The translations under genes were made by a program, and so were the position numbers. Shown piece after piece: positions 1-64,000 of a DNA stretch of 64,000 bases. The notes beneath the pieces were generated by a model. The model did no database searches. It saw only the letters and a program-made list of their open reading frames with translations, and had not been told where the DNA came from. The number at the start of each line of letters is the position of its first letter. Within the stretch, counting starts at the first letter, position 1. Source of the stretch: Candidatus Binatia bacterium (GTDB lineage: Bacteria; Desulfobacterota; Binatia; UBA9968; CAXXLF01); NCBI GenBank assembly GCA_963664015.2, contig CAXXLF010000001.1, positions 96,001-160,000 of the forward strand, given 5' to 3'.

Positions 1-152
1 TTCATCAGCAGGCGACCGGGCAGCGCCTTAACCTCGCGAATGCCCAGACCACCCACCACCGAGGCTAGATTTTTCCGCAGCAGCTCGACGAAGTAGGAAC
101 GGTTACCGCGCTTCAGTGCCACCTCATGATAACGGACCAGCACCGCATTCAT
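1..152 (-). CDS. thiI: tRNA 4-thiouridine synthase ThiI, N-terminal part (runs off the window edge)
   Basis: Manual translation from ATG at 152: MNAVLVRYHEVALKRGNRSYFVELLRKNL, matching the ThiI N-terminal 'vrYgEialKgkNR..Fe..L..Ni' motif. Confidence 0.85.
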   Translation of the reverse strand, partial: MNAVLVRYHEVALKRGNRSYFVELLRKNLASVVGGLGIREVKALPGRLLM

Positions 153-181
153 GGATTCAAGCTAGCATAGGCAGTATTCTT

Positions 182-209
182 TTGCATCGCCCCCGCCTCG
201 TGCTAGGAT
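182..209 (+). promoter_or_regulatory. Putative sigma70-type promoter for the cupin-SnoaL-SDR operon
   Basis: TTGCAT-16 nt-TAGGAT with extended TG; GGAGG RBS before ATG 229. Confidence 0.4.
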
Positions 210-228
210 TCGGCTTGGAGGACCACTT

Positions 229-555
229 ATGGGAAAGTTCAAAAAGATTTCCGAGGCTAGCCAGTTCGCATCGGAGAAGATGAAAAAGAACGGTCTGTTC
301 GATACCGACCGGATGTTCTGTGACCTCTATTGCTTAGAGCCGGGACAGGCTCAGTCCGTGCATAGCCACGAGGGATCAGATAAGGTCTATTTCGTCGTGC
401 AGGGACATGGAATGTTTCAGATTGGTGACGAGGAGCGGGAGCTCGGCAAGGACGAGATCGCCCTGGCGCCATCGGGGCAAAAGCACGGCGTTAAAAATGC
501 TAGCCAGGACCGACTCGTTCTTCTGGTCTTCATGGCACCCAAACCGCAGCATTAG
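229..555 (+). CDS. Cupin domain protein
   Basis: HSHEGSDKVYFVVQGHG...APSGQKHG cupin motifs; GGAGG RBS. Confidence 0.85.
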   Translation: MGKFKKISEASQFASEKMKKNGLFDTDRMFCDLYCLEPGQAQSVHSHEGSDKVYFVVQGHGMFQIGDEERELGKDEIALAPSGQKHGVKNASQDRLVLLVFMAPKPQH

Positions 556-597
556 CTCCGAGCTTGCATGCCGATGGGTTCGGGGTTAGGAGTTTTT

Positions 598-1017
598 ATG
601 ACTCAAGAGCAGGAAGAGGTTGCCCAGGCTAATCTAGAGTTTTACCGGGCTTTCGAGAGTCTCGATATTAACAAGATGGAGAAGGTATGGCTCAATGAGA
701 GCTACGTTCGCTGCATCCACCCGGGTTGGGCGCTTCTGACCGGTTGGGACAACGTCATCACCAGCTGGCGCAATATTTTCCAGAACACTAAGGAGATGCA
801 CTTTCGCCTGACCGAGGTAACGGTTCACGTCCGAGGCTCACTGGCCTGGCTCACACTGTATGAAAATATCACCAGCCGTGTCGGCGAGGATAACGCAGCA
901 GGGGTTATTCTGACCACCAATGTCTTCGAAAAATGGGACGGCAAATGGTGGATTATCCATCATCACGGTGGGCCGACCATGGCAGCGACCACGGAATCCG
1001 AGACCACGCTCCATTGA
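598..1017 (+). CDS. NTF2/SnoaL-like family protein
   Basis: ANLEFYRAFESLD...CIHPGW...TNVFEK...WWIIHHH; start moved to ATG 598 after AGGAG RBS. Confidence 0.85.
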   Translation: MTQEQEEVAQANLEFYRAFESLDINKMEKVWLNESYVRCIHPGWALLTGWDNVITSWRNIFQNTKEMHFRLTEVTVHVRGSLAWLTLYENITSRVGEDNAAGVILTTNVFEKWDGKWWIIHHHGGPTMAATTESETTLH

Positions 1018-1033
1018 AAGGATTGAAGACATC

Positions 1034-1753
1034 TTGAAGTCATTTAACGGAAGGGTTTCTATCGTCACCGGCGCCGGCAGGGGGATCGGCAAGGCTATCG
1101 CCTTACGGCTCGCCCAATCGGGATCGAAGGTCGTTCTGGCCGCTCGCAGCGAAGCCCAGTTGGAAGCCGTTGCTGGAGAGATCAAAGGTCAGCAGGGAGA
1201 AGCCCTCGTCGTCCCCACGGATCTGACCCGGGATGAAGATATCGAGCGCCTTGTTGAGCGAACGGTAAAGGAATGGGGCCCCGCCGACAATCTCATCAAT
1301 AATGCTGGCTGGGGCAAGACGGCCTCCGTGGTCAAATCAAAGGTCTCCGAATGGGATCGAACCTTTCAGGTCAACTTGCGCGCGCCCATGGTGTTGAGCC
1401 GCCTGGTCCTCCCCGCCATGATGGAAAAAGGCGACGGCGCGGTCATAAACATTTCCTCTGTCTCAGGAAAGGCGGGCCACGCCAACGGCTCTGCCTATTC
1501 GGCTTCCAAGTTCGGCCTGATCGGCTTCAGCGAGTCCCTGTACGAAGAGGTCAGGGGATACGGGATTCGGGTAACCACCATTCTACCTGGTTTTGTGGAT
1601 ACCGAGCTCATTCCACCGGTGAAGCACCTGGACCGTAGCAAGATGATTCAGCCCGATGACATTGCCCAGGCAGTACTCTTCGTCCTCGCGTCACCCCCGA
1701 CCAGCTGTCCGGTCGAGTTGACCCTTCGGCCACAAAAGACGCCCTACAAGTAG
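1034..1753 (+). CDS. SDR family NAD(P)-dependent oxidoreductase
   Basis: TGAGRGIG, NNAG and YSASK motifs; probable TTG start at 1034. Confidence 0.9.
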   Translation: MKSFNGRVSIVTGAGRGIGKAIALRLAQSGSKVVLAARSEAQLEAVAGEIKGQQGEALVVPTDLTRDEDIERLVERTVKEWGPADNLINNAGWGKTASVVKSKVSEWDRTFQVNLRAPMVLSRLVLPAMMEKGDGAVINISSVSGKAGHANGSAYSASKFGLIGFSESLYEEVRGYGIRVTTILPGFVDTELIPPVKHLDRSKMIQPDDIAQAVLFVLASPPTSCPVELTLRPQKTPYK

Positions 1754-1757
1754 TCCT

Positions 1758-2423
1758 TCAGTCGCGCGTTTTTCTCTTTTTAAGCTGATTAGGTTTAAGA
1801 CCCTGGAAGGGTTCCTTACTCATGCGGACCACGTCGGAAAGGTAGTTGATAAACTTTACCTCAGCCCAGGAACCGTCGATCTCTATGGCGCTCAGCGAGC
1901 CGTTATCGATCCGGATACGCCGGAATTCATTGAGGGGCAACTTGAGGTAATAGCAGAGGATGGCGCGGATCACGTCGCCATGGGAGACAAAGAGGAGGCG
2001 ACCATTGGGGTACTCCCGGGAACCACGGCGTAGTGCCTTGAGTCCCCGCTTCTGCACCCCGGGAATGGTCTCACCGCCGGGCACGGCGGCGGTGATCGGA
2101 TCTTTTAGAAATCGATGATACGCCTCGTCCTTGATCAAGTCTTCGAAGGTGCATCCTTCCCACCTCCCAAAGGCGACCTCCGTCAGGTTTACGTCGGTCT
2201 CGACGGTGAGGTTTTGGCTGCCCGCGAGAATGAAGGCGGTGTCCAGAGTACGCTTCAACGGACTTGAATAGATGACCCGGACGTCCAGGTCGGGCAGAAG
2301 TTTGGCGATACGGCGAGCTTGTGCGGTCCCTTGCCGGTTGAGGGGGACCTCCTGCCGTCCCATGACGCGCTTCTGGTTATTCCAGGCGGTCTCGCCATGG
2401 CGCATGAGAAAAAGCGTTTCCAT
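1758..2423 (-). CDS. Histidine phosphatase (phosphoglycerate mutase family)
   Basis: RHGET, SSPLKR and VSHG motifs. Confidence 0.9.
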   Translation of the reverse strand: METLFLMRHGETAWNNQKRVMGRQEVPLNRQGTAQARRIAKLLPDLDVRVIYSSPLKRTLDTAFILAGSQNLTVETDVNLTEVAFGRWEGCTFEDLIKDEAYHRFLKDPITAAVPGGETIPGVQKRGLKALRRGSREYPNGRLLFVSHGDVIRAILCYYLKLPLNEFRRIRIDNGSLSAIEIDGSWAEVKFINYLSDVVRMSKEPFQGLKPNQLKKRKTRD

Positions 2424-2446
2424 CGGTTGCGTGTTTACAAGAATAC

Positions 2447-2484
2447 AAGAAAAGAGAGGCCGGGGTAAACCCCCAGCCTCTCTT
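2447..2484 (-). terminator. Rho-independent terminator after moeB
   Basis: Minus strand AAGAGAGGCTGGGGG-TTTA-CCCCGGCCTCTCTT followed by a T-rich tract. Confidence 0.7.
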
Positions 2485-2507
2485 TAGGTTCCGGTCAGTC
2501 AGGATTT

Positions 2508-3686
2508 TTATGCTGCATTCGACTCTGCGAGGCTGCAAAACTCCTCGTAGTCGATAAGCTTGTCAATAATAGGCTTTTCACCGCACACGGGGCATTCGGG
2601 ATCCTTCCTCAGGTTCAGCGTGGTGATCTCCATGGTGAGCGTATTGAAATGGAGGAGTTTACCCACCAGCAAATTCCCCTTGCCGAGAATGTACTTGATA
2701 GTCTCTAGCGCCTGGACGCAACCGATGAGACCCGGCAAGACTCCCAGGACACCGGCTTCGGCGCAGCTAGGCGCCATTCCAGGGGGAGGTGGCTCCGGAT
2801 AAAGGCAGCGGTAGCAAGGGCCGCTGGACGGATCAAAAACGGACGCTTGGCCTTCGAACTGGAAGATGCTGCCATGAACGTTGGGTTTCCCCGCGATCAC
2901 GCAGGCATCATTTATCAGATAACGGGTTGCGAAGTTATCGCAACCATCGACGATGATGTCGTAGTCTTTAATGATCTCCATGATGTTGGCCGAGGTCAAC
3001 TTCTCTTGATAGGTATTTATACGCACGTCCGGGTTGAGGGCCTGAAGCGTCTGCTTCGCAGACTCGACCTTTGGTTGGCCAACACGATCATTGTTGTGGA
3101 GGATCTGCCGTTGCAGGTTGGATATATCCACGAGATCGTGGTCGATGATACCCATCGTGCCGATTCCCGCAGCCGCGAGGTAATAGGCCGATGGCGATCC
3201 GAGACCTCCGGCACCAACCATCAGAACCTTGGCGTCAAGAAGCTTGGCTTGGCCCTCCTCGCCGACCTCAGGAAGCAGGAAGTGGCGGCTGTAGCGCTCT
3301 AGCTGCTCGGTTGTGAACTGGCGGTCCTTTACTTCCTTGAAACCCGCCGCCTTCCAGGCTGAATAGCCGCCCGACATTGAGATGACATCCTCGTAGCCCA
3401 TCTCCTTCATGTCTTTGGCTGCCAGGAGAGAACGTACACCACCTGCGCAGTAAGCGATGATCGGGATCTGTTTATCGGGAACTGTGCCTTCTACCTGGAT
3501 CTCTAAAAAGCCACGGGGTAGGGAAACGGCGCCTTCAAGGTGCCCGGCACGGTACTCTTCCTTCTCACGGACATCCAGCAAGAGGTATTCCGCATTTTTC
3601 GACACCAGGTCGTTAACCTGCTGAACATTGAGCTCCTTGACCTCTTTTCGGGCCTCACTCATGAGCTGGTCAAAGGTTTTAGCCAT
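2508..3686 (-). CDS. moeB: MoeB/ThiF-family adenylyltransferase with N-terminal rhodanese domain
   Basis: Rhodanese (DVRE...GHL, YCAGGVRS) followed by RYSRH, GAGGLGS, SNLQRQ, CYRC...SCAEAGVLG, CPVC. Confidence 0.9.
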   Translation of the reverse strand: MAKTFDQLMSEARKEVKELNVQQVNDLVSKNAEYLLLDVREKEEYRAGHLEGAVSLPRGFLEIQVEGTVPDKQIPIIAYCAGGVRSLLAAKDMKEMGYEDVISMSGGYSAWKAAGFKEVKDRQFTTEQLERYSRHFLLPEVGEEGQAKLLDAKVLMVGAGGLGSPSAYYLAAAGIGTMGIIDHDLVDISNLQRQILHNNDRVGQPKVESAKQTLQALNPDVRINTYQEKLTSANIMEIIKDYDIIVDGCDNFATRYLINDACVIAGKPNVHGSIFQFEGQASVFDPSSGPCYRCLYPEPPPPGMAPSCAEAGVLGVLPGLIGCVQALETIKYILGKGNLLVGKLLHFNTLTMEITTLNLRKDPECPVCGEKPIIDKLIDYEEFCSLAESNAA

Positions 3687-3887
3687 AGCCCCTCCTTAAT
3701 AAATTATAAGCCTACTAATTAACTAGCTTTTCATAGAAGCTGGACTTAGTAGACCTAAGATAAGGCGGATTGCCTTATATGGCAAGGTTCTAGACATATC
3801 CGCTCGGAATTTACACCTAATATTGACCACTTTAAATTTAACACTTTCGGGTTCCAAAAACCACTTGTTAAATCCAGTTTGTATTCA

Positions 3888-4025
3888 ATCGCCTGCAGGA
3901 TCGCCGGGTTGACCACGATAATGTAGGAAATGGTCATGTAAGGTGGTAACCCCCGCAACGATTTCGCGCCGGGAATTCGCCCCGTTACTCTCGAAGTCGA
4001 AGTACTTCCGAATGCCGTTCAACAT
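3888..4025 (-). pseudogene. NCS2 (AzgA/PbuG-like) nucleobase permease, N-terminal remnant
   Basis: ATG 4025: MLNGIRKYFDFESNG..., shifted frame REIVAGVTT, then MTISYIIVVNPAILQA, the NCS2 N-terminal signature; similarity ends abruptly. Confidence 0.7.
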
Positions 4026-4158
4026 GGAATAAAACCCCAGGGCAAAAAAATTAGTCAAAGCCCCAACCGGGTGTCAATAATTTATTAATCAGGTAGGAAG
4101 GAAACACCATTGACTATTGCCTTGCCGGAACCCCTGATGCTAAGCCTTGAATATTGCC

Positions 4159-4392
4159 ATGACTGTATGCAAACATACCAGCCTCGACTTATTGCCCGGA
4201 CCGAAGGGTAGGCTTCGGTGCCGTCGTTGCTATCTGACGATCGAAAAGCACGAGCTCGGCGAGAGCTATTGCCCCGAGTGCTTCGAGAGCAGCGGCAAGA
4301 AACGGTATGATTTCGAAGACGTTCAGACGACCGGATCAGAACCGACCCGATACCGGTGCGAAGAATGCGGCGTGATCGTTGAATGTGAATAG
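4159..4392 (+). CDS. Small Cys-rich (zinc-ribbon-like) hypothetical protein
   Basis: CKH, CRRC, CPEC and CEEC motifs in 77 aa. Confidence 0.7.
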   Translation: MTVCKHTSLDLLPGPKGRLRCRRCYLTIEKHELGESYCPECFESSGKKRYDFEDVQTTGSEPTRYRCEECGVIVECE

Positions 4393-4632
4393 GCCGATCC
4401 CCCAAGCGGTTAATCATAATAGGAACAGCACCCTTTTAGCTGCCGGTAGGGGGATTAAGTAAGTTAATAATTCCTTTCAATATTCAGCCCCTATCCCATG
4501 TTTCTTAAGTTTAACTTTTCAATTGTATTTCGAGGGATTAGGCTTAGATTTTTCATTATAGGCCAATCCGACAGAACGTGACATACTGACATAAGACAGC
4601 GCATCGCAATTGAACAGCAACCCACATCCGAT

Positions 4633-5110
4633 ATGAACGAAGACAAGCGCCAGCAGGCGGAAAGGCGGTTGAAGGTAATCTCGGATTGGGGGCAATTTTT
4701 GGAACATAGCCCGGGTGTCGGTGAAATAAGGGATGCTTCAGAATTGCCGCACCCCAAGAAAGAAATCTTGGTTGCTATATGTCTTGAATTGCTTCGAGAT
4801 AACGATGACGACCGCCGAGAAGTACTAAAGGCTGGAGCGATTTTTCTTGTCAATTTTCAGGATGGAGTCGGAACAGAACCGCTGAGTATGTTGGGAATTT
4901 CCGTCGAAGAGATGGCGCACTCCGCTGAATCCGAGGATGCGCTGCTGGCGCTGCTGCCAAGAATAGCAAATAACCCAAACCGAGGAAGATATGAAACCTT
5001 ATAAGGCTTTAGCCGACGAGGAAAGCACATCGATACAAGCAAAGCTGGCAGCAGCGGAACTGTTGGGGCAGCAGATGCGGGAGGACAAGAAGCGGGAAAT
5101 TTTGGGCTAA
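4633..5110 (+). pseudogene. Hypothetical protein, frameshifted near its 3' end
   Basis: ORF 4633-5004; removing one T at about 5000 continues YKALADEESTSIQAKLAAAELLGQQMREDKKREILG* to 5110. Confidence 0.55.
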
Positions 5111-5156
5111 GAGAAAAGGTTCATATTAGCCCCAATTTCTTCTGTTCCCGCAGCAT

Positions 5157-5173
5157 TGCAAACGCAATGCCAA
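5157..5173 (-). promoter_or_regulatory. Sigma54 (-24/-12) promoter-like motif with no obvious target gene
   Basis: Minus strand TTGGCATTGCGTTTGCA (GG-N10-GC). Confidence 0.4.
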
Positions 5174-5384
5174 ACTGAACCACCATTTCAACCGCCATTA
5201 TACAAACAAAGACAGCGGCTAAATCCAGCAAGCTGGAGCGGGAAAATACAGCCATCAGGGCAATAACAAGGGTATATGCCGGTCAGCATATAACTTGTCA
5301 GGCGCACACATAGAGTAAATACAATAGGAGCAGCGAATAGTCACACTTGTTCAGGAGTCATGGAAAGAAGTCGCCTCGATTGCA

Positions 5385-5545
5385 CCGATGGTGTTCAGGA
5401 GTCGCACTGCAAAGCAGTTGGCGCTGCACTTCTCAAGACGCGCGAGCAAGGCTTGGGCGAAGATTCTGAGCAATCTGTCAAAGACGCATGGACAAGCGTA
5501 TACAGCGCCACGGCGAACGTCATGTTTGCTGCATCAAAACCCTGA
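5385..5545 (+). pseudogene. Bacterial globin (single-domain/flavohemoglobin-type) C-terminal remnant
   Basis: GVQESHCKAVGAALLKTREQGLGED...VKDAWTSVYSATANVM resembles globin G/H helices; N-terminal part absent. Confidence 0.7.
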
Positions 5546-5617
5546 GCCTAACAATTAAATCGAGCGGAAACTGCCCGCTTATGCCAGACGTTGGATGGCT
5601 TTAACGGAGCATATGAT

Positions 5618-5995
5618 TTGAATGAGGATATCAAAAAGGTAGTGAGGATGTTTCCAAGCATTGAGGCTGCAAATGCTGCAGTGGGCATCCTCATGGCTGA
5701 TGGAATCGAGACGGTGATCAAGTCGAATGATTCCGAAGGTGGGCTCCCACCGTTACAGTCATCCAAGGGGGGACCGATACTGGTCAAGGCAGTCGATGAG
5801 TTCAGAGCCAGAAGAATTCTCGCCATAGCATGGCCAAGCACAGAAACAGATAGCGAGGATGATTGGGCGCCCGAGATGTCAGGACTTCTCAAACGCTCAC
5901 GGAGGCGAGCTCCCGTCATCGCCGGGTGATTGTTCGTCGTGTTTTTTGTAATCCCGCTTAACATTGCCGTAATTATCGCGCTTGCAGTCTCTTGA
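5618..5995 (+). pseudogene. DUF2007-like (putative signal-transducing) protein with an internal TGA before its C-terminal TM helix
   Basis: FPSIEAANAAVGILMADGIE pattern; after TGA 5927-5929 the frame continues LFVVFFVIPLNIAVIIALAVS*. Confidence 0.55.
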
Positions 5996-6347
5996 GAGAG
6001 AGCGCCCACTCATAATTTCTATCCTAGTTGATTTCCATTCTTAAAACCTTTTTTTGTATCTAACTGAAATTGAAGTAAAATATGATTTAATTGCTAAACA
6101 GGTTCGTATCTGCGGTTCGGCTCCTGCGTGCCGCCAAACTCAATCACTTTGAGAATCAGGAGTTTAATTGGAGATGCCGTCTGACGGCCAGTTTATAAAC
6201 CCCATGGCTAAACAAAGCCAAAAGGCAAAAAAACCAAGGCCAGCACCAACGGAAAGAGGGCGAACGTATCCGCGGTCGAATTTATCCTCAAATGGATCGG
6301 TCCATTTCGGATCGACGGGTAATTTTTCACACCTCACAGGGAGAAGT

Positions 6348-6613
6348 ATGAATTGGAAACCGCCTTTATCGGTGCAGGCTTTTTACAGCTGGTAATCGGA
6401 TCTTTGGCTTTTTTTCTGCCGCATAAAAGGATGGTCCGTTGGGCTATCGAGTCCAGAGAGAAGTTGATGGAACGGTATATGACCAGAGGCGACGAGAAAA
6501 TGGTTCTCGGGCTGTCACGAGAGATCGCTGCCGTAGAGGCAACGTCCCCACTTTATTCAAAGATTTGTATCGGGATCGGTGCACTCCTGCTTGCCACAGC
6601 TCTCTTATTCTAA
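6348..6613 (+). CDS. Small hypothetical membrane protein (possible 1-nt frameshift just after ATG 6348)
   Basis: Two hydrophobic segments; GGAGA RBS plus ATG AAT TGG AAA is out of frame by one base with ORF 6353-6613. Confidence 0.45.
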
Positions 6614-6701
6614 AAAAGGGCCAGGCCAAGCAGCCCCTCCCACTCCACCAAGGAGTCGATTGTCAAAAGCAAATTCCACAGCCCTTAGGTTTGGAACGGG
6701 T

Positions 6702-7619
6702 CTATGAGGCTCGATCCACCAAGCCCGGATTGGTGAGCAAATTCCCCGTTAGTTCGAACGCGCGTTGGAGCCGCTGGATTCCGAATCCGGTCAGTGCGAG
6801 ACCTAACATATCCAACGCCAGTGGGTGAAATTGAAGCCCGGTCTCGATGGCCGTAAAACCAGGGATTGGGGGTAGAGCGAACATAGCAACCAGTGGTAGC
6901 AGGTTAAAAGAAGCATGCCCAAGTAGACAGGGGAGCAGGGAGCCGGTCTGAGCGTACCACCAACCCAGGATCGAACCGATGAATATGGCACCGGTTATCT
7001 GCCAAGGGTTGACGTGAAACAGCCCGAACAGCACGGCTGACAGGGCGACCGCCTTCATCACGGGTAAGCGTCGAAGAAACCCGCGCAGGATAATACCACG
7101 GAAGAGCAGCTCCTCGGTCACCGGTGCTACAATGATAAGAAGGAAGAAACTGGCCACCGGATTGATCTGGGTACTCAGGTACAACCGGGATAGGTCAAAA
7201 CTCGCTGGAGGGGGCCCCAACAGATACCGGAGCAGGTTATCGGCCTCAGAAGCAAGGATGCTCGAGCCCAAAATCACCGCAGCCATAGGCCCCATAAGAG
7301 CAGAGTCGACCCTCCTGATGCGAAAAACCTGCTTGACCGTGGCGCCAGTCCGCTCGAAACCGAACCAAGTGAGGCTTCCCAGAACGATGATATTGACCAG
7401 TCCAAGCACCCATGGATTGCGCTCGGCTCCGGGTAAGTAGACGGCAATTACAGAGATAGCAAGGATCAGCAGGAAGAACCCGGCGAGCAGCAGCAAAACG
7501 GCCTGTCTCAATCCGGGGTAGGAGGGGATCACGGAAACCTCGGAAGGCCTCTTATCGGTAGGCTGGGTAGGAGCAGCCTGACTGGGATCAACCGTGTCGG
7601 GTTCCTCACTTTTGGGCAT
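6702..7619 (-). CDS. CPBP (CAAX/Abi) family intramembrane metalloprotease
   Basis: EELLFRG, FGLFH and GHASFN motifs; multiple TM segments. Confidence 0.9.
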   Translation of the reverse strand: MPKSEEPDTVDPSQAAPTQPTDKRPSEVSVIPSYPGLRQAVLLLLAGFFLLILAISVIAVYLPGAERNPWVLGLVNIIVLGSLTWFGFERTGATVKQVFRIRRVDSALMGPMAAVILGSSILASEADNLLRYLLGPPPASFDLSRLYLSTQINPVASFFLLIIVAPVTEELLFRGIILRGFLRRLPVMKAVALSAVLFGLFHVNPWQITGAIFIGSILGWWYAQTGSLLPCLLGHASFNLLPLVAMFALPPIPGFTAIETGLQFHPLALDMLGLALTGFGIQRLQRAFELTGNLLTNPGLVDRAS

Positions 7620-7894
7620 AAATATTATTTTTGAATAGTTTCAAATGGTTAGAAAGGGAGATCTAGAGCCTTACCCGGGCCTCATTAGCGTCTAATTTCT
7701 TTGAGTTTTACCATTTGGGCTAGCCAACCGATAAATCGGATAAATGGAATAGGAAAGAGATTAATAGCAAATAGAGGATCCCGTGGACGAGGATTGCCTC
7801 TTCCTTTTGGTGGGGATCTCTCCTCCCAGGCATCACTTCCGGGCGAGCGAATAGACCTTGGATAATACGGCCACAAACTGCACGGGGGTGCTGT

Positions 7895-8956
7895 TCAGTT
7901 CCACATGGTGATACCCATGAGTAGTCGGCCCTTCTCCAGATCCTCCATGGCCTGATTGATCTCAGAGAAATCGTACTTCTTGGAGAGCAGCGACTTCACG
8001 TCGATCCTTCCATCCCCGGCTATTTTTAGCACTTCGTTAACATCGTTCGACCTGCGGCTTTGAATTCCCGTCACCTTGATCTCGTTAAAGGCAAACCGGG
8101 CATTGCTAAAGGTGATGGGTCTCGCTCCTAGCCCGCCGACGATCACAGCGGTACCACCGGGGCAGGTGGCATTGACGATCTGATCAGCGGTCTTTACATT
8201 TCCGATACACTCGAAAGATTTGTCAGCCCCCCCACCGGTGATATCCTTGACCGCCTCCACCGGGTCTTTTACCTTACTGGCGTCGACCGTGTGGGTGGCT
8301 CCGAACCTCTTGGCCGCCTCAAGCTTTTCTGCAATTAGGTCCACGGCAACAATCGGGTAGGCACCGAAGAGTTTGAGGAACTGGATCGTATTTAAACCCA
8401 CACCTCCGCAACCGATAACAAGGCTCGAGTCTCCCGGTTCGAGTTCGGCGCCGTGCTTCACCGCGTTGTAAGCGGTGGTCACGCGGCAGCCTATGAGGCT
8501 CGCCTCTTCCAAACTCACGCCATCGGGAATCTTGTTAACCATGTAGCCAGGGGCAGGGACGTACTGGGAAAAGCCACCCACGTTCCAGGGATAGACCAAC
8601 CCTCCGTCTTTCTTCTTGAGCGGCGCGGGCTTAGGGCGGCTACGGCAGATGTTCTCTCTTCCAGCCATACAGTAACGGCACCGGCCGCATTTGTATCTCA
8701 TCCCCACAATGACCCGGTCGCCTTCCTTAAAGGCCGACCGCTGGTCTTTCCCTACCTGGTCAATGGTCCCGGAGACCTCGTGGCCTAACAATGACGGAGA
8801 CTGAAAGGGAGTACTTCCTTCAACGGCTTTGAGGTCCGTATGACAAACTCCGCAGGCAGCAACCCGGATCAGAACGTCACCATCACCGATGGACGGGGTC
8901 TCCATTTCTTCGATTTGTAACGGTTTGCGCGCTTCGTAGAGTACTGCAGCTTTCAT
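7895..8956 (-). CDS. Zn-dependent alcohol dehydrogenase (MDR family)
   Basis: CHTD, GHE, CGRCRYC...C and GCGGVG motifs. Confidence 0.9.
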   Translation of the reverse strand: MKAAVLYEARKPLQIEEMETPSIGDGDVLIRVAACGVCHTDLKAVEGSTPFQSPSLLGHEVSGTIDQVGKDQRSAFKEGDRVIVGMRYKCGRCRYCMAGRENICRSRPKPAPLKKKDGGLVYPWNVGGFSQYVPAPGYMVNKIPDGVSLEEASLIGCRVTTAYNAVKHGAELEPGDSSLVIGCGGVGLNTIQFLKLFGAYPIVAVDLIAEKLEAAKRFGATHTVDASKVKDPVEAVKDITGGGADKSFECIGNVKTADQIVNATCPGGTAVIVGGLGARPITFSNARFAFNEIKVTGIQSRRSNDVNEVLKIAGDGRIDVKSLLSKKYDFSEINQAMEDLEKGRLLMGITMWN

Positions 8957-8968
8957 AATCCCAACCTC

Positions 8969-9997
8969 CTAGATCTGGTAAAATTTTCTGGCATTATCTC
9001 CCAGGATGGCCGCCTTGTGTTCGTCGGCAATATCCTTTCGTTCCCGTATCTCGTCAATCTCTTCCATACAGTTGCCGAGAGTGATCTCATGGGGGAAGTC
9101 GGATGCGAACATGAAGGGTTCCGGACCGACTCGCTCGATGGCATAGGCCAAAGCCCGTTCATTGCCCTCACAGCCGACAAAGAACTGACCTCCGCGAAAG
9201 TAGTCTTCGATCTTTCGCGGCAAGTCCAGGCCTCCGTACGCGGCCTCCCGCTCGAGCCGATCCAAAACCATGGGGATCCAAGCTGTGCCCCCCTCGAGGA
9301 AACCCACGCGTAATTTGGGAAAGCGGTCCAGCACCCCGTCTACGATCATCCCGGTCATGGCTATGGCCAGGGGAACCGGCATGCCCAGCGCCCGGGTGGC
9401 CGGAAAGACGGTAAAGGTATTGAATCCCAGATCGCTATAGCTTCCCCCATGGACCGCCATGGCGCAACCCAGTTTCTCCGCTTCTGCATAGATGGGCCAG
9501 AACTCTTTGGACGATATATGACGTTTAAGTCCGTTAGAAGGGATCATCGCCGCCACCATCCCCAGCTCCGTAACCGCCCGGCGCAGCTCCTCAACCGCCA
9601 TGCTGGGGTCCTGCATGGGGATGAGCGCAACTCCCTTCAATCGCGGGCTGGCCTTCAGATACTTCTCGTGAAGCCAGTTATTATAGGCTCGGGCAAACCC
9701 CAGGGCCCACTCGGGGTACTGGATATGGCCGTAGGCCAGGGCACCCGTGGTGAAAAGAGCCGCCGATTCGATTCCAGTCTTCTCTAAGAATGCGATCCAT
9801 TCATTAGGACCCACGGACCAGTCAAAGGTCCCCTTCTTCGGAAGGATTTGACTCGGGGTGTGAAACTCATCGAGGCTCGGCATCATCCGGCTCTTGGTCA
9901 TGTAACCCCAGGCTGTAAACGGCTCTTCGATGAACTCGTTCAACTCCCGTTCGTTGATCATCACGTGCCCGTCGGAGTCAACGTACTTCTTTGACAT
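8969..9997 (-). CDS. Amidohydrolase family protein (Amidohydro_2, decarboxylase/hydratase-like)
   Basis: DSDGH, AYNNW, AVHG, FLEGG and FASDFPH motifs. Confidence 0.88.
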   Translation of the reverse strand: MSKKYVDSDGHVMINERELNEFIEEPFTAWGYMTKSRMMPSLDEFHTPSQILPKKGTFDWSVGPNEWIAFLEKTGIESAALFTTGALAYGHIQYPEWALGFARAYNNWLHEKYLKASPRLKGVALIPMQDPSMAVEELRRAVTELGMVAAMIPSNGLKRHISSKEFWPIYAEAEKLGCAMAVHGGSYSDLGFNTFTVFPATRALGMPVPLAIAMTGMIVDGVLDRFPKLRVGFLEGGTAWIPMVLDRLEREAAYGGLDLPRKIEDYFRGGQFFVGCEGNERALAYAIERVGPEPFMFASDFPHEITLGNCMEEIDEIRERKDIADEHKAAILGDNARKFYQI

Positions 9998-10147
9998 CGG
10001 TACCCCTCCTAATGGGTTTAGCTAAAGGTCTTGTTAAAAAGACTTTTAATCTAATTTTCAAAAAAAGGCTATCCATGCTCATAGCTCTCAGCATCCCTGC
10101 CTGTCAAGGAGGAACCGTTATCCCAATTATCGCTGTAATTTTAATGA

Positions 10148-10603
10148 TTAAAAGTGTCGCAGGAGCTCTTCCATGCCATCGATCTCCGAGGTCGTCAGCA
10201 GCATGATCTCGTTGGACTCGCCCGAATCAGCGGCCGCTGCATAATGGTGCCAAGCGGTGAGTTCCCGATAAAGGAGTATAGCGATCATGGTTCGCTTTAA
10301 GACCCTCTCGTTATTTCCTTTTGGCTTTTTGATGCTTATCTTCGCGACCTTGGCCGGTACGGGTTTGGGATCAGAAATCATTTGATCCGGAACCGATACC
10401 GCCGCGTAAGCATTCGAGTTACTGGACCTAGCTACGATATCATCAAGTGAATTTGGGAGAATCGCATCGATGGATGTCTGGTTTGAGTCTATACAATCTG
10501 AGCTACACTTAGAGGCGTTTCCATAAGGGGATAAAAACAGCAGCACGACGAGGAGAGTACCGATACCTATAGCAATTGTGGACTTTCTAATTCAGTGTTG
10601 CAT
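10148..10603 (-). pseudogene. Putative exported hypothetical protein with a premature TGA at codon 4
   Basis: GGAGGA RBS, ATG 10603: MQH*IRKSTIAIGIGTLLVVLLFLSPYGNAS (signal-peptide-like), in frame with ORF 10148-10546. Confidence 0.5.
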
Positions 10604-10659
10604 TTGAGGCTCCTCCTTCCTTCTTTTTTGTGTTTCACATTGGGTCTGCACTCTTACGT

Positions 10660-10675
10660 AGCAAGATTATTGCCA
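10660..10675 (-). promoter_or_regulatory. Sigma54 promoter
   Basis: Minus strand TGGCAATAATCTTGCT, near-consensus -24/-12, about 57 nt upstream of ATG 10603. Confidence 0.6.
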
Positions 10676-10862
10676 CCAGGAAAAGTACCGTTTTCCAATG
10701 TAAAACTGGAATGTCAAACCGAAATGATGGGAAGGGGACGAGCTTGACAATCAGCACGATCAACGACAACACTAGTAAAATACGATACTTATATATCGTT
10801 ATTTAATGTCTGGAGAAGTTAGTTTCAATTTGAGACGACTCTGCAGCTATGGAGCGTACGGG

Positions 10863-11855
10863 TCAGTACTTATAGCCTATGACCAGCGATGAAGTGAGTG
10901 GATCGGGAAGGGCGATATGATCAGTGGAAACAAAGCCCGCAGCCTGGAGCCAACCCTGCACTTCCTCCGATGAATAACACCGCCCAAGTTCGGTTGTAAG
11001 CAGCATCAGTAAGGCAAATGCGGCACCAACAGGGGGCCCTGTTCGGGCGCTGTCCAGGATGTGATCTTTTATAACGATTCTGCCTCCCGCATCCAGGCAG
11101 GTGTAAAGTTTGGACATCAAGCGACGGTTTTCTTCTTCTCCCTCCGAATGAATGATATTAGACAAAAATATCATTTGATAGGTTCCAGGTATGGGATCGT
11201 GTCGATAGTCACCTTTAATAAGTTGAATCTGATTCCCTACCCCGGCCTCTTTGACAAACTTATCGGTCATCTTTAAGGTTTCCGGAAGATCAAACAAAGT
11301 GGCACGGAGTTGGGCAAATTTCATGCACCATTGAATCGCGTAGGAGGCAGGTCCGGGCCCCAAATCGAGCATCTCCTGGACCCCACTAATGTTCATATTA
11401 TCGGCTACGACCTCGGCGTCCCCACGGGCCTTGACCAGAGAGTCCATCCCCAGAATAAATCGTTCCGTTTCTCGACGATCCCCTTGATACATGTCCGGCG
11501 TTCGGACCGGAGCCCCACGACGAACCGCTTGCTCTAGTTCCCCCCAGCTTCCCCAAAGGGAAGCGTCGAAAAGGATCATATGGCCATAGTATTTGGGGGA
11601 ACTGGTTACTAGATATTCAGTTGAGACGTCGTTCAACGTGAAGAACTGGTCATGCTTATCCAGGAGCCCGAAGGAGACCAACGCGTTGAGGAGGAGCTCC
11701 GTTGCCCGGACATCCGTAGCAAGAGACAAAGCCAGGGATGAGGCGCTGCAGCCACCACCGTCAAGTGCGTCAAACAACTTCATTGCGACAGCCACTTGGA
11801 TAATCCGGGCTTCCACATGCCCCGATGCCAGGCGCGCCAGTAGGGAATAGTCCAA
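10863..11855 (-). CDS. SAM-dependent O-methyltransferase (Methyltransf_2 with dimerisation domain)
   Basis: LDLGPGP, FDLP, GDY and LSNIIH motifs; probable TTG start next to the upstream stop. Confidence 0.88.
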   Translation of the reverse strand: MDYSLLARLASGHVEARIIQVAVAMKLFDALDGGGCSASSLALSLATDVRATELLLNALVSFGLLDKHDQFFTLNDVSTEYLVTSSPKYYGHMILFDASLWGSWGELEQAVRRGAPVRTPDMYQGDRRETERFILGMDSLVKARGDAEVVADNMNISGVQEMLDLGPGPASYAIQWCMKFAQLRATLFDLPETLKMTDKFVKEAGVGNQIQLIKGDYRHDPIPGTYQMIFLSNIIHSEGEEENRRLMSKLYTCLDAGGRIVIKDHILDSARTGPPVGAAFALLMLLTTELGRCYSSEEVQGWLQAAGFVSTDHIALPDPLTSSLVIGYKY

Positions 11856-11856
11856 T

Positions 11857-13302
11857 TTAGATTCGCTCGATGATCCGATAGGTACGGCTCTTCGGCTTGA
11901 TGGGGGCAATGATTCCAAGCTTCACCAACGATCGAATTTCCCGGTAGGCTGTATCCCTATCGACCTCACCGATCCGTTGGTAGTCCATTGTGGACATGGC
12001 CTTACCATGGGAATAGGCGTAAACTAGAAGGCGCTTTTGCCGATAGTTCACCTGCAATCGGCGGAACTGGTTCAGCCACTTCAGCGTCGATTCGTCATAG
12101 ATCGGCGTATTGCGTAAAGTGACGGAGAAGAAAAAACCCTCGCTGGTAAACTCTGGCGGCCGCAATCCATACTGCTCCATATCCTGAAACATTCTGGGTA
12201 CACCTTCACCCATCTCCTGCAGGTAGCCGAGATCGGCAAGAACCCGGATGAGCAGTGGATTTCGCGAGAAGTGAACCCTTTTTTGCAATCGCAGCTGCTC
12301 CACCGTTATCGGTGCAGGGAGCATCCCTGGGCTTCGAACCTCGATACGATCATCAAACATCCACACCTCCGTGGAGGCTCCGGTTAAAGAGTAATCCCGA
12401 TGGGCAACAGCGTTGACCAGTGCTTCTTGCCAAGGTAAGGACGGGTATTCGAGTCGTTCACGGAAGAACAGGTCGTGGAGAACCATCCTTTCCCGGATAT
12501 GCTCCTTAATCCGCCCCACGGCCTCATCGATAAGACGCCAGAGGGGAGCCTCGAAACGGATCCGTTTGATAACATTCATGGAGGTTCCATGCTTACGCTC
12601 GGTACCATCGTATTTGACAAAGTCGATCCCGCATCGGGGGTGCCAGCGGGTAGGGTCCTTCGCAAAGAGGAGCAAGCAGGCCATCTTCAGGGTGGGTCTG
12701 GCCGACGATCGGTCCACAAGATGGTAGGCCTGCTCCAACAGCGCCTGGGGTTCCCTGGGATCGGCGATCTTATTACCGATGGACTTAACGGCTTCCAGGT
12801 CCAGATCCTCCCAGGTTGCATCCGAGACCGTGTGCCGTTCGTAAGGAAAGGACCGTTTCGCATCTCGCAGAGACTGAATCTGTTCCGCAGGAATCGATGC
12901 ATTTTCAGCCGCCACCCGGTAATAGGTGCGTCCACCGGATACCCGATGGAGCTCAAGGGAGGACCCTACGGAGATCTTGAGTAAAAGCAGGTTCCCAAGA
13001 TTGAACTTTTCAAATAATGGATAAATCGGAGGGCTAATCATACCCTGGGTAGCCTGGAGCAGGCTCTGGTATTCCTCCGGCGAGTGCGGAATGCCCGTAA
13101 TACTCTTGTCTTTTTCTACCCCGACCAACAAGGTCCCCCCATCAGCATTGGCCATACCGCCGACGAGTCGGGCAATCTCTCGAACGAGTTCATTCAACGC
13201 TCTGGGGGGTGTCCCTTTTTTGTTCAGTTCGTAGGCGCTGACGAATTCGAGGAACTGCCCCCTTTCATGCCTAAGCAGGCTTTCGAGATCTTCCCCTTGC
13301 AT
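11857..13302 (-). CDS. Schlafen/AlbA_2 + HATPase_c_4 (RecG C-terminal-like) + wHTH protein (COG2865-like)
   Basis: MANADGGTLLVGV, EALVNAVAHRDY, SPG, RNPLL and GEGV motifs. Confidence 0.88.
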   Translation of the reverse strand: MQGEDLESLLRHERGQFLEFVSAYELNKKGTPPRALNELVREIARLVGGMANADGGTLLVGVEKDKSITGIPHSPEEYQSLLQATQGMISPPIYPLFEKFNLGNLLLLKISVGSSLELHRVSGGRTYYRVAAENASIPAEQIQSLRDAKRSFPYERHTVSDATWEDLDLEAVKSIGNKIADPREPQALLEQAYHLVDRSSARPTLKMACLLLFAKDPTRWHPRCGIDFVKYDGTERKHGTSMNVIKRIRFEAPLWRLIDEAVGRIKEHIRERMVLHDLFFRERLEYPSLPWQEALVNAVAHRDYSLTGASTEVWMFDDRIEVRSPGMLPAPITVEQLRLQKRVHFSRNPLLIRVLADLGYLQEMGEGVPRMFQDMEQYGLRPPEFTSEGFFFSVTLRNTPIYDESTLKWLNQFRRLQVNYRQKRLLVYAYSHGKAMSTMDYQRIGEVDRDTAYREIRSLVKLGIIAPIKPKSRTYRIIERI

Positions 13303-13306
13303 GACA

Positions 13307-13840
13307 TCAATCCCTCGCAGAAATGTAGAAATCGTTCAGGTCAAGCCATTCATTCACGGTATGAATCTCCCGTATGCCGGTGGACAGATTCGCGACTTCC
13401 AGACCCTTTTTATTGAAAACGTCGGCGTCGCACCCCCCCCCCGGTGGCCATAACCTGCACATGCATTCCCATTCTGGCAGCCGCTGATTGGACAAACGTA
13501 CGTTGGGAGATTCATAAGAAAGATCCATGGTATCGTCCTGTCTTTCAATTGAAGCCTTCACCGTCGGCCGATAGGGCTTATCGTCGACCTCTAAACCAAC
13601 TGTATCCATGTGGGCAGAAAGTAAAATCGGCTTAACCTCCCGGACATTGCCGTCAAAATGCACAATCACATTACCGACTTAGCCCCCCACTTTTCCACCG
13701 GCATCATCGAATCGCACCCGGCACCCCAGCTCTTCCATCTCTCGCTTCAGGCGCTGGAAGATAGCTCCCTCCTTACGGGAAATGCTATCGATTTGAACCA
13801 GCTTGATTAGCAGGTTTTGGAGTCTTTCGCGTTGAATCAA
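13307..13840 (-). pseudogene. M20B peptidase (peptidase T-like, YqjE type) pseudogene
   Basis: MIQRERL..LVQIDSISRKE...GG*VGN...SAHMDTV...GGGCDA...IHTVNE; internal TAA and a large internal deletion. Confidence 0.8.
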
Positions 13841-13908
13841 AATTCATCCTCCCGCAGGGCTAGGAGTTGGGAGCCGACAAAGCGCGACGGCCTGTGGTCC
13901 CTGGGAAT

Positions 13909-14817
13909 TTACGTTTCGAAACCTTGGGAATCTAATTCTCTGAGCAAGTGAGTGAATTCCAATTGGCTATAGAGCTCCCGTAACTTGTCCATGCTGGGCT
14001 TACGATACCGGAAGTGATCCAACTCCAGAGGAACGGGAACATCGGTCCTCACGGTGGCCAACTCGCGGCTCAACATGGCGTCATCACGGCCTTCAATTAG
14101 GGCCTTACGAACCCGTGCGCGCCCCCTTATTTTAACTTGATCCAAATCATCGAGATGGTCGTAGAGGTTCTCCAACGTATGAAATTGCTGAATCAGCGCG
14201 ATGGCCGTTTTTTCCCCAATCCCTTTAACCCCTCGAATGTTATCGACCGCGTCGCCCATGAGGGCCATAACCTCAACGACTTTGGACGGGTCCACTCCGA
14301 ACTTTTGCCGGACCTCCTCCACCCCGATCCACTTGGCTTTCATGGTATCCAACATGCGGACCGAGCCACCAACCAGTTGCATTAGATCCTTATCCCCCGA
14401 AACAATCACAACTTCTGTATCCGAGGAAGAAAAATGCTTTGCCAGGGTTGCGATTAAATCGTCCGCTTCAAACCCATCGTGCTCCAGCACCGCGATATTC
14501 ATCGCCTGGAGGACCTGCCGGATATATGGGAACTGGGGGATCAGATCGTCGGGAGCCTCGGGCCGGTTGGCCTTGTAATCTCGGTAGATCTCGTCTCTAA
14601 AGGTCTCGCCCCCCGTGTCGAAGACCATAACCAGCCACTGGGGCCTTTGATCCTTAAGAAGTTTCAGGGTCATGGTCGTAAAGCCGTAAATCGCATGGGT
14701 GGCAAGCCCGGAAGAATTCGTGAGCCGCGGCATGCCAAAATACGCACGAAAAATATAGGAGCTTCCGTCGATCAGATAGATCCGTGGAGCATCGCCGCCA
14801 CCGGCAGGATTGCTCAT
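13909..14817 (-). CDS. Stand-alone 5'-3' exonuclease / flap endonuclease (PolA N-terminal domain only)
   Basis: LIDGSSYIFRAY, YKANR, EADD, SGDKD and GDAVDNI..VKGIGEKTA (H3TH); no polymerase domain. Confidence 0.9.
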   Translation of the reverse strand: MSNPAGGGDAPRIYLIDGSSYIFRAYFGMPRLTNSSGLATHAIYGFTTMTLKLLKDQRPQWLVMVFDTGGETFRDEIYRDYKANRPEAPDDLIPQFPYIRQVLQAMNIAVLEHDGFEADDLIATLAKHFSSSDTEVVIVSGDKDLMQLVGGSVRMLDTMKAKWIGVEEVRQKFGVDPSKVVEVMALMGDAVDNIRGVKGIGEKTAIALIQQFHTLENLYDHLDDLDQVKIRGRARVRKALIEGRDDAMLSRELATVRTDVPVPLELDHFRYRKPSMDKLRELYSQLEFTHLLRELDSQGFET

Positions 14818-15348
14818 GATTTTACCCGAGTCCTTTTTCGTAACTTTAGATAACCTGGTTGTAATGCCATACGATTGAAGAAAAGGAATGAGGCCGGAAC
14901 TTGACTTCGGCCAACCGACAATTCACAAAGGGTACCTGTTTGCGATTAGCTCAATTCCCCCCAAAGAGCAAGAGTGAAACCCAATTGGCCGGTGACAGGA
15001 CACCCGATGTGTTATTCGTGAGCCCCCCACGCTTCCGTCTCAAACAGAATTTCCCCTTTAAATTCAATCCAAGAAATTTTATTTTCTCCCGGTCAGATTT
15101 TTCTCTTGCATTGGAACTGGAAAATGTTTAAAAAATCCTCCTTGAGAATTATTTTGCAACACGATTGCTAACGGCGCTCCTCTAAAGAAATCGGCAAACC
15201 AGAAATGCAACAACTGACCTGTATGTTCCGCAGCCCAATTGTTTTCGCCTTATCCTCTATCGTCCCTTTATTTGCGGCCAGCCGGACCCTGCTCATAGGT
15301 CTGCTTATAAATGCCTTTAAACGATCGAATTATCTTATCCTTCCAATT

Positions 15349-15368
15349 CTATCCACAGTTGTGGATAG
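15349..15368. promoter_or_regulatory. Pair of inverted DnaA boxes (candidate oriC or dnaA autoregulation site)
   Basis: CTATCCACA-GT-TGTGGATAG, each 1 mismatch from TTATCCACA, about 70 nt upstream of dnaA in an AT-rich intergenic region. Confidence 0.7.
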
Positions 15369-15437
15369 TTGTAAACATAAACGGTCGACCTTTTGGGTCT
15401 ATAAAACGGGCGCCTAACGTCGCTCGTCGAGGGTGGT

Positions 15438-16757
15438 ATGGATTTGTGGCAAGAGGCCTTAAAACTGCTTGAACACCGGTTGGGTCAACACAACTTCGGA
15501 ACCTGGATCAAGCCGATACGAGCCAGAATCGGGGCCGGCGGGGAAATCGTCCTGGAGGTGCCGAGCAAGTTTGTTCGCGACTGGCTGATGGCCCACTTTT
15601 TATTCGAGATCCAGGAATGCCTGGCGGAGGTGAGTCATCCGGGGGTCAGCGTCTCGGTGGAGGTCAACCCAAAGGACGGGCAAACCGGCAAAAGTGCCAA
15701 GAAGGTGGAAGCTCCTAAACAGCAACTGCAACCCATTGGGATTACCGGCCTCATACCTAAGTACACCTTCGAAAATTTCGTCGTGGGATCGAGCAATCAA
15801 TTTGCCCATGCGGCGTGCTTGGCCGTAGCAAACCAATCCGGCGATCACTACAATCCACTGTTCCTTTATGGTGGTGTAGGCTTGGGCAAGACCCACCTGG
15901 TCAATGCCATCGGCCATAAAGTGCTTAGAAACCGGCCAGCCTTGAAGGTTACCTATCTGGCCTCCGAATCCTTTATGAACGAGCTAATTACCTCGTTGCG
16001 TAGGGATCGTGCCGCTGAGTTTAAGGCCCGATTTCGTAATGTCGACATACTGATCCTTGACGACGTCCAGTTCCTGGCGGGCAAGGAGAGGACTCAAGAA
16101 GAGTTTTTCCACACCTTTAACTCTCTTTATGAATCCCATAAGCAGATCGTTCTTACATCTGACAAATTTCCCAAAGAAATCCCCGGGCTCGAAGACCGGC
16201 TCAGAAACCGCTTCGAGTGGGGCCTCATCGCCGACATCCAGGCCCCCGACATGGAAACCCGGGTTGCCATTTTGGAAAAAAAGGCCGAGATGGAAGAGGT
16301 TCCGTTGAGCCACGAGGTGGCACTGTTCCTGGCCTCCCACATCGACTCCAACGTCCGGGAGCTCGAAGGGTCTCTCACTCGACTTGGGGCCTTTGCCTCC
16401 CTCACCAAAACCGAAATAACAATCGAACTCGTCAAACAGGTCCTCAAAAACACTTTGCGTGGCATACATAGAGAAGTCACCATTGAAAATATCCAGAAGG
16501 CCATTTGCGATCATTTCAACCTGAAGCTGGGTGACCTGAAATCCAAGCGACGTACCAAAAACATCGCTCAGCCCAGACAGATGGCCATGTATCTCTGCCG
16601 CAAATACACCTCAACCTCATTCCCTGTCATCGGCGACAAGTTCGGCGGCAGGGATCATTCTACAGTTATCCACGCCTCAAAGGTCATTGAGCAACGGATT
16701 AAAAGCGATTCCTCCGTGCAAATAGCCATTGAGAGTTTAGAAAAGCAGCTCAAATGA
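15438..16757 (+). CDS. dnaA: Chromosomal replication initiator DnaA
   Basis: YTFENFVVG, YNPLFLYGGVGLGKTHL, DDVQF, RFEWGL and FGGRDHSTVIHA motifs. Confidence 0.98.
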   Translation: MDLWQEALKLLEHRLGQHNFGTWIKPIRARIGAGGEIVLEVPSKFVRDWLMAHFLFEIQECLAEVSHPGVSVSVEVNPKDGQTGKSAKKVEAPKQQLQPIGITGLIPKYTFENFVVGSSNQFAHAACLAVANQSGDHYNPLFLYGGVGLGKTHLVNAIGHKVLRNRPALKVTYLASESFMNELITSLRRDRAAEFKARFRNVDILILDDVQFLAGKERTQEEFFHTFNSLYESHKQIVLTSDKFPKEIPGLEDRLRNRFEWGLIADIQAPDMETRVAILEKKAEMEEVPLSHEVALFLASHIDSNVRELEGSLTRLGAFASLTKTEITIELVKQVLKNTLRGIHREVTIENIQKAICDHFNLKLGDLKSKRRTKNIAQPRQMAMYLCRKYTSTSFPVIGDKFGGRDHSTVIHASKVIEQRIKSDSSVQIAIESLEKQLK

Positions 16758-16787
16758 TAAAGTCTACCGGGACCGGAAAGGCAGGGC

Positions 16788-17507
16788 ATGGACGACCGGG
16801 AACGTTCTTATAACACTCCGGATTTTAAAATTAAACTTCCGGAGTCGGATCGGCTCGGGGAGACTATTCCGGTTCGGGTGGGAACCATGGCCCCCGAGTT
16901 TGAAGCACCGATCCTGGAGGGGCCCGTGGTTCGTCTCGGCGATTTGCGAGCCCAGGGGCACGTGGTCCTTATGATGGGCTCCATTACCAGTCCTATGTGC
17001 GCCATCGCCGTGCCCGGAATGAACCGGCTCCACTCGAAGCTAAAGGACAAAGGCGTGTCTATCTACCTCATCTATGTCAAGGAATCGCATCCCGGCGAGC
17101 ATTACCCGCACCATACCTCACTGGAGCAGAAGACCGAACATGCTCGGCAACTCCGGCGGTTGGAAAAGGTCGAGTTTCCGATTCTAGTAGACAGCCTGGA
17201 CGGATCCATTCACCGGAGCTATGGGCCGTGGCCCACCTCGATCTTCGTCATACATCGGGATGGGAGGCTTTTTTTTCGCAGTACCATCACGGACCCCCAT
17301 GAGGTGGAGCTGTACCTCGAGGAGCTCGTGCAGTCGAATGCCATCACCCAAAACCCCGATCGAGTCCCTCACCTCAGTTATTCCGAGCGGTTGATCGAAC
17401 ACGACCCCGACCGGGAGATACACCGCCGGGTATATGATCGAGCCGGACCCAAGGCCTATGAGGACGTTTGGAATGCCTTCCCCACCATGCGCGGCCGTTG
17501 GCCCTAG
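16788..17507 (+). CDS. Iodothyronine deiodinase-like / peroxiredoxin-fold protein
   Basis: GTMAPEF, GSITSPMC, IYVKESHPGE and LVDSLDG..H..YGPWP match the deiodinase-family pattern (GSxTU/CP; YxxEAHP; VDxxd). Confidence 0.75.
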   Translation: MDDRERSYNTPDFKIKLPESDRLGETIPVRVGTMAPEFEAPILEGPVVRLGDLRAQGHVVLMMGSITSPMCAIAVPGMNRLHSKLKDKGVSIYLIYVKESHPGEHYPHHTSLEQKTEHARQLRRLEKVEFPILVDSLDGSIHRSYGPWPTSIFVIHRDGRLFFRSTITDPHEVELYLEELVQSNAITQNPDRVPHLSYSERLIEHDPDREIHRRVYDRAGPKAYEDVWNAFPTMRGRWP

Positions 17508-18023
17508 GGGTTAAGATCAAGAACCGGCCGCCATTTCTCGAGTACCTTCTGTCGCAAGGTTTTGGGAGCGGCCGCCGTAGGGATGCCAATCACTCGGATC
17601 GCTGAGAATATGAGCCGAAACCAGATTGACGGCGCCATCATCCCATGGAGAGCCCTCATTCCTTTCCAAATCAACCAGGTCGCAAAATATCACTACAGTG
17701 CTGACCTAGGCGTCCTTCCTGTAGTCGTTGCTATGAACAAAAGGCAGTGCGAAAATCTTTCCCCGAAGGCCAGAGCCGTCGTGGACCAAAGTGGGCCACT
17801 GTTATCAAAAATGAGAGGAAAGACTTACGACGACACTCGAACAGAATACATCAATCGGCACAAGGCAGACCCGAAACACACAGTGATCGAGCCAACTTCA
17901 GCGGAACGAGGTGAGATGATAACCCTGTTCCAACCTCTGCATGATCAGTGGAGAGCCCAAAACGGAACGCAGCGTTATGATGCCCTCGTCAAGATTTTCT
18001 TCGAGATCCGGAAAGGCAATTAA
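17508..18023 (+). pseudogene. dctP: TRAP transporter substrate-binding protein, 5'-truncated
   Basis: LGAAAVGMPITRIAENMSRNQIDG...VVAMNK...LSPKARAVVD is the DctP C-terminal half; no signal peptide or N-terminus. Confidence 0.75.
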
Positions 18024-18053
18024 AAAATCTGATTCCACACTAAGGCAACGTAG

Positions 18054-18576
18054 ATGCATTGGTTTTACCTTGAAAAGAGGCTCACGGCTTTCGCCCGATG
18101 GTTGGCCTTTCTGGGCTTTTTTTTCTCCTCTTACTCTCCCTAATCATTGTCACTGATATTTTCATGCGTTAGCTGTTTCACGCCCCCTTAGCAGGGACCG
18201 GGGACATATCCAAAGTGCTGTTGCCTGTTATCGTAGCCACCTGCTTTCTCATTGCCGTGCACCAGCGCCAACACGTTACGATCCGGTTCCTGGCACTTCA
18301 TTGGGTCCGCGCAGGGGAACCTATCTGGAATTCTTTGGTTCACTGGTGCTGTTGGTATTTCTTCTCCGTATGTCCTGGCAGTTGATCCTCCACACCGCTG
18401 GAATGCAGGCCGCCAGGGAACATACCTGGGTTATTCAAATCTTAATGGCACCATGGTGGTGGGTGACAACGGCCATCATGGCCTCCTGCCTTCCCTTGCA
18501 AAGTCTTATTGTGCTGTCTTGTCTGATCCGGGTCGTTACCGGGCGGTCTCCGGACGGGGCCCCACAAATCCCTTAG
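18054..18576 (+). pseudogene. dctQ: TRAP small permease, frameshifted with an internal stop
   Basis: IIVTDIFMR*LFHAPLAG...QRQHVTIRF; several frame breaks. Confidence 0.75.
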
Positions 18577-18602
18577 AGTTTTGAGCAATAGGGATATTCG
18601 TC

Positions 18603-19924
18603 GTGAACATTCCCATAGACCCCCTGGTCATCGGCATCCTCGGATTGGCCTGCATATTTGTTCTAATCACCCTTCATGTTCCCATCGGCGTTGCCATGGC
18701 CGTAGCCGGCCTGCTCAGCTTTACGGCCTTGCAGAACCTGGAAACCGGCGTCACCCTCTTTGGCAGCGAACCCGCCAGTGTTATCTCCAATCTCGACATC
18801 GGCGTTATCCCTCTGTTTCTGCTCATGGGCGGGTTTTCGTCTGCGGCCGGTCTATCGGCAGACATCTAGCGCCTGGGCTATGCCCTGGTTGGACACTATC
18901 GAGGCGGCTTGGCCATGGCCACCATTGGCGGGTGTACTGGATTCGGCGCAGTGTATGGCTCATCCGTCGCCACTGTGGCCACCATGACCCGCGTGGCGCT
19001 CCCCGAAATGCTCGAGCGTCGGTACTCGTCCAAGCTTGCCACCGGCTGTATCGCCGCCGGCGGGACCCTGGGGATGCTGATTCCGCCGTCCATCATTATG
19101 GTCCTATACGGATTTCTGACCGAGCAGTTTGTCATTGCCTTGTTTATCGCAGCCATTGTACCCGGGATCATTACCGTGCTGTTTTACGCTGTAGCCATTG
19201 CCCTTTACGTCCGTGTTCATCCGGAAGCCGGGCCCCCCCGGCACCCGGCAATCATGGAACGAAGTATTGGCCGTCACGGGTCAGGCGTGACGAGTTTTCC
19301 TGCTCGCCGTTGTGGTACTGGAAGGACTTTATGGAAGGTTCTTCACGGTCTCCGAGGCCGCCGCTGTGGGTGCAGTAACCGCATTTTTATTCACCGTCTT
19401 CCGGGGCAAATTGACCTGGCCAACGCTTTGGAACGTCCTTTTGGATACGGCTGCAAACACGGGGATGATATATCTGTTTTTGATCGGTGCCTCGATATTC
19501 ACTTTTTCCATATCCCTCTCGTGACTACCAGAGGCCATGATCCAATGGATTGTAGCGATTGATCTACCGCCTCTACTCGTCATCTTTGCTCTACTGGTCG
19601 TGTACCTGGTTCTCGGCAGCGTCTTTGAAACCATTTCCGCTATGATCATTACACTCCCATTCGTATTCCCATTGATCCTGGAGCTTGGATACTATCCTAA
19701 TCTGGTGGGGCATTATCAACGTGATCGTCATCGAAGTGGGGCTCATCACACCTCCTATCGGGCTCAATGCCTTCGTCATTCACGGGATGGCTAAGGACAT
19801 TTCTCTGACATCGATTTTTTCAGGGATCTTACCCTTCTTCTTGGCCGACATCGCCAGGCTGGTCATCCTGGTAGTCTTTCCGACCTTGGTCTAATGGCTG
19901 CCCAAGGCCCTGGGGGTGATTTAA
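18603..19924 (+). pseudogene. dctM: TRAP large permease, multiple stops and frameshifts
   Basis: IPLFLLMG, GSSVAT, AAGGTLGMLIPPS and GLITPPIG motifs split across frames; TAG 18867, TGA 19522, TAA 19892. Confidence 0.88.
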
Positions 19925-20104
19925 CCCGGCTTGAACCCAATAGCGGGTCGGGATCTTGCCCTTCGGGAAGCGGGCAGAGCGTCCCGATTTGCATGTTCCG
20001 CGGAGCCAGTCTATTATTTCTTGGCGGGGGAGAAAACAAACCGCCTACGCTCAACTCCTGTTCGCACCCACCCTGGTGGACAGGAACCCATAGTTTGGAA
20101 AAGT

Positions 20105-20181
20105 GGCGGTGTAGCTCAGATGGTTAGAGCACGCGGCTCATATCCGCGGCGTCGCAGGTTCGATTCCTGCCACCGCCACCA
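20105..20181 (+). tRNA. tRNA-Met (CAT), probably elongator
   Basis: GGCGGTG/CACCGCC acceptor stem, anticodon arm CGCGG-CTCATAT-CCGCG, GGTTCGATTCC T-arm, CCA end. Confidence 0.93.
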
Positions 20182-20413
20182 AAATTTTATTGGCCCATCC
20201 TATTTCAGGAAATCCCCTTTTGTCCCTCAAAAACCACACTTTTCACCATTGCTAACCAAAACTATTCTCGGACAGGATGCCTGCAGAGCGCTCCTACTTA
20301 GCGTGACGGCACGCGTCAATAGAGTTGCCATATCCTAGTGGATAACCTATAAAATATTCTTGTTCGCAAAGCAGTAGAGATGGGCTTCCGATTGCCGCAG
20401 GAGATCGAAAAGC

Positions 20414-21388
20414 ATGTCATTAAAGGGAAAAGTTATTTTGGTCACCGGAGGAACGGGGTCCTTCGGAAACAAATTCACCGAGCTCGTACTGAAGGAACAT
20501 CAACCCAAGGCTATTCGTATCTTCTCACGCGGTGAGCTGCTCCAGTTGCAGATGGCTCAGCGCTTCAAACAGGATCCCAGGCTACGATTTTTCATTGGCG
20601 ACGTGCGCGATCGCGACCGACTGCACCTGGCGATGAATGGGGCTGATATTGTCGTCCATGCGGCCGCACTGAAACAGGTCCCAGCCTGCGAGTACAACCC
20701 ATTCGAAGCCGTTCAGACTAATATCGTGGGCGCCAAGAACGTGATCGATGCAGCCATGGTCCAGGGGGTCAAGAAAGTGATGGCCATCAGTACCGACAAA
20801 GCGGTCAACCCTGTCAACCTCTACGGAGCCACCAAGCTCTGTGCGGAGAAGCTGTTCGTTCAAGGCAACTCTTATACGGGAGACGGCGGGCTACGCTTTA
20901 GCTGTACCCGATACGGAAACGTCATCGAGAGCAGGGGGAGCGTGTTCGACGTCTTCAAGCAACAACGAGATAGCGGAAAGATCACGGTTACTGATAAACG
21001 AATGACCCGCTTTTGGCTCACCCTGGAGCAGGGGGTCCGCTTTGTCCTGCGTTGCATCGATGGGATGAAAGGCGGGGAGGTCTTTGTCCCCAAGATCCCC
21101 AGTATGCGCATCATGGACCTCGTGAAGGGCATCGCCCCAGGGTGTAAGATTGACTTCATTGGCATCCGGCCGGGAGAAAAACTCCATGAAGTTCTTATCT
21201 CCCGGGACGAATCCCGTCACACCTGTGAACTCGCCTACGCCTACATTGTCCAGCCGGAGCACGTCTGGTGGAAGTCAACCTTTTGGAGCAAGGGGAAGGT
21301 CCTCCCCGACGGCTTCCAGTATACCAGCGACGAGAACGATCGCTGGCTCACTATCGAAGACATGAGAAAAAGCGTCCAGAGCCTCTAG
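20414..21388 (+). CDS. pseB: UDP-N-acetylglucosamine 4,6-dehydratase (inverting)
   Basis: TGGTGSFG, HAAALKQVP..EYNP, STDKA, YGATK, RYGNV and GIRPGEKLHE motifs. Confidence 0.93.
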   Translation: MSLKGKVILVTGGTGSFGNKFTELVLKEHQPKAIRIFSRGELLQLQMAQRFKQDPRLRFFIGDVRDRDRLHLAMNGADIVVHAAALKQVPACEYNPFEAVQTNIVGAKNVIDAAMVQGVKKVMAISTDKAVNPVNLYGATKLCAEKLFVQGNSYTGDGGLRFSCTRYGNVIESRGSVFDVFKQQRDSGKITVTDKRMTRFWLTLEQGVRFVLRCIDGMKGGEVFVPKIPSMRIMDLVKGIAPGCKIDFIGIRPGEKLHEVLISRDESRHTCELAYAYIVQPEHVWWKSTFWSKGKVLPDGFQYTSDENDRWLTIEDMRKSVQSL

Positions 21389-21409
21389 CCTCGGCTATTG
21401 AAAGAAACG

Positions 21410-22567
21410 ATGGCAGAGCGGATGATACCCTACGGACGGCAGTGGATAGACAACGATGATACCGAGGCTGTCCTTGAGGTACTTCGTTCCGACTGGCTGA
21501 CCACGGGACCGAAAGTGGAGGGGTTCGAAACGGATTTTGCCCGGTTCGTGGGAGCCCGCGCGGCGGTAGCCGTGAGCAGTGGCACCGCCGCCCTGCACGC
21601 AGCCATGTACGCCATCGGCATCGCACCTGGCGATGAGGTCATCGTGCCTGCGATGACCTTCGTTGCCAGCGCCAACTGCGTGGTCTTCCAGGGTGGCACA
21701 CCGGTCTTCGCCGACGTCAGCCCCCATACTCTTCTCATCGATTCGGCCCGGGTCGAAGCCAGGATCACGGAGCGAACCAAGGCCATTATTGCCGTGGACT
21801 ATGCAGGGCAACCCTGTTCCTATGATGCCTTACGGACCCTCGCAAAGAGTCACAAATTGTCCCTGGTATCGGATGCCTCTCATTCCACGGGTGCTGTGTA
21901 TAAGGGGCGCCCTGTGGGCTCCCTGGCCGATTTGACCACGTTTAGCTTTCATCCCGTCAAGAATATGACCACCGGCGAAGGGGGAATGGTTACAACAGAC
22001 GATCCGGCATTGGAACGACGTTTAAGGAGTTTTCGCAACCACGGCCTCACCAAGGACAGTCATGAAAGGGAGCGGGCAGGTTCCTGGCACTATGAAATGG
22101 ACGATCTCGGGTACAATTACCGGCTTACTGATTTTCAGTGTGCCCTTGGGCAGACCCAACTCGGCAAGCTACCCGGTTGGATCCAACGGCGACGGGAGAT
22201 TGCCGGCCGATACGATACAGCCTTCGGAGCCATGAATGCCCTAACCCCCCTGGCTTTAGAACCTGATGTCCAGCACGCTTATCATCTTTACGTGGTCCAA
22301 CTGGATCTGAAACGGTTAAAGAAAACGCGGGATGAGATGTATTCAGCTCTGCGTTCCCAGGGAATAGGAGTTAACGTCCATTACATGCCCGTGCACCTGC
22401 ACCCCTTCTATGGCCGGCGCTTCGGCACCCACAAAGGGATGTGTCCCGTGGCCGAACGCGCCTATGAACGTATCATTTCCCTTCCCATGTTTCCGAGGAT
22501 GACCGATAATGATGTGAACATTGTGATAGCGACTGTACAGAAGGTGGTCAAACCTCATGACCTCTAG
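21410..22567 (+). CDS. pseC: UDP-4-amino-4,6-dideoxy-N-acetyl-beta-L-altrosamine transaminase
   Basis: IPYGRQ, SSGTAALH and FSFHPVKNMTTGEGG motifs; follows pseB. Confidence 0.9.
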   Translation: MAERMIPYGRQWIDNDDTEAVLEVLRSDWLTTGPKVEGFETDFARFVGARAAVAVSSGTAALHAAMYAIGIAPGDEVIVPAMTFVASANCVVFQGGTPVFADVSPHTLLIDSARVEARITERTKAIIAVDYAGQPCSYDALRTLAKSHKLSLVSDASHSTGAVYKGRPVGSLADLTTFSFHPVKNMTTGEGGMVTTDDPALERRLRSFRNHGLTKDSHERERAGSWHYEMDDLGYNYRLTDFQCALGQTQLGKLPGWIQRRREIAGRYDTAFGAMNALTPLALEPDVQHAYHLYVVQLDLKRLKKTRDEMYSALRSQGIGVNVHYMPVHLHPFYGRRFGTHKGMCPVAERAYERIISLPMFPRMTDNDVNIVIATVQKVVKPHDL

Positions 22568-23237
22568 CCAACACAATACCTTCGCTGACACCGAAGGAGA
22601 TCGTTGGTTTGCTCCTAATAACTCTCAATTAGAAGAGTTTGATCCTCGAGTCGATCCGGTCTGTAAATTGTTCGAACTTTACAGCCTGAAACCGCAAAAA
22701 GCGATTGTGATAGGCGCCGCTAATCGTGGTAGGCTTGAGGCAATCCCTGAGCGATATCCGTCCAATGTGATTGCCGTTCATGTTTCCAATAAAGCCCTCG
22801 CCGACGGTAGAAGTAAGCTTGCCCACATCAGATTTATTCAAGGAGTAGCCCATGCCATTCCCACAAAGGTACTTTTCGATCTCGTTATTATCAACTTTGT
22901 TTTTAATTGGATAGAGCGAAGTAACCTTTTAAGATCCGAAGGGGAGATCGATCGGGTGGTGATGGATGGGGGATCCCTCGTTATTGGAGATTTTTATCCG
23001 TCGAACCTTTCCAAGGTGCGATACAATCATACGCCCGACGACGAACTATATACTTACAAGCAGGATTACGCTGGAATTTCCACGGCCTCTGGCCTCTATC
23101 CTCAGGTCTGCGTGCTAACCGGGGATCACTCTTCAGCAGGTTTTGAGGGCGAGGTCTCTGGGGATAGGCGCACGGGAGCCTGGCTTTTACACAAGACGCT
23201 CGGGGAGCAATATATAGAACGGACATTAAGGCGCTAA
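22557..23237 (+). CDS. Class I SAM-dependent methyltransferase (nonulosonate-cluster associated), possibly degenerate
   Basis: EGDRWF..N, FDLVIINFVFNW and YTYKQDY; SAM motif I eroded (IVIGAAN). Confidence 0.6.
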   Translation: MTSSQHNTFADTEGDRWFAPNNSQLEEFDPRVDPVCKLFELYSLKPQKAIVIGAANRGRLEAIPERYPSNVIAVHVSNKALADGRSKLAHIRFIQGVAHAIPTKVLFDLVIINFVFNWIERSNLLRSEGEIDRVVMDGGSLVIGDFYPSNLSKVRYNHTPDDELYTYKQDYAGISTASGLYPQVCVLTGDHSSAGFEGEVSGDRRTGAWLLHKTLGEQYIERTLRR

Positions 23238-23313
23238 CTTCGCAGCCCGAGGGACATTGTTTGCGGGGTATCAAATGGAAACCTGCATGAGCGCCTAGGA
23301 TTCGAATTTGACA

Positions 23314-24309
23314 ATGCGTTTTCTTGTGATTGGCTGTGGCTCCATTGGGAAACGCCACATCGACAACTTACTCGCCCTCCACGCTGGTGAGATTCTAGCA
23401 TTTGATCTTCGGGACGACCGCCGAAGAGAAGTCGCGTCACAATTCGGCGTTCGCGTAGTGGATCATCTGGACGACGCGTGGGACGCTCATCCGGAGGTAG
23501 CCCTGGTGACAGCGCCCACAAGGCAGCATGTTCCGTTGGGATTACAAGCCGCCGAGCACGGATGCCATCTGTTCATTGAGAAGCCCTTATCGGACCAGCG
23601 AGATCGTGTCCATCAACTGCTCAATACTGTGCAAAAGGGGAACCTCATTACACTGGTGGGCTGCAATATGCGCTTCCATCCAGGTCTCATGAAAGTCAAA
23701 AAGCTGGTAGAGGACAATGCAATTGGACGTGTGGTTGCGGCGCGGGTGGAGACAGGACAGTATTTACCCGATTGGCATCCGGGGGAGGATTACCGCCAGA
23801 GTTATAGCGCCGGAACTGAGCTTGGGGGCGGAGTGATTCTCGATGGGATCCATGAGATTGACTATCTTCGTTGGTTACTTGGCGAGGTAACAACGGTTGC
23901 CTGTTTCGCGGGTAAACTTAGTCACCTGGAAATCGATACGGAAGATACAGCGGCCATTCTTCTGCGCTTTGATAATCAGGCGATCGGTGAGGTTCACTTG
24001 GATTATGTCCAGCGAACCTATAGCCGGTCCTGTCATTTAATTGGGGAGGAAGGCACGATCCGCTGGGATTACAATGAAGGGAGTGTAAAGTGGTATTCCG
24101 CCAAGTCAGGCCAATGGAAGTTTTTCTCGAATCCCAAAGGTTGGGAATCTAATCAGATGTACGTCGATGAGTTGAAACATTTTCTTAGATGTCTGGCTCA
24201 GAAAGAACAATCGATTTTGGATGTTTTTGAGGGTGCGCGGGTGCTGGAAGTGACACTTGCTGCCAAAGCTTCGGCAGAGACAGGTCAGGTTGTAGGGCTT
24301 CAAGCGTAA
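23314..24309 (+). CDS. Gfo/Idh/MocA family oxidoreductase
   Basis: GCGSIGKRH, EKPL, GQYLPDWHP and GGGVILD..HEIDY motifs. Confidence 0.9.
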   Translation: MRFLVIGCGSIGKRHIDNLLALHAGEILAFDLRDDRRREVASQFGVRVVDHLDDAWDAHPEVALVTAPTRQHVPLGLQAAEHGCHLFIEKPLSDQRDRVHQLLNTVQKGNLITLVGCNMRFHPGLMKVKKLVEDNAIGRVVAARVETGQYLPDWHPGEDYRQSYSAGTELGGGVILDGIHEIDYLRWLLGEVTTVACFAGKLSHLEIDTEDTAAILLRFDNQAIGEVHLDYVQRTYSRSCHLIGEEGTIRWDYNEGSVKWYSAKSGQWKFFSNPKGWESNQMYVDELKHFLRCLAQKEQSILDVFEGARVLEVTLAAKASAETGQVVGLQA

Positions 24310-24312
24310 AGC

Positions 24313-25050
24313 ATGGCGCAGGTATCAAAGGTTATAGCTATCATCCAGGCCCGGATGGGTTCCACCCGACTTCCGGGCAAAGTGCTGGCGCAAATTGCAG
24401 GGCATCCGATGCTCCGGCAAGTGGTGAACCGGGTTCGTATGGCGCGCTCTGTGGAGCACGTCGTAGTGGCTACATCTAACCAGTTGTCCGACCGTCCCAT
24501 CGCTGATTATTGCGCAGACAATCACATCGACTTCTATCGTGGTAGCGAAAAAGATGTCCTTGACCGTTATTATCAGTGCGCTAGCCAGTTTACCGGTTCA
24601 ACCATTATTCGGATCACCGCCGACTGCCCACTTGTGGATTCAGACACGATTGACAAGGTGGTGGGGACATTCAGGGAAGGAAGCTATGATTACGTTTCCA
24701 ACATTTTCCCCCGTACCTACCCAGATGGATTGGACGTGGAATCCTTCTCTTTAAGAGCCTTGGAACGTGGATGGCTTGAAGCTGTTTTGCCCTATGATCG
24801 CGAGCATGTGACACCGTTCTTGCTCAAGCAACCGCAACTCTTTCGAATCGGGAACATCCAGCATCGGGAGAATCTCTCTGACATGCGTTGGACCGTAGAT
24901 CATCCGCAGGATATAGAATTTGTCCGGGCGGTGTATGACCATATGAAGGTTACAGATTTTGGTTTAGCGGAGGTACTAGATCTCCTGAAGAAACACCCAG
25001 AGTTTACACAAATCAACTCGGGGATTGAAGAGACACAGTCCATTGGATAA
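24313..25050 (+). CDS. spsF: SpsF-like cytidylyltransferase (putative CMP-nonulosonate synthetase)
   Basis: IIQARMGSTRLPGKVL, GSEKDVLDRY, RITADCP and REHVT motifs. Confidence 0.85.
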   Translation: MAQVSKVIAIIQARMGSTRLPGKVLAQIAGHPMLRQVVNRVRMARSVEHVVVATSNQLSDRPIADYCADNHIDFYRGSEKDVLDRYYQCASQFTGSTIIRITADCPLVDSDTIDKVVGTFREGSYDYVSNIFPRTYPDGLDVESFSLRALERGWLEAVLPYDREHVTPFLLKQPQLFRIGNIQHRENLSDMRWTVDHPQDIEFVRAVYDHMKVTDFGLAEVLDLLKKHPEFTQINSGIEETQSIG

Positions 25051-25084
25051 TACACCCAATTCCATCAACGGGAGAGGAGGCGCG

Positions 25085-26398
25085 ATGGGTCAGACGGGGC
25101 AAGAGCTATATAAAAAAGCACGCAAAATTATTCCGGGCGGCACACAACTCCTATCCAAGCGTCCAGAGATGATCCTCCCAGACCAATGGCCCGCCTACTA
25201 TGCCAAGGCTTGTGGCGTGGAAACCTGGGGGCTGGATGGCACGAAATATATTGATATGAGCACCTGTGGTATTGGTACCTGTGTATTGGGATTTGCAGAC
25301 CCTGATGTGAACGATGCCGTACGGGCAGTCATCGATTCAGGTTCCATGTCCACCTTGAATTGCCCTGAGGAGGTGGAGCTCGCCGAGCTTCTCTGCGAAC
25401 TGCACCCCTGGGCGGATAGGGTCCGGTATGCACGGGGCGGTGGGGAGGCTATGACCGTCGGCGTACGGATCGCCCGTGCTCAGACCGGCCGTGAGAAAAT
25501 TGCGTTCTGTGGGTACCATGGTTGGTTTGACTGGTACCTCTCGGCTAACTTAGCCGAGACAGATGCCCTGGACGGGCATCTGCTGCCGGGCCTAGAGCCA
25601 TCCGGTGTTCCTCGCGGGTTAGCCGGTACGGCACTGCCGTTTCACTATAACAACCTTCATGAACTCGAGAGCTTGGCCCAAGCCCACGGGAGCGAGCTAG
25701 CAGCGATCGTGATGGAACCCGTAAGTAACCAACAGCCCCAACCCGGGTTCCTGCAGGGAGCCAGAGACATTGCTACAAGAATTGGCGCTGTCTTGATCTT
25801 CGATGAGGTTACATCGGGCTGGCGTCTGAACACAGGTGGAGCTCACCTGTTGTACCATGTAAACCCGGACATAGCAGTCTTTGCCAAGGCTATTAGCAAT
25901 GGCTATCCCATGGCCGCCATTATTGGGATCAAGCAGGTGATGGAGGCGGCTCAATCCAGCTTTATTAGCAGCACCTACTGGACTGAAAGAATAGGGCCCG
26001 CAGCCGCGCTAGCCACCATTCGTAAACATCAACGCTGCGCCGTAGCGGAACGGCTAATCAAGGTGGGAGAACGCATTCAATCGGGGTGGAGTGGAGCTGC
26101 CCGTAGCAATGGGTTGTCCATGAAGATCACGGGCATCCCACCCTTAAGTCATTTTTCGTTTGATTATGAGAATGGGCAGGCGATTCGAAGCCTCTTTACT
26201 CAATGGATGCTCCACAAAGGATTTTTAGCCACCGATTCATTTTATGCCACTTACGCGCACCAGGAAGATCAAATCGACCGATACCTTACAGCGGTTGAGG
26301 AGACTTTTCGGAGTTTATCCGTGGCTATCAAAAATGGAGCCGTGGAAAGGGAACTCCGAGGTCCGGTTGCTCAAAGCAGTTTCCAGCGACTTACATGA
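25085..26398 (+). CDS. Class III PLP aminotransferase (GSA aminomutase-like, glycan-cluster type)
   Basis: IPGGTQLLSKRPE, GYHGW, FDEVTSGWR and FAKAISNG motifs. Confidence 0.88.
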   Translation: MGQTGQELYKKARKIIPGGTQLLSKRPEMILPDQWPAYYAKACGVETWGLDGTKYIDMSTCGIGTCVLGFADPDVNDAVRAVIDSGSMSTLNCPEEVELAELLCELHPWADRVRYARGGGEAMTVGVRIARAQTGREKIAFCGYHGWFDWYLSANLAETDALDGHLLPGLEPSGVPRGLAGTALPFHYNNLHELESLAQAHGSELAAIVMEPVSNQQPQPGFLQGARDIATRIGAVLIFDEVTSGWRLNTGGAHLLYHVNPDIAVFAKAISNGYPMAAIIGIKQVMEAAQSSFISSTYWTERIGPAAALATIRKHQRCAVAERLIKVGERIQSGWSGAARSNGLSMKITGIPPLSHFSFDYENGQAIRSLFTQWMLHKGFLATDSFYATYAHQEDQIDRYLTAVEETFRSLSVAIKNGAVERELRGPVAQSSFQRLT

Positions 26399-27942
26399 GA
26401 CCATCGCTTGTCATTCGTGCTGACGCGGGAACCCGACAGGGGACCGGTCACCTGATGCGGTGCCTGGCCTTGGCCGAGCAGTGGCAGTCAGCAGGCGGGA
26501 AGGTAGAGTTCATATCGGCCTGCGAGAGCAAAGTCCTCAGGGAAAAGGTCTTGGCGACGCTCCCTCGGTTCACCACCCTGAATCGGAGTCATCCCAGTCC
26601 AACGGATTGGAAGACGACATCGGCCATCCTGGCTCTTCACCCGAAAGCGTGGGTCCTTTTGGATGGCTACCACTTTGACCCTTCTTATCAATCCAGAATC
26701 AAAGAATCCGGCCACCGTCTCATGGTTGTCGACGATATCGCCCATTGGGACCGCTACTATGCGGATCTCATTGTTAATCCCAATATCAATGGTCCGAAAC
26801 TCAAGTATCGATGTGAACCCTCTGCCCGCATGATGCTCGGATTACCGTACGCCTTACTTCGTTCGGAGTTCCGCCGCTGGCGAAGGCGACGGAGAATAAA
26901 CCGAACCGTGGCCAACAGGATCTTGATAACCATGGGGGGCAGTGACCCGCACAATCAAAGCCTCAGGGTCTTGAGATCGTTGCCGCACCTAGGGATTAAA
27001 AATCTCGAGGTGACGGTAGTCCTTGGCCCCGGCAACCCCCATAAGCCGAGCTTGCAGTCCTTCATCGCCCGCAGCCGGATTTCCGTTCAACTGATTTCAA
27101 ATCCCAGCAACATGCCTGAATTGATGGCCGGAGCCGATCTTGGGATCGGCCCCGGGAGCAGCACGGCCCTAGAGTTCGCATTCATGGGCCTCCCTAGTGT
27201 AATCTTGGTGACGGCGGAAAACCAACGGGATGTTGCCAAAAGAATGGACAAAGCCGGCCTCGTGATAAACCTGGGATGGCATAAAATGATCCGTCAATCC
27301 GTGCTGTGCGAGGCATTGGGAGGCCTCATCGGCAACCCAAGAGCTCGAAGAAGCATGAGCGAACGGGGACAGCGCCTCGTTAATGGGACCGGAGTCCGGC
27401 GCATCGTATCCCATATGATGCAAACGACACGGAAGGGTAGGGACGCACTTTCCGTCCGACCGGCCCGCACCGCCGATGCCCGGCGCCTCTGGCAGTGGGC
27501 CAACGATCCAATCGTACGGGTCAATTCCTTTAACTCGAAGAAAATTCCGTGGGAGGAACATCGGAAGTGGTTCCGTTCCAAACTAGGATCGCCCGACTCC
27601 CGCTTCTGGATCCTGGAACACGACCAAGTCCCTGTAGCTCAGGTCCGTTACGACCGTACGAATACTCGTACGGCTGAGATCGCCCTGTCCGTGGCTCCCC
27701 AATTCCAGGGGCTGGGCATCGGCACCAAAGCCCTGACCCTAACGATCCGAACCGCTTGCAAAGAGCTCCGAGTCCAGCAAATCAAAGCATTTGTCTTGAG
27801 TTCCAACGAGGCTTCGATACGAGCCTTTGGCAAGGCCGGCTTCGAGCCCGCCGGTGAAACCCATATCCGCCGCAAGCGTAGTACAATCTTTCTGTGGCGG
27901 TGCACACAGAAGTCGGGAGGAAATCGTGGCAGCCTTCATTGA
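26395..27942 (+). CDS. pseG: PseG hydrolase fused to a C-terminal GNAT acetyltransferase (PseH-like)
   Basis: RADA...GTGHLMRCLALA, MGGSDP; C-terminal WANDP..R.NSF...FQGLGIG...NEASIRAFGKAGF. Confidence 0.88.
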   Translation: MRPSLVIRADAGTRQGTGHLMRCLALAEQWQSAGGKVEFISACESKVLREKVLATLPRFTTLNRSHPSPTDWKTTSAILALHPKAWVLLDGYHFDPSYQSRIKESGHRLMVVDDIAHWDRYYADLIVNPNINGPKLKYRCEPSARMMLGLPYALLRSEFRRWRRRRRINRTVANRILITMGGSDPHNQSLRVLRSLPHLGIKNLEVTVVLGPGNPHKPSLQSFIARSRISVQLISNPSNMPELMAGADLGIGPGSSTALEFAFMGLPSVILVTAENQRDVAKRMDKAGLVINLGWHKMIRQSVLCEALGGLIGNPRARRSMSERGQRLVNGTGVRRIVSHMMQTTRKGRDALSVRPARTADARRLWQWANDPIVRVNSFNSKKIPWEEHRKWFRSKLGSPDSRFWILEHDQVPVAQVRYDRTNTRTAEIALSVAPQFQGLGIGTKALTLTIRTACKELRVQQIKAFVLSSNEASIRAFGKAGFEPAGETHIRRKRSTIFLWRCTQKSGGNRGSLH

Positions 27943-28978
27943 GATCAACGGACGCCCAATCGGTCCCGGTTACAGTACCTACCTTGTTGCCGAGATGTCA
28001 GCCAATCACAACCATGACTTCGATCAGGCGCTGAAAATCATCGAGGCGGCTAAAGACGGGGGGGCCGACGCCGTCAAGATCCAGACCTATACGGCGGATA
28101 CCCTGACCCTCGATTGCGACAATGAGTACTTCCGTATTCAAGGGACCGCATGGGAGGGCCAAAAGCTCTACGACCTTTACAAGGAGGCTTTTACCCCGTG
28201 GGACTGGCAACCCAAATTGAAGGAACATGCCAACCGTATGGGACTGGATCTCTTTTCGTCTCCCTTCGACGAAACGGCCGTGGACTTCCTCGAACGGTTA
28301 CAGGTGCCAGCATATAAAATCGCCTCTTTCGAGATGGTCGACTTGCCCCTACTGCGCAAGGTTGCTCAGAAAGGGAAACCGCTTTTGATATCCACCGGGA
28401 TGGCTACCAAAAGCGAGATCAAAGAAGCCGTTACCGTACTGCGAAAAGCCAAGGCCCCGTTTGCCTTGTTGAAGTGCACCAGCGCCTATCCTGCGTCTCC
28501 CGACGAAATGAATCTCAGAACCATTCCCGACCTAGCAAAGACCTTCAAGGTCCCCGTTGGCCTTTCGGATCACACCTTGAACATTGCGGTCCCGACTGCG
28601 GCCGTGGCTCTGGGGACATGCATCATCGAGAAACACCTGACCCTTTCGCGTACGGCCGGTGGGCCGGACAGTTCGTTTTCACTGGAGCCCCATGAGTTCA
28701 AGCAAATGGTGGGTGCGGTGCGCACAGCAGAACGGGCACTGGGCACCGTTCACTACGGGGTGACCGAACACGAGCCGGAGAGCAAGGCTCTGCGCCGGTC
28801 CCTCTTCATCGTCCGGGACATGAAGAGGGGAGAACCGTTCACTGCAGAAACCGTGCGTTCCATCCGACCGGGACATGGGCTGAGCACCCGACACATGGAG
28901 GAGGTTCTCATTCGCCATGCAAGCCGGGACATTAAGCGCGGAACTCCTCTGACTTGGGAACTGGTATCCGACCAGTGA
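27926..28978 (+). CDS. pseI: Pseudaminic acid synthase (NeuB family with SAF domain)
   Basis: AEMSANHN, KIQTYT, KIASFE, KCTSAYP, GLSDHT and IEKH motifs; GTG start with GGAGG RBS. Confidence 0.92.
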   Translation: MAAFIEINGRPIGPGYSTYLVAEMSANHNHDFDQALKIIEAAKDGGADAVKIQTYTADTLTLDCDNEYFRIQGTAWEGQKLYDLYKEAFTPWDWQPKLKEHANRMGLDLFSSPFDETAVDFLERLQVPAYKIASFEMVDLPLLRKVAQKGKPLLISTGMATKSEIKEAVTVLRKAKAPFALLKCTSAYPASPDEMNLRTIPDLAKTFKVPVGLSDHTLNIAVPTAAVALGTCIIEKHLTLSRTAGGPDSSFSLEPHEFKQMVGAVRTAERALGTVHYGVTEHEPESKALRRSLFIVRDMKRGEPFTAETVRSIRPGHGLSTRHMEEVLIRHASRDIKRGTPLTWELVSDQ

Positions 28979-29000
28979 CAGAAGCGAAGGCAGGTACACT

Positions 29001-30080
29001 TTGGATCCTAAAAACGTATTATTTGTTCAAAGGAGTGCCCACAAAGCAGGAGCCCAGCACTGCTTGGCCAGGGTTCTTAGGCAACTCGAGGAAAGGGGCC
29101 TTGATCCGGTTTTGCTCACCGCCGAGAACGAATGGTTGACTCAGGAATGCCTAAAGCATCAGATTAGGGTTATCCAGATTCCTTTCCCCAGCTCACGGTC
29201 GTTACTCTCATATTTGTACAAGAACTCATCCTTTGCCCGCCGAGTCCAAGCTGAGCTCCGAAAAATAAGATGTCGGCCACCCATCGTTCATGGCAACGAC
29301 CACCCGGAGTCTCTTCTCACCCTTGAACTGACGAGAGTTCTACAAGCCAAGAGCGGTATCACCCTGAGGACTCCCGGGATGACCCGTGAAGACTACTCTA
29401 ACTACGGATGTGGCCGTGCGGACCTACTGATCGCTGTTAGCGACCTGCTGCGCAATTCGGTAAGGGAGTGGCATCATGACAGAGAGGTCGTTGTGATTCC
29501 CGACGGCCTTGCCGACGAGGAGTTTTTACCTCCGAAATCCCCTCTCAAGAGCCCGCCGGAAAGGATTCTGGTACTCGGCGATGCCTCGGCACGAAAAGGC
29601 TGGAAGGACCTGGTGGCCGCGTTGGAAATCTTACTAAAAGAAGGAAAACTCCCGACCGTCAACTTCGACTTTACCGACATACGCCCGCCCTGGTTAAAGA
29701 CATCCAACTTTGGCAACCGTTGTACTTTAAACTTCATAGGACACCGAGATGACTTTCGTGACTTGGTCCGACAATACGAACTCGTCATCAATCCCTCTCG
29801 TAGTGAGAGCTTCGGCATGGCTGCACTCGAGGTGATTGCTGCAGGAATTCCGCTGCTGTCTAGCCGCAGCGGCGTGATCGAAGATATTATCGAAGACCCG
29901 CGCTTCCTCTTTGAGCCGCATAATCCGATGAGCCTGGCGGCCGTGCTTCACGATCTTCTAGTTCATGGTAGTTCTACGGGATATGACCTGGAATCCAACC
30001 AGCATAAGCTGCGCAATCGATTTCCCATTAAGGGGAATGTGGAGCGACTTCTGGACCAATACAAAAAGCTATTCACGTGA
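29001..30080 (+). CDS. Glycosyltransferase family 4
   Basis: PSRSESFGMAALE motif. Confidence 0.85.
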   Translation: MDPKNVLFVQRSAHKAGAQHCLARVLRQLEERGLDPVLLTAENEWLTQECLKHQIRVIQIPFPSSRSLLSYLYKNSSFARRVQAELRKIRCRPPIVHGNDHPESLLTLELTRVLQAKSGITLRTPGMTREDYSNYGCGRADLLIAVSDLLRNSVREWHHDREVVVIPDGLADEEFLPPKSPLKSPPERILVLGDASARKGWKDLVAALEILLKEGKLPTVNFDFTDIRPPWLKTSNFGNRCTLNFIGHRDDFRDLVRQYELVINPSRSESFGMAALEVIAAGIPLLSSRSGVIEDIIEDPRFLFEPHNPMSLAAVLHDLLVHGSSTGYDLESNQHKLRNRFPIKGNVERLLDQYKKLFT

Positions 30081-30104
30081 GCCACTTCCGGAAGCCAAAA
30101 CTCT

Positions 30105-30953
30105 CTACCCATAAGGTGGAATGATACGCATCAGCGTTGCAACCAGTTCTCGACGGCGATCCCGGGACAGGGAAGAGAGATCCGCGTAACGTTTGATCAG
30201 ATAAGCCAGTTCCCGATTTGTTAAGTGACTCCCGAAGGTACGCACCAGTTGCTCCAGGTTTTTACTCCTCCTGGACCAGCTCAACCGGTGGCTTTTGGAA
30301 ACACCGATCACGTCGACAAGCAGGCATTGCCATCGGTCTCCCTCCTGTTTGCGCAGCAAAATATTCGCCCCTTTCAAATCCCGATGGAAAATTCCACGGG
30401 AGTGCAAACGATAGAAGAGGTCGGCAATAGCCCGCAGGACATGGCCCCTTTCCCGTAGGCTATCCCGCCGCAATCGCGGAGCGATCCTATACGCCCAGAA
30501 AGCATCAATGGACTGGCTGTCTTCCACCTCCTCGTTAAAATAGTAGCTCTTCCCTAAATCCCGCCATCGCCGATACTCGAAAGCGGCCAGCGGTTTGGCC
30601 GTATCAACCTGTTCATTATTCAGGAGCACGGAGCCGACTAATGATTGGAATGCAGGTGAGGGGAGAAACAGGCACCCAAACCGGCGCCAGAGGGAATCGT
30701 GGCGAGACTGTTTGACTATAATATTCCATTGTGTGCCATTCCCGTCGGTCAAGATCCGTTTGACGACTTTTCCTTTAGGAGACGTCTTGAGCATTTCCGA
30801 CGACAGGTCCTCCAGTAGGCTTTCTGGGTCTGCCACAAATTCGGCAACGAGGTCCTCGGGAAGGTCTTTCCTGATCCAACCGATCAATCCGTTGCGGGCT
30901 GGCATATAGTCGAATTCAGCCTTCACTATCGCTCGCGAGGTCATCCACGGCAT
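30105..30953 (-). CDS. Lipopolysaccharide kinase (Kdo/WaaP/InaA family)
   Basis: LHSRGIFHRDLKGANIL...LVD motif. Confidence 0.8.
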   Translation of the reverse strand: MPWMTSRAIVKAEFDYMPARNGLIGWIRKDLPEDLVAEFVADPESLLEDLSSEMLKTSPKGKVVKRILTDGNGTQWNIIVKQSRHDSLWRRFGCLFLPSPAFQSLVGSVLLNNEQVDTAKPLAAFEYRRWRDLGKSYYFNEEVEDSQSIDAFWAYRIAPRLRRDSLRERGHVLRAIADLFYRLHSRGIFHRDLKGANILLRKQEGDRWQCLLVDVIGVSKSHRLSWSRRSKNLEQLVRTFGSHLTNRELAYLIKRYADLSSLSRDRRRELVATLMRIIPPYG

Positions 30954-32074
30954 GCCAGGACCCCATTTAGCTGCTCTTCCAATTCAGTGAAATACCTCTC
31001 CCAGGAGTACTTCTCGGCCACCCGCCGAGCCTCTCGTGAAAGTTCGGGCCAGCGCTTTGCGTCCAGCAGGCGCAGCAGCTTCGCTTTGATTTCCTCAGGG
31101 TCGTCCCCATTGACCAGAAGACCCTCCGTCAGTTCCCCGTCGAGCCTGTCCGTTGATCCCAGGCCAGGAACCGTCACAACAGGGAGCCCCGCAGCAAGGG
31201 CCTCGAGGACCACATTGCCGAAAGCCTCCTGAATAGAAGGCAAAACGAAAACGTCGCCTGCCGCATAATAGTCTTCTACACGACTTTGTGGGCCAACAAA
31301 GAAAATTTGCTTTCCCGCCCAACGACGACGATACTGGGGCAACCTGGAATCGTTGCCTACAACCAATAGACAGATACCATTCATTGCCGGGGTGTCCCAA
31401 AGGGGCAGCAATCGGTCCAGCCCCTTGCGCCGGAACCCGGTACCGACAAATAGGACCACCCGCTGGCCAGGTTCGATCCTGAGTTTTTCTCGAATCTGTT
31501 TCCCTTCGAGGGCGCGGCGACCCGGGTGGAACCGCTCATGATCAACCCCATTGTGAATGACAACCACATTTTCCTCGGGAACATGGTAGCTCTCTATCAT
31601 CTCCCGTTTTCCCTCGTTGTAAACGGCAATGATCTTTTTGCATCCCCCGGCCCCCAACTGCCGTTTCTCAATTGCAAGGAGACACCGGTGGTATGGACTC
31701 AACCGATACCACAGTCGGCGCCAGACTCCGCTTTCCCTGCTCATCTTCTCAAGGAAGACCCGGTGGGGACCTCCGCCACTACGGAAAATATCCTGTTTGG
31801 GTATCCGATCAAAACTCATGGTCACATCGCACCGGTATGGGGCAATAACTCGACGGCTGAGCCAGGCAAAACTCAAAAGGCGGGCCGTACGGGGCCAGGT
31901 CAGACACGGAACTCGATGACCCTGGGTCCCGGAAGGAGGAGCAATAGGGAAACGGCCGCAGAATAGATGGACCTCATGACCACGGTCCCTTAACCCTTCA
32001 GCCGTGCGATAGAGAACCCTCTCCGTACCGCCTTTCAGATCAAGCTGTTTATGAACCAGAGCTACTTTCATCAA
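30941..32074 (-). CDS. Glycosyltransferase family 4 (WaaG/RfaG-like LPS core)
   Basis: GGTER, HNGVD, RKGL and EAFGNVVLEALAAG motifs. Confidence 0.88.
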   Translation of the reverse strand: MMKVALVHKQLDLKGGTERVLYRTAEGLRDRGHEVHLFCGRFPIAPPSGTQGHRVPCLTWPRTARLLSFAWLSRRVIAPYRCDVTMSFDRIPKQDIFRSGGGPHRVFLEKMSRESGVWRRLWYRLSPYHRCLLAIEKRQLGAGGCKKIIAVYNEGKREMIESYHVPEENVVVIHNGVDHERFHPGRRALEGKQIREKLRIEPGQRVVLFVGTGFRRKGLDRLLPLWDTPAMNGICLLVVGNDSRLPQYRRRWAGKQIFFVGPQSRVEDYYAAGDVFVLPSIQEAFGNVVLEALAAGLPVVTVPGLGSTDRLDGELTEGLLVNGDDPEEIKAKLLRLLDAKRWPELSREARRVAEKYSWERYFTELEEQLNGVLACRG

Positions 32075-32254
32075 GCCAGTGAATACCCGACCAACCAGAC
32101 TAGATCCAAAATCCCCTAAGGGAGAATAGAGTTATAACAAACCGGAATTTCATTTTTGATATCAGTCTAATTCGTTGCCATCGACAGAGCAATACCGTAA
32201 GTTCAGTAATCATATCCCGTCGCCTCCTTGGAGAGGCATCTCCCATTCCTGACA

Positions 32255-32870
32255 ATGCAAATTCCCAGCGATCGGACGGAATCTACGGCACGAGCAACCT
32301 TTGCTCCCTTTATCGATTTATTTCCCGCACAGTCTAAGGTCCTCGATGTTGCGTGGGCCATGGTTTTGCAATGAAGATGCTTCGGCAGGCCAACGTAGAT
32401 GCCGTCGGTATTGAAGTGAATGAAGGTTTGGTTCAAGAGGCGCGATCCGCCGGGTTGAATGTCATCCAGACCGATATTTCCCACTACCTCAAGTCGACAG
32501 TGGAGAGGTACCAAGGCTATATCGCCTCCCATATATTCGAACATTTTCACCCTCAGAACGTCGTTGAGCTCTTGGGCTTGATTTACAGGGTCACCCAATC
32601 GGGCGGTAAGCTTCTCTTTATTACACCGAACATCGCCCATTTACGGCGCGCCGCAGGAGATTTTTAGCGTGATCCGAGCCGTATTCGTCCTTACCCTATC
32701 GAGGCCCTGGACAAACTACTGGTTCAAACCGGTTGGAAAACCATTGCGTCTGGTTATTTATCCGATAAAAGGTTTAGGCTGCGGAGGGCGATTGGCGCCA
32801 CAATTCGGAACATGCTTGTCGCCCACCACTGGCTGGGAGAGGATCTGTACGTTGTGGCCAAAAGGTGTAG
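32255..32870 (+). pseudogene. Class I SAM methyltransferase pseudogene
   Basis: KVLDVA, frameshift, GHG...SHIFEH...TPN...DF*RDPSRIRPY; frameshift in motif I and TAG at a usual Trp position. Confidence 0.75.
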
Positions 32871-32976
32871 CCCTTCAAAACTTTTGCCAATCTCAATAAA
32901 TTACGCTTATGAGCGGCTTCACATTAATCCTTTGCGCTATCAGGGAGTGGTTGGACGCCCGGGCGCCCAAGGCGAT

Positions 32977-34515
32977 CTACTGATTTGCCACGACTCCACA
33001 TTCCCCCTTCCTGGCCGCAGTCTCTAGACGCTCGCAGAGAGTTTCCAGGATGTTACTGTGATCTTTAATGATTCCGGGGGTTACCTTTCCCCATAGCGCA
33101 CTCGTTGGAAAGTCAAATGAGTGAAAAAGTATGGAGGCTATGAAAAGCTCGAGAGATTTTTCGCTTGCAGGTGGTCTCTCCAGGGCATCCTGTATCGCTG
33201 ACGGGAGTTTGAAAAGGTCCGTACAATGGGCAACGCCCTGCCCAATTTGGAGATAAGGATATTTTTCGCCAAGAACAAGCACCGGTTTTTGAAGCATCAT
33301 TGCTTCCCAACCTGCGGTGCCCGTAATCACACAGGTCAAAGCGGCCCGTCGAATCAGTTCAAAAGGACTCTCGAAGGGCGACACCAGAATGACCTTTGGC
33401 ATATTGCTCAGCGTTCTATAAAACCCGAAAGGCCTACGTCCTATCATTCCTGGATGTTCCTTCACTAACAGGTTAAATCCCAGAGGCAGGCTCTTCGAAA
33501 GGGACTCGATAATCGCCGACTGATTCGTCTGATAGGGGGCGCATACCAATGTGGATTCCTCTGGATCTACGTGAAGTGGATAAAACGCGTACGGTTGATC
33601 AGGAATCTCCCCAATGACGCGAAAGGGGCCTCTCAGCGACAATTGCAACGATTTGAGATTGACGCGGAGTTGCAAGGTCCTTCGCTTCCAGTCCGTCGGT
33701 TCGTTCCATTCCCGATGGGGTCGGATCCCTTTAAGTGCGGCCAACAGCACTCCCAACACTTGACCTGGTATCGCGAGAGGTGACACCTTTTTCTGCTGAC
33801 TTCGCTCATTGGCTACCTGGTATTCAGGTTTTTCTGGACCCGACCTAAACTCTTTTAAATACTTTTTCGCCTCAGGTAAAAATGGCACTAAGTCGGTCGG
33901 GGCGTTTAATGCGTTTTTGTAGGTCCGGCAGACGGGACCAAGCAATCCCTCGGGAACGTCATCAATGATATATTGGCTGCCCATTCTGGCAGCAGAAAAG
34001 CGTCTGAACGGTACACCAAAATGTTCTGAAACTATACTTAAGCAATAGGCAGGTGCGTCTGCCACCACATAACAGAAGACGAGGTCCGGTCTCCGTTCAT
34101 CGAAAATACGAAAAAGAAAATTGAACAGACCCACCACGTAGCGCCTGATCACCTCTGTATCACAAGACATTTTCATCAAGCGCGTTTTAGCAACTGTACC
34201 GCCGGTGATCCAACCGTAACCGATCTGCCGGCTGGAAATGACTAGACGATTGAGGGTTCCTGCTCCGAACAGCGCTTCGTACTTGGCCAGCTGATCGGGC
34301 GAATAAGGATTGCTGATCCACTCCTTTTCCAACTCATAGAGTCTATATAGAGGGCGTATGGGCGGGTTTTGATGTCTTTCCACCCTACGGTAGATACGTT
34401 CCTTTCCCGCTACAAGTCCCATAAATTCGGCCGACGGCGATTGCTCCGATAATCTTCGAGCAATGGCCAGCGGCCATTCATGAAACATGGGCGAGTACAG
34501 AAAACAATATCTCAA
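32977..34515 (-). CDS. Capsule polysaccharide biosynthesis/modification protein (KpsS-like, Capsule_synth)
   Basis: FYPLHVDPE, LVKEHP and ITGTAGWEA motifs. Confidence 0.75.
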   Translation of the reverse strand: MRYCFLYSPMFHEWPLAIARRLSEQSPSAEFMGLVAGKERIYRRVERHQNPPIRPLYRLYELEKEWISNPYSPDQLAKYEALFGAGTLNRLVISSRQIGYGWITGGTVAKTRLMKMSCDTEVIRRYVVGLFNFLFRIFDERRPDLVFCYVVADAPAYCLSIVSEHFGVPFRRFSAARMGSQYIIDDVPEGLLGPVCRTYKNALNAPTDLVPFLPEAKKYLKEFRSGPEKPEYQVANERSQQKKVSPLAIPGQVLGVLLAALKGIRPHREWNEPTDWKRRTLQLRVNLKSLQLSLRGPFRVIGEIPDQPYAFYPLHVDPEESTLVCAPYQTNQSAIIESLSKSLPLGFNLLVKEHPGMIGRRPFGFYRTLSNMPKVILVSPFESPFELIRRAALTCVITGTAGWEAMMLQKPVLVLGEKYPYLQIGQGVAHCTDLFKLPSAIQDALERPPASEKSLELFIASILFHSFDFPTSALWGKVTPGIIKDHSNILETLCERLETAARKGECGVVANQ

Positions 34516-34902
34516 TGGACCGGTCCTTTCAGCGCCTTTCCTTTGTACTTAAGTAAGCAACACCCGGTAAACGATTGCAAGTGTTTGGTTTTGTTTCCAC
34601 AAGCCTCTCGTAGAGCCCCTCATTCTCAGATACTCGGTAAGCCACGCCAGTCTAAATTAGCGCAGAAATAACGAATTTGCATTTCCCTGGGTTAGCCCTT
34701 ATTCTTAAAATAGGGGTGACTGATACGGTTGCCATGGTAGATACAATTTTTTCCACTTCCTTGATCTCTTCTCTCTTTAACCGTCCAAGGGCAAGGCCAG
34801 GAACAGGTCGGACTTGCGGTTCGCCTCGCAAGCCCCTTGTCGGGTCACTGGATTTAAACTATGATGGGCCCGCTAAAACACTTAAGCAGGTGAGGGGGGA
34901 AT

Positions 34903-36006
34903 ATGGCTAAAGCGACACAGGAACATCCGCCTTCAACGGAGCGGGACTTGAGTGAAGGTCTGACCCTACCGGAGTTTGAAGAACTCGTTAGAGGTGAGTA
35001 CCTGTACCCCTTGTGGGTAGCCCGGGTTAACCGGGCTACCGAATTACGGACCCCCATCAAGCCTCACCTCTGGAGTTGGAAACATTTACGCCGTCGCATG
35101 TTCCAGATCGGGGAATTGATCCCCCTCGGAAAAGAGGGAGCGGATCGACGTGCATTGACGCTACGCAATCCGGGGCTCCCCATCACTCGTATGGGCACAA
35201 CCCACACCCTGGTAGCGGCGGTACAGATGATCCACGGCACGGAAGTGGCTCCCTCCCATCGCCACACCCCTGCGGCCCTGCGGCTCATTAAAGAAGGGAA
35301 GGGGGCCTGCACGGTTGTCAATGGCGAGCCCGAATCCATGGAGAAGGGCGACCTGCTCTTGACACCAAGCTGGTACTGGCATGGGCACTTCAGCGAACAT
35401 GACGAACCTATGCTCTGGATGGACGGTCTCGATGTACCGCTGGTGTTGTCCCTAGGCGCGAACTTTTACGAGGATTACCCCAGCAAACTGCAACCGGCGC
35501 AGGCACCGCGCGACGAGTCCATCCGCCGTTTCAGCGCAGGTGGACTTTTGCCCGTGGGAGAGCGGACATCCAGCCCAAACTCTCCACTGCTAAACTATCG
35601 CTGGTCGCGGACCGAAGAGAAATTGATGCAGCTTACGGATCGGGACGGGAGCCCCTTCGATGGCGTCGCCCTGCAGTTTACCAACCCCTTTACCGGCGGT
35701 CCCGTTATGCCAACCATTGATTGTTCAATCCAACTGTTCCGGCCGGGGGAGAAAACTAGAGCACACCGGCACACGAGCAGTATCGTTTACAATGTGGTAC
35801 GGGGCAGCGGGTCCACCGTAGTGGATGGTCAGCGTTTGGAGTGGACGGAAGGGGATATCTTTTGTGTTCCCACCTGGGCATGCCATCATCACGCCAACGC
35901 CTCGGAGTCCGAGGATGCTATTCTCTTTTCCATGAACGACTCGCCGGTCCTGCAGGCCCTAGGAATGTACCGGGAAACCAGTTGCGAGGAGGGGGAAACA
36001 CACTGA
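34903..36006 (+). CDS. Gentisate 1,2-dioxygenase-like bicupin ring-cleaving dioxygenase
   Basis: RRAL.L.NPGL, SHRHTP..LR, TPSWYWHGH, DGLDVP and HRHTSS motifs. Confidence 0.85.
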   Translation: MAKATQEHPPSTERDLSEGLTLPEFEELVRGEYLYPLWVARVNRATELRTPIKPHLWSWKHLRRRMFQIGELIPLGKEGADRRALTLRNPGLPITRMGTTHTLVAAVQMIHGTEVAPSHRHTPAALRLIKEGKGACTVVNGEPESMEKGDLLLTPSWYWHGHFSEHDEPMLWMDGLDVPLVLSLGANFYEDYPSKLQPAQAPRDESIRRFSAGGLLPVGERTSSPNSPLLNYRWSRTEEKLMQLTDRDGSPFDGVALQFTNPFTGGPVMPTIDCSIQLFRPGEKTRAHRHTSSIVYNVVRGSGSTVVDGQRLEWTEGDIFCVPTWACHHHANASESEDAILFSMNDSPVLQALGMYRETSCEEGETH

Positions 36007-36082
36007 CATGCAAGAGGAGGCCCGGCCATTCGGAGGCCAGCCTGGTATCTCAAGGCACGCCGGTACAGAGTTGAGTTGAACT

Positions 36083-38233
36083 ATGAACCGACTCCACGGG
36101 CTCTTTTGCCCGAAAAACATCGCCATTATCGGAGCATCAGAAAGGAACCACTACTCGGCCTCTCTGATCCAAAATCTTCTTCGATTCGGCTTTCCCGCTG
36201 AGGCAATCTACCCCATCAACCCAAAATACCAAACCGTCTTTGACAGGCCCTGCTACCCCCACGTCTCAGATATACCGGATAAATTGGACCTCGCCGTTTT
36301 CGCTGTTAGCCGGGACCACCTGCTCCCGCTTCTAAACGAGTCGATTACAAAAGGACTGAAGTCTGCCCTCATCTTATCGACCGGATTCGCCGAGTCCGAC
36401 GAAATTGGCCGTAAGCTACAGAATGAAATTGCAGCGCTTGCGAAGCAGCACTCGGTAAACCTGTGTGGCCCCAACACCCTGGGTTACGTCTCCAATCAAG
36501 GAGGAGTGGCTCTCTGGTCCTCCCCATTGCCAAGCCATATGCGTCCCGGTCCCGTCGGAGCGCTCTTTCACAGCAGTGGACTCCTTAATCTTTTTCTCAA
36601 CGTCGCGGCTGACCGTTGTCTGGGATTCCGATACGCCATTGCCTGTGGGAACGAAGCTGACCTTGGCATGGTCGACTACATGGAAGCGTTGCTCGATGAC
36701 CCGGAAGTGAAGGTGATCGTCACGTTAATCGAGTCGATACGACAACCCGCGGAGTTCTGTGCGCTTCTTGACCGCGCCGGCGAGATAGATAAGCCGGTAG
36801 TGGCCCTGAGGGTCGGAAGGTCGGCCAAGGGGAGCCGCGCTGTCGTGTCACACACGGGTAACCTGGCCACTTCGGGAGCGGCGTGGCAAGCCGTATTCCG
36901 ACAGAAGGGGATCATATCCGTTGATAATATGGATCAGATGGTGGAGACGACCATTGGGCTAGCAAACAACCCTTGTCAGCGGCGGCGGATCAAACGACCT
37001 GCAGGAGTGGGAATCGTAACCATCTCTGGCGGCGATTGCAGTTTTCTATCGGACATCTCCGAGCGGATCAACCTGCAACTGCCCGAGCCATCCGACCGCA
37101 CCTACCGGGCCTTGTCCCCCTATTTCGGGAAAAAATCATTCAACGGCAACCCTCTGGATATAGAGGACCTTCATCAGGTAGACGAAGATAAATTTTACAG
37201 CTGTCTCAAAGCCTTTGCCAGTGAAGAAGCGTTTGATTTAGTCTGCTGCCGCCTCAGTCTCCCCAAGGCTCCAAATGAAGGGCTGAAACGCCTCTATACC
37301 CGATCAGCGGCCATAAGCAAGCAGCAAGGCAAAGGTATGGTTTTCCTCTCTCGGGCCAGCGAGCATTTGGACCCGTCCTGGTTCGAATTCTTTTCACAAT
37401 TGAAAGTACCGTTTCTGATGGAGTACGAAAAGGGAATGCGAGCGGTTCGCGACCTCCTCTGGTTGGCATCGCTTCCCGATACCCCTTCCATTGCTTCGCG
37501 AGGCGACACTCCATCCCGTAAAGTTGATATCAACCCATTGAAGTCCCTTCTTTCAGCCAATCCCAATAAACACCTGACACATGATCAATCCCGACAGCTC
37601 TTAGCGGCATACCATATCCCTTTAGCCAATGAGGCCCTTGCACGCTCGGCCCGCGATGCCGTCGAGGCAGCAAAGCAGATAGGATTTCCCGTGGCCATGA
37701 AGGTGATATCATCGGACCTGCCGCATAAGACCGAGCTAGGAGCTCTATTGATCGACATAGCCGATGAGCGAGCAGTAGAAGAAGGCTTCAACCTTTTGCA
37801 ACAACGGGCTCAGCGCAAGGTCCCTCATGCCGTCGTCGAAGGGATCCTGATTCAAAAAATGGTTCGTGGAATTGCTGAGACCATCGTGGGAACAAATCAC
37901 GACCCCCAGCTAGGTCCGGTGGTCCTTTTTGGTCTGGGCGGCATCTATACGGAGATCTTCAAGGATTTTTCCTTGCGCATGCCCCCATTGACCTCATACG
38001 ATGCCACGGAGATGATCGGTGATGTCAAGGGGAGTGATCTCCTCCGTGGCGCACGAGGTCGGTCCAAAGCCGATATTGAAGGAATCGTGGATGTTATTTT
38101 AAAAGTATCGCAACTAGCCATGGATTTTCGTGGGGAACTCGATTCGATCGAATTAAATCCGGTGATTGCCCTATCGGAAGGGCAGGGCGTATTAGTGGTT
38201 GATACCCTCTTAACACTCAAGAATCAGAAATAA
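36083..38233 (+). CDS. Acetate/acyl-CoA ligase (ADP-forming) family, fused alpha-beta
   Basis: IAIIGAS, GPNTLG, SHTG (phospho-His), HKTELG and ELNP ATP-grasp motifs. Confidence 0.88.
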   Translation: MNRLHGLFCPKNIAIIGASERNHYSASLIQNLLRFGFPAEAIYPINPKYQTVFDRPCYPHVSDIPDKLDLAVFAVSRDHLLPLLNESITKGLKSALILSTGFAESDEIGRKLQNEIAALAKQHSVNLCGPNTLGYVSNQGGVALWSSPLPSHMRPGPVGALFHSSGLLNLFLNVAADRCLGFRYAIACGNEADLGMVDYMEALLDDPEVKVIVTLIESIRQPAEFCALLDRAGEIDKPVVALRVGRSAKGSRAVVSHTGNLATSGAAWQAVFRQKGIISVDNMDQMVETTIGLANNPCQRRRIKRPAGVGIVTISGGDCSFLSDISERINLQLPEPSDRTYRALSPYFGKKSFNGNPLDIEDLHQVDEDKFYSCLKAFASEEAFDLVCCRLSLPKAPNEGLKRLYTRSAAISKQQGKGMVFLSRASEHLDPSWFEFFSQLKVPFLMEYEKGMRAVRDLLWLASLPDTPSIASRGDTPSRKVDINPLKSLLSANPNKHLTHDQSRQLLAAYHIPLANEALARSARDAVEAAKQIGFPVAMKVISSDLPHKTELGALLIDIADERAVEEGFNLLQQRAQRKVPHAVVEGILIQKMVRGIAETIVGTNHDPQLGPVVLFGLGGIYTEIFKDFSLRMPPLTSYDATEMIGDVKGSDLLRGARGRSKADIEGIVDVILKVSQLAMDFRGELDSIELNPVIALSEGQGVLVVDTLLTLKNQK

Positions 38234-38337
38234 CGGATCTACGGGAGCAACAGTATGCACGATTGATTTGGAGTGCAGAAAAGGACCCATGTTTTTAAAC
38301 GATCGATTTAATAATCTAACGAGAGAGGGACCCTAAA

Positions 38338-39411
38338 TTGAATATCGAAGCCATAGAAACCCATCTGTTGAACTTGCCTTACCACAAACCCCTGATCACA
38401 GCTTCCAATCGATTTGTCATAGCGGAAGGGGTACTGGTCGAAATCCGATCCGACGGCGGGCTCAGTGGGTTCGGCTACATTGATCTTTTTCCCCGAACGG
38501 GAGAAACAACCGGCTCAGCAACATTTGCTATTGACCAGGTTTTGAAACCCATGATCATCGGCCGGGACATCCACGAATTGGGGCGGATCAAAGAGAAAAT
38601 CGATCGCACCCTGATAGGCAATCCACGGGTCAAGTCGGGGCTCGAAACAGCGCTTTACGATCTGCTGGGTAAAAGCATTCACGTTCCACTCAACCTCCTC
38701 CTGGGCGGTTTAGTCAAGGACGAGATACGAATCGTGAAGATGACCAGCCTTGATGATCCCGAGACAATGGCGGAAGAGGCTCATCAGCTTGTGACCGATG
38801 GCTTTTCGGCCATTAAATTAAAGATCAGCGGACAACTTAATTTGGATCTTCAACGTATAACCAACGTGAGAAAAGCCGTTGGTGATGATATTTTTATCAA
38901 AGTCGACGCCAATGAATCCTACGATCCCAAGTCGGCTATACAATTAAGCAAAAAAATGGCCGACCTGGGAGTCGAGGTCTTTGAACAGCCCGTCCCCCGT
39001 CATCAAACCGATGCCCTGCTCGAAGTCAAAAAACACTCACCCATCAAGATCGAAGCTGATCAGTCGGTGGGCTCGGTTGCGGACGCCTATCGATTGATCC
39101 AACACCGAGTTGTTGACTCGATCAATACGAGTGTCTTGAAGGCCGGTGGTTTGATCGAAGCCAGACGAATCGCAGAAATGTGCAGACTCGGTGGCGTAGA
39201 GTGCACGTTGGCAAACACCGCCGGCAGTATGGTGGGCGATGCCGCTGGCCTTCAACTGGCGGCCAGTTGCCCGGGAGTCTCGTCCCTTTGCGAGCTGGGA
39301 GAATTTACAACCGTATCGGGAGACCCCTTTACCGGTATGGAGATCAAGCACGGCATGGTCAAGGTCCCCGATGGAGAAGGGCTCGGAGTACAACAGATCG
39401 GCAACTTTTAA
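38338..39411 (+). CDS. Enolase superfamily (muconate cycloisomerase/mandelate racemase-like) protein
   Basis: ALYDL.GK, KLK, VDANE, EQP, ADQS and GLG motifs. Confidence 0.85.
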   Translation: MNIEAIETHLLNLPYHKPLITASNRFVIAEGVLVEIRSDGGLSGFGYIDLFPRTGETTGSATFAIDQVLKPMIIGRDIHELGRIKEKIDRTLIGNPRVKSGLETALYDLLGKSIHVPLNLLLGGLVKDEIRIVKMTSLDDPETMAEEAHQLVTDGFSAIKLKISGQLNLDLQRITNVRKAVGDDIFIKVDANESYDPKSAIQLSKKMADLGVEVFEQPVPRHQTDALLEVKKHSPIKIEADQSVGSVADAYRLIQHRVVDSINTSVLKAGGLIEARRIAEMCRLGGVECTLANTAGSMVGDAAGLQLAASCPGVSSLCELGEFTTVSGDPFTGMEIKHGMVKVPDGEGLGVQQIGNF

Positions 39412-39429
39412 AGACTGAACCCTTTCCAC

Positions 39430-40896
39430 CTATTTTTTGGAGGGGCGGTGGGCTTCCAGCATGGGACCCCACTTCTTCTTTACCTGGTCGACCATAGCCT
39501 GGTTGGTTGTGATTTCGGGCGGAAACTCATTTAAGCGTTCAAAGGGCTTACAGGCATCAATCATAGCCCGTGAGTGGTGGCGCTGTTGCTCCAATGAGAT
39601 GGCCGGATCCAGGGCGCTGCTAAAACAACGGTGCAGGATCTGGATGGATCGTTGAGGATCGGACCGCGTACACAGAGCCCAAAGGACCTGGTCCCGGTCG
39701 GTTGGGTCGATGTCATCGTCAACAACGATCACATAACGGTTCAGGGTGATTCCGGCGCCACATTGGGACGCGATGACGGCCGACTGGATGGCGTGGCCTG
39801 GATAGCGCTGCTTAATCGAGATAACAAGTAGCAGGTTGGCCCCGCCAGCCTCATCCAACCACACGCCTTTTACATCCGGAATACCCGCAGCCTCCACATC
39901 GTTCCAGATCAGCGCGGACTTGAAGAAGGTGCGCCAGAAGGTATAGGCATTGGGTGGCCTGAGGGGGGGCTCCCCTGTGATGATCGGTTGATTCCGATAG
40001 AGAATCCGTTTCACGCGTACCACAGGCTCGTTACGGGTCGCGCTAGCGTAGTATCCCGTCCACTCCCCGAAGGGCCCTTCGGGGAGACTTTCATTGGGAT
40101 AAACCTCTCCTTCGACAACGATCTCTGAGTTGGCCGGAATGGGAAGACCCGTCATCTCGCCACGAATCACCTTCACCGGCAGACCCCGAATCCCCCCAGC
40201 GTATTCGAGCTCGTTGACATCCGCCGGAAGCGGCATGGAGCTGGTAAGAAACAGAAGCGGATCCTGTCCAAAGGATAGGACAATAGGGCATGGCTCTCCG
40301 CGAGACCAGTACTTTTCAAGGTGTCGGCGGCCATGCTTGATCCTGGAGATATAGAGACCCAGCTTGTTTTTATCGTGAACCATGGCCCGGTACGTTCCCA
40401 CATTAACCCAACCGGTGTCCGGATCCCGTGTGATGGTCAGGCTCCCGGTGCCCAGATAACGGCCACCGTCTTCCTCGTGCCATAGGGGAGATGGGAACTG
40501 CAACAGATCAACCGCCGGGCCATCCTGAATATTCTCAGTGACGGCCCCCTGATCAACCTCCTGAGTAGACAGCAACCCCACGGATTTGACCCGGTTACGC
40601 CAAACCCGAACCAGATCCAATTTGCTCTCCGGCGATGCCAGATTCAATGTGAGGGCAATTCGTGCAACGGAGGTTAGCTGATTGAGTAAGATGCGGTAGG
40701 TTGGATCGTAGCCCTTCAAATGATCGAGGAGGAGGGCTGGACCTTCGCCGAATTCACGAAAGGCATACTCGTCTAGCGCACCGACTTCCAAGTGCGGGTC
40801 GACACCACTTAGATTGAGGAGCTCTCCCTGACTCTGGCACCGCTCAATCCAATCACGAAGATCTTCACAGGGAACGGCTTCTCTAGACGCCATCAA
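39430..40896 (-). CDS. UbiD family (prFMN-dependent) decarboxylase
   Basis: DGGRYL, NVGTYR, EGPFGEWTGYY and VDDDIDP motifs. Confidence 0.92.
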   Translation of the reverse strand: MMASREAVPCEDLRDWIERCQSQGELLNLSGVDPHLEVGALDEYAFREFGEGPALLLDHLKGYDPTYRILLNQLTSVARIALTLNLASPESKLDLVRVWRNRVKSVGLLSTQEVDQGAVTENIQDGPAVDLLQFPSPLWHEEDGGRYLGTGSLTITRDPDTGWVNVGTYRAMVHDKNKLGLYISRIKHGRRHLEKYWSRGEPCPIVLSFGQDPLLFLTSSMPLPADVNELEYAGGIRGLPVKVIRGEMTGLPIPANSEIVVEGEVYPNESLPEGPFGEWTGYYASATRNEPVVRVKRILYRNQPIITGEPPLRPPNAYTFWRTFFKSALIWNDVEAAGIPDVKGVWLDEAGGANLLLVISIKQRYPGHAIQSAVIASQCGAGITLNRYVIVVDDDIDPTDRDQVLWALCTRSDPQRSIQILHRCFSSALDPAISLEQQRHHSRAMIDACKPFERLNEFPPEITTNQAMVDQVKKKWGPMLEAHRPSKK

Positions 40897-40951
40897 CTCC
40901 TCCTAGGTAAATTCGATCGTTTCCCGGAACGGAAGGATATCCCGATTTCTA

Positions 40952-41135
40952 TGAAGCCTCCACCGGCATACACCCGTGGGATCCTCCCTTATCTGCGGCG
41001 GAATCCGTCGAAGCTGCCGCTTCGGCTGCGAAGGCCGGGCGCTTTTCAAGCGTCGGCTATGGCCGACGGAGATCGGCGAGTTCGTCCATCGCATTCAACC
41101 ATGGCAGAAGCCCATGGTTGAATGCGATGGCGGGA
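40952..41135. mobile_element. Non-autonomous palindromic element (IS200/IS605-end-derived, PATE/MITE-like) with nested REP-like hairpins
   Basis: Perfect 19-bp inverted repeat CCATCGCATTCAACCATGG-N7-CCATGGTTGAATGCGATGG (41086-41130), imperfect end hairpin CCACCGGCATACACCCGTGGG, inner hairpin CGTCGGC-TATG-GCCGACG; no transposase. Confidence 0.5.
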
Positions 41136-41142
41136 AAACCGG

Positions 41143-42174
41143 TCACAACCCTGCTGCAGCCTCACGGCCCCGCTGGCCAAGTAGGTTGAGAGCGTTCTCC
41201 CTCTCAATCTTTCGGATCAAGTCCACGGATGCCCCCATGGCCTCTATTTCCTTCATGGCATAGGGGATGCCGCCATTGGCGGGTGTATATGGATGGTCGC
41301 CACCCAGCACGATGACGTGCTCCCCAGCTTCCTCAATAACTAGCGACATGGCATGCCGATCCTGTGTATGGGTATCCAGCCAGACTTGAGAAAGGTACCC
41401 GCCGAGGGATTTATTGATCCAGGAAGGAAGCGGTACTCCTCTTTCCCGGTTTAAAATTCTCGCCTGTTCACGGGAGTAATCCCAACGACCACAACAGAAG
41501 GGGGAGGCTCCACCAAGCTGGCAAAACATAAAACGCACGTCAGGGTACTTGTCGATCACTCCGTTCATGACAAGACGAAAAATGCACAGGGCATCGTCCA
41601 AGAAAAAGCCAAGACCTGTACGCAAGAAGATGTTATCCAGGCGCAGCGTATCGGCCCAAGACTGAGCCACTGAACTCGGGTGCACAAGGATTGGGACGTC
41701 GTGGTGCCGTGCCACATGAAAGATCGGTTCAAAGGCAGGGTCATCAAGACTGATCCCCTCATAACTGGCATTCAATCCGATTCCCACCATAGCTGGCAAG
41801 GAGAGAGAGCGATCCAGCTGGGCAATGGCGTCTTTGCCCCCGAAAGGATCCACGATCGCCGCCCCAAGAAACTGTCCGTTCGTCGGAGCAAGGTCTTCAG
41901 ACATGGAGCAGTTGTAGGCCTCCATATTTTCGTTAAGCGAGCCGCCTAATCTTTTCAGACCACGGATGAGTTCGGTCGCATAGGGCAGAACAACGGCGAG
42001 GTCTACGTTCGACTTTTGCATCAGATCACGATGAACTGCCAGGTCACGCCAAGCAGCCCTCGAAGCGACAACACTTCGTAACGGGTTATCCCCGGCGAGA
42101 ATTTCTCTCAGGCGATCACCGAAAACAGAAGGCATGTAATGGATGTGACAATCGATGCGTCCGGTACTTGCCAT
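41143..42174 (-). CDS. Amidohydrolase family protein (ACMSD/LigW-like decarboxylase type)
   Basis: IDCHIHY, LVHP and LGGDHPY motifs; start at ATG 42174 after AGGAG RBS. Confidence 0.85.
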   Translation of the reverse strand: MASTGRIDCHIHYMPSVFGDRLREILAGDNPLRSVVASRAAWRDLAVHRDLMQKSNVDLAVVLPYATELIRGLKRLGGSLNENMEAYNCSMSEDLAPTNGQFLGAAIVDPFGGKDAIAQLDRSLSLPAMVGIGLNASYEGISLDDPAFEPIFHVARHHDVPILVHPSSVAQSWADTLRLDNIFLRTGLGFFLDDALCIFRLVMNGVIDKYPDVRFMFCQLGGASPFCCGRWDYSREQARILNRERGVPLPSWINKSLGGYLSQVWLDTHTQDRHAMSLVIEEAGEHVIVLGGDHPYTPANGGIPYAMKEIEAMGASVDLIRKIERENALNLLGQRGREAAAGL

Positions 42175-42377
42175 AGAGTTCTCCTGTAGGGTATAGAGCG
42201 AGGAAAGCAATGAAGAAAGTTCTGTCCTCGATGATACCACCGTGTTACAATAATTCATTAAAGAGTGCAGTTTCGATCCCTGATACCAGGGGCCAAGTCT
42301 GCTTATCAATTAAACGAGAAAATCACAAACCCAACGCGTCAGAAAGTAAAAGTAGCACTCGAATAGTTTCGCACAAG

Positions 42378-43006
42378 ATGTTTATTTTGCAGCTCTATTT
42401 ATTACCTATGCTACTCATGTTTATTCTTCTCCCTGGGGGAGTTGCCAGGCCGATATTTATGCCTACCGCGACACCCGAGGCGTCATGACCTTTACCAACG
42501 CCCCCAGCCATTTAGGCTCCCGAATGGTCCTCAAGGAGGGACCCATGAGGTCTACCCGTAGTAGTACCGCATCCAAGTGCTACGCTCCAATGGTCCGTTC
42601 GGCCGCTAAGCGCTACAGTGTGGATCCTCATCTGGTATGGGCGGTCATCAAGGTCGAATCGGATTTCAATCCGCGGGCGATCTCCCACAAAGGGGCCCGT
42701 GGCCTGATGCAGCTCATTTCCGCTACTGCACGCCAGCACCGAGTCAAAGACATCCATGACCCTAATGAGAATATTCGCGCCGGTGTACGTCATCTTCGTT
42801 TGGCCCTAGACCGCTTCGATGGCAATGTGCGTCTGGGTCTGGCTGCCTACAACGCCGGGATCAAGGCCGTGGGAAAGTATAAGAACGTCCCTCCGTTCTC
42901 GGAAACAAGAAAATACGTTAAGCGAGTCTTACGCTATTACAACCTCTATCGGACCCAGGGGACCGTTCTAGCGGGGTACGAATTAGGGGAATCGAAAACC
43001 TATTGA
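42378..43006 (+). pseudogene. Lytic transglycosylase (SLT, DUF4124-like N-terminus) with a 1-nt frameshift after the signal peptide
   Basis: MFILQLYLLPMLLMFILLPGGVAR, shift, ADIYAYRDTRGVMTFTN...VESDFNP.A.S.KGA.GLMQL...AAYNAG...ETRKYV. Confidence 0.7.
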
Positions 43007-43019
43007 GTATTTCAGTTCT

Positions 43020-43583
43020 ATGTGGACCCTACCAAATCTGATTAGCCTTTTCCGGATGGCCCTCGTCCCGTTTTTAGTTTATCTCTTGACGGGTACGGAT
43101 CGGCTCTCAAGCGCTCTGGCCGCCCTCTTATTTTTAGTCGCGTCCGCTACGGATTATTTGGATGGCTTTCTGGCACGGCGCTACGGCATGATGTCAGATC
43201 TTGGGAAGGTCTTGGATCCCCTCGCCGATAAATTAATGATTGTAGCAGCTCTGATCATGTTGGCAGCCATGCACCGATCCGGTGACGGGGGTGTACCTGC
43301 CTGGCTGGTGGTCATGGTAGTCGGCCGTGAAACTGCGGTGACGATTCTTCGCGGTATCGCCCTGACGGAGGGCATTGTGATGGAAGCCGAAGGGCTTGGT
43401 AAATATAAGTTCATCATGCAGGTCTTTGCAGTCTTTGCCCTGGTCCTGCACTACCCGTACCTGGGGCTCGATTTTTACGTAGTTGGGATGTACTTTCTCT
43501 TCATTGCTACCATGGTTGCCATTTGGTCCGCGATTAATTATCATATCAAGTTCTTCCGGCTGGTATATTATAAAAGCGCGTGA
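43020..43583 (+). CDS. pgsA: CDP-diacylglycerol--glycerol-3-phosphate 3-phosphatidyltransferase
   Basis: LPN.IS.FR and TDYLDGFLARR...LGKVLDPLADKL; followed by tRNA-Gly(GCC). Confidence 0.93.
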   Translation: MWTLPNLISLFRMALVPFLVYLLTGTDRLSSALAALLFLVASATDYLDGFLARRYGMMSDLGKVLDPLADKLMIVAALIMLAAMHRSGDGGVPAWLVVMVVGRETAVTILRGIALTEGIVMEAEGLGKYKFIMQVFAVFALVLHYPYLGLDFYVVGMYFLFIATMVAIWSAINYHIKFFRLVYYKSA

Positions 43584-43637
43584 CAACCCTTCAGTAAAAT
43601 GACAAAGGGACACCTTTCGTGTAGGAAAAATTTAGAT

Positions 43638-43714
43638 GCGGGTGTAGCTCAGTTGGCTAGAGCGTATGCTTGCCAAGCATAAGGTCGCCGGTTCGACCCC
43701 GGTCACCCGCTCCA
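43638..43714 (+). tRNA. tRNA-Gly (GCC)
   Basis: GCGGGTG/CACCCGC acceptor stem, TATGC-TTGCCAA-GCATA anticodon arm, TCCA end. Confidence 0.95.
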
Positions 43715-43747
43715 TTTTTCCTATCTCAGCCCCACAGCAATTTTCTT

Positions 43748-44482
43748 TTATTTTACATTCGGCCTTTCGGATCTAGTGTATTCTCCCCAAAGGGCATCCC
43801 GATTGTCAAAATCCACCAGCGTACGAAGGGTCGCAAAAGTGGGAAAGTCCATACGGACTCCTCCTTGGTCCAAGAGCGCCAGGGATTTCTCAGGTGTGAT
43901 CCGCATAGACTCGAATGAGGAATCCCCGCTTGAGGGACATTCCACGGGGTAGGGGAGGCGAGCCAGAAAGATACGGGTACCATGGGTTGGAGGAGTAAGT
44001 CCTCCCGAATTCCAATGGGAGAAATAAGCGAGCCGATTCAGGTCACAGTACAGACCTTCGGATTCCAGGAAGGTCATGAAATCCAGATTTCCGTCGATTA
44101 ACAGACTGTACTTTTCCCTGAAGTTTTGTGTTAGGGGCCCCCGACCAAAGTCTGGGGATCCCCCATCCTTCGTCGTACAGAGCAGGACTCCATGGTCCTC
44201 ATACAGTATGCGCGCCGCGGCCACCCAGAAACCCAGCGCACGCTCGGGGGCCAATTCGCTGCCAAGAATCCGTCGTGCCCGAGCGCCATCCAATCCCATA
44301 CAACATGCCGCCATTCTGCCGATACAATCCTCCCTTTTGACAGTCCCACGGGGAAAGGAAAGGACCTCTGAAGGCTCCCCGCTAGGTCGGCCATGAAACA
44401 TCAAGAGCTCCAGCCCCTCCCTGCCGTCAGGAGCCAGGGCAACCACGACAACACCCCCTGTTGAAGCCCCATTGACCTGCAT
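43748..44482 (-). CDS. NUDIX-like protein (NUDT19 type), degenerate Nudix box
   Basis: FPRGTVKRED, AAARILYEDHGVLL, YFSHW...TRIFLA and FPT resemble this family with substituted catalytic residues. Confidence 0.65.
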   Translation of the reverse strand: MQVNGASTGGVVVVALAPDGREGLELLMFHGRPSGEPSEVLSFPRGTVKREDCIGRMAACCMGLDGARARRILGSELAPERALGFWVAAARILYEDHGVLLCTTKDGGSPDFGRGPLTQNFREKYSLLIDGNLDFMTFLESEGLYCDLNRLAYFSHWNSGGLTPPTHGTRIFLARLPYPVECPSSGDSSFESMRITPEKSLALLDQGGVRMDFPTFATLRTLVDFDNRDALWGEYTRSERPNVK

Positions 44483-44659
44483 GATACCTCTCTCACCGGA
44501 CGCGTGGCGTCCTTTTCCCTAGTTCCTACCTAGGTTTATAGAATGGAAGGCAATGCTTCACAAGGGAAACCCAGGGTAAGACACAATTGTTTTCATCCTG
44601 CTTTCGTGGTAACTTTCGCCTTCGGTTTGACCTCCCATACGGGAACGGTTCGAAGTCCA

Positions 44660-45979
44660 ATGAAGCTCTATATCCATACATACGGCTGCCAGATGAATCA
44701 GCAGGATTCGGCTCGCATCGTACAGGTGATGAAAAGTGTGGGCTATACACCCACCGACCAGGTCGAGGAAGCGGATCTTATTCTACTCAACACCTGTAGC
44801 GTACGGGACAAAGCGGAACAAAAGGTATACAGCGCTCTTGGTCGATGGCGCGAGCTTAAGGACGCTCGGGAAGGGGTGATCATAGGGGTTGGCGGCTGTG
44901 TTGCCCAGCAAGAAGGGGAGAGCCTCCTACGTCGGGTCCCTTATCTGGATCTGGTCTTCGGAACTCAAAATATACATAAGCTACCCCAGATGGTTCAAGA
45001 GGTTCAGGAATTGGGAACAAGGCCCGTTGAGCTCGCCTTTTATCGCGACCCCCTCTACCTGGAAGATAGCGAAGGCCGGACCGATGTGCACGGACCCAAA
45101 GCCTACGTTACAATTATGCAGGGGTGCAATAAAGTTTGCAGTTTTTGTGTGGTACCGCACGTTCGCGGTCGGGAAATTAGTAGGCCCGCACACGCCATCG
45201 TCCAGGAGGTCCAAAAATTGGTCGAGGACGGTGTTAAGGAGGTCATGCTTTTGGGCCAAAACGTCAATTCCTACGGGAAGAACTCGGTTCAGAAACAGCC
45301 CACTTTTGCAAAACTCCTCCAGAGGATCGACACCATCGACGGATTAGAGCGGATTCGGTTTACCACATCTCATCCTCAAGACCTGTCCCCCGAGCTCATC
45401 GAGGCATACGCAACACTGAAAAAGCTCTGTGAACATCTACATTTGCCTGTACAATCTGGCTCTGACAAAGTGCTCCAGAGGATGCGCAGGGGCTACACCA
45501 TTTCCGACTATAAAGATCGGATCCAACGCCTGCGAGAACGCTGTCCCCAAGTGGCCCTGACCACTGATATCATTGTCGGGTTCCCCGGAGAGACTGAGGA
45601 GGAGTTCCAGGAAACACTGGATATTCTCAGGGAAATCGAGTACGATGAGATTTTCTCGTTCATGTATTCTCCCAGACCCCAAACGGTGGCTGCAAAGCTC
45701 TTTGCAAACGATGTGCCTGAACGGACCAAAAAGTCCAGGTTGTCGTGTGTTCAGAATCTTCAGCGTGAAATCACACTGAGAAAAAACAGGCAAATGATTG
45801 GCGAGATGGTCGAGATCCTGCTTGAGGGAGAGTCCAAGTGGAGAAAAGATCGGATTACGGGCAGAACGAGGACTAACAAGATAGTGAACGTGATGGCCTC
45901 AGATAGCCTTTTAGGTGCGAAAGTCAATGTCCGTATTACCCTTGCATCGGCCAATTCCCTAATTAGTGAGCTAGCTTAA
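44660..45979 (+). CDS. miaB: tRNA-2-methylthio-N6-dimethylallyladenosine synthase MiaB
   Basis: TYGCQMN, NTCSVR, GCVAQ, CNKVCSFC and DIIVGFPGET motifs plus TRAM domain. Confidence 0.96.
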   Translation: MKLYIHTYGCQMNQQDSARIVQVMKSVGYTPTDQVEEADLILLNTCSVRDKAEQKVYSALGRWRELKDAREGVIIGVGGCVAQQEGESLLRRVPYLDLVFGTQNIHKLPQMVQEVQELGTRPVELAFYRDPLYLEDSEGRTDVHGPKAYVTIMQGCNKVCSFCVVPHVRGREISRPAHAIVQEVQKLVEDGVKEVMLLGQNVNSYGKNSVQKQPTFAKLLQRIDTIDGLERIRFTTSHPQDLSPELIEAYATLKKLCEHLHLPVQSGSDKVLQRMRRGYTISDYKDRIQRLRERCPQVALTTDIIVGFPGETEEEFQETLDILREIEYDEIFSFMYSPRPQTVAAKLFANDVPERTKKSRLSCVQNLQREITLRKNRQMIGEMVEILLEGESKWRKDRITGRTRTNKIVNVMASDSLLGAKVNVRITLASANSLISELA

Positions 45980-45993
45980 GGAGGACATCCGCG

Positions 45994-46509
45994 ATGAAAA
46001 AAAGCGATTCCATTCAGATGAACGTTGGCGGGCTCACGCTGGATCCAGTAACCAAGACCCCCATTGTCATTCTGAAGGATGCTGACAACAAATTGAACCT
46101 TCCCATCTGGATCGGTCTGCTTGAGGCCACGGCAATGGCCACAGAGCTGGAGGGAATTCAGATGGCTCGCCCTATGACCCATGACCTCCTTAAAAATACC
46201 CTTTTGGAGGTCGGTGGATCGGTTGAATATATTGAAATTACCGAGTTGAAGGAAAACACCTATTACGCTTTGATCACACTCAACATTGGGGGGAAAGAGT
46301 TGACTGTCGACTCGCGTCCCAGCGATGCGATTGCACTGGCACTCAGAACGAAGAGCCCCATTTATGTCGCCAAGGAAGTCCTGGAAGCATCGAGTTTCCT
46401 CCAACAGGCGGAAGAGGGTAAAGAGCCCGATTTTTCGAATGTTTCCAAGGAAAAATGGGCCGAGATCCTGAAAAATATGTCCCCTGAAGACTTCAAGTAT
46501 AAAACCTGA
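45994..46509 (+). CDS. Bifunctional nuclease family protein (DUF151)
   Basis: LPIWIG..EA, RPMTHDL and DSRPSDAIALALR motifs. Confidence 0.92.
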   Translation: MKKSDSIQMNVGGLTLDPVTKTPIVILKDADNKLNLPIWIGLLEATAMATELEGIQMARPMTHDLLKNTLLEVGGSVEYIEITELKENTYYALITLNIGGKELTVDSRPSDAIALALRTKSPIYVAKEVLEASSFLQQAEEGKEPDFSNVSKEKWAEILKNMSPEDFKYKT

Positions 46510-46558
46510 GATTGGGCCAACCGCAACCACTCAATTCCGGTATTGACCCGCTACCTGA

Positions 46559-47257
46559 ATGCTCCGCACTCGCAAAAGAATAACCCGTAAAGAGATTCGC
46601 AAACCAGACCAGTTCTTTAACTTTACCGGCTGGTTCCTCCGCTTTGTCAAGACAAACCGGGTAGGAATCATTATCATTGCTAGCCTCGTTGTCGCGGCTG
46701 CTGCCGGTGTGGGGGGTTGGCGTTTCTACCAAATTAAGCAGGATGTTCAGGCCGCCCAGGCATACTCAGCCGCCCTAGAGGCCTACCGAAAAGGGCAGTA
46801 CGAAAACACTCTGGACCTTCTCACACGGGTCAACGCGCCCCGCGGCTCTATATACAAGCAACTTACGCTTCTCTACCAAGCTCACAGCCACATCGCATTA
46901 AAGCGGCCATCCGAGGCCATACCGCTACTTACCGAATTTAACGTCCGCGAGCATAGCCAGGCATATTTAAAAGAGATCGGTTTGATGACCCTGGGATACG
47001 CTCAGGAAGCCACCGGCGAATGTATCTCAGCCATTGCCAATTTTGACCGCGCTGCAACACTATCCGGATCACGAGAGGAAGAAGCCATCCTGTCAAAGGC
47101 CCGTTGCAGTACCCAGTTAGGGGACCTCACCGCAGCAGTCGACGCCTACCGAGAATACCTCGCAAGCTTTCCCGGAAGCTCCAATGAATTGGAGATAACA
47201 ATCAAGATTCAGGCACTAGAAGCAAAGCTTGGAAAAGCACCCACGGAGGGCAAATAA
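46559..47257 (+). CDS. Membrane-anchored TPR protein (YfgM-like)
   Basis: RKEIRKPDQF, a single TM segment, TPR-like helices. Confidence 0.75.
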   Translation: MLRTRKRITRKEIRKPDQFFNFTGWFLRFVKTNRVGIIIIASLVVAAAAGVGGWRFYQIKQDVQAAQAYSAALEAYRKGQYENTLDLLTRVNAPRGSIYKQLTLLYQAHSHIALKRPSEAIPLLTEFNVREHSQAYLKEIGLMTLGYAQEATGECISAIANFDRAATLSGSREEEAILSKARCSTQLGDLTAAVDAYREYLASFPGSSNELEITIKIQALEAKLGKAPTEGK

Positions 47258-47300
47258 GATCGGCAGATGCAACGTCTGATAAGAAATATTATGTAAACCT

Positions 47301-47660
47301 TCACTTCTCGCTTGAATCCGCCATACCTAAGCATCCTTTTTCCCCCCTATCCCCTTCTTTACCCTTAACCAAGAAGAGCCTCGTACGCTGCGGGATTTCC
47401 CGCCTCACGTACTCCCACCCGGCCTTGGAAATTGAAACAAGCTCATAGATCCCACGGGGAATCAGCTTTTTCCCGCTCATATCACTGCAGGTGGTCAAGG
47501 AGGCGTGATCGATCCACTGTTTGTGATGGCTACAATTGCCCCTCAAGGGGCGACGGTTCGGTAGCCGCGGCTGAAAGTAGAGACAGTAGCTACAGGTGTG
47601 TTCTGCAGACCGCCTACTCCCCTGTCGGGGCTTCTTTGACTGTTTATTCATGCCCCTCAT
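47301..47660 (-). CDS. Small Cys-motif protein (C-x2-C-x16-C-x14-C; possible HiPIP-like Fe-S protein)
   Basis: CSYCLYF...GNC...TTC; first ATG abuts the TAG of the upstream flavoprotein. Confidence 0.6.
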   Translation of the reverse strand: MRGMNKQSKKPRQGSRRSAEHTCSYCLYFQPRLPNRRPLRGNCSHHKQWIDHASLTTCSDMSGKKLIPRGIYELVSISKAGWEYVRREIPQRTRLFLVKGKEGDRGEKGCLGMADSSEK

Positions 47661-48812
47661 CTAGAAGTAACGCCACAGGTACCATTTCTCGAAACCTAGC
47701 TTTGCCCAGTAGATCATCCGCGATGGACCCCAGGACCGGGATTCGGTTGCCCCAAAAGGTGGCCATCCTCGAGGATAAATCGTTCGATTTGCTGCAGCGC
47801 GACCCGCGCCACATGCGAGCAGTCATATGGTATGGAGCCTCAGGGTCGTCGGATGGCCCCGCCCTGTAGCCTTCACCGCCAGGTTGTGGGCGACGACGTC
47901 GGCCCCCTGGTGGGCCACCATCCCGGCCTTCGACGCCGGCATATCGGCACAATCCCCTATCGCATAGACGTTGTCCCATTTTGTAGATAGGGTTTCATAA
48001 TCGACCCTCACGCCGTTCTCCGTATCCGCCAGGCCGCAGTCTCTCAAGACCTGCGCCGGTCTATGGGGCGGGATAAGAAACAGTAGATCGTAATCGATCT
48101 TGTACCCGTATAGGCCCAAGACTGTCTTTTTTTCAGGGTCAATGGAATGAACGACGAATTCGTAGTTCTGTTTGATCTTTCTCGCTTTACTCTGCGCGTC
48201 CATCCAGACCACCGGGTCATGGGCCTCCCCGGCGGGCTCAGGATCACGAGTAAAGTATTCGATCTCGACCCTGTCGCGTCGCCCAGCGTCACGATAATAG
48301 CTATCAAGGAGCCATTGGGTTTCATATGGGGCCGGTGGGCACCGGTAGGGTCCCAACGGAATACCAACAACGATTCGGCCTTCCTTGAAATTCTGCAGCG
48401 CCGGTTGAACTCGTAGCGCCGCATCCATCTCCCAGGCGTGGTGCGCACCTTCACTGAATCCCGGAATCATATCGGGCCTCGTCTGCAGACCCAAGGCAAC
48501 AACCAGGTGGTCGTAAGGAACCTTCTGACTGTCCAGCACCACTTCCTGGCGACCCGGGTCGATACCCAGTATCTCCGCTTGAATAACCTTGACCCGACGG
48601 CGTTCCAGTATCCGCAACTTCCTTTTAAGGTCCTCGGGCCTGCGTTGACCAAGCATCAGAAAGAGAAACGAGGGGGTAAAGATATGCTCTTCCCGCCGAT
48701 CGATAAGGATCACATCATGCTTGCCCCCCAGTGAGCGGCCCAGCTTGGTGGCCGCGGCAAGACCCCCGATCCCCCCACCTAAGATAACGATTTGCGCCCG
48801 TCCGTTCATCAT
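47661..48812 (-). CDS. SQR/FCSD-family FAD-dependent oxidoreductase, predicted selenoprotein (Sec at TGA 47823-47825, 383 aa)
   Basis: GGGIGG, YRCPPAPYE, YAIGDC, SKAG; past the TGA the frame continues LLACGAGRAA...PSRMIYWAKLGFEKWYLWRYF*, the family C-terminus. Confidence 0.82.
47793..47822 (-). promoter_or_regulatory. Putative bacterial SECIS hairpin
   Basis: After UGA: CUGCUCGCA-UGUGGCGCG-GGU-CGCGCUGCA; 9-bp stem including G-U pairs, GGU apical loop 18 nt from the UGA. Confidence 0.65.
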
Positions 48813-48907
48813 TCTAGCTTAACTCTCCCCCATTCACCCACCCGTCCCTAAGGCCATACGGATCTAACCATCGTACAGAACACTACGAGTGTTAACCCCA
48901 GGCGGCT

Positions 48908-49123
48908 TTATTTCCGCTCCTGCCTCAACTGCCGCCGGCGGGAAATCAATCCCAGGCCCCGGATGCTTCTAAGCCTTTGCTCCCTCCAAGCCCCTTGCTC
49001 CGCCTTTCCCTCATCGGTCAGCTCACGACCGAACCAGGAGGTACTCCGAAGCAGGGATACGAGACACCAATCGGTCAAAGATTTGACCGGTTCCAACATC
49101 CACTCTACAATTCGCTTCAGCAT
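48908..49123 (-). CDS. Small basic hypothetical protein
   Basis: AGGAG RBS then ATG 49123 (MLKRIVEW...), within a co-oriented gene run. Confidence 0.5.
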   Translation of the reverse strand: MLKRIVEWMLEPVKSLTDWCLVSLLRSTSWFGRELTDEGKAEQGAWREQRLRSIRGLGLISRRRQLRQERK

Positions 49124-49202
49124 GATTCTCCTACCTTCGAAGCCTTCGTGTATTCCGACAACGGTTCTGCAAAACACCGGCCATGTTCTGGCGGGAGCAA
49201 GC

Positions 49203-50171
49203 CTAACGTAGAAAGGTGTCTTCCTGCTCCAAGCCCGCTACCGCTTCCTTTATGGCCAGAGTGGTAGGCACCTTGTCTCCCAAGAGCCCAATCTGCCGGA
49301 AGAACTGGCCAATTTGAGCATGGTCCCGTGGCGTCACCTGGGTGTAAGGTCGTACCGGATCACCGATATCAACGCCAAAATGCCGCATTGCCGATTTCAT
49401 GATTGGCGGCAGCCCGTACGCCCCCCATTTACCCGGGAACAGGGAAAAACACCTCTGCCAGTATCTAGCGTGATCCAGGTCGCCGGCCCTAAAGGCCTTG
49501 ACCACCTGGGCGCCGATACGGGTCCCCGGAGGCGGCATCGTGGCACCCGATCCTCCCATCATAAGTGTCGAGAGGAGAGGCTGCATGGTTGTAAAATAAT
49601 GTCCCTTCCCGGCCATTTCGATCTGCTCCACAAGCCGTGTAATCTTGGTAATGTCACGGGAGCTTTCTTTAAAATACTGAACATTGGTCAGCTCGCTGAG
49701 TTTAACAAAGGTCTCGATGGGAGGGTCCGCTCCCGGCCCTGGGTTGTGATACGCAACCACGGGCAACGGGCTGGCGGAGGCGACTTGAGTGAAGTACTCT
49801 ACGATTTCCGCAATGGTGGGCTGCTGCCCCCAAGGTCTCAGCTGCATCAACACCTGGGCCATATCCGCCCCGATGGTGGCGGCATATTCGGCTAATTCGA
49901 TCACTTCATGAGGGGAAGGATTCGAGCACCCGGCTAGTACGGGGACCCGTTTCCCGACCATTTCAGTTCCGATACGAAGCAACTCCTTACGTTGCTCGAG
50001 GGTCAACATGGTATATTCGGCAGCCTCGACAGCAGCAATGGAGATGGCGTCACAGTCCGCTACCAGAAATTCAATTTCATGTTCCAACGCCTTGTAGTTG
50101 ACGCGATCGTCTTCTCCAAAGGGCGTTAGACAGGCTCCAATAATGCCGTTGACTGGCTTCTCCAGTGGCAT
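49203..50171 (-). CDS. Dihydrodipicolinate synthase-like class I aldolase family protein
   Basis: LTPF, YHNP and FKESS (Schiff-base Lys); usual GTTGE motif replaced by VEAAE. Confidence 0.85.
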   Translation of the reverse strand: MPLEKPVNGIIGACLTPFGEDDRVNYKALEHEIEFLVADCDAISIAAVEAAEYTMLTLEQRKELLRIGTEMVGKRVPVLAGCSNPSPHEVIELAEYAATIGADMAQVLMQLRPWGQQPTIAEIVEYFTQVASASPLPVVAYHNPGPGADPPIETFVKLSELTNVQYFKESSRDITKITRLVEQIEMAGKGHYFTTMQPLLSTLMMGGSGATMPPPGTRIGAQVVKAFRAGDLDHARYWQRCFSLFPGKWGAYGLPPIMKSAMRHFGVDIGDPVRPYTQVTPRDHAQIGQFFRQIGLLGDKVPTTLAIKEAVAGLEQEDTFLR

Positions 50172-50197
50172 AGGATCTCTCCTCTCGTATCGAACGA

Positions 50198-50857
50198 CTA
50201 ACTAAGAATTTCGGCGACGATGCGAGCGTGGGCCGCATCGCTTCCTTTAACCTTAAGGGGAAATGCAAGGATCCGATTTTTTATCCCAACAATTCGACCC
50301 AGATTAGTCACATTCTCGGCGATGAGTACGTCGTGACCCAGCAACATCTTGTGTACAGGGAAATTAAAATCTTTTGGTCGTAGAGGTGTAGGCAGGTCTA
50401 CCGTAATACAATCGATTCCGAATAGCTTGACGCCTCGATCCACAATCCACCGGGCCGCATCAACGGAAAGATAAGGGTGGATATTGTAATCGGGGCTTTC
50501 AAATTTATCGTCCCAGCCCGTATAGAGCATCAGGATGTCGCCCCGGTTGACGGTAACGCCGGATTCCTCCAGTTCCCTTGCCGTTATTTCCTCCCCACCC
50601 TTTTTTTTGACGGCAATGACTGCCCCCGGTCCCATAAAGGAATCCAAAGGAAGTTCCTCTATGGACTTTCCTTCGGCGACGATATGAACCGGTGCGTCCA
50701 CATGGGTTCCTGCATGGCACGGCAGCGACATCACTGTCACGTTTAAGGCGTGCCCCTCCTCCAGGCTAAAGCATCGCTGCACATGGACATCCGGGAGGAC
50801 GGGGATCTTTGGCATCCCATCGTAAATCAAACGTGAAAGATCAACCATCTCGGTCAT
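50198..50857 (-). CDS. Cyclase family metal-dependent hydrolase (kynurenine formamidase-like)
   Basis: HAGTHVDAPVH, GID, H..LL and ENV motifs. Confidence 0.9.
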   Translation of the reverse strand: MTEMVDLSRLIYDGMPKIPVLPDVHVQRCFSLEEGHALNVTVMSLPCHAGTHVDAPVHIVAEGKSIEELPLDSFMGPGAVIAVKKKGGEEITARELEESGVTVNRGDILMLYTGWDDKFESPDYNIHPYLSVDAARWIVDRGVKLFGIDCITVDLPTPLRPKDFNFPVHKMLLGHDVLIAENVTNLGRIVGIKNRILAFPLKVKGSDAAHARIVAEILS

Positions 50858-50874
50858 GAGACTTAATAACCTCC

Positions 50875-51615
50875 TTAGCGCCCATTCCGCCAAGCGGCGT
50901 ATAGGGGATCCAGATCGATGAAGGCACGCTTGATACCGTCGAATGCCAGCCAAAAAATGTCCAGTGTTTTCTGTACTGCGACCCTCACCTGTTCCTGCTG
51001 AGCGTCATCCACAGCATACTTTCTCACGGCCTCGGGCCCAACGCGCATATGTTCCTCGTCCACGCCCATGTGGAGAGTCCAGTATCGAAGATCGTCCGAA
51101 TCCATTGTGAATCCATAGTGATGGATTAGACCGTGAACGATCTTACGCATGCGTAGGCTCGCCGTACCTTCGAGACAAAAGCCTTGGCTGGCGTATAGCT
51201 CAAGCCAAGTCCTCTGGTACATCAGTAGCTCCCGCCAATCCAAAAAAGCCTGTGTCTCGGGTAGCGGCTCCACACGATCCAGTTCTTCCCTGGAATAGCC
51301 AAGCACTCCGGCAAATCGTATGAAAAGACCTTTGTGACTGTCCGTCCCTGTTATTTCTCCGGTTGCTTCCTCGATCACATTCTCAATCCACATCTTTTCC
51401 AAAATCTCGTCATCGGGACAACGCCCCAACATGGCAGCAATGGGCTTTGGAAAGGGTTTAGGGAAAAAAAGGTAGAACTGACCGACAAAACCCTTCAGGG
51501 CCTCGCGATTCATTTCTCCCCTTTCAATCATCCCAATCACAGGATGATCCTTTGAGTGTTTACGAAGAACCATTCCCTGGATTTCTTGGACGAATTCCTC
51601 ACTGGATTGCGGCAT
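50875..51615 (-). CDS. Heme-oxygenase-like diiron redox enzyme (PqqC/CADD/TenA superfamily)
   Basis: HP, ENVIEE...H, LE and YWTLHMGVDEEH diiron ligand pattern. Confidence 0.82.
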   Translation of the reverse strand: MPQSSEEFVQEIQGMVLRKHSKDHPVIGMIERGEMNREALKGFVGQFYLFFPKPFPKPIAAMLGRCPDDEILEKMWIENVIEEATGEITGTDSHKGLFIRFAGVLGYSREELDRVEPLPETQAFLDWRELLMYQRTWLELYASQGFCLEGTASLRMRKIVHGLIHHYGFTMDSDDLRYWTLHMGVDEEHMRVGPEAVRKYAVDDAQQEQVRVAVQKTLDIFWLAFDGIKRAFIDLDPLYAAWRNGR

Positions 51616-51784
51616 AGGTTATTCCTCCATGGGTTTGTTCAAGGCCGACACATCGAAACTCAACAATATCAATCCTGAGTTCCAAAGGTTTCAAATTACT
51701 TAAAATCCAGGTGAACCGCAAGCGACAACAGCCCTACCCTCCCCTTCTCAGATTCCGAAGCGGGAGGGCTTAAGTTACTGTAAA

Positions 51785-51798
51785 GTAAGAGCTCTTAC
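51785..51798. promoter_or_regulatory. Perfect 14-bp palindrome (candidate operator)
   Basis: GTAAGAGCTCTTAC in the intergenic region upstream of the diiron-enzyme gene run. Confidence 0.4.
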
Positions 51799-51894
51799 GC
51801 TCATAATGGCCTGATAGGGAGAAGAAAATAACTGATTAGAGGAAGGCGGATTAGGGAGAACCTCCGATCACTTCCGGTTCTCCCGTGGAAGGGG

Positions 51895-52374
51895 TCAGGA
51901 TACGGGGAGACGGTAATACTTACCTTTAAAGAAAAGCAACGGCCGTTCCCCCTGGGCAGTCGCATTCACGATTTCACCCAGGTATACGGTATGGTCCCCT
52001 CCCTCAAAGCTATCTGCGACACGGCATTCGATGGTTCCCATGGTACCATCGAGAATTGGGACCCCCAACTCTCCAAGATGCCAAGAAATACCTTCAAATT
52101 TTTCAATTCCCTTGGTGGCGAACCTGCGCGAAAGTTCTTCCTGATCTTCGTTAAGAATGTTCACCACAAAGGCTTTCGACTCTTCGAAGCATGCGTAACA
52201 TTGGACTGTCTTATCAACACAGATCACAACCAACGGAGGGTTGAGGGAAAGAGAGGTGAATGCGTTGGCAGTCAGACCGGCGGGGACCCCGGCTTTATCC
52301 TTGGTCGTTATAACCGTAACGCCAGTGGCAAAGTGCCCCATGACGTTTCGAATCTCTTTCGAATCCAATGCCAT
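51895..52374 (-). CDS. Flavin reductase family protein (HpaC-like)
   Basis: MGHFATGVTVIT, TANAFTSLSLNPP and GGDH motifs. Confidence 0.92.
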   Translation of the reverse strand: MALDSKEIRNVMGHFATGVTVITTKDKAGVPAGLTANAFTSLSLNPPLVVICVDKTVQCYACFEESKAFVVNILNEDQEELSRRFATKGIEKFEGISWHLGELGVPILDGTMGTIECRVADSFEGGDHTVYLGEIVNATAQGERPLLFFKGKYYRLPVS

Positions 52375-52467
52375 GACATTCTGCTAGCAGAGGGAGATAC
52401 CAGTTGTCAAATCCGTCGCAGCTATTGCAATAGAGTCAATGGCGACGCAAAAACGTTTAGATGGTTT

Positions 52468-52908
52468 TTAACTATCGAGTTCGGGTATGGGCAGGACAAT
52501 ATGGGGCACACCTTCCGTCTCGAGTTCTTCTCGTTCACTGGGTGTGGCCACTCCGTATATGGATCTCTTATCAACCTCACCATTGAACATCCGGCGCGCC
52601 TGTTCGGCAAAGCGCGGACCCACATCCTCAAAATTCTCCCGCACATGGTGATGGAGACGCAAAAGCAGCTCTTTGGCATCGGACTCGGGAACGGGCTGAC
52701 CCACCGTGTTAACCGATTGACGGCGCTTCTCGGTTGGCTCTTTTTTAGTACGAATTGCGCAGGCGTGCGGTAGTTTCTGCACGCTGGTGTCACCGCAAAT
52801 GGGGCATGATACCTGATCGCGGGCGACTCGCTCCTCGTAGCCCTCGGCGCCAGGAAACCATCCTTCAAACTGATGGTTTTGCTTACAGATTAGATTATAG
52901 ATGACCAT
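52468..52908 (-). CDS. DUF1178 family protein
   Basis: Y.L.C...H.FEGWF, CP.CG and VG.RFA..AR...IYG motifs. Confidence 0.88.
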   Translation of the reverse strand: MVIYNLICKQNHQFEGWFPGAEGYEERVARDQVSCPICGDTSVQKLPHACAIRTKKEPTEKRRQSVNTVGQPVPESDAKELLLRLHHHVRENFEDVGPRFAEQARRMFNGEVDKRSIYGVATPSEREELETEGVPHIVLPIPELDS

Positions 52909-53067
52909 GGGCCCCTTCCTGAGTATACTTTAATATAAGCCTAAAGCCTGGATTGTCAATGGTCCAGATATACTGTCCCCTTGATCGTAAACCCGTCTCC
53001 CAGTTTACCCCGAGGTTGGTTCAACGGGTTCACGAGCCTGTAACGTGGCTATTTTCAAGTCTCGAGT

Positions 53068-53277
53068 TCACCGGATCCGCAGCGAAGCGGGAGCCGGCGT
53101 CAGGTCGGCGTTTCGTTCGGTCTTGGAACCTACGGAACTGCCACACGCCTCACAGAGATAATCGTACAGATTGCCGTCGGGCAAAACCAGGAGAAGTCGC
53201 TCCCGAACCGACATTGCACGCCGACACTGATTACAGTAGAGAAGCGATGCCTGAAATTTTTCAAAGCTCTTTTGCAT
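53068..53277 (-). CDS. Small zinc-ribbon hypothetical protein
   Basis: ASLLYCNQC...VRERLLLVLP...YLCEACG. Confidence 0.7.
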   Translation of the reverse strand: MQKSFEKFQASLLYCNQCRRAMSVRERLLLVLPDGNLYDYLCEACGSSVGSKTERNADLTPAPASLRIR

Positions 53278-53318
53278 GAATGAAATTAGCCTTCAACGTT
53301 GAGTAACCCTACTGAGGT

Positions 53319-55332
53319 TTACACCACGGAGGCTGCCTCATCGGCCCCCTTAGTCTCTTTGACGCCCTTTTTTGTTAGATGAGCCGGGAGCTCTTCATAA
53401 TGGGAGAATTCCATCTGGAATTTCCTCCGTCCAGTGGTCATCGACGTCAAATCAGCAGCGAACCTCAGGATATCGGCCATGGGGATTTGGGCCTTGATTC
53501 ATTGGTAGTGTCCCTTCGCTTCCACCCCCTGCACTCGGCCCCGCCTGGCATTCAGATCTCCAATGGCATCCCACATGCATTCTTACAATACAGTGACTTC
53601 CATGGCGATGACCGGCTCCAGGATCACGGGTTTAGCCTTCTCAACCGCATTTTTGAAACCCATGGAGGCCGCCATCTTGAATTCCATATCCGACGAGTCC
53701 ACTTCATGAAAGGGGCCGTCGTAAAGGGTCACCCGAACATCCACCATCGAATAGCCTGCCACAAAACCCTGGTCGATGGCCTCTTTGACCCCTTTTTCTA
53801 ACAACGGTATATAGTTGCGCGGAATCGCGTCTCCCACGATCTTATCGATGAACTCAAAACCGCCACCGCGGGGCAACGGCTCGATCTCAAGCGACGTATC
53901 CCCGTACTGCCCCCGGCCACCGGATTGCTTCTTGTATTTTTTCTAGGCCTTGAACTTGGTCCGGATCGTCTCCTTGTACGGGACCTTGGGAGCCTTTAGC
54001 TGTACTTAAGCTCCGTACTTGCGCTTAAATTTTTCAACAATCACATCAATGTGCGGCTGCCCCATGCCGGAGAGAATAAAGTCCCGCGTTTGGGGGTCCC
54101 GATGCATCTCCACGGACGAATCCTCTTCGATGATACTATGGAGCCTCAGTGGAACTTTGTCCTCATCGGCTCTAAACTTGGGTTCCAGTGCAAAGGATAT
54201 CATGGGAAGAAATTCCGCTAGCCCCGCGAATTGAATGGGGCCCGCTCGTGACAGAGGGTATGGCAGGAGGACGGGTCCTCAAGTTTTGCCGCCGCAACGA
54301 TCTCTCCAGCCCGAGCCCCTCTGTTACTGGCACATGTTTCTTTCCTTCCAACTTGAAGAGATGAGCAATCTTCTCTTTAGCCTGTTTGTTGCAATTGTAC
54401 GCACCCATGTCTACAGAAATCTTTCCAGAGGCCACGCGCATCAAGGGAAGTTTACCGGCAAACGGGTCCACTATAGTTTTAAATATATAAGTGGAAAATG
54501 CATTATCAGGATTCGTAGCGCGGCTTTCATCTTCACCGGTGATTGCTGCTTTCCCTTCGCCTCCCCTTCCTCCAAGGGAGACGAAAGGAGGGCAGCCGCG
54601 CCGAACTCCAAAAGCAATCTCCTCCGTGCAAAGCTCCTGCCCGTCCAAGTACTTCTCCAGGAGTTTATCATCAGTCTCGGCAACGCTCTCATCAAGGCGC
54701 ACTCGCATCTCCTGGGCCCCCTTCTTGAGCTCATCGGAGATCACAGCCGTCGAGAACTTGCCTCTTGCCCCATCAAAACCCGGCACCTTCATGGAGGTGA
54801 GATCAACCACACCTTTGAAATTCTCACTAGCACCGATAGGCAGCTGAAGGTTAACCCCCTTGATATCAAGGCTGTCGAGTATTTAATCAACCGCCGAAAC
54901 CACATCCGCAGATTCCTCACGATCCACCCTGCTCACAAAGAAAATCCGCCTTACCTGAAGAGCCTCCGCGCGCTCCCAAAGCCGCTAGCTCTCTACTTTA
55001 AAACCGCTGGAGGGACTCAATAGGGATACGGACCCACCGAACGCCCGCATACACTGGATGGTGTCCGGGAGGAAGGGTGCATAACCGGGGGTATCGATAA
55101 GCGTGATACTGGATTTGGCCCACTTCAAAGAATGAAAGGCCGCGGAAAGCGTAATCTTGCGTTTGCTCTCTTCCGGCTCGAAGTCAAATAGGGATGATCC
55201 GTCGTCAACACGACCGAGACGTGTCGTTGCTCCGGCTGCGAAGAGCATGGCCTCCCCCAGTGATGTTTTTGCTTCTCCACCTTGACCCAGAATCCCAACG
55301 TTGCGAAGCTTGTCTGTCTCAATTTGAGCTAT
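53319..55332 (-). pseudogene. fusA: Elongation factor G paralog (EF-G2/FusA2-like) pseudogene
   Basis: Start ATA; [53 protein letters not shown]; multiple stops and frameshifts. Confidence 0.88.
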
Positions 55333-55369
55333 AACTTCACCCCTTTTGGATTGAGACTAACAGTTACTG

Positions 55370-56161
55370 TTATTCTGGTGTCTTCTTTTTATCCTGAACC
55401 GAGTTCCTTTCATAAATAATCCTCAATCCTTCAAGGGTGAGGAATTCATCCACCTCTTCGATGACATCTGATTCCGCCGCGATGAGCGACGCAAGGCCTC
55501 CCGTAGCCACTACCTTAGCTTGGATGTTGATCTCATCCAAAATACGCCGGACAATCCCATCAACCAAAGCCACATAGCCGTAAAAAATCCCCGACTGCAT
55601 GGAGTGGACCGTATTTTTCCCCACCACCTCTTTGGGTTTCGCTATCTCGACACGGGGGAGCTTCGAAGCTCGTTGAAAAAGAGCCTCCATGGATATTTGC
55701 AGACCCGGAGCAATCGTTCCTCCCTGGTATTCACCCTTTTGGGATATAAAGTCAAAGGTTGTTGCCGTTCCAAAGTCAATCACAACGCAGGCGGTTCGAA
55801 ATTTCTCAAATGCCGCCACGCCGTTGACTATGCGGTCAGTTCCCACATCTCTGGGGGTGTCATAAAACACCGGCATACCCGTCTTTACTCCGGGACCCAC
55901 CACCAGCGGGTCCAATCCGAAAAATTGTTGGCCAAGCTCTTGAATGGTCGCCAGCATCGGCGGTACCACACAAGACAGGATAATGCCATCGACTCGGCCA
56001 CAGTCAATTCCGCGAGCGGTGGCAAGATGGGAAAACAAGATGCCATATTCATCGGCGGTACGCTCGGACTGGGTCAACAAGCGCCAGTGAGTCAGGAGTT
56101 TCCCCCCGTCATAGACACCGGAAACCATATGGCTGTTTCCTACATCAATAGCAAGTAGCAT
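55370..56161 (-). CDS. coaX: Type III pantothenate kinase
   Basis: AIDVGNS, VGTDR, DFGTATT, ATGG and LTLEGL motifs. Confidence 0.95.
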
Positions 56162-56165
56162 AGCT

Positions 56166-56966
56166 TTAAACGGTTATAGGGATAACGTCCCCGGCCAGAA
56201 TGCGCTCCGGGTCTCCCCCCTTCCCCTCTAGGATCAAAGCACCATCCATGTCAATACCCAATGCCTTTCCGGAGGTGTGCCCGTCGGGCATTTCCACCCT
56301 AACCTGCTTGCCGCGCAATCTAAAATAACCTTCCCAGCGGCTACTGATCCCAGGGAATCCAGACTTCTCAAGACTCCCATAGCACTGATCCAGGTTATGA
56401 ATCAATCGGGCGGCAAAGGCGCTCCGGTCCACAGGCCGTTGGGTCAACTCAAGCAATGAGGTTGCCTTGTCCCGGATCGTCTCTGGCATGCGCGCCTTGG
56501 AATAGTTAAGATTCACTCCAATTCCTAAGATCACAAATAAAACACGTTCCGAATCACAAGATGATTCGGTAAGTATACCAGCTATTTTTTTTCCCTGCAC
56601 CAGGATGTCATTTGGCCATTTAATCTCCGGGGCCATCGGTAGAAAAGAGGCGACCGTGTCTGCCACGGCCACCGCCGCCATGAGTGTAATTTGTGGTGTA
56701 TGGGCCGGCAGGAGTTTGGGCCGAAGAATGAGCGAAAGGTACAAGTTCGTGCGGGGCGGTGAGGACCAGTTCCTGCCCAATCTCCCCTTCCCATGGGTCT
56801 GCTGTTCTGCAACCACGATCTCACCCTCAAGGGCTCCCTGCCGTGCGAGTTTCTGAGCTGTGATATTGGTAGACTCCAGCATCTCAAAGTAGTGGATGTT
56901 TTTGCACAAGCGTTGGGATGACAAGGCCTTGTGGATCTCAGCTGGTGATATTGCCTCGGTCGCCAT
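56166..56966 (-). CDS. birA: Biotin--[acetyl-CoA-carboxylase] ligase (no N-terminal HTH)
   Basis: [20 protein letters not shown] and KIAGIL motifs. Confidence 0.94.
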
Positions 56967-57003
56967 AGGTCTCCTTATCATATTACAGGCAACAGCATCA
57001 GGA

Positions 57004-57858
57004 TCATTGATGGCTTTGCCCTGCGAGCTTCATGTTGAAATCAGCTGCGGGTGCCGAATGGGTAACGGCCCCGACGGAAATGAAGTCCACCCCTGTTTGT
57101 GCAACCTCCCGCACCGTGTCGACGGTAATCCCCCCCGAGGCCTCCACCCAGACCCGATGATCGATCAGTATGACCGCCTGGGCTATTTCCTGAAGATCCA
57201 TATTGTCGAGCATGATCACATCCGCCCCTGCGTCCAGGGCGTCTTGGACCTGCCTTAAATCTGCGCATTCAACTTCGATCTTGGCCATGAAGGGTGCCTG
57301 CCGGCGGACTTGCTGCACCGCAAGCACAATGGACCCAGCCGCGGCAATGTGGTTATCCTTAATCAATGCCGCATCGTAGAGACCCAAGCGGTGATTCATT
57401 CCCCCGCCCATACGTACCGCATATTTCTCAAGGGTCCTAAGACCCGGTGTGGTTTTTCTTGTATCGATGATCTTACAAGAAAAGTCTTTGACCGCATCCA
57501 CATAACGCCGTGTCAGCGTCGCAGTTCCAGAGAGGCGCTGCAGGATGTTCAGTGTCGTCCGCTCGCCCATCAGCAGCACCCGAGTCGATCCCACGGCTTC
57601 CGCAACGACCGTCCCACGGGTGACGCTGTCACCGTCCTGGCTCATCTGCTTGACCCGAACTGCCGGATCGAGCAAAGCGAAGATGTTCTGCAAGAGCGGG
57701 AGTCCGGCAACAACACAGTTCCCTTTGGCACGAAAAACACCCGTGGATTGATGGTCCGATGGAATAGTGGGAAGGGTGGTCAGGTCCCCAGGTCCGATAT
57801 CTTCTTCCAGCGTTGTCCTAAACAGCCGCTGAATCTGAGAAGTAAAAAGGATGTCCAT
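57004..57858 (-). CDS. nadC: Nicotinate-nucleotide diphosphorylase (carboxylating)
   Basis: DTRKTTPG, NHR.GL.D, KDNH, MLDN and ASGG motifs. Confidence 0.96.
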   Translation of the reverse strand: MDILFTSQIQRLFRTTLEEDIGPGDLTTLPTIPSDHQSTGVFRAKGNCVVAGLPLLQNIFALLDPAVRVKQMSQDGDSVTRGTVVAEAVGSTRVLLMGERTTLNILQRLSGTATLTRRYVDAVKDFSCKIIDTRKTTPGLRTLEKYAVRMGGGMNHRLGLYDAALIKDNHIAAAGSIVLAVQQVRRQAPFMAKIEVECADLRQVQDALDAGADVIMLDNMDLQEIAQAVILIDHRVWVEASGGITVDTVREVAQTGVDFISVGAVTHSAPAADFNMKLAGQSHQ

Positions 57859-57863
57859 AGGGT

Positions 57864-60644
57864 TCAGTCTTTCCTTTGGCTTTGTAATTCTTGCAGCCGC
57901 TTGAGACTTAAGTTCACTGTGCGAATTTTGTCTTCCAATTCAACGGCCTTTTTCTTTTCCTTATCGATCACCTCGGGCTTAGCTTTTTTGAGAAATTCCT
58001 CATTGGCCAATTTTTTTTGTGCGCGAGCCAACTCAACTTGTATTTTCCCAACTTCCTTGCTGAGCCGAGTCTCTTCCTCTTCCAAATTCATGGCTTCGGA
58101 AACCGGGAGAAAGATTTCCGTAGACCCGACCACCCCCGTAATGGCATTCTTGGGTCGAGATTTGCTGCCGGCATACTCAACGGAGCTCACGCGAGCCAGG
58201 CTCCGAATAGTGGGCTCCTGGTCTCTCAATAATTTAAGGGTTTGTTCCCTGCGAATCGCATCCCGGTCTCCATCGACAACGAAGATCTCCACAGGCCGAC
58301 CGGGAGAAACGTTGCATTCGGACCGGAGGTTCCTAATTGTCCGGATAATCTCGGTTATAAAAGTTACCTGCACCTCGACCTCCGGCTGCCGCCATCCGGC
58401 TACAGACTTGGGGTAAGGCTGAACCATGATGCTTGACTTTCCATCAACCTGATTCAAGGCCTGCCATATCTCTTCAGTCACAAAGGGCATGATCGGATGG
58501 AGCAGGAGCAGCACCTGCTCGAGAACGGTTCTCAGAACCTGCCGGGTCTTTTGCGGCTCGTTACCAAGCTTGCCCCCAAGCGAAAGCTTGCTCATCTCAA
58601 GATACCAATCGCAGAACTCATGCCAGGTGAACTGGTAAAGATGATGGGCGTAATCATTAAACCGGTACCCATCAATGGCCTTCCTAGCCTGGTCAACTGT
58701 ATAGTCAAGGCGGGAAAGAATCCACTGGTCCGCCAAATTCAATTGCTTTATCGAATTATTCTCCAATGATAAGGGTTCGTCTTGATCGTCCAGGTTCATG
58801 AAGGTAAACCGAGAGGCATTCCAGAGTTTGTTAACAAAGTTCTGATAACCGGATACCCGATCCTCAGCCATCTTCACGTCCCGCCCCATGGCGCTCAGCG
58901 CTGCAAGCGTAAAGCGAAAGGCATCGGTCCCGTAACGACCCATAACATCGAGCGGATCGATGACGTTTCCCTTGGATTTGGACATTTTCTGTCCTTCCAG
59001 GTCTCGAACCAAGGCGTGAATATAGACATCACGGAACGGGACATCCCCCATTAGCTTCAACCCCATCATCATCATTCGGGCGACCCAGAAAAAAAGGATG
59101 TCGAAACCCGTCACCAGGACCGCCGTCGGATAAAAAGTTTTGAGTTCCGGTGTCTCCTTTGGCCAGCCCAGTGTTGAGAAAGGCCACAGGGCCGAGGAAA
59201 ACCAGGTATCGAGAACATCCGGATCCTGAAAGAGCTGGGTTCCACCGCACCGGTCGCACGTGCTCGGGGCTTCTAACTGGACGATGGGCTTGGCCTCGGG
59301 GCTGATGACGAATTCCGAGGAGGTAGAATCTCCCCCATTTCTGCGCAGGTGGACCGATTCGCAGCTCGTACAGTACCAGGCAGGGATTTGGTGGCCCCAC
59401 CAGATCTGACGCGAGATACACCAGTCCTTGATATTCTCCATCCATGCAAAAAAGGAATTGGCCCAACCCTCGGGAATGATCTTAATCCGTCCATCCCGCA
59501 CTGCTTGCATGGCCGGCTCGGCCAAGGGCTTGATTTTGACGAACCACTGGGGCGTGGAATAGGGTTCAATCACCGTATGGCAACGGTAACACTGTCCGAT
59601 GGCCAACCCGTAGGGCTCGACCTTTTCCAGTAGCCCTTCTTCTTTAAGATCCTCCACAACAAGTTTTCTGGCATCAAAGCGATCCTTACCGGTATATCGC
59701 TTGAGCCATTCCCCGGCTTCGGCGAATGCTGAGGCACGAATCTTTGCCTCGTCGTCGAAAATTCCGATGATGTCCAATCCGTGTCTTTGGCCGATCTCAA
59801 AGTCGTTAAAATCATGCCCCGGCGTAATCTTGAGAGCTCCGGTCCCAAACTCGGGGTCCACATACGGGTCTGCAATGACGGGGATGAGCCGCCCCACAAT
59901 GGGGAGACGAAGCTTTCGGCCGATGAATTTCTGGTAGCGTTCGTCTTCGGGGTGAACGGCCACGGCTGTATCGCCGAGCATGGTTTCGGGCCGTGTCGTC
60001 GCCACCACGAGCCATTCCGATGACTCACCTTCTATAGGGTAGCGGATATGCCAGAGGTGACCGCTGGACTCTTCGTGGACAACTTCAATATCGGCCAGTG
60101 CCGTCTTACACCGGGGACACCAGTTGATAAGCCGTTCCGCCCGATACAACAATCCATCACGCCACAGACGGACAAAGGCCTCACGGACTGCGAGGGAAAG
60201 CCCTTCGTCCATGGTAAAGCGCTCCCGGCTCCAATCACAGGAAACACCCAGGGCCTTTAACTGGCTCAGGATCGTACTGCCGGTTTCGGCCCGCCATTTC
60301 CAAACACGTTCGATGAATTTTTCCCGACCCAGCTGAGCGCGGTCCGTGCCCTGCGCGGCGAGCTGTCGCTCCACCACATTCTGCGTCGCGATGCCCGCAT
60401 GGTCCGTCCCCGGGATCCACAGGACACTGCAACCATCCATGCGTTTGTAACGGCAAAGAATGTCCTGAAGCGTATTGTTGAGGGCATGACCCATGTGAAG
60501 CGAACCCGTGACGTTGGGCGGAGGGATCACCATGGAGAAGGGATGGGTCGCCCCGTCGGAGGGACGGAAATATTTCTCCCAACGGGAATACCAGCGCACT
60601 TCCACCTCTTTGTGAGAGTATGTTTTATCCAGTTGTCGCGTCAT
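57864..60644 (-). CDS. valS: Valine--tRNA ligase
   Basis: PPPNVTGSLHMGH, DWCISRQ and KMSKS motifs plus C-terminal coiled coil. Confidence 0.98.
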   Translation of the reverse strand: MTRQLDKTYSHKEVEVRWYSRWEKYFRPSDGATHPFSMVIPPPNVTGSLHMGHALNNTLQDILCRYKRMDGCSVLWIPGTDHAGIATQNVVERQLAAQGTDRAQLGREKFIERVWKWRAETGSTILSQLKALGVSCDWSRERFTMDEGLSLAVREAFVRLWRDGLLYRAERLINWCPRCKTALADIEVVHEESSGHLWHIRYPIEGESSEWLVVATTRPETMLGDTAVAVHPEDERYQKFIGRKLRLPIVGRLIPVIADPYVDPEFGTGALKITPGHDFNDFEIGQRHGLDIIGIFDDEAKIRASAFAEAGEWLKRYTGKDRFDARKLVVEDLKEEGLLEKVEPYGLAIGQCYRCHTVIEPYSTPQWFVKIKPLAEPAMQAVRDGRIKIIPEGWANSFFAWMENIKDWCISRQIWWGHQIPAWYCTSCESVHLRRNGGDSTSSEFVISPEAKPIVQLEAPSTCDRCGGTQLFQDPDVLDTWFSSALWPFSTLGWPKETPELKTFYPTAVLVTGFDILFFWVARMMMMGLKLMGDVPFRDVYIHALVRDLEGQKMSKSKGNVIDPLDVMGRYGTDAFRFTLAALSAMGRDVKMAEDRVSGYQNFVNKLWNASRFTFMNLDDQDEPLSLENNSIKQLNLADQWILSRLDYTVDQARKAIDGYRFNDYAHHLYQFTWHEFCDWYLEMSKLSLGGKLGNEPQKTRQVLRTVLEQVLLLLHPIMPFVTEEIWQALNQVDGKSSIMVQPYPKSVAGWRQPEVEVQVTFITEIIRTIRNLRSECNVSPGRPVEIFVVDGDRDAIRREQTLKLLRDQEPTIRSLARVSSVEYAGSKSRPKNAITGVVGSTEIFLPVSEAMNLEEEETRLSKEVGKIQVELARAQKKLANEEFLKKAKPEVIDKEKKKAVELEDKIRTVNLSLKRLQELQSQRKD

Positions 60645-60653
60645 AGATTCCTC

Positions 60654-61166
60654 TCATCGTGTCGGTTGCTCCCCTGACTCTGATGGGGGATCCTCTACCA
60701 CTTCCACAAGCTCGATGGGCGCTGGGTCGACTTTCTGGGTTTGTTTTTTCCGCCTTGCCTTTTTACCGACAGCCCCGTGTGCTTTTGGGACTGCACCTCT
60801 GGAAAGGGCCTCATGACCGCCTTGGCTCCCCTTGGGAGAAAGCAGGGTATCCAAGGCCATCTGAAAAGAATCCCTACCGAGCGGCTTGGCCACACTTAAA
60901 AGATTGTTCCTCTTTATTGGACACGCCTCCCCCTTCTCCGCAAGCCAAAGTGTTGGCAGATGGCTTCTTTGAATAGTGCCCAGCAAATCGGATCCAGTAA
61001 CCTCGGCGAACTCTGCAGCGGAACCGTCAACAATCAAAAGGCTACTGGCGTTGACCTTGTCCTCATCCCAATGTCCAGTTATGTCAACGTCATGATAACG
61101 GAAGAGAAACATATTGATGATCTGCCCTAATACCCGGTCGGAACTGATCAACAGGATTCGACTCAT
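60654..61166 (-). CDS. Hypothetical protein with a degenerate receiver-like N-terminus
   Basis: RILLIS...LLIVD...KP pattern lacking the acidic pocket; upstream of valS. Confidence 0.6.
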   Translation of the reverse strand: MSRILLISSDRVLGQIINMFLFRYHDVDITGHWDEDKVNASSLLIVDGSAAEFAEVTGSDLLGTIQRSHLPTLWLAEKGEACPIKRNNLLSVAKPLGRDSFQMALDTLLSPKGSQGGHEALSRGAVPKAHGAVGKKARRKKQTQKVDPAPIELVEVVEDPPSESGEQPTR

Positions 61167-61204
61167 TTTCTACGACCAACGCTGAGGTTTATCGGGATCT
61201 CGTC

Positions 61205-61232
61205 TTGACAAGGTGCATTCTCTGGATAAGAT
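61205..61232 (+). promoter_or_regulatory. Sigma70 promoter for tRNA-Leu
   Basis: TTGACA-16 nt-TAAGAT. Confidence 0.55.
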
Positions 61233-61253
61233 TAAAGAACCCATCTTCTCCAT

Positions 61254-61340
61254 GCGAAAGTGGCGGAATTGGTAGACGCGCAGGATTCAGGTTCCTGTGG
61301 GGTAACACCCGTGGGGGTTCGATTCCCCCCTTTCGCACCA
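61254..61340 (+). tRNA. tRNA-Leu (CAG)
   Basis: GCGAAAG/CTTTCGC acceptor stem, CAGGA-TTCAGGT-TCCTG anticodon arm, long variable arm, ACCA end. Confidence 0.95.
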
Positions 61341-61575
61341 ATGTTTTCAAGTGGTTGTGTCTTATGTGCCATACTCTCCACCGAATATCCACCCTCCGGG
61401 GTCTTCCGATCCCCGCTCCCTTCCATAACGATTAGGATTCCCTCGCGGGCATCATGCCCGGACATTAAAATTTGGGGCACCATTACGCAATCGAGGTTAG
61501 GAGGCTGATTACGGATGTCCCACGGCTGCCACGATCAGACGATGATATTACTTCATCCACTCCGCCCCGTTGGAT

Positions 61576-61606
61576 AAAAAAAACCAAGGCCCTTTGGGCC
61601 TTGGTT
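61576..61606 (-). terminator. Rho-independent terminator
   Basis: Minus strand AACCAAGGCC-CAAAG-GGCCTTGGTT followed by a T run. Confidence 0.8.
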
Positions 61607-61653
61607 CTCATACTCTTTGGCGGGACGCCTACCCCAAGTAACGTTTGAAAGAT

Positions 61654-62622
61654 TTATTGTTGGGGATAGAGATCCTTGAAAAAGCCCTCGGATTCGAGCT
61701 TGCGTACGAAATGGAGGTCCCAGAGTTTAACCGGGTTACCCCCTCTATCGTTTAGGTTCGGATAAACGATCTCCGCAATGCGATAGGCATTGTACAGGGA
61801 ATCGTAATCAGGACAGAGACTCGGGTTCAGGATATTGACCAGTCTACCGTGATAGCTTTCCAGCTCCTCGTCGTCCTTGATACCCAGCCTGTCCGCAATC
61901 TGTCCCCCGAGCATCTCAAGGGTCTTCTCCTTCTCGTTACGAATGAAGGCAATTCCCTGGGCAAGGGCCTTGGTAATGCGCAAATAGAGCTCACTGTTCT
62001 CTTCCACGTAGGGAACCATCGTCGTCAAGGTAATGGAGTTGACCATGGGGAAAGCGGGCATGACTTTGGTTTGGAGCCCAAGGCGCTTGCAGGCAACTTC
62101 CTGTGTGGCGTTCACAAATCCGGCATCCGCCTTGCCATCAAGAACCAATTGTATTGTATTGATCTCTTTGGACGGGGCTTGGCAGTCCATTTCCTCGGAC
62201 GAAACCCCCGCGTCGCGCAGGTAGAGTTCGTGGGTACCGCGCGGGTGACTGGTAAGATGCCCGCGATCATCAACCAACTTGCTTTCCGCCAGAGTCTTCC
62301 CTTTCAGTTCCTTCAGGTCATGGACCGGTTTCGCGCTCACCAACATGTCTTCAGCGGTATTCACTGCCTGGGCCATACATACCAGAGGAACCCCGTTGGC
62401 GACCCGCCAATGGGGGGTAATGTGGCAGCCAAAGATCACGTTGCATTTGCCTGATATCAGTTCATCTTCCGCACTTGTCGCATCCCGTTTGAGGTCCATG
62501 CGGGTTACGTCTATTCCTAGCCGATCCCAGATCCCCGCGCGATCCATAACGGTAATGAGGGACAATTGGGAATGATTGGAACGATAAATCACCTTTGCTT
62601 CTAAACGCTTTTCTGGACTCAT
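61654..62622 (-). CDS. NMT1/SsuA-like type II periplasmic-binding-fold protein without signal peptide
   Basis: GIWDRLGIDV, DLKELKGKTLA, GKADAGF and KLESEGFFKDLY; start at ATG 62622 after AAGGAGG. Confidence 0.75.
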   Translation of the reverse strand: MSPEKRLEAKVIYRSNHSQLSLITVMDRAGIWDRLGIDVTRMDLKRDATSAEDELISGKCNVIFGCHITPHWRVANGVPLVCMAQAVNTAEDMLVSAKPVHDLKELKGKTLAESKLVDDRGHLTSHPRGTHELYLRDAGVSSEEMDCQAPSKEINTIQLVLDGKADAGFVNATQEVACKRLGLQTKVMPAFPMVNSITLTTMVPYVEENSELYLRITKALAQGIAFIRNEKEKTLEMLGGQIADRLGIKDDEELESYHGRLVNILNPSLCPDYDSLYNAYRIAEIVYPNLNDRGGNPVKLWDLHFVRKLESEGFFKDLYPQQ

Positions 62623-62704
62623 CAGGTCAGATCCTCCTTTTGGATGTAAGAACGGGGCTCTTAACGTATGCTCGATTAATAATGGGGAGTCAAGAGACCC
62701 CGTT

Positions 62705-63989
62705 TTAAACATCTTTGAGCTTAAAATTGGCTGGGGACTTTTCAAAGAGCTCTTGCAACTGGGCGAAGCTCTCTTTACAACCGGCTAAATTCTTTCGTTT
62801 GGCCGACCGGTATCGAATCGACACCCGTCCCGTCCAACCCCTCAACCACATCCAGGACAGTTATGGCCTCGATGGAACGTGCAGGATGATACCCGATACC
62901 CCCTTCTTCATCGAGCTTTACCTCCGAAAGCAGGGAGGCATCGACCAGCTCATTGATAAGCTGACGGACGAGTCGGATTGGTATTTCCAGTTGTAATGAA
63001 CGATTTTCAATGCCAGCAACTTCTTGAATGCACCGCTGACCTTTAAACTGTCCGGCTCGAGTTCGTAGGTTTCAACGTTTTGTTCGGTGAAGGAGACCTC
63101 AGCACTAAAAAGGACCACCAGCCAACTGAACTGAAGCCAAACCAGAAACAGCGGCAAGGCGGCGAAGGTTCCATAAATCGCCCCATAATTCGCAACACCT
63201 ACCTGGAACGTAATGTAAAACCACTGCAGTAACTGGAAGATCGTGCCCGCAAGGACTCCGGCCATGATGCAGGCCTTAAGCCTCACCTGGGTATTGGGAA
63301 GAAAAAAGTAAATGAAGGTGAAGAGGATCCAGACGACCCCATAGGGTAAAATATTGAGCTCCATCAAGATCGCGTCGCCCAATGGCCCCAGATAAGGAAA
63401 GCCGCTCAACGATGCCGGTCACCTCACCGGTAATTAGCACGGTCATACTACTGGCCATAATCAACAGAACCGGACAGATGAACATGACCAAGAGGTAGTC
63501 ACTAAACTTACGTCCCCAGGTCCTGGGACTCTTAATACCCCAAATATCGTTAAAGGAACTTTCAATATTCCCAAGAAGCTTGATCACGGTCCAGAACAGT
63601 ACCCCCACTCCCACACCAGCGATCAAGCCTCCCCGGGTATTTTCCAAGAGGGTACGAGCAAAGGCGATGATCCGCTCGACCACCTCTTCTTGACCTTGCA
63701 AATTCTCAATGATCTGTTGTTCGAGCCGTCTTTCAAACCCAAATCCCTTGGCAACCCCGAATACCAGGGCCGCCATAGGGACCACGGACAACAACGAGTA
63801 AAATGTTAATGCAGCGGCACGCAGCTGGCACTTGTCCTCCCCAAACCCGCGAATGGCCAGGAGGAGGATTCGCAGCTGCCGGATCCAAAAGAACTTCTGG
63901 TAGGGCAGATCACGGCCACGTATACGCCAGATATCTATCTTGAGAAACTGAACCGACCGTGAGACCTAAGTGGACAGCTTTTTCTTCAT
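62705..63989 (-). pseudogene. YihY/BrkB family membrane protein with C-terminal wHTH, pseudogene
   Basis: MKKKLST*...RAAALTFYSLLSVVP...IESSFNDIW...PNTQV...YGAIYGTFAALP; early TAG, frameshifts and a late TAA. Confidence 0.85.
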
Positions 63990-64000
63990 GGGATCCCCTC

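Follow-up and report, generated by a model that had tools for sequence, protein, structure and literature searches.

Gene Organization and Genomic Context

The window analyzed here, a stretch of 64,000 nucleotides from a genome assigned to Candidatus Binatia, carries on its minus strand a gene for a flavoprotein of the SQR/FCSD family at positions 47661–48812; all features of the gene described below lie on the same strand. As listed by the ORF caller, the gene starts with an ATG at 48812 and stops at a TGA (47825–47823), resulting in a product of 329 aa with the C-terminal end RLHTI. The same frame continues past the TGA for 53 further codons (LLACGAGRAAANRTIYPRGWPPFGATESRSWGPSRMIYWAKLGFEKWYLWRYF, 47664–47822), without any other lesion, up to a TAG at 47663–47661, which abuts the ATG (47660) of a small downstream ORF. 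Translation of the full coding sequence with the TGA read as selenocysteine (Sec, U) yields a protein of 383 residues, the U being residue 330. Both the in-frame TGA that halts the ORF caller and the lesion-free continuation ending in a TAG next to an ATG had been claimed in the original prediction, and both are borne out by the ORF listing and the translation. The coding sequence further contains a GGGIGG dinucleotide-binding motif of the FAD domain (residues 12–17, 48762–48779) and the codon of Cys158 within the sequence PYRCPPAPYE (48339–48341), the candidate partner redox cysteine of residue 330, while a SECIS-like hairpin is located shortly after the UGA at 47793–47813.

The neighborhood of the gene was compared over 49 orthologous loci for five ORFs of the window, and no pathway was suggested by the neighboring genes. 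A cyclase-family gene (44/49 loci) and a DHDPS-family gene (46/49 loci) are found upstream on the same strand, separated from the SQR-like gene by a gap of about 390 nt, and a Cys-rich ORF of 119 aa occurs downstream in 18 of the 49 loci. An interpretation based on a common operon with these neighbors was rejected because of the gap of about 390 nt and because no functional link is apparent.

The genome, which comprises 3.5 Mb in two contigs and is 97% complete, contains the components of the Sec machinery that the original prediction had named for a check. The genes selA (606 bits), selB (409 bits), and selD (373 bits) as well as a tRNA-Sec (74 bits) were all detected above the curated cut-offs, and they are mostly clustered on contig 2. 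The selD gene carries an in-frame TGA of its own. No shared SECIS motif was gained from comparing the two genes, as the UGA of selD is followed by a different and weaker-looking hairpin.

Conservation of the In-Frame TGA and the Tail

Orthologs of the gene were found in 53 of the 61 genomes of the same order (the window's genome included), representing all 14 of its 14 genera at 67–100% protein identity. All 53 orthologs, three of which are partial at contig ends, contain exactly one internal stop codon, which is always TGA. A scan of species-representative genomes yielded 49 loci, again with TGA at the respective column in every case (49/49). Since the two sets overlap, they were united to 79 loci with 65 distinct stretches of 75 nt around the TGA. 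The TGA, the tail, and the core of the hairpin are present in all of them, with the tail of one locus (L088) being partial because its contig ends 25 codons after the TGA, while TGY does not occur in any of the 79 loci. The only frameshift in this set is found in a single locus (L091), about 15 codons upstream of the TGA. The original prediction had left open whether close orthologs would share the TGA together with a hairpin or contain TGY instead, and the former turned out to be the case.

The tail itself shows mostly invariant residues in 64 distinct orthologs, while the synonymous third positions of its codons use all available bases, such as T11/G13/C25/A15 for P+17, T13/A19/G16/C16 for G+32, and T19/G15/A10/C20 for R+51 (each of 64). 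Invariant residues combined with free synonymous sites indicate a peptide under selection, and this pattern should be regarded as the signature of a translated 53-codon tail. The immediate surroundings of the UGA are equally uniform, as it is preceded by the codon AUA in 64/64 distinct orthologs and followed by a C in 64/65, a context that is consistent with a recoding signal. A UGA followed by C is a weak terminator context.

In a protein database of 5.8 billion entries, 118 of the best 120 matches cover only 80–86% of the query, and the six short matches that were aligned share the terminus LHTI. Only two of these best 120 matches are full-length, and they contain a Cys (P0010) or an Asn (P0041) at the column of the TGA. 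A genome-wide reassignment of UGA was ruled out as an explanation, because TGA serves as an ordinary stop codon here: it ends 12 of the 33 mechanically called ORFs of at least 250 aa in the window and is also the terminal stop in 11 of 30 orthologs of the SQR-like gene itself.

Contigs from four sequencing runs were aligned to the gene, one of which is near-identical, possibly the source, and not independent; the TGA is unchanged in independent marine metagenome contigs from another study. In addition, a contig of 205 nt from a marine metatranscriptome matches positions 47973–48177 with four differences. As the library may contain DNA and the UGA lies outside the span of this contig, it was counted neither as expression nor as read-through.

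The Hairpin Downstream of the UGA

The hairpin consists of a 5′ arm UGUGGCGCG (47813–47805), a GGU loop (47804–47802), and a 3′ arm CGCGCUGCA (47801–47793), which form a stem of 9 bp including two G-U pairs. A 9-bp hairpin with a GGU loop had been predicted to lie 18 nt after the UGA. Stem and loop were found as described, but the distance applies to the loop, with the stem beginning already 9 nt after the UGA. In bacterial SECIS elements, a hairpin directly follows the UGA on its 3′ side, and its apical loop opens with a G at a distance of 16–37 nt from the UGA. A search of the whole window against Rfam at the gathering score returned three tRNAs and no SECIS family.

Only the inner 6 bp of the stem (47811–47806 with 47800–47795) represent the core that is conserved across the orthologs. 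RNAalifold returned a consensus stem of the same length (alignment columns 24–29 with 35–40), in which 388 of 390 cells are paired, and the structure as given above pairs 83.8% of the cells versus 24–68% for slid registers. The variation within the stem amounts to 11 one-sided changes and two broken cells out of 390, with no compensatory (two-sided) pairs. Neither thermodynamics alone nor strict covariation was accepted as support for the hairpin: its folding energy has a z value of 0.37, with 120 of 200 shuffled sequences of this GC-rich stretch folding at least as well, and in the shuffle control of covariation the observed values are equaled by every one of the 500 shuffles, rendering this control uninformative.

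As compensatory pairs are absent and the shuffles uninformative, the argument for an RNA structure rests on synonymous sites. The fourfold degenerate third positions within the stem are nearly frozen in the 64 distinct orthologs (C62/T2 for G+5, C63/T1 for R+8, and C61/T3 for A+9), and the only alternative observed is a U opposite a G, which preserves the pair. The fourfold sites of the loop and the flanks (A+6, G+7, A+10, A+11, and T+14) use all four bases. The apical loop opens with an invariant GG at 18 nt after the UGA and reads GGN across the orthologs. Structural conservation of the hairpin thus appears well supported by the synonymous-site pattern, while it is not proven by covariation, and the stem apparently is under an RNA constraint superimposed on the coding constraint. 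At the site of the hairpin-encoded sequence xGAGR of the Sec forms, the Cys-form protein P0010, which belongs to the same clade (see below), reads FEPGK; this would agree with a recoding signal present in the Sec forms.

Compared to bacterial SECIS elements of the Escherichia coli fdhF type, the hairpin resembles them in lying inside the coding region directly behind the UGA and in a loop starting with GG, but differs in lacking a bulged U and a GGUC loop and in the shortness of its conserved stem (6 bp). It is considered here a putative SECIS element that may direct SelB.

Protein Family, Catalytic Residues, and Structural Model

The read-through product matches the Pfam families Pyr_redox_2 (81.3 bits at a cut-off of 26.1), which includes the GGGIGG motif, and FCSD_central (31.3 bits at a cut-off of 27). 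Its closest relative of solved structure by sequence is human SQOR (E value of 1.7e-34, 24% identity), and further solved relatives are flavocytochrome c sulfide dehydrogenases and bacterial and archaeal SQRs. In the alignment with human SQOR, the TGA column corresponds to the Cys of YTSCPLV (chain index 339, Cys379) and C158 to the Cys of VKCAGAP (chain index 161, Cys201), the numbering being derived from the chain index plus the 40-residue offset of the construct. The sequence RCPP.PYE around the first Cys is a motif that we take to be FCSD-like.

Of the 51 full-length relatives without Sec, 49 have a Cys at the TGA column, with one Asn and one Ala in the remaining two, and 73 of the 74 aligned rows have a Cys at the column of C158. 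Across the 74 rows, the conservation of both catalytic columns reaches 90% or more, and within the GGGIGG motif G12 and G17 never vary, while G14 and G16 hardly do. The tail of the Sec protein aligns with those of its Cys-form relatives. Consequently, the two claims of the original prediction on this pair, namely that the TGA falls into the column of a conserved Cys and that C158 represents the first Cys of the SQR/FCSD pair, agree with the alignment. We infer from these positions that Cys158 and Sec330 form a redox pair corresponding to Cys201 and Cys379 of human SQOR.

An AlphaFold2 model of the read-through product, built from the 74-row alignment, reached a pLDDT of 94.0 and a pTM of 0.91, and the tail appears in it as an integral part of the SQR/FCSD fold. 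The elements in this region are strands at 327–335 (carrying residue 330), 338–345, and 357–364, followed by a helix at 365–382. Judging from the model, the annotated product of 329 residues would lack a catalytic residue as well as the three strands and the C-terminal helix just listed. This helix is rich in aromatic residues (MIYWAKLGFEKWYLWRYF) and would be compatible with a monotopic membrane anchor.

In Foldseek comparisons, the model matches human SQOR (PDB 6OI5, 6OI6, and 8DHK) with a TMq of 0.85 and the Aquifex and Acidithiobacillus SQRs as well as the flavoprotein subunits of FCSD (PDB 1FCD, 3VRD, and 5N1T) with values of 0.84–0.86, at identities of 20–24% to the solved SQRs and FCSDs. 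Likeness to FCSD is also indicated by the FCSD_central match above the cut-off. In contrast to the predicted Sec of the read-through product, both SQOR and FCSD contain Cys at this position, and the C-terminus of SQOR is longer (405–418 residues in the solved chains).

Relation to the Known Sec-Containing SQR Family

Sec-containing SQRs have been predicted and catalogued before. The deep-Sep study from 2025 (PMC12013277) predicts Sec in an NAD(P)/FAD-dependent oxidoreductase of two Desulfosediminicola genomes and mentions TGA-containing and Cys-containing homologs elsewhere, and a Sec-containing SQR is listed in a review on the prokaryotic selenoproteome from 2026 citing deep-Sep (PMC13188914). 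A literature search on selenocysteine in Binatia or Binatota returned nothing; Table S2 of the deep-Sep study may still list homologs of the branch described here.

The corresponding model in NCBIfam is NF049943 (type III SQR, selenoprotein subtype), which has a curated cut-off of 525 bits. The read-through protein aligns with residues 7–378 to positions 2–384 of the 406 positions of this profile, with an E value of 6.6e-72 and 242.6 bits, and the SQR-like gene scored 236.5 bits in the genome search; membership in NF049943 was rejected on these scores. A further sub-threshold match was obtained with TIGR03169 (57.4 bits versus a cut-off of 310), a family whose name refers to a connection with SelD.

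The branch belongs to the same superfamily as NF049943 and shares with it a HxxU motif at about profile position 331, which reads HTIU here and HATU there, and the TGA falls into the U330 column in all five TGA-bearing members that were examined out of seven. In contrast, it is only 32–34% identical to members of NF049943 and lacks their insertion after the Sec as well as their longer C-terminus, its own C-terminus being about 20 profile positions shorter. The hairpins differ as well, with NF049943 exhibiting an 8-bp stem (CGAGAAGG/CCUUCUCG) and a GGUC loop at 25 nt after the UGA, compared to a GC stem of 6–9 bp and a GGN loop at 18 nt in the branch of the window. NF049943 members were found in 18 of 301 genomes sampled in the phylum, none of these 18 belonging to the class of the window. 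Their 20 matches comprise seven with one TGA and 13 without, and thus both Sec and Cys forms, whereas the branch of the window has Sec codons in 79 of 79 loci. One database protein (P0204) scores as an NF049943 member with 525.3 bits (residues 2–330, profile positions 1–330), and its entry ends after DGHAT, directly ahead of the column of the TGA.

The branch is therefore distinct and divergent, while the Sec-containing SQR as such is an already catalogued kind. In the original prediction, no standard selenoprotein family had been recognized, and this stands for a divergent branch below the cut-off of NF049943, but not for a Sec-SQR with the same HxxU motif.

Distribution and Phylogeny

Besides the window's own genome, 52 of the 60 other genomes of its order carry the branch. 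A search at an E value of at most 1e-100 detected it in none of 300 other genomes sampled from the phylum, of which one belongs to the order and eight to the class of the window. As far as the searched genomes show, the branch is confined to one order. The labels given by the submitters of the 49 records name Binatia in 20 cases, followed by "Deltaproteobacteria," Syntrophobacterales, Myxococcota, and others; these labels were deemed unreliable, because several of the records duplicate loci from genomes of this order.

In a quick maximum-likelihood tree of 74 rows, which was calculated from the columns before the Sec position with SH-aLRT support only and has an arbitrary root and many open forks, the branch of the window (20 Sec rows plus P0010 and P0041) forms one clade with an SH-aLRT value of 100 and a stem length of 0.91. 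P0204 is placed elsewhere among Cys forms, and Cys forms also lie between NF049943 and the branch of the window. Two other proteins from the database, P0185 and P0232, stop directly in front of the column in question and occupy two further places among Cys forms. This topology favors more than one origin of Sec at the catalytic site of SQR-like enzymes, with NF049943 possibly being the second, while the lineages of P0185 and P0232 may represent a third and a fourth, as the ends of these proteins would suggest. The more general proposal that Sec has replaced this Cys independently and repeatedly, and that its seemingly obligatory presence in the branch of the window hints at a chemistry beyond that of the Cys enzyme, can only be advanced tentatively and appears rather doubtful as a whole. 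If it applies, the obligatory Sec hints at a mixed Se-S bridge, a selenopersulfide carrier chemistry, or a selenium substrate.

Discussion

The SQR-like gene of the window is best explained as an intact selenoprotein gene, a reading to which we assign a probability of roughly 0.85 as a whole. The UGA at 47825–47823 is almost certainly decoded as Sec, as suggested by the conservation of the TGA in the orthologs, its position in a Cys column, the alignment with SQOR, and the equivalent column of NF049943. SelB and tRNA-Sec would decode the UGA, directed by the GC-rich hairpin beginning 9 nt downstream, and the predicted product would be a 383-residue FAD enzyme of the SQR/FCSD fold with Cys158 and Sec330 as redox pair.

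As described in a study on human SQOR (PMC11039317), the resting state of that enzyme contains a Cys379-S-S-S-Cys201 trisulfide, which is opened by sulfide in the first step to give two persulfides. Subsequently, the Cys201 persulfide engages the FAD, the solvent-exposed Cys379 persulfide donates its sulfane sulfur to an acceptor, and the Cys379 thiolate finally attacks the FAD adduct, re-forming the bridge and leaving FADH2 for the reduction of quinone (PMC11039317). Because of its alignment position, Sec330 is assigned the role of Cys379. It would then be the solvent-side member of the pair, on which the sulfane sulfur leaves in the form of Se-S(H). The selenolate of this residue would attack the adduct of the Cys158 persulfide with FAD, a step that would close the bridge and leave the FAD reduced. 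The FAD would hand its electrons to quinone, and the enzyme would be held on the membrane by its aromatic C-terminal helix. As selenium is the better nucleophile and leaving group, both steps involving residue 330 may proceed faster than with Cys.

The oxidation of sulfide (or of persulfide or polysulfide) with quinone as acceptor is the function toward which the family assignment leans, at somewhat better than even odds. A selenoprotein that is not an SQR, and either acts on another substrate (in persulfide or polysulfide reduction, a CoA-persulfide-type chemistry, or the trafficking of selenide or selenium) or uses an acceptor other than quinone, is an unlikely but serious alternative. The low identities of 20–24% to the solved SQRs and FCSDs and of 32–34% to members of NF049943 leave room for such a divergence, as do the short C-terminus with its single helix and the weak, sub-threshold match to TIGR03169 (57.4 versus 310 bits). 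The fixation of Sec in every locus, compared to a majority of Cys forms in NF049943 (13/20), points in the same direction, because it suggests a stricter chemical need. On the other hand, the best matches of sequence and fold are all SQRs or FCSDs, both catalytic positions are retained together with the CPPAPYE-type motif, and the neighboring genes indicate no other pathway.

Much less probable is that near-cognate decoding or a mischarged tRNA-Sec places a standard residue (Cys, Trp, or Gly) at the UGA, resulting in a full-length protein without selenium. Sequence data by their nature report on read-through and not on the residue inserted, and the invariant AUA before and the nearly invariant C after the UGA (64/65 distinct orthologs) would suit such a process as well. 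However, the genome contains the full Sec machinery, the UGA is followed by a conserved hairpin at a SECIS-like distance with a loop starting with GG, and the affected column is that of a redox Cys, a classic site of Cys/Sec exchange, which is occupied by both Sec and Cys in the sister family NF049943. Moreover, TGY would be the safer codon for Cys, yet it occurs in none of the 79 loci. A nonsense pseudogene, with a TGA mutation that disables the gene and a tail that is a decaying remnant, is practically untenable: the halt of the gene callers at the TGA and the public annotation of a 329-aa protein speak for it, but the same TGA is found in 79/79 loci at 67–100% protein identity, the tail is free of other lesions with invariant residues over free synonymous sites, and the single frameshift among the 79 loci (L091) lies upstream of the TGA.

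Seen as an intact selenoprotein gene, the locus does not open a new category, since the Sec-SQR kind was already predicted in 2025, but it apparently represents an unannotated, divergent, and obligately Sec-containing branch of it. In an order of uncultured bacteria, mostly labeled as Binatia, the enzyme is recorded as a stump of 329–331 residues, and as the curated Sec-SQR model NF049943 misses the branch, a second "exception" annotation model is warranted. The branch would provide a natural and fully fixed replacement of Cys by Sec at the very residue that bears the outgoing persulfide in human SQOR. Together with NF049943, in which Sec and Cys forms coexist, it may serve as a comparison set for the benefit of selenium in sulfide and persulfide chemistry.

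Selenocysteine machinery of the source genome

The genes selA, selB and selD form a single cluster on contig 2 of the source genome (1306534-1312057), and the tRNA-Sec gene lies about 10 kb away on the same contig (1322535-1322625). The selD gene itself contains an in-frame TGA, in the context KAAG-U-AAKLGP, and its product is therefore, like that of the SQR-like gene, a predicted selenoprotein. Within the window, an Rfam search at gathering score returned three tRNA genes, all on the (+) strand (20105-20178, 43638-43711 and 61254-61337), and no further matches.

Gene neighborhood of the SQR-like gene

The SQR-like gene is preceded on the same (-) strand by an ORF of 251 amino acids, which we take to belong to the cyclase family, and by a gene of the DHDPS family coding for 322 amino acids (Pfam, 110 bits), the two together occupying 49203-50953. 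Both neighbors are widely retained, with the cyclase-family ORF adjoining the SQR-like gene in 44 and the DHDPS-family gene in 46 of the 49 orthologous loci from species-representative genomes, at identities of approximately 70-90%. On the downstream side, the TAG that ends the SQR-like gene is followed without a gap by the ATG of an ORF of 119 amino acids (47301-47660, (-) strand). Searches of this ORF against the Pfam and NCBIfam profiles gave no match, and homologs are present in 18 of the 49 loci, located immediately 3' of the SQR-like gene in some cases and about 1.2 kb beyond it in others. These homologs share the pattern C-x-x-C ... G-N-C-x-x-H ... T-C-S-D/E-M-S and a conserved tail, GIY...W.Y.RR...R.RLF.VK, and the ORF may code for a small putative metal-binding protein of unassigned family.

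Among the 79 loci of the combined ortholog sets, one (L091) carries a frameshift some 15 codons upstream of the TGA, while the rest of the frame is intact and the TGA is retained; this frameshift may be an assembly error.

Relatives differing at the catalytic column

The only full-length database members of the window's clade among the 120 best matches are the proteins P0010 and P0041, one of which has Cys at the catalytic column and the other Asn (LHDLNFISTGPGH), the latter therefore being without a redox residue altogether. The two could represent a reversion, and a loss or change of function, respectively. Two more SQR-like lineages, represented outside the window by the database proteins P0185 and P0232, show about 31-33% identity to the query and are placed amid the Cys forms in the tree. 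Their termini (...KGYGY and ...DGAAS) fall exactly one residue short of the catalytic Cys column, and these lineages, known here from protein sequences, are candidates for additional Sec-containing branches.
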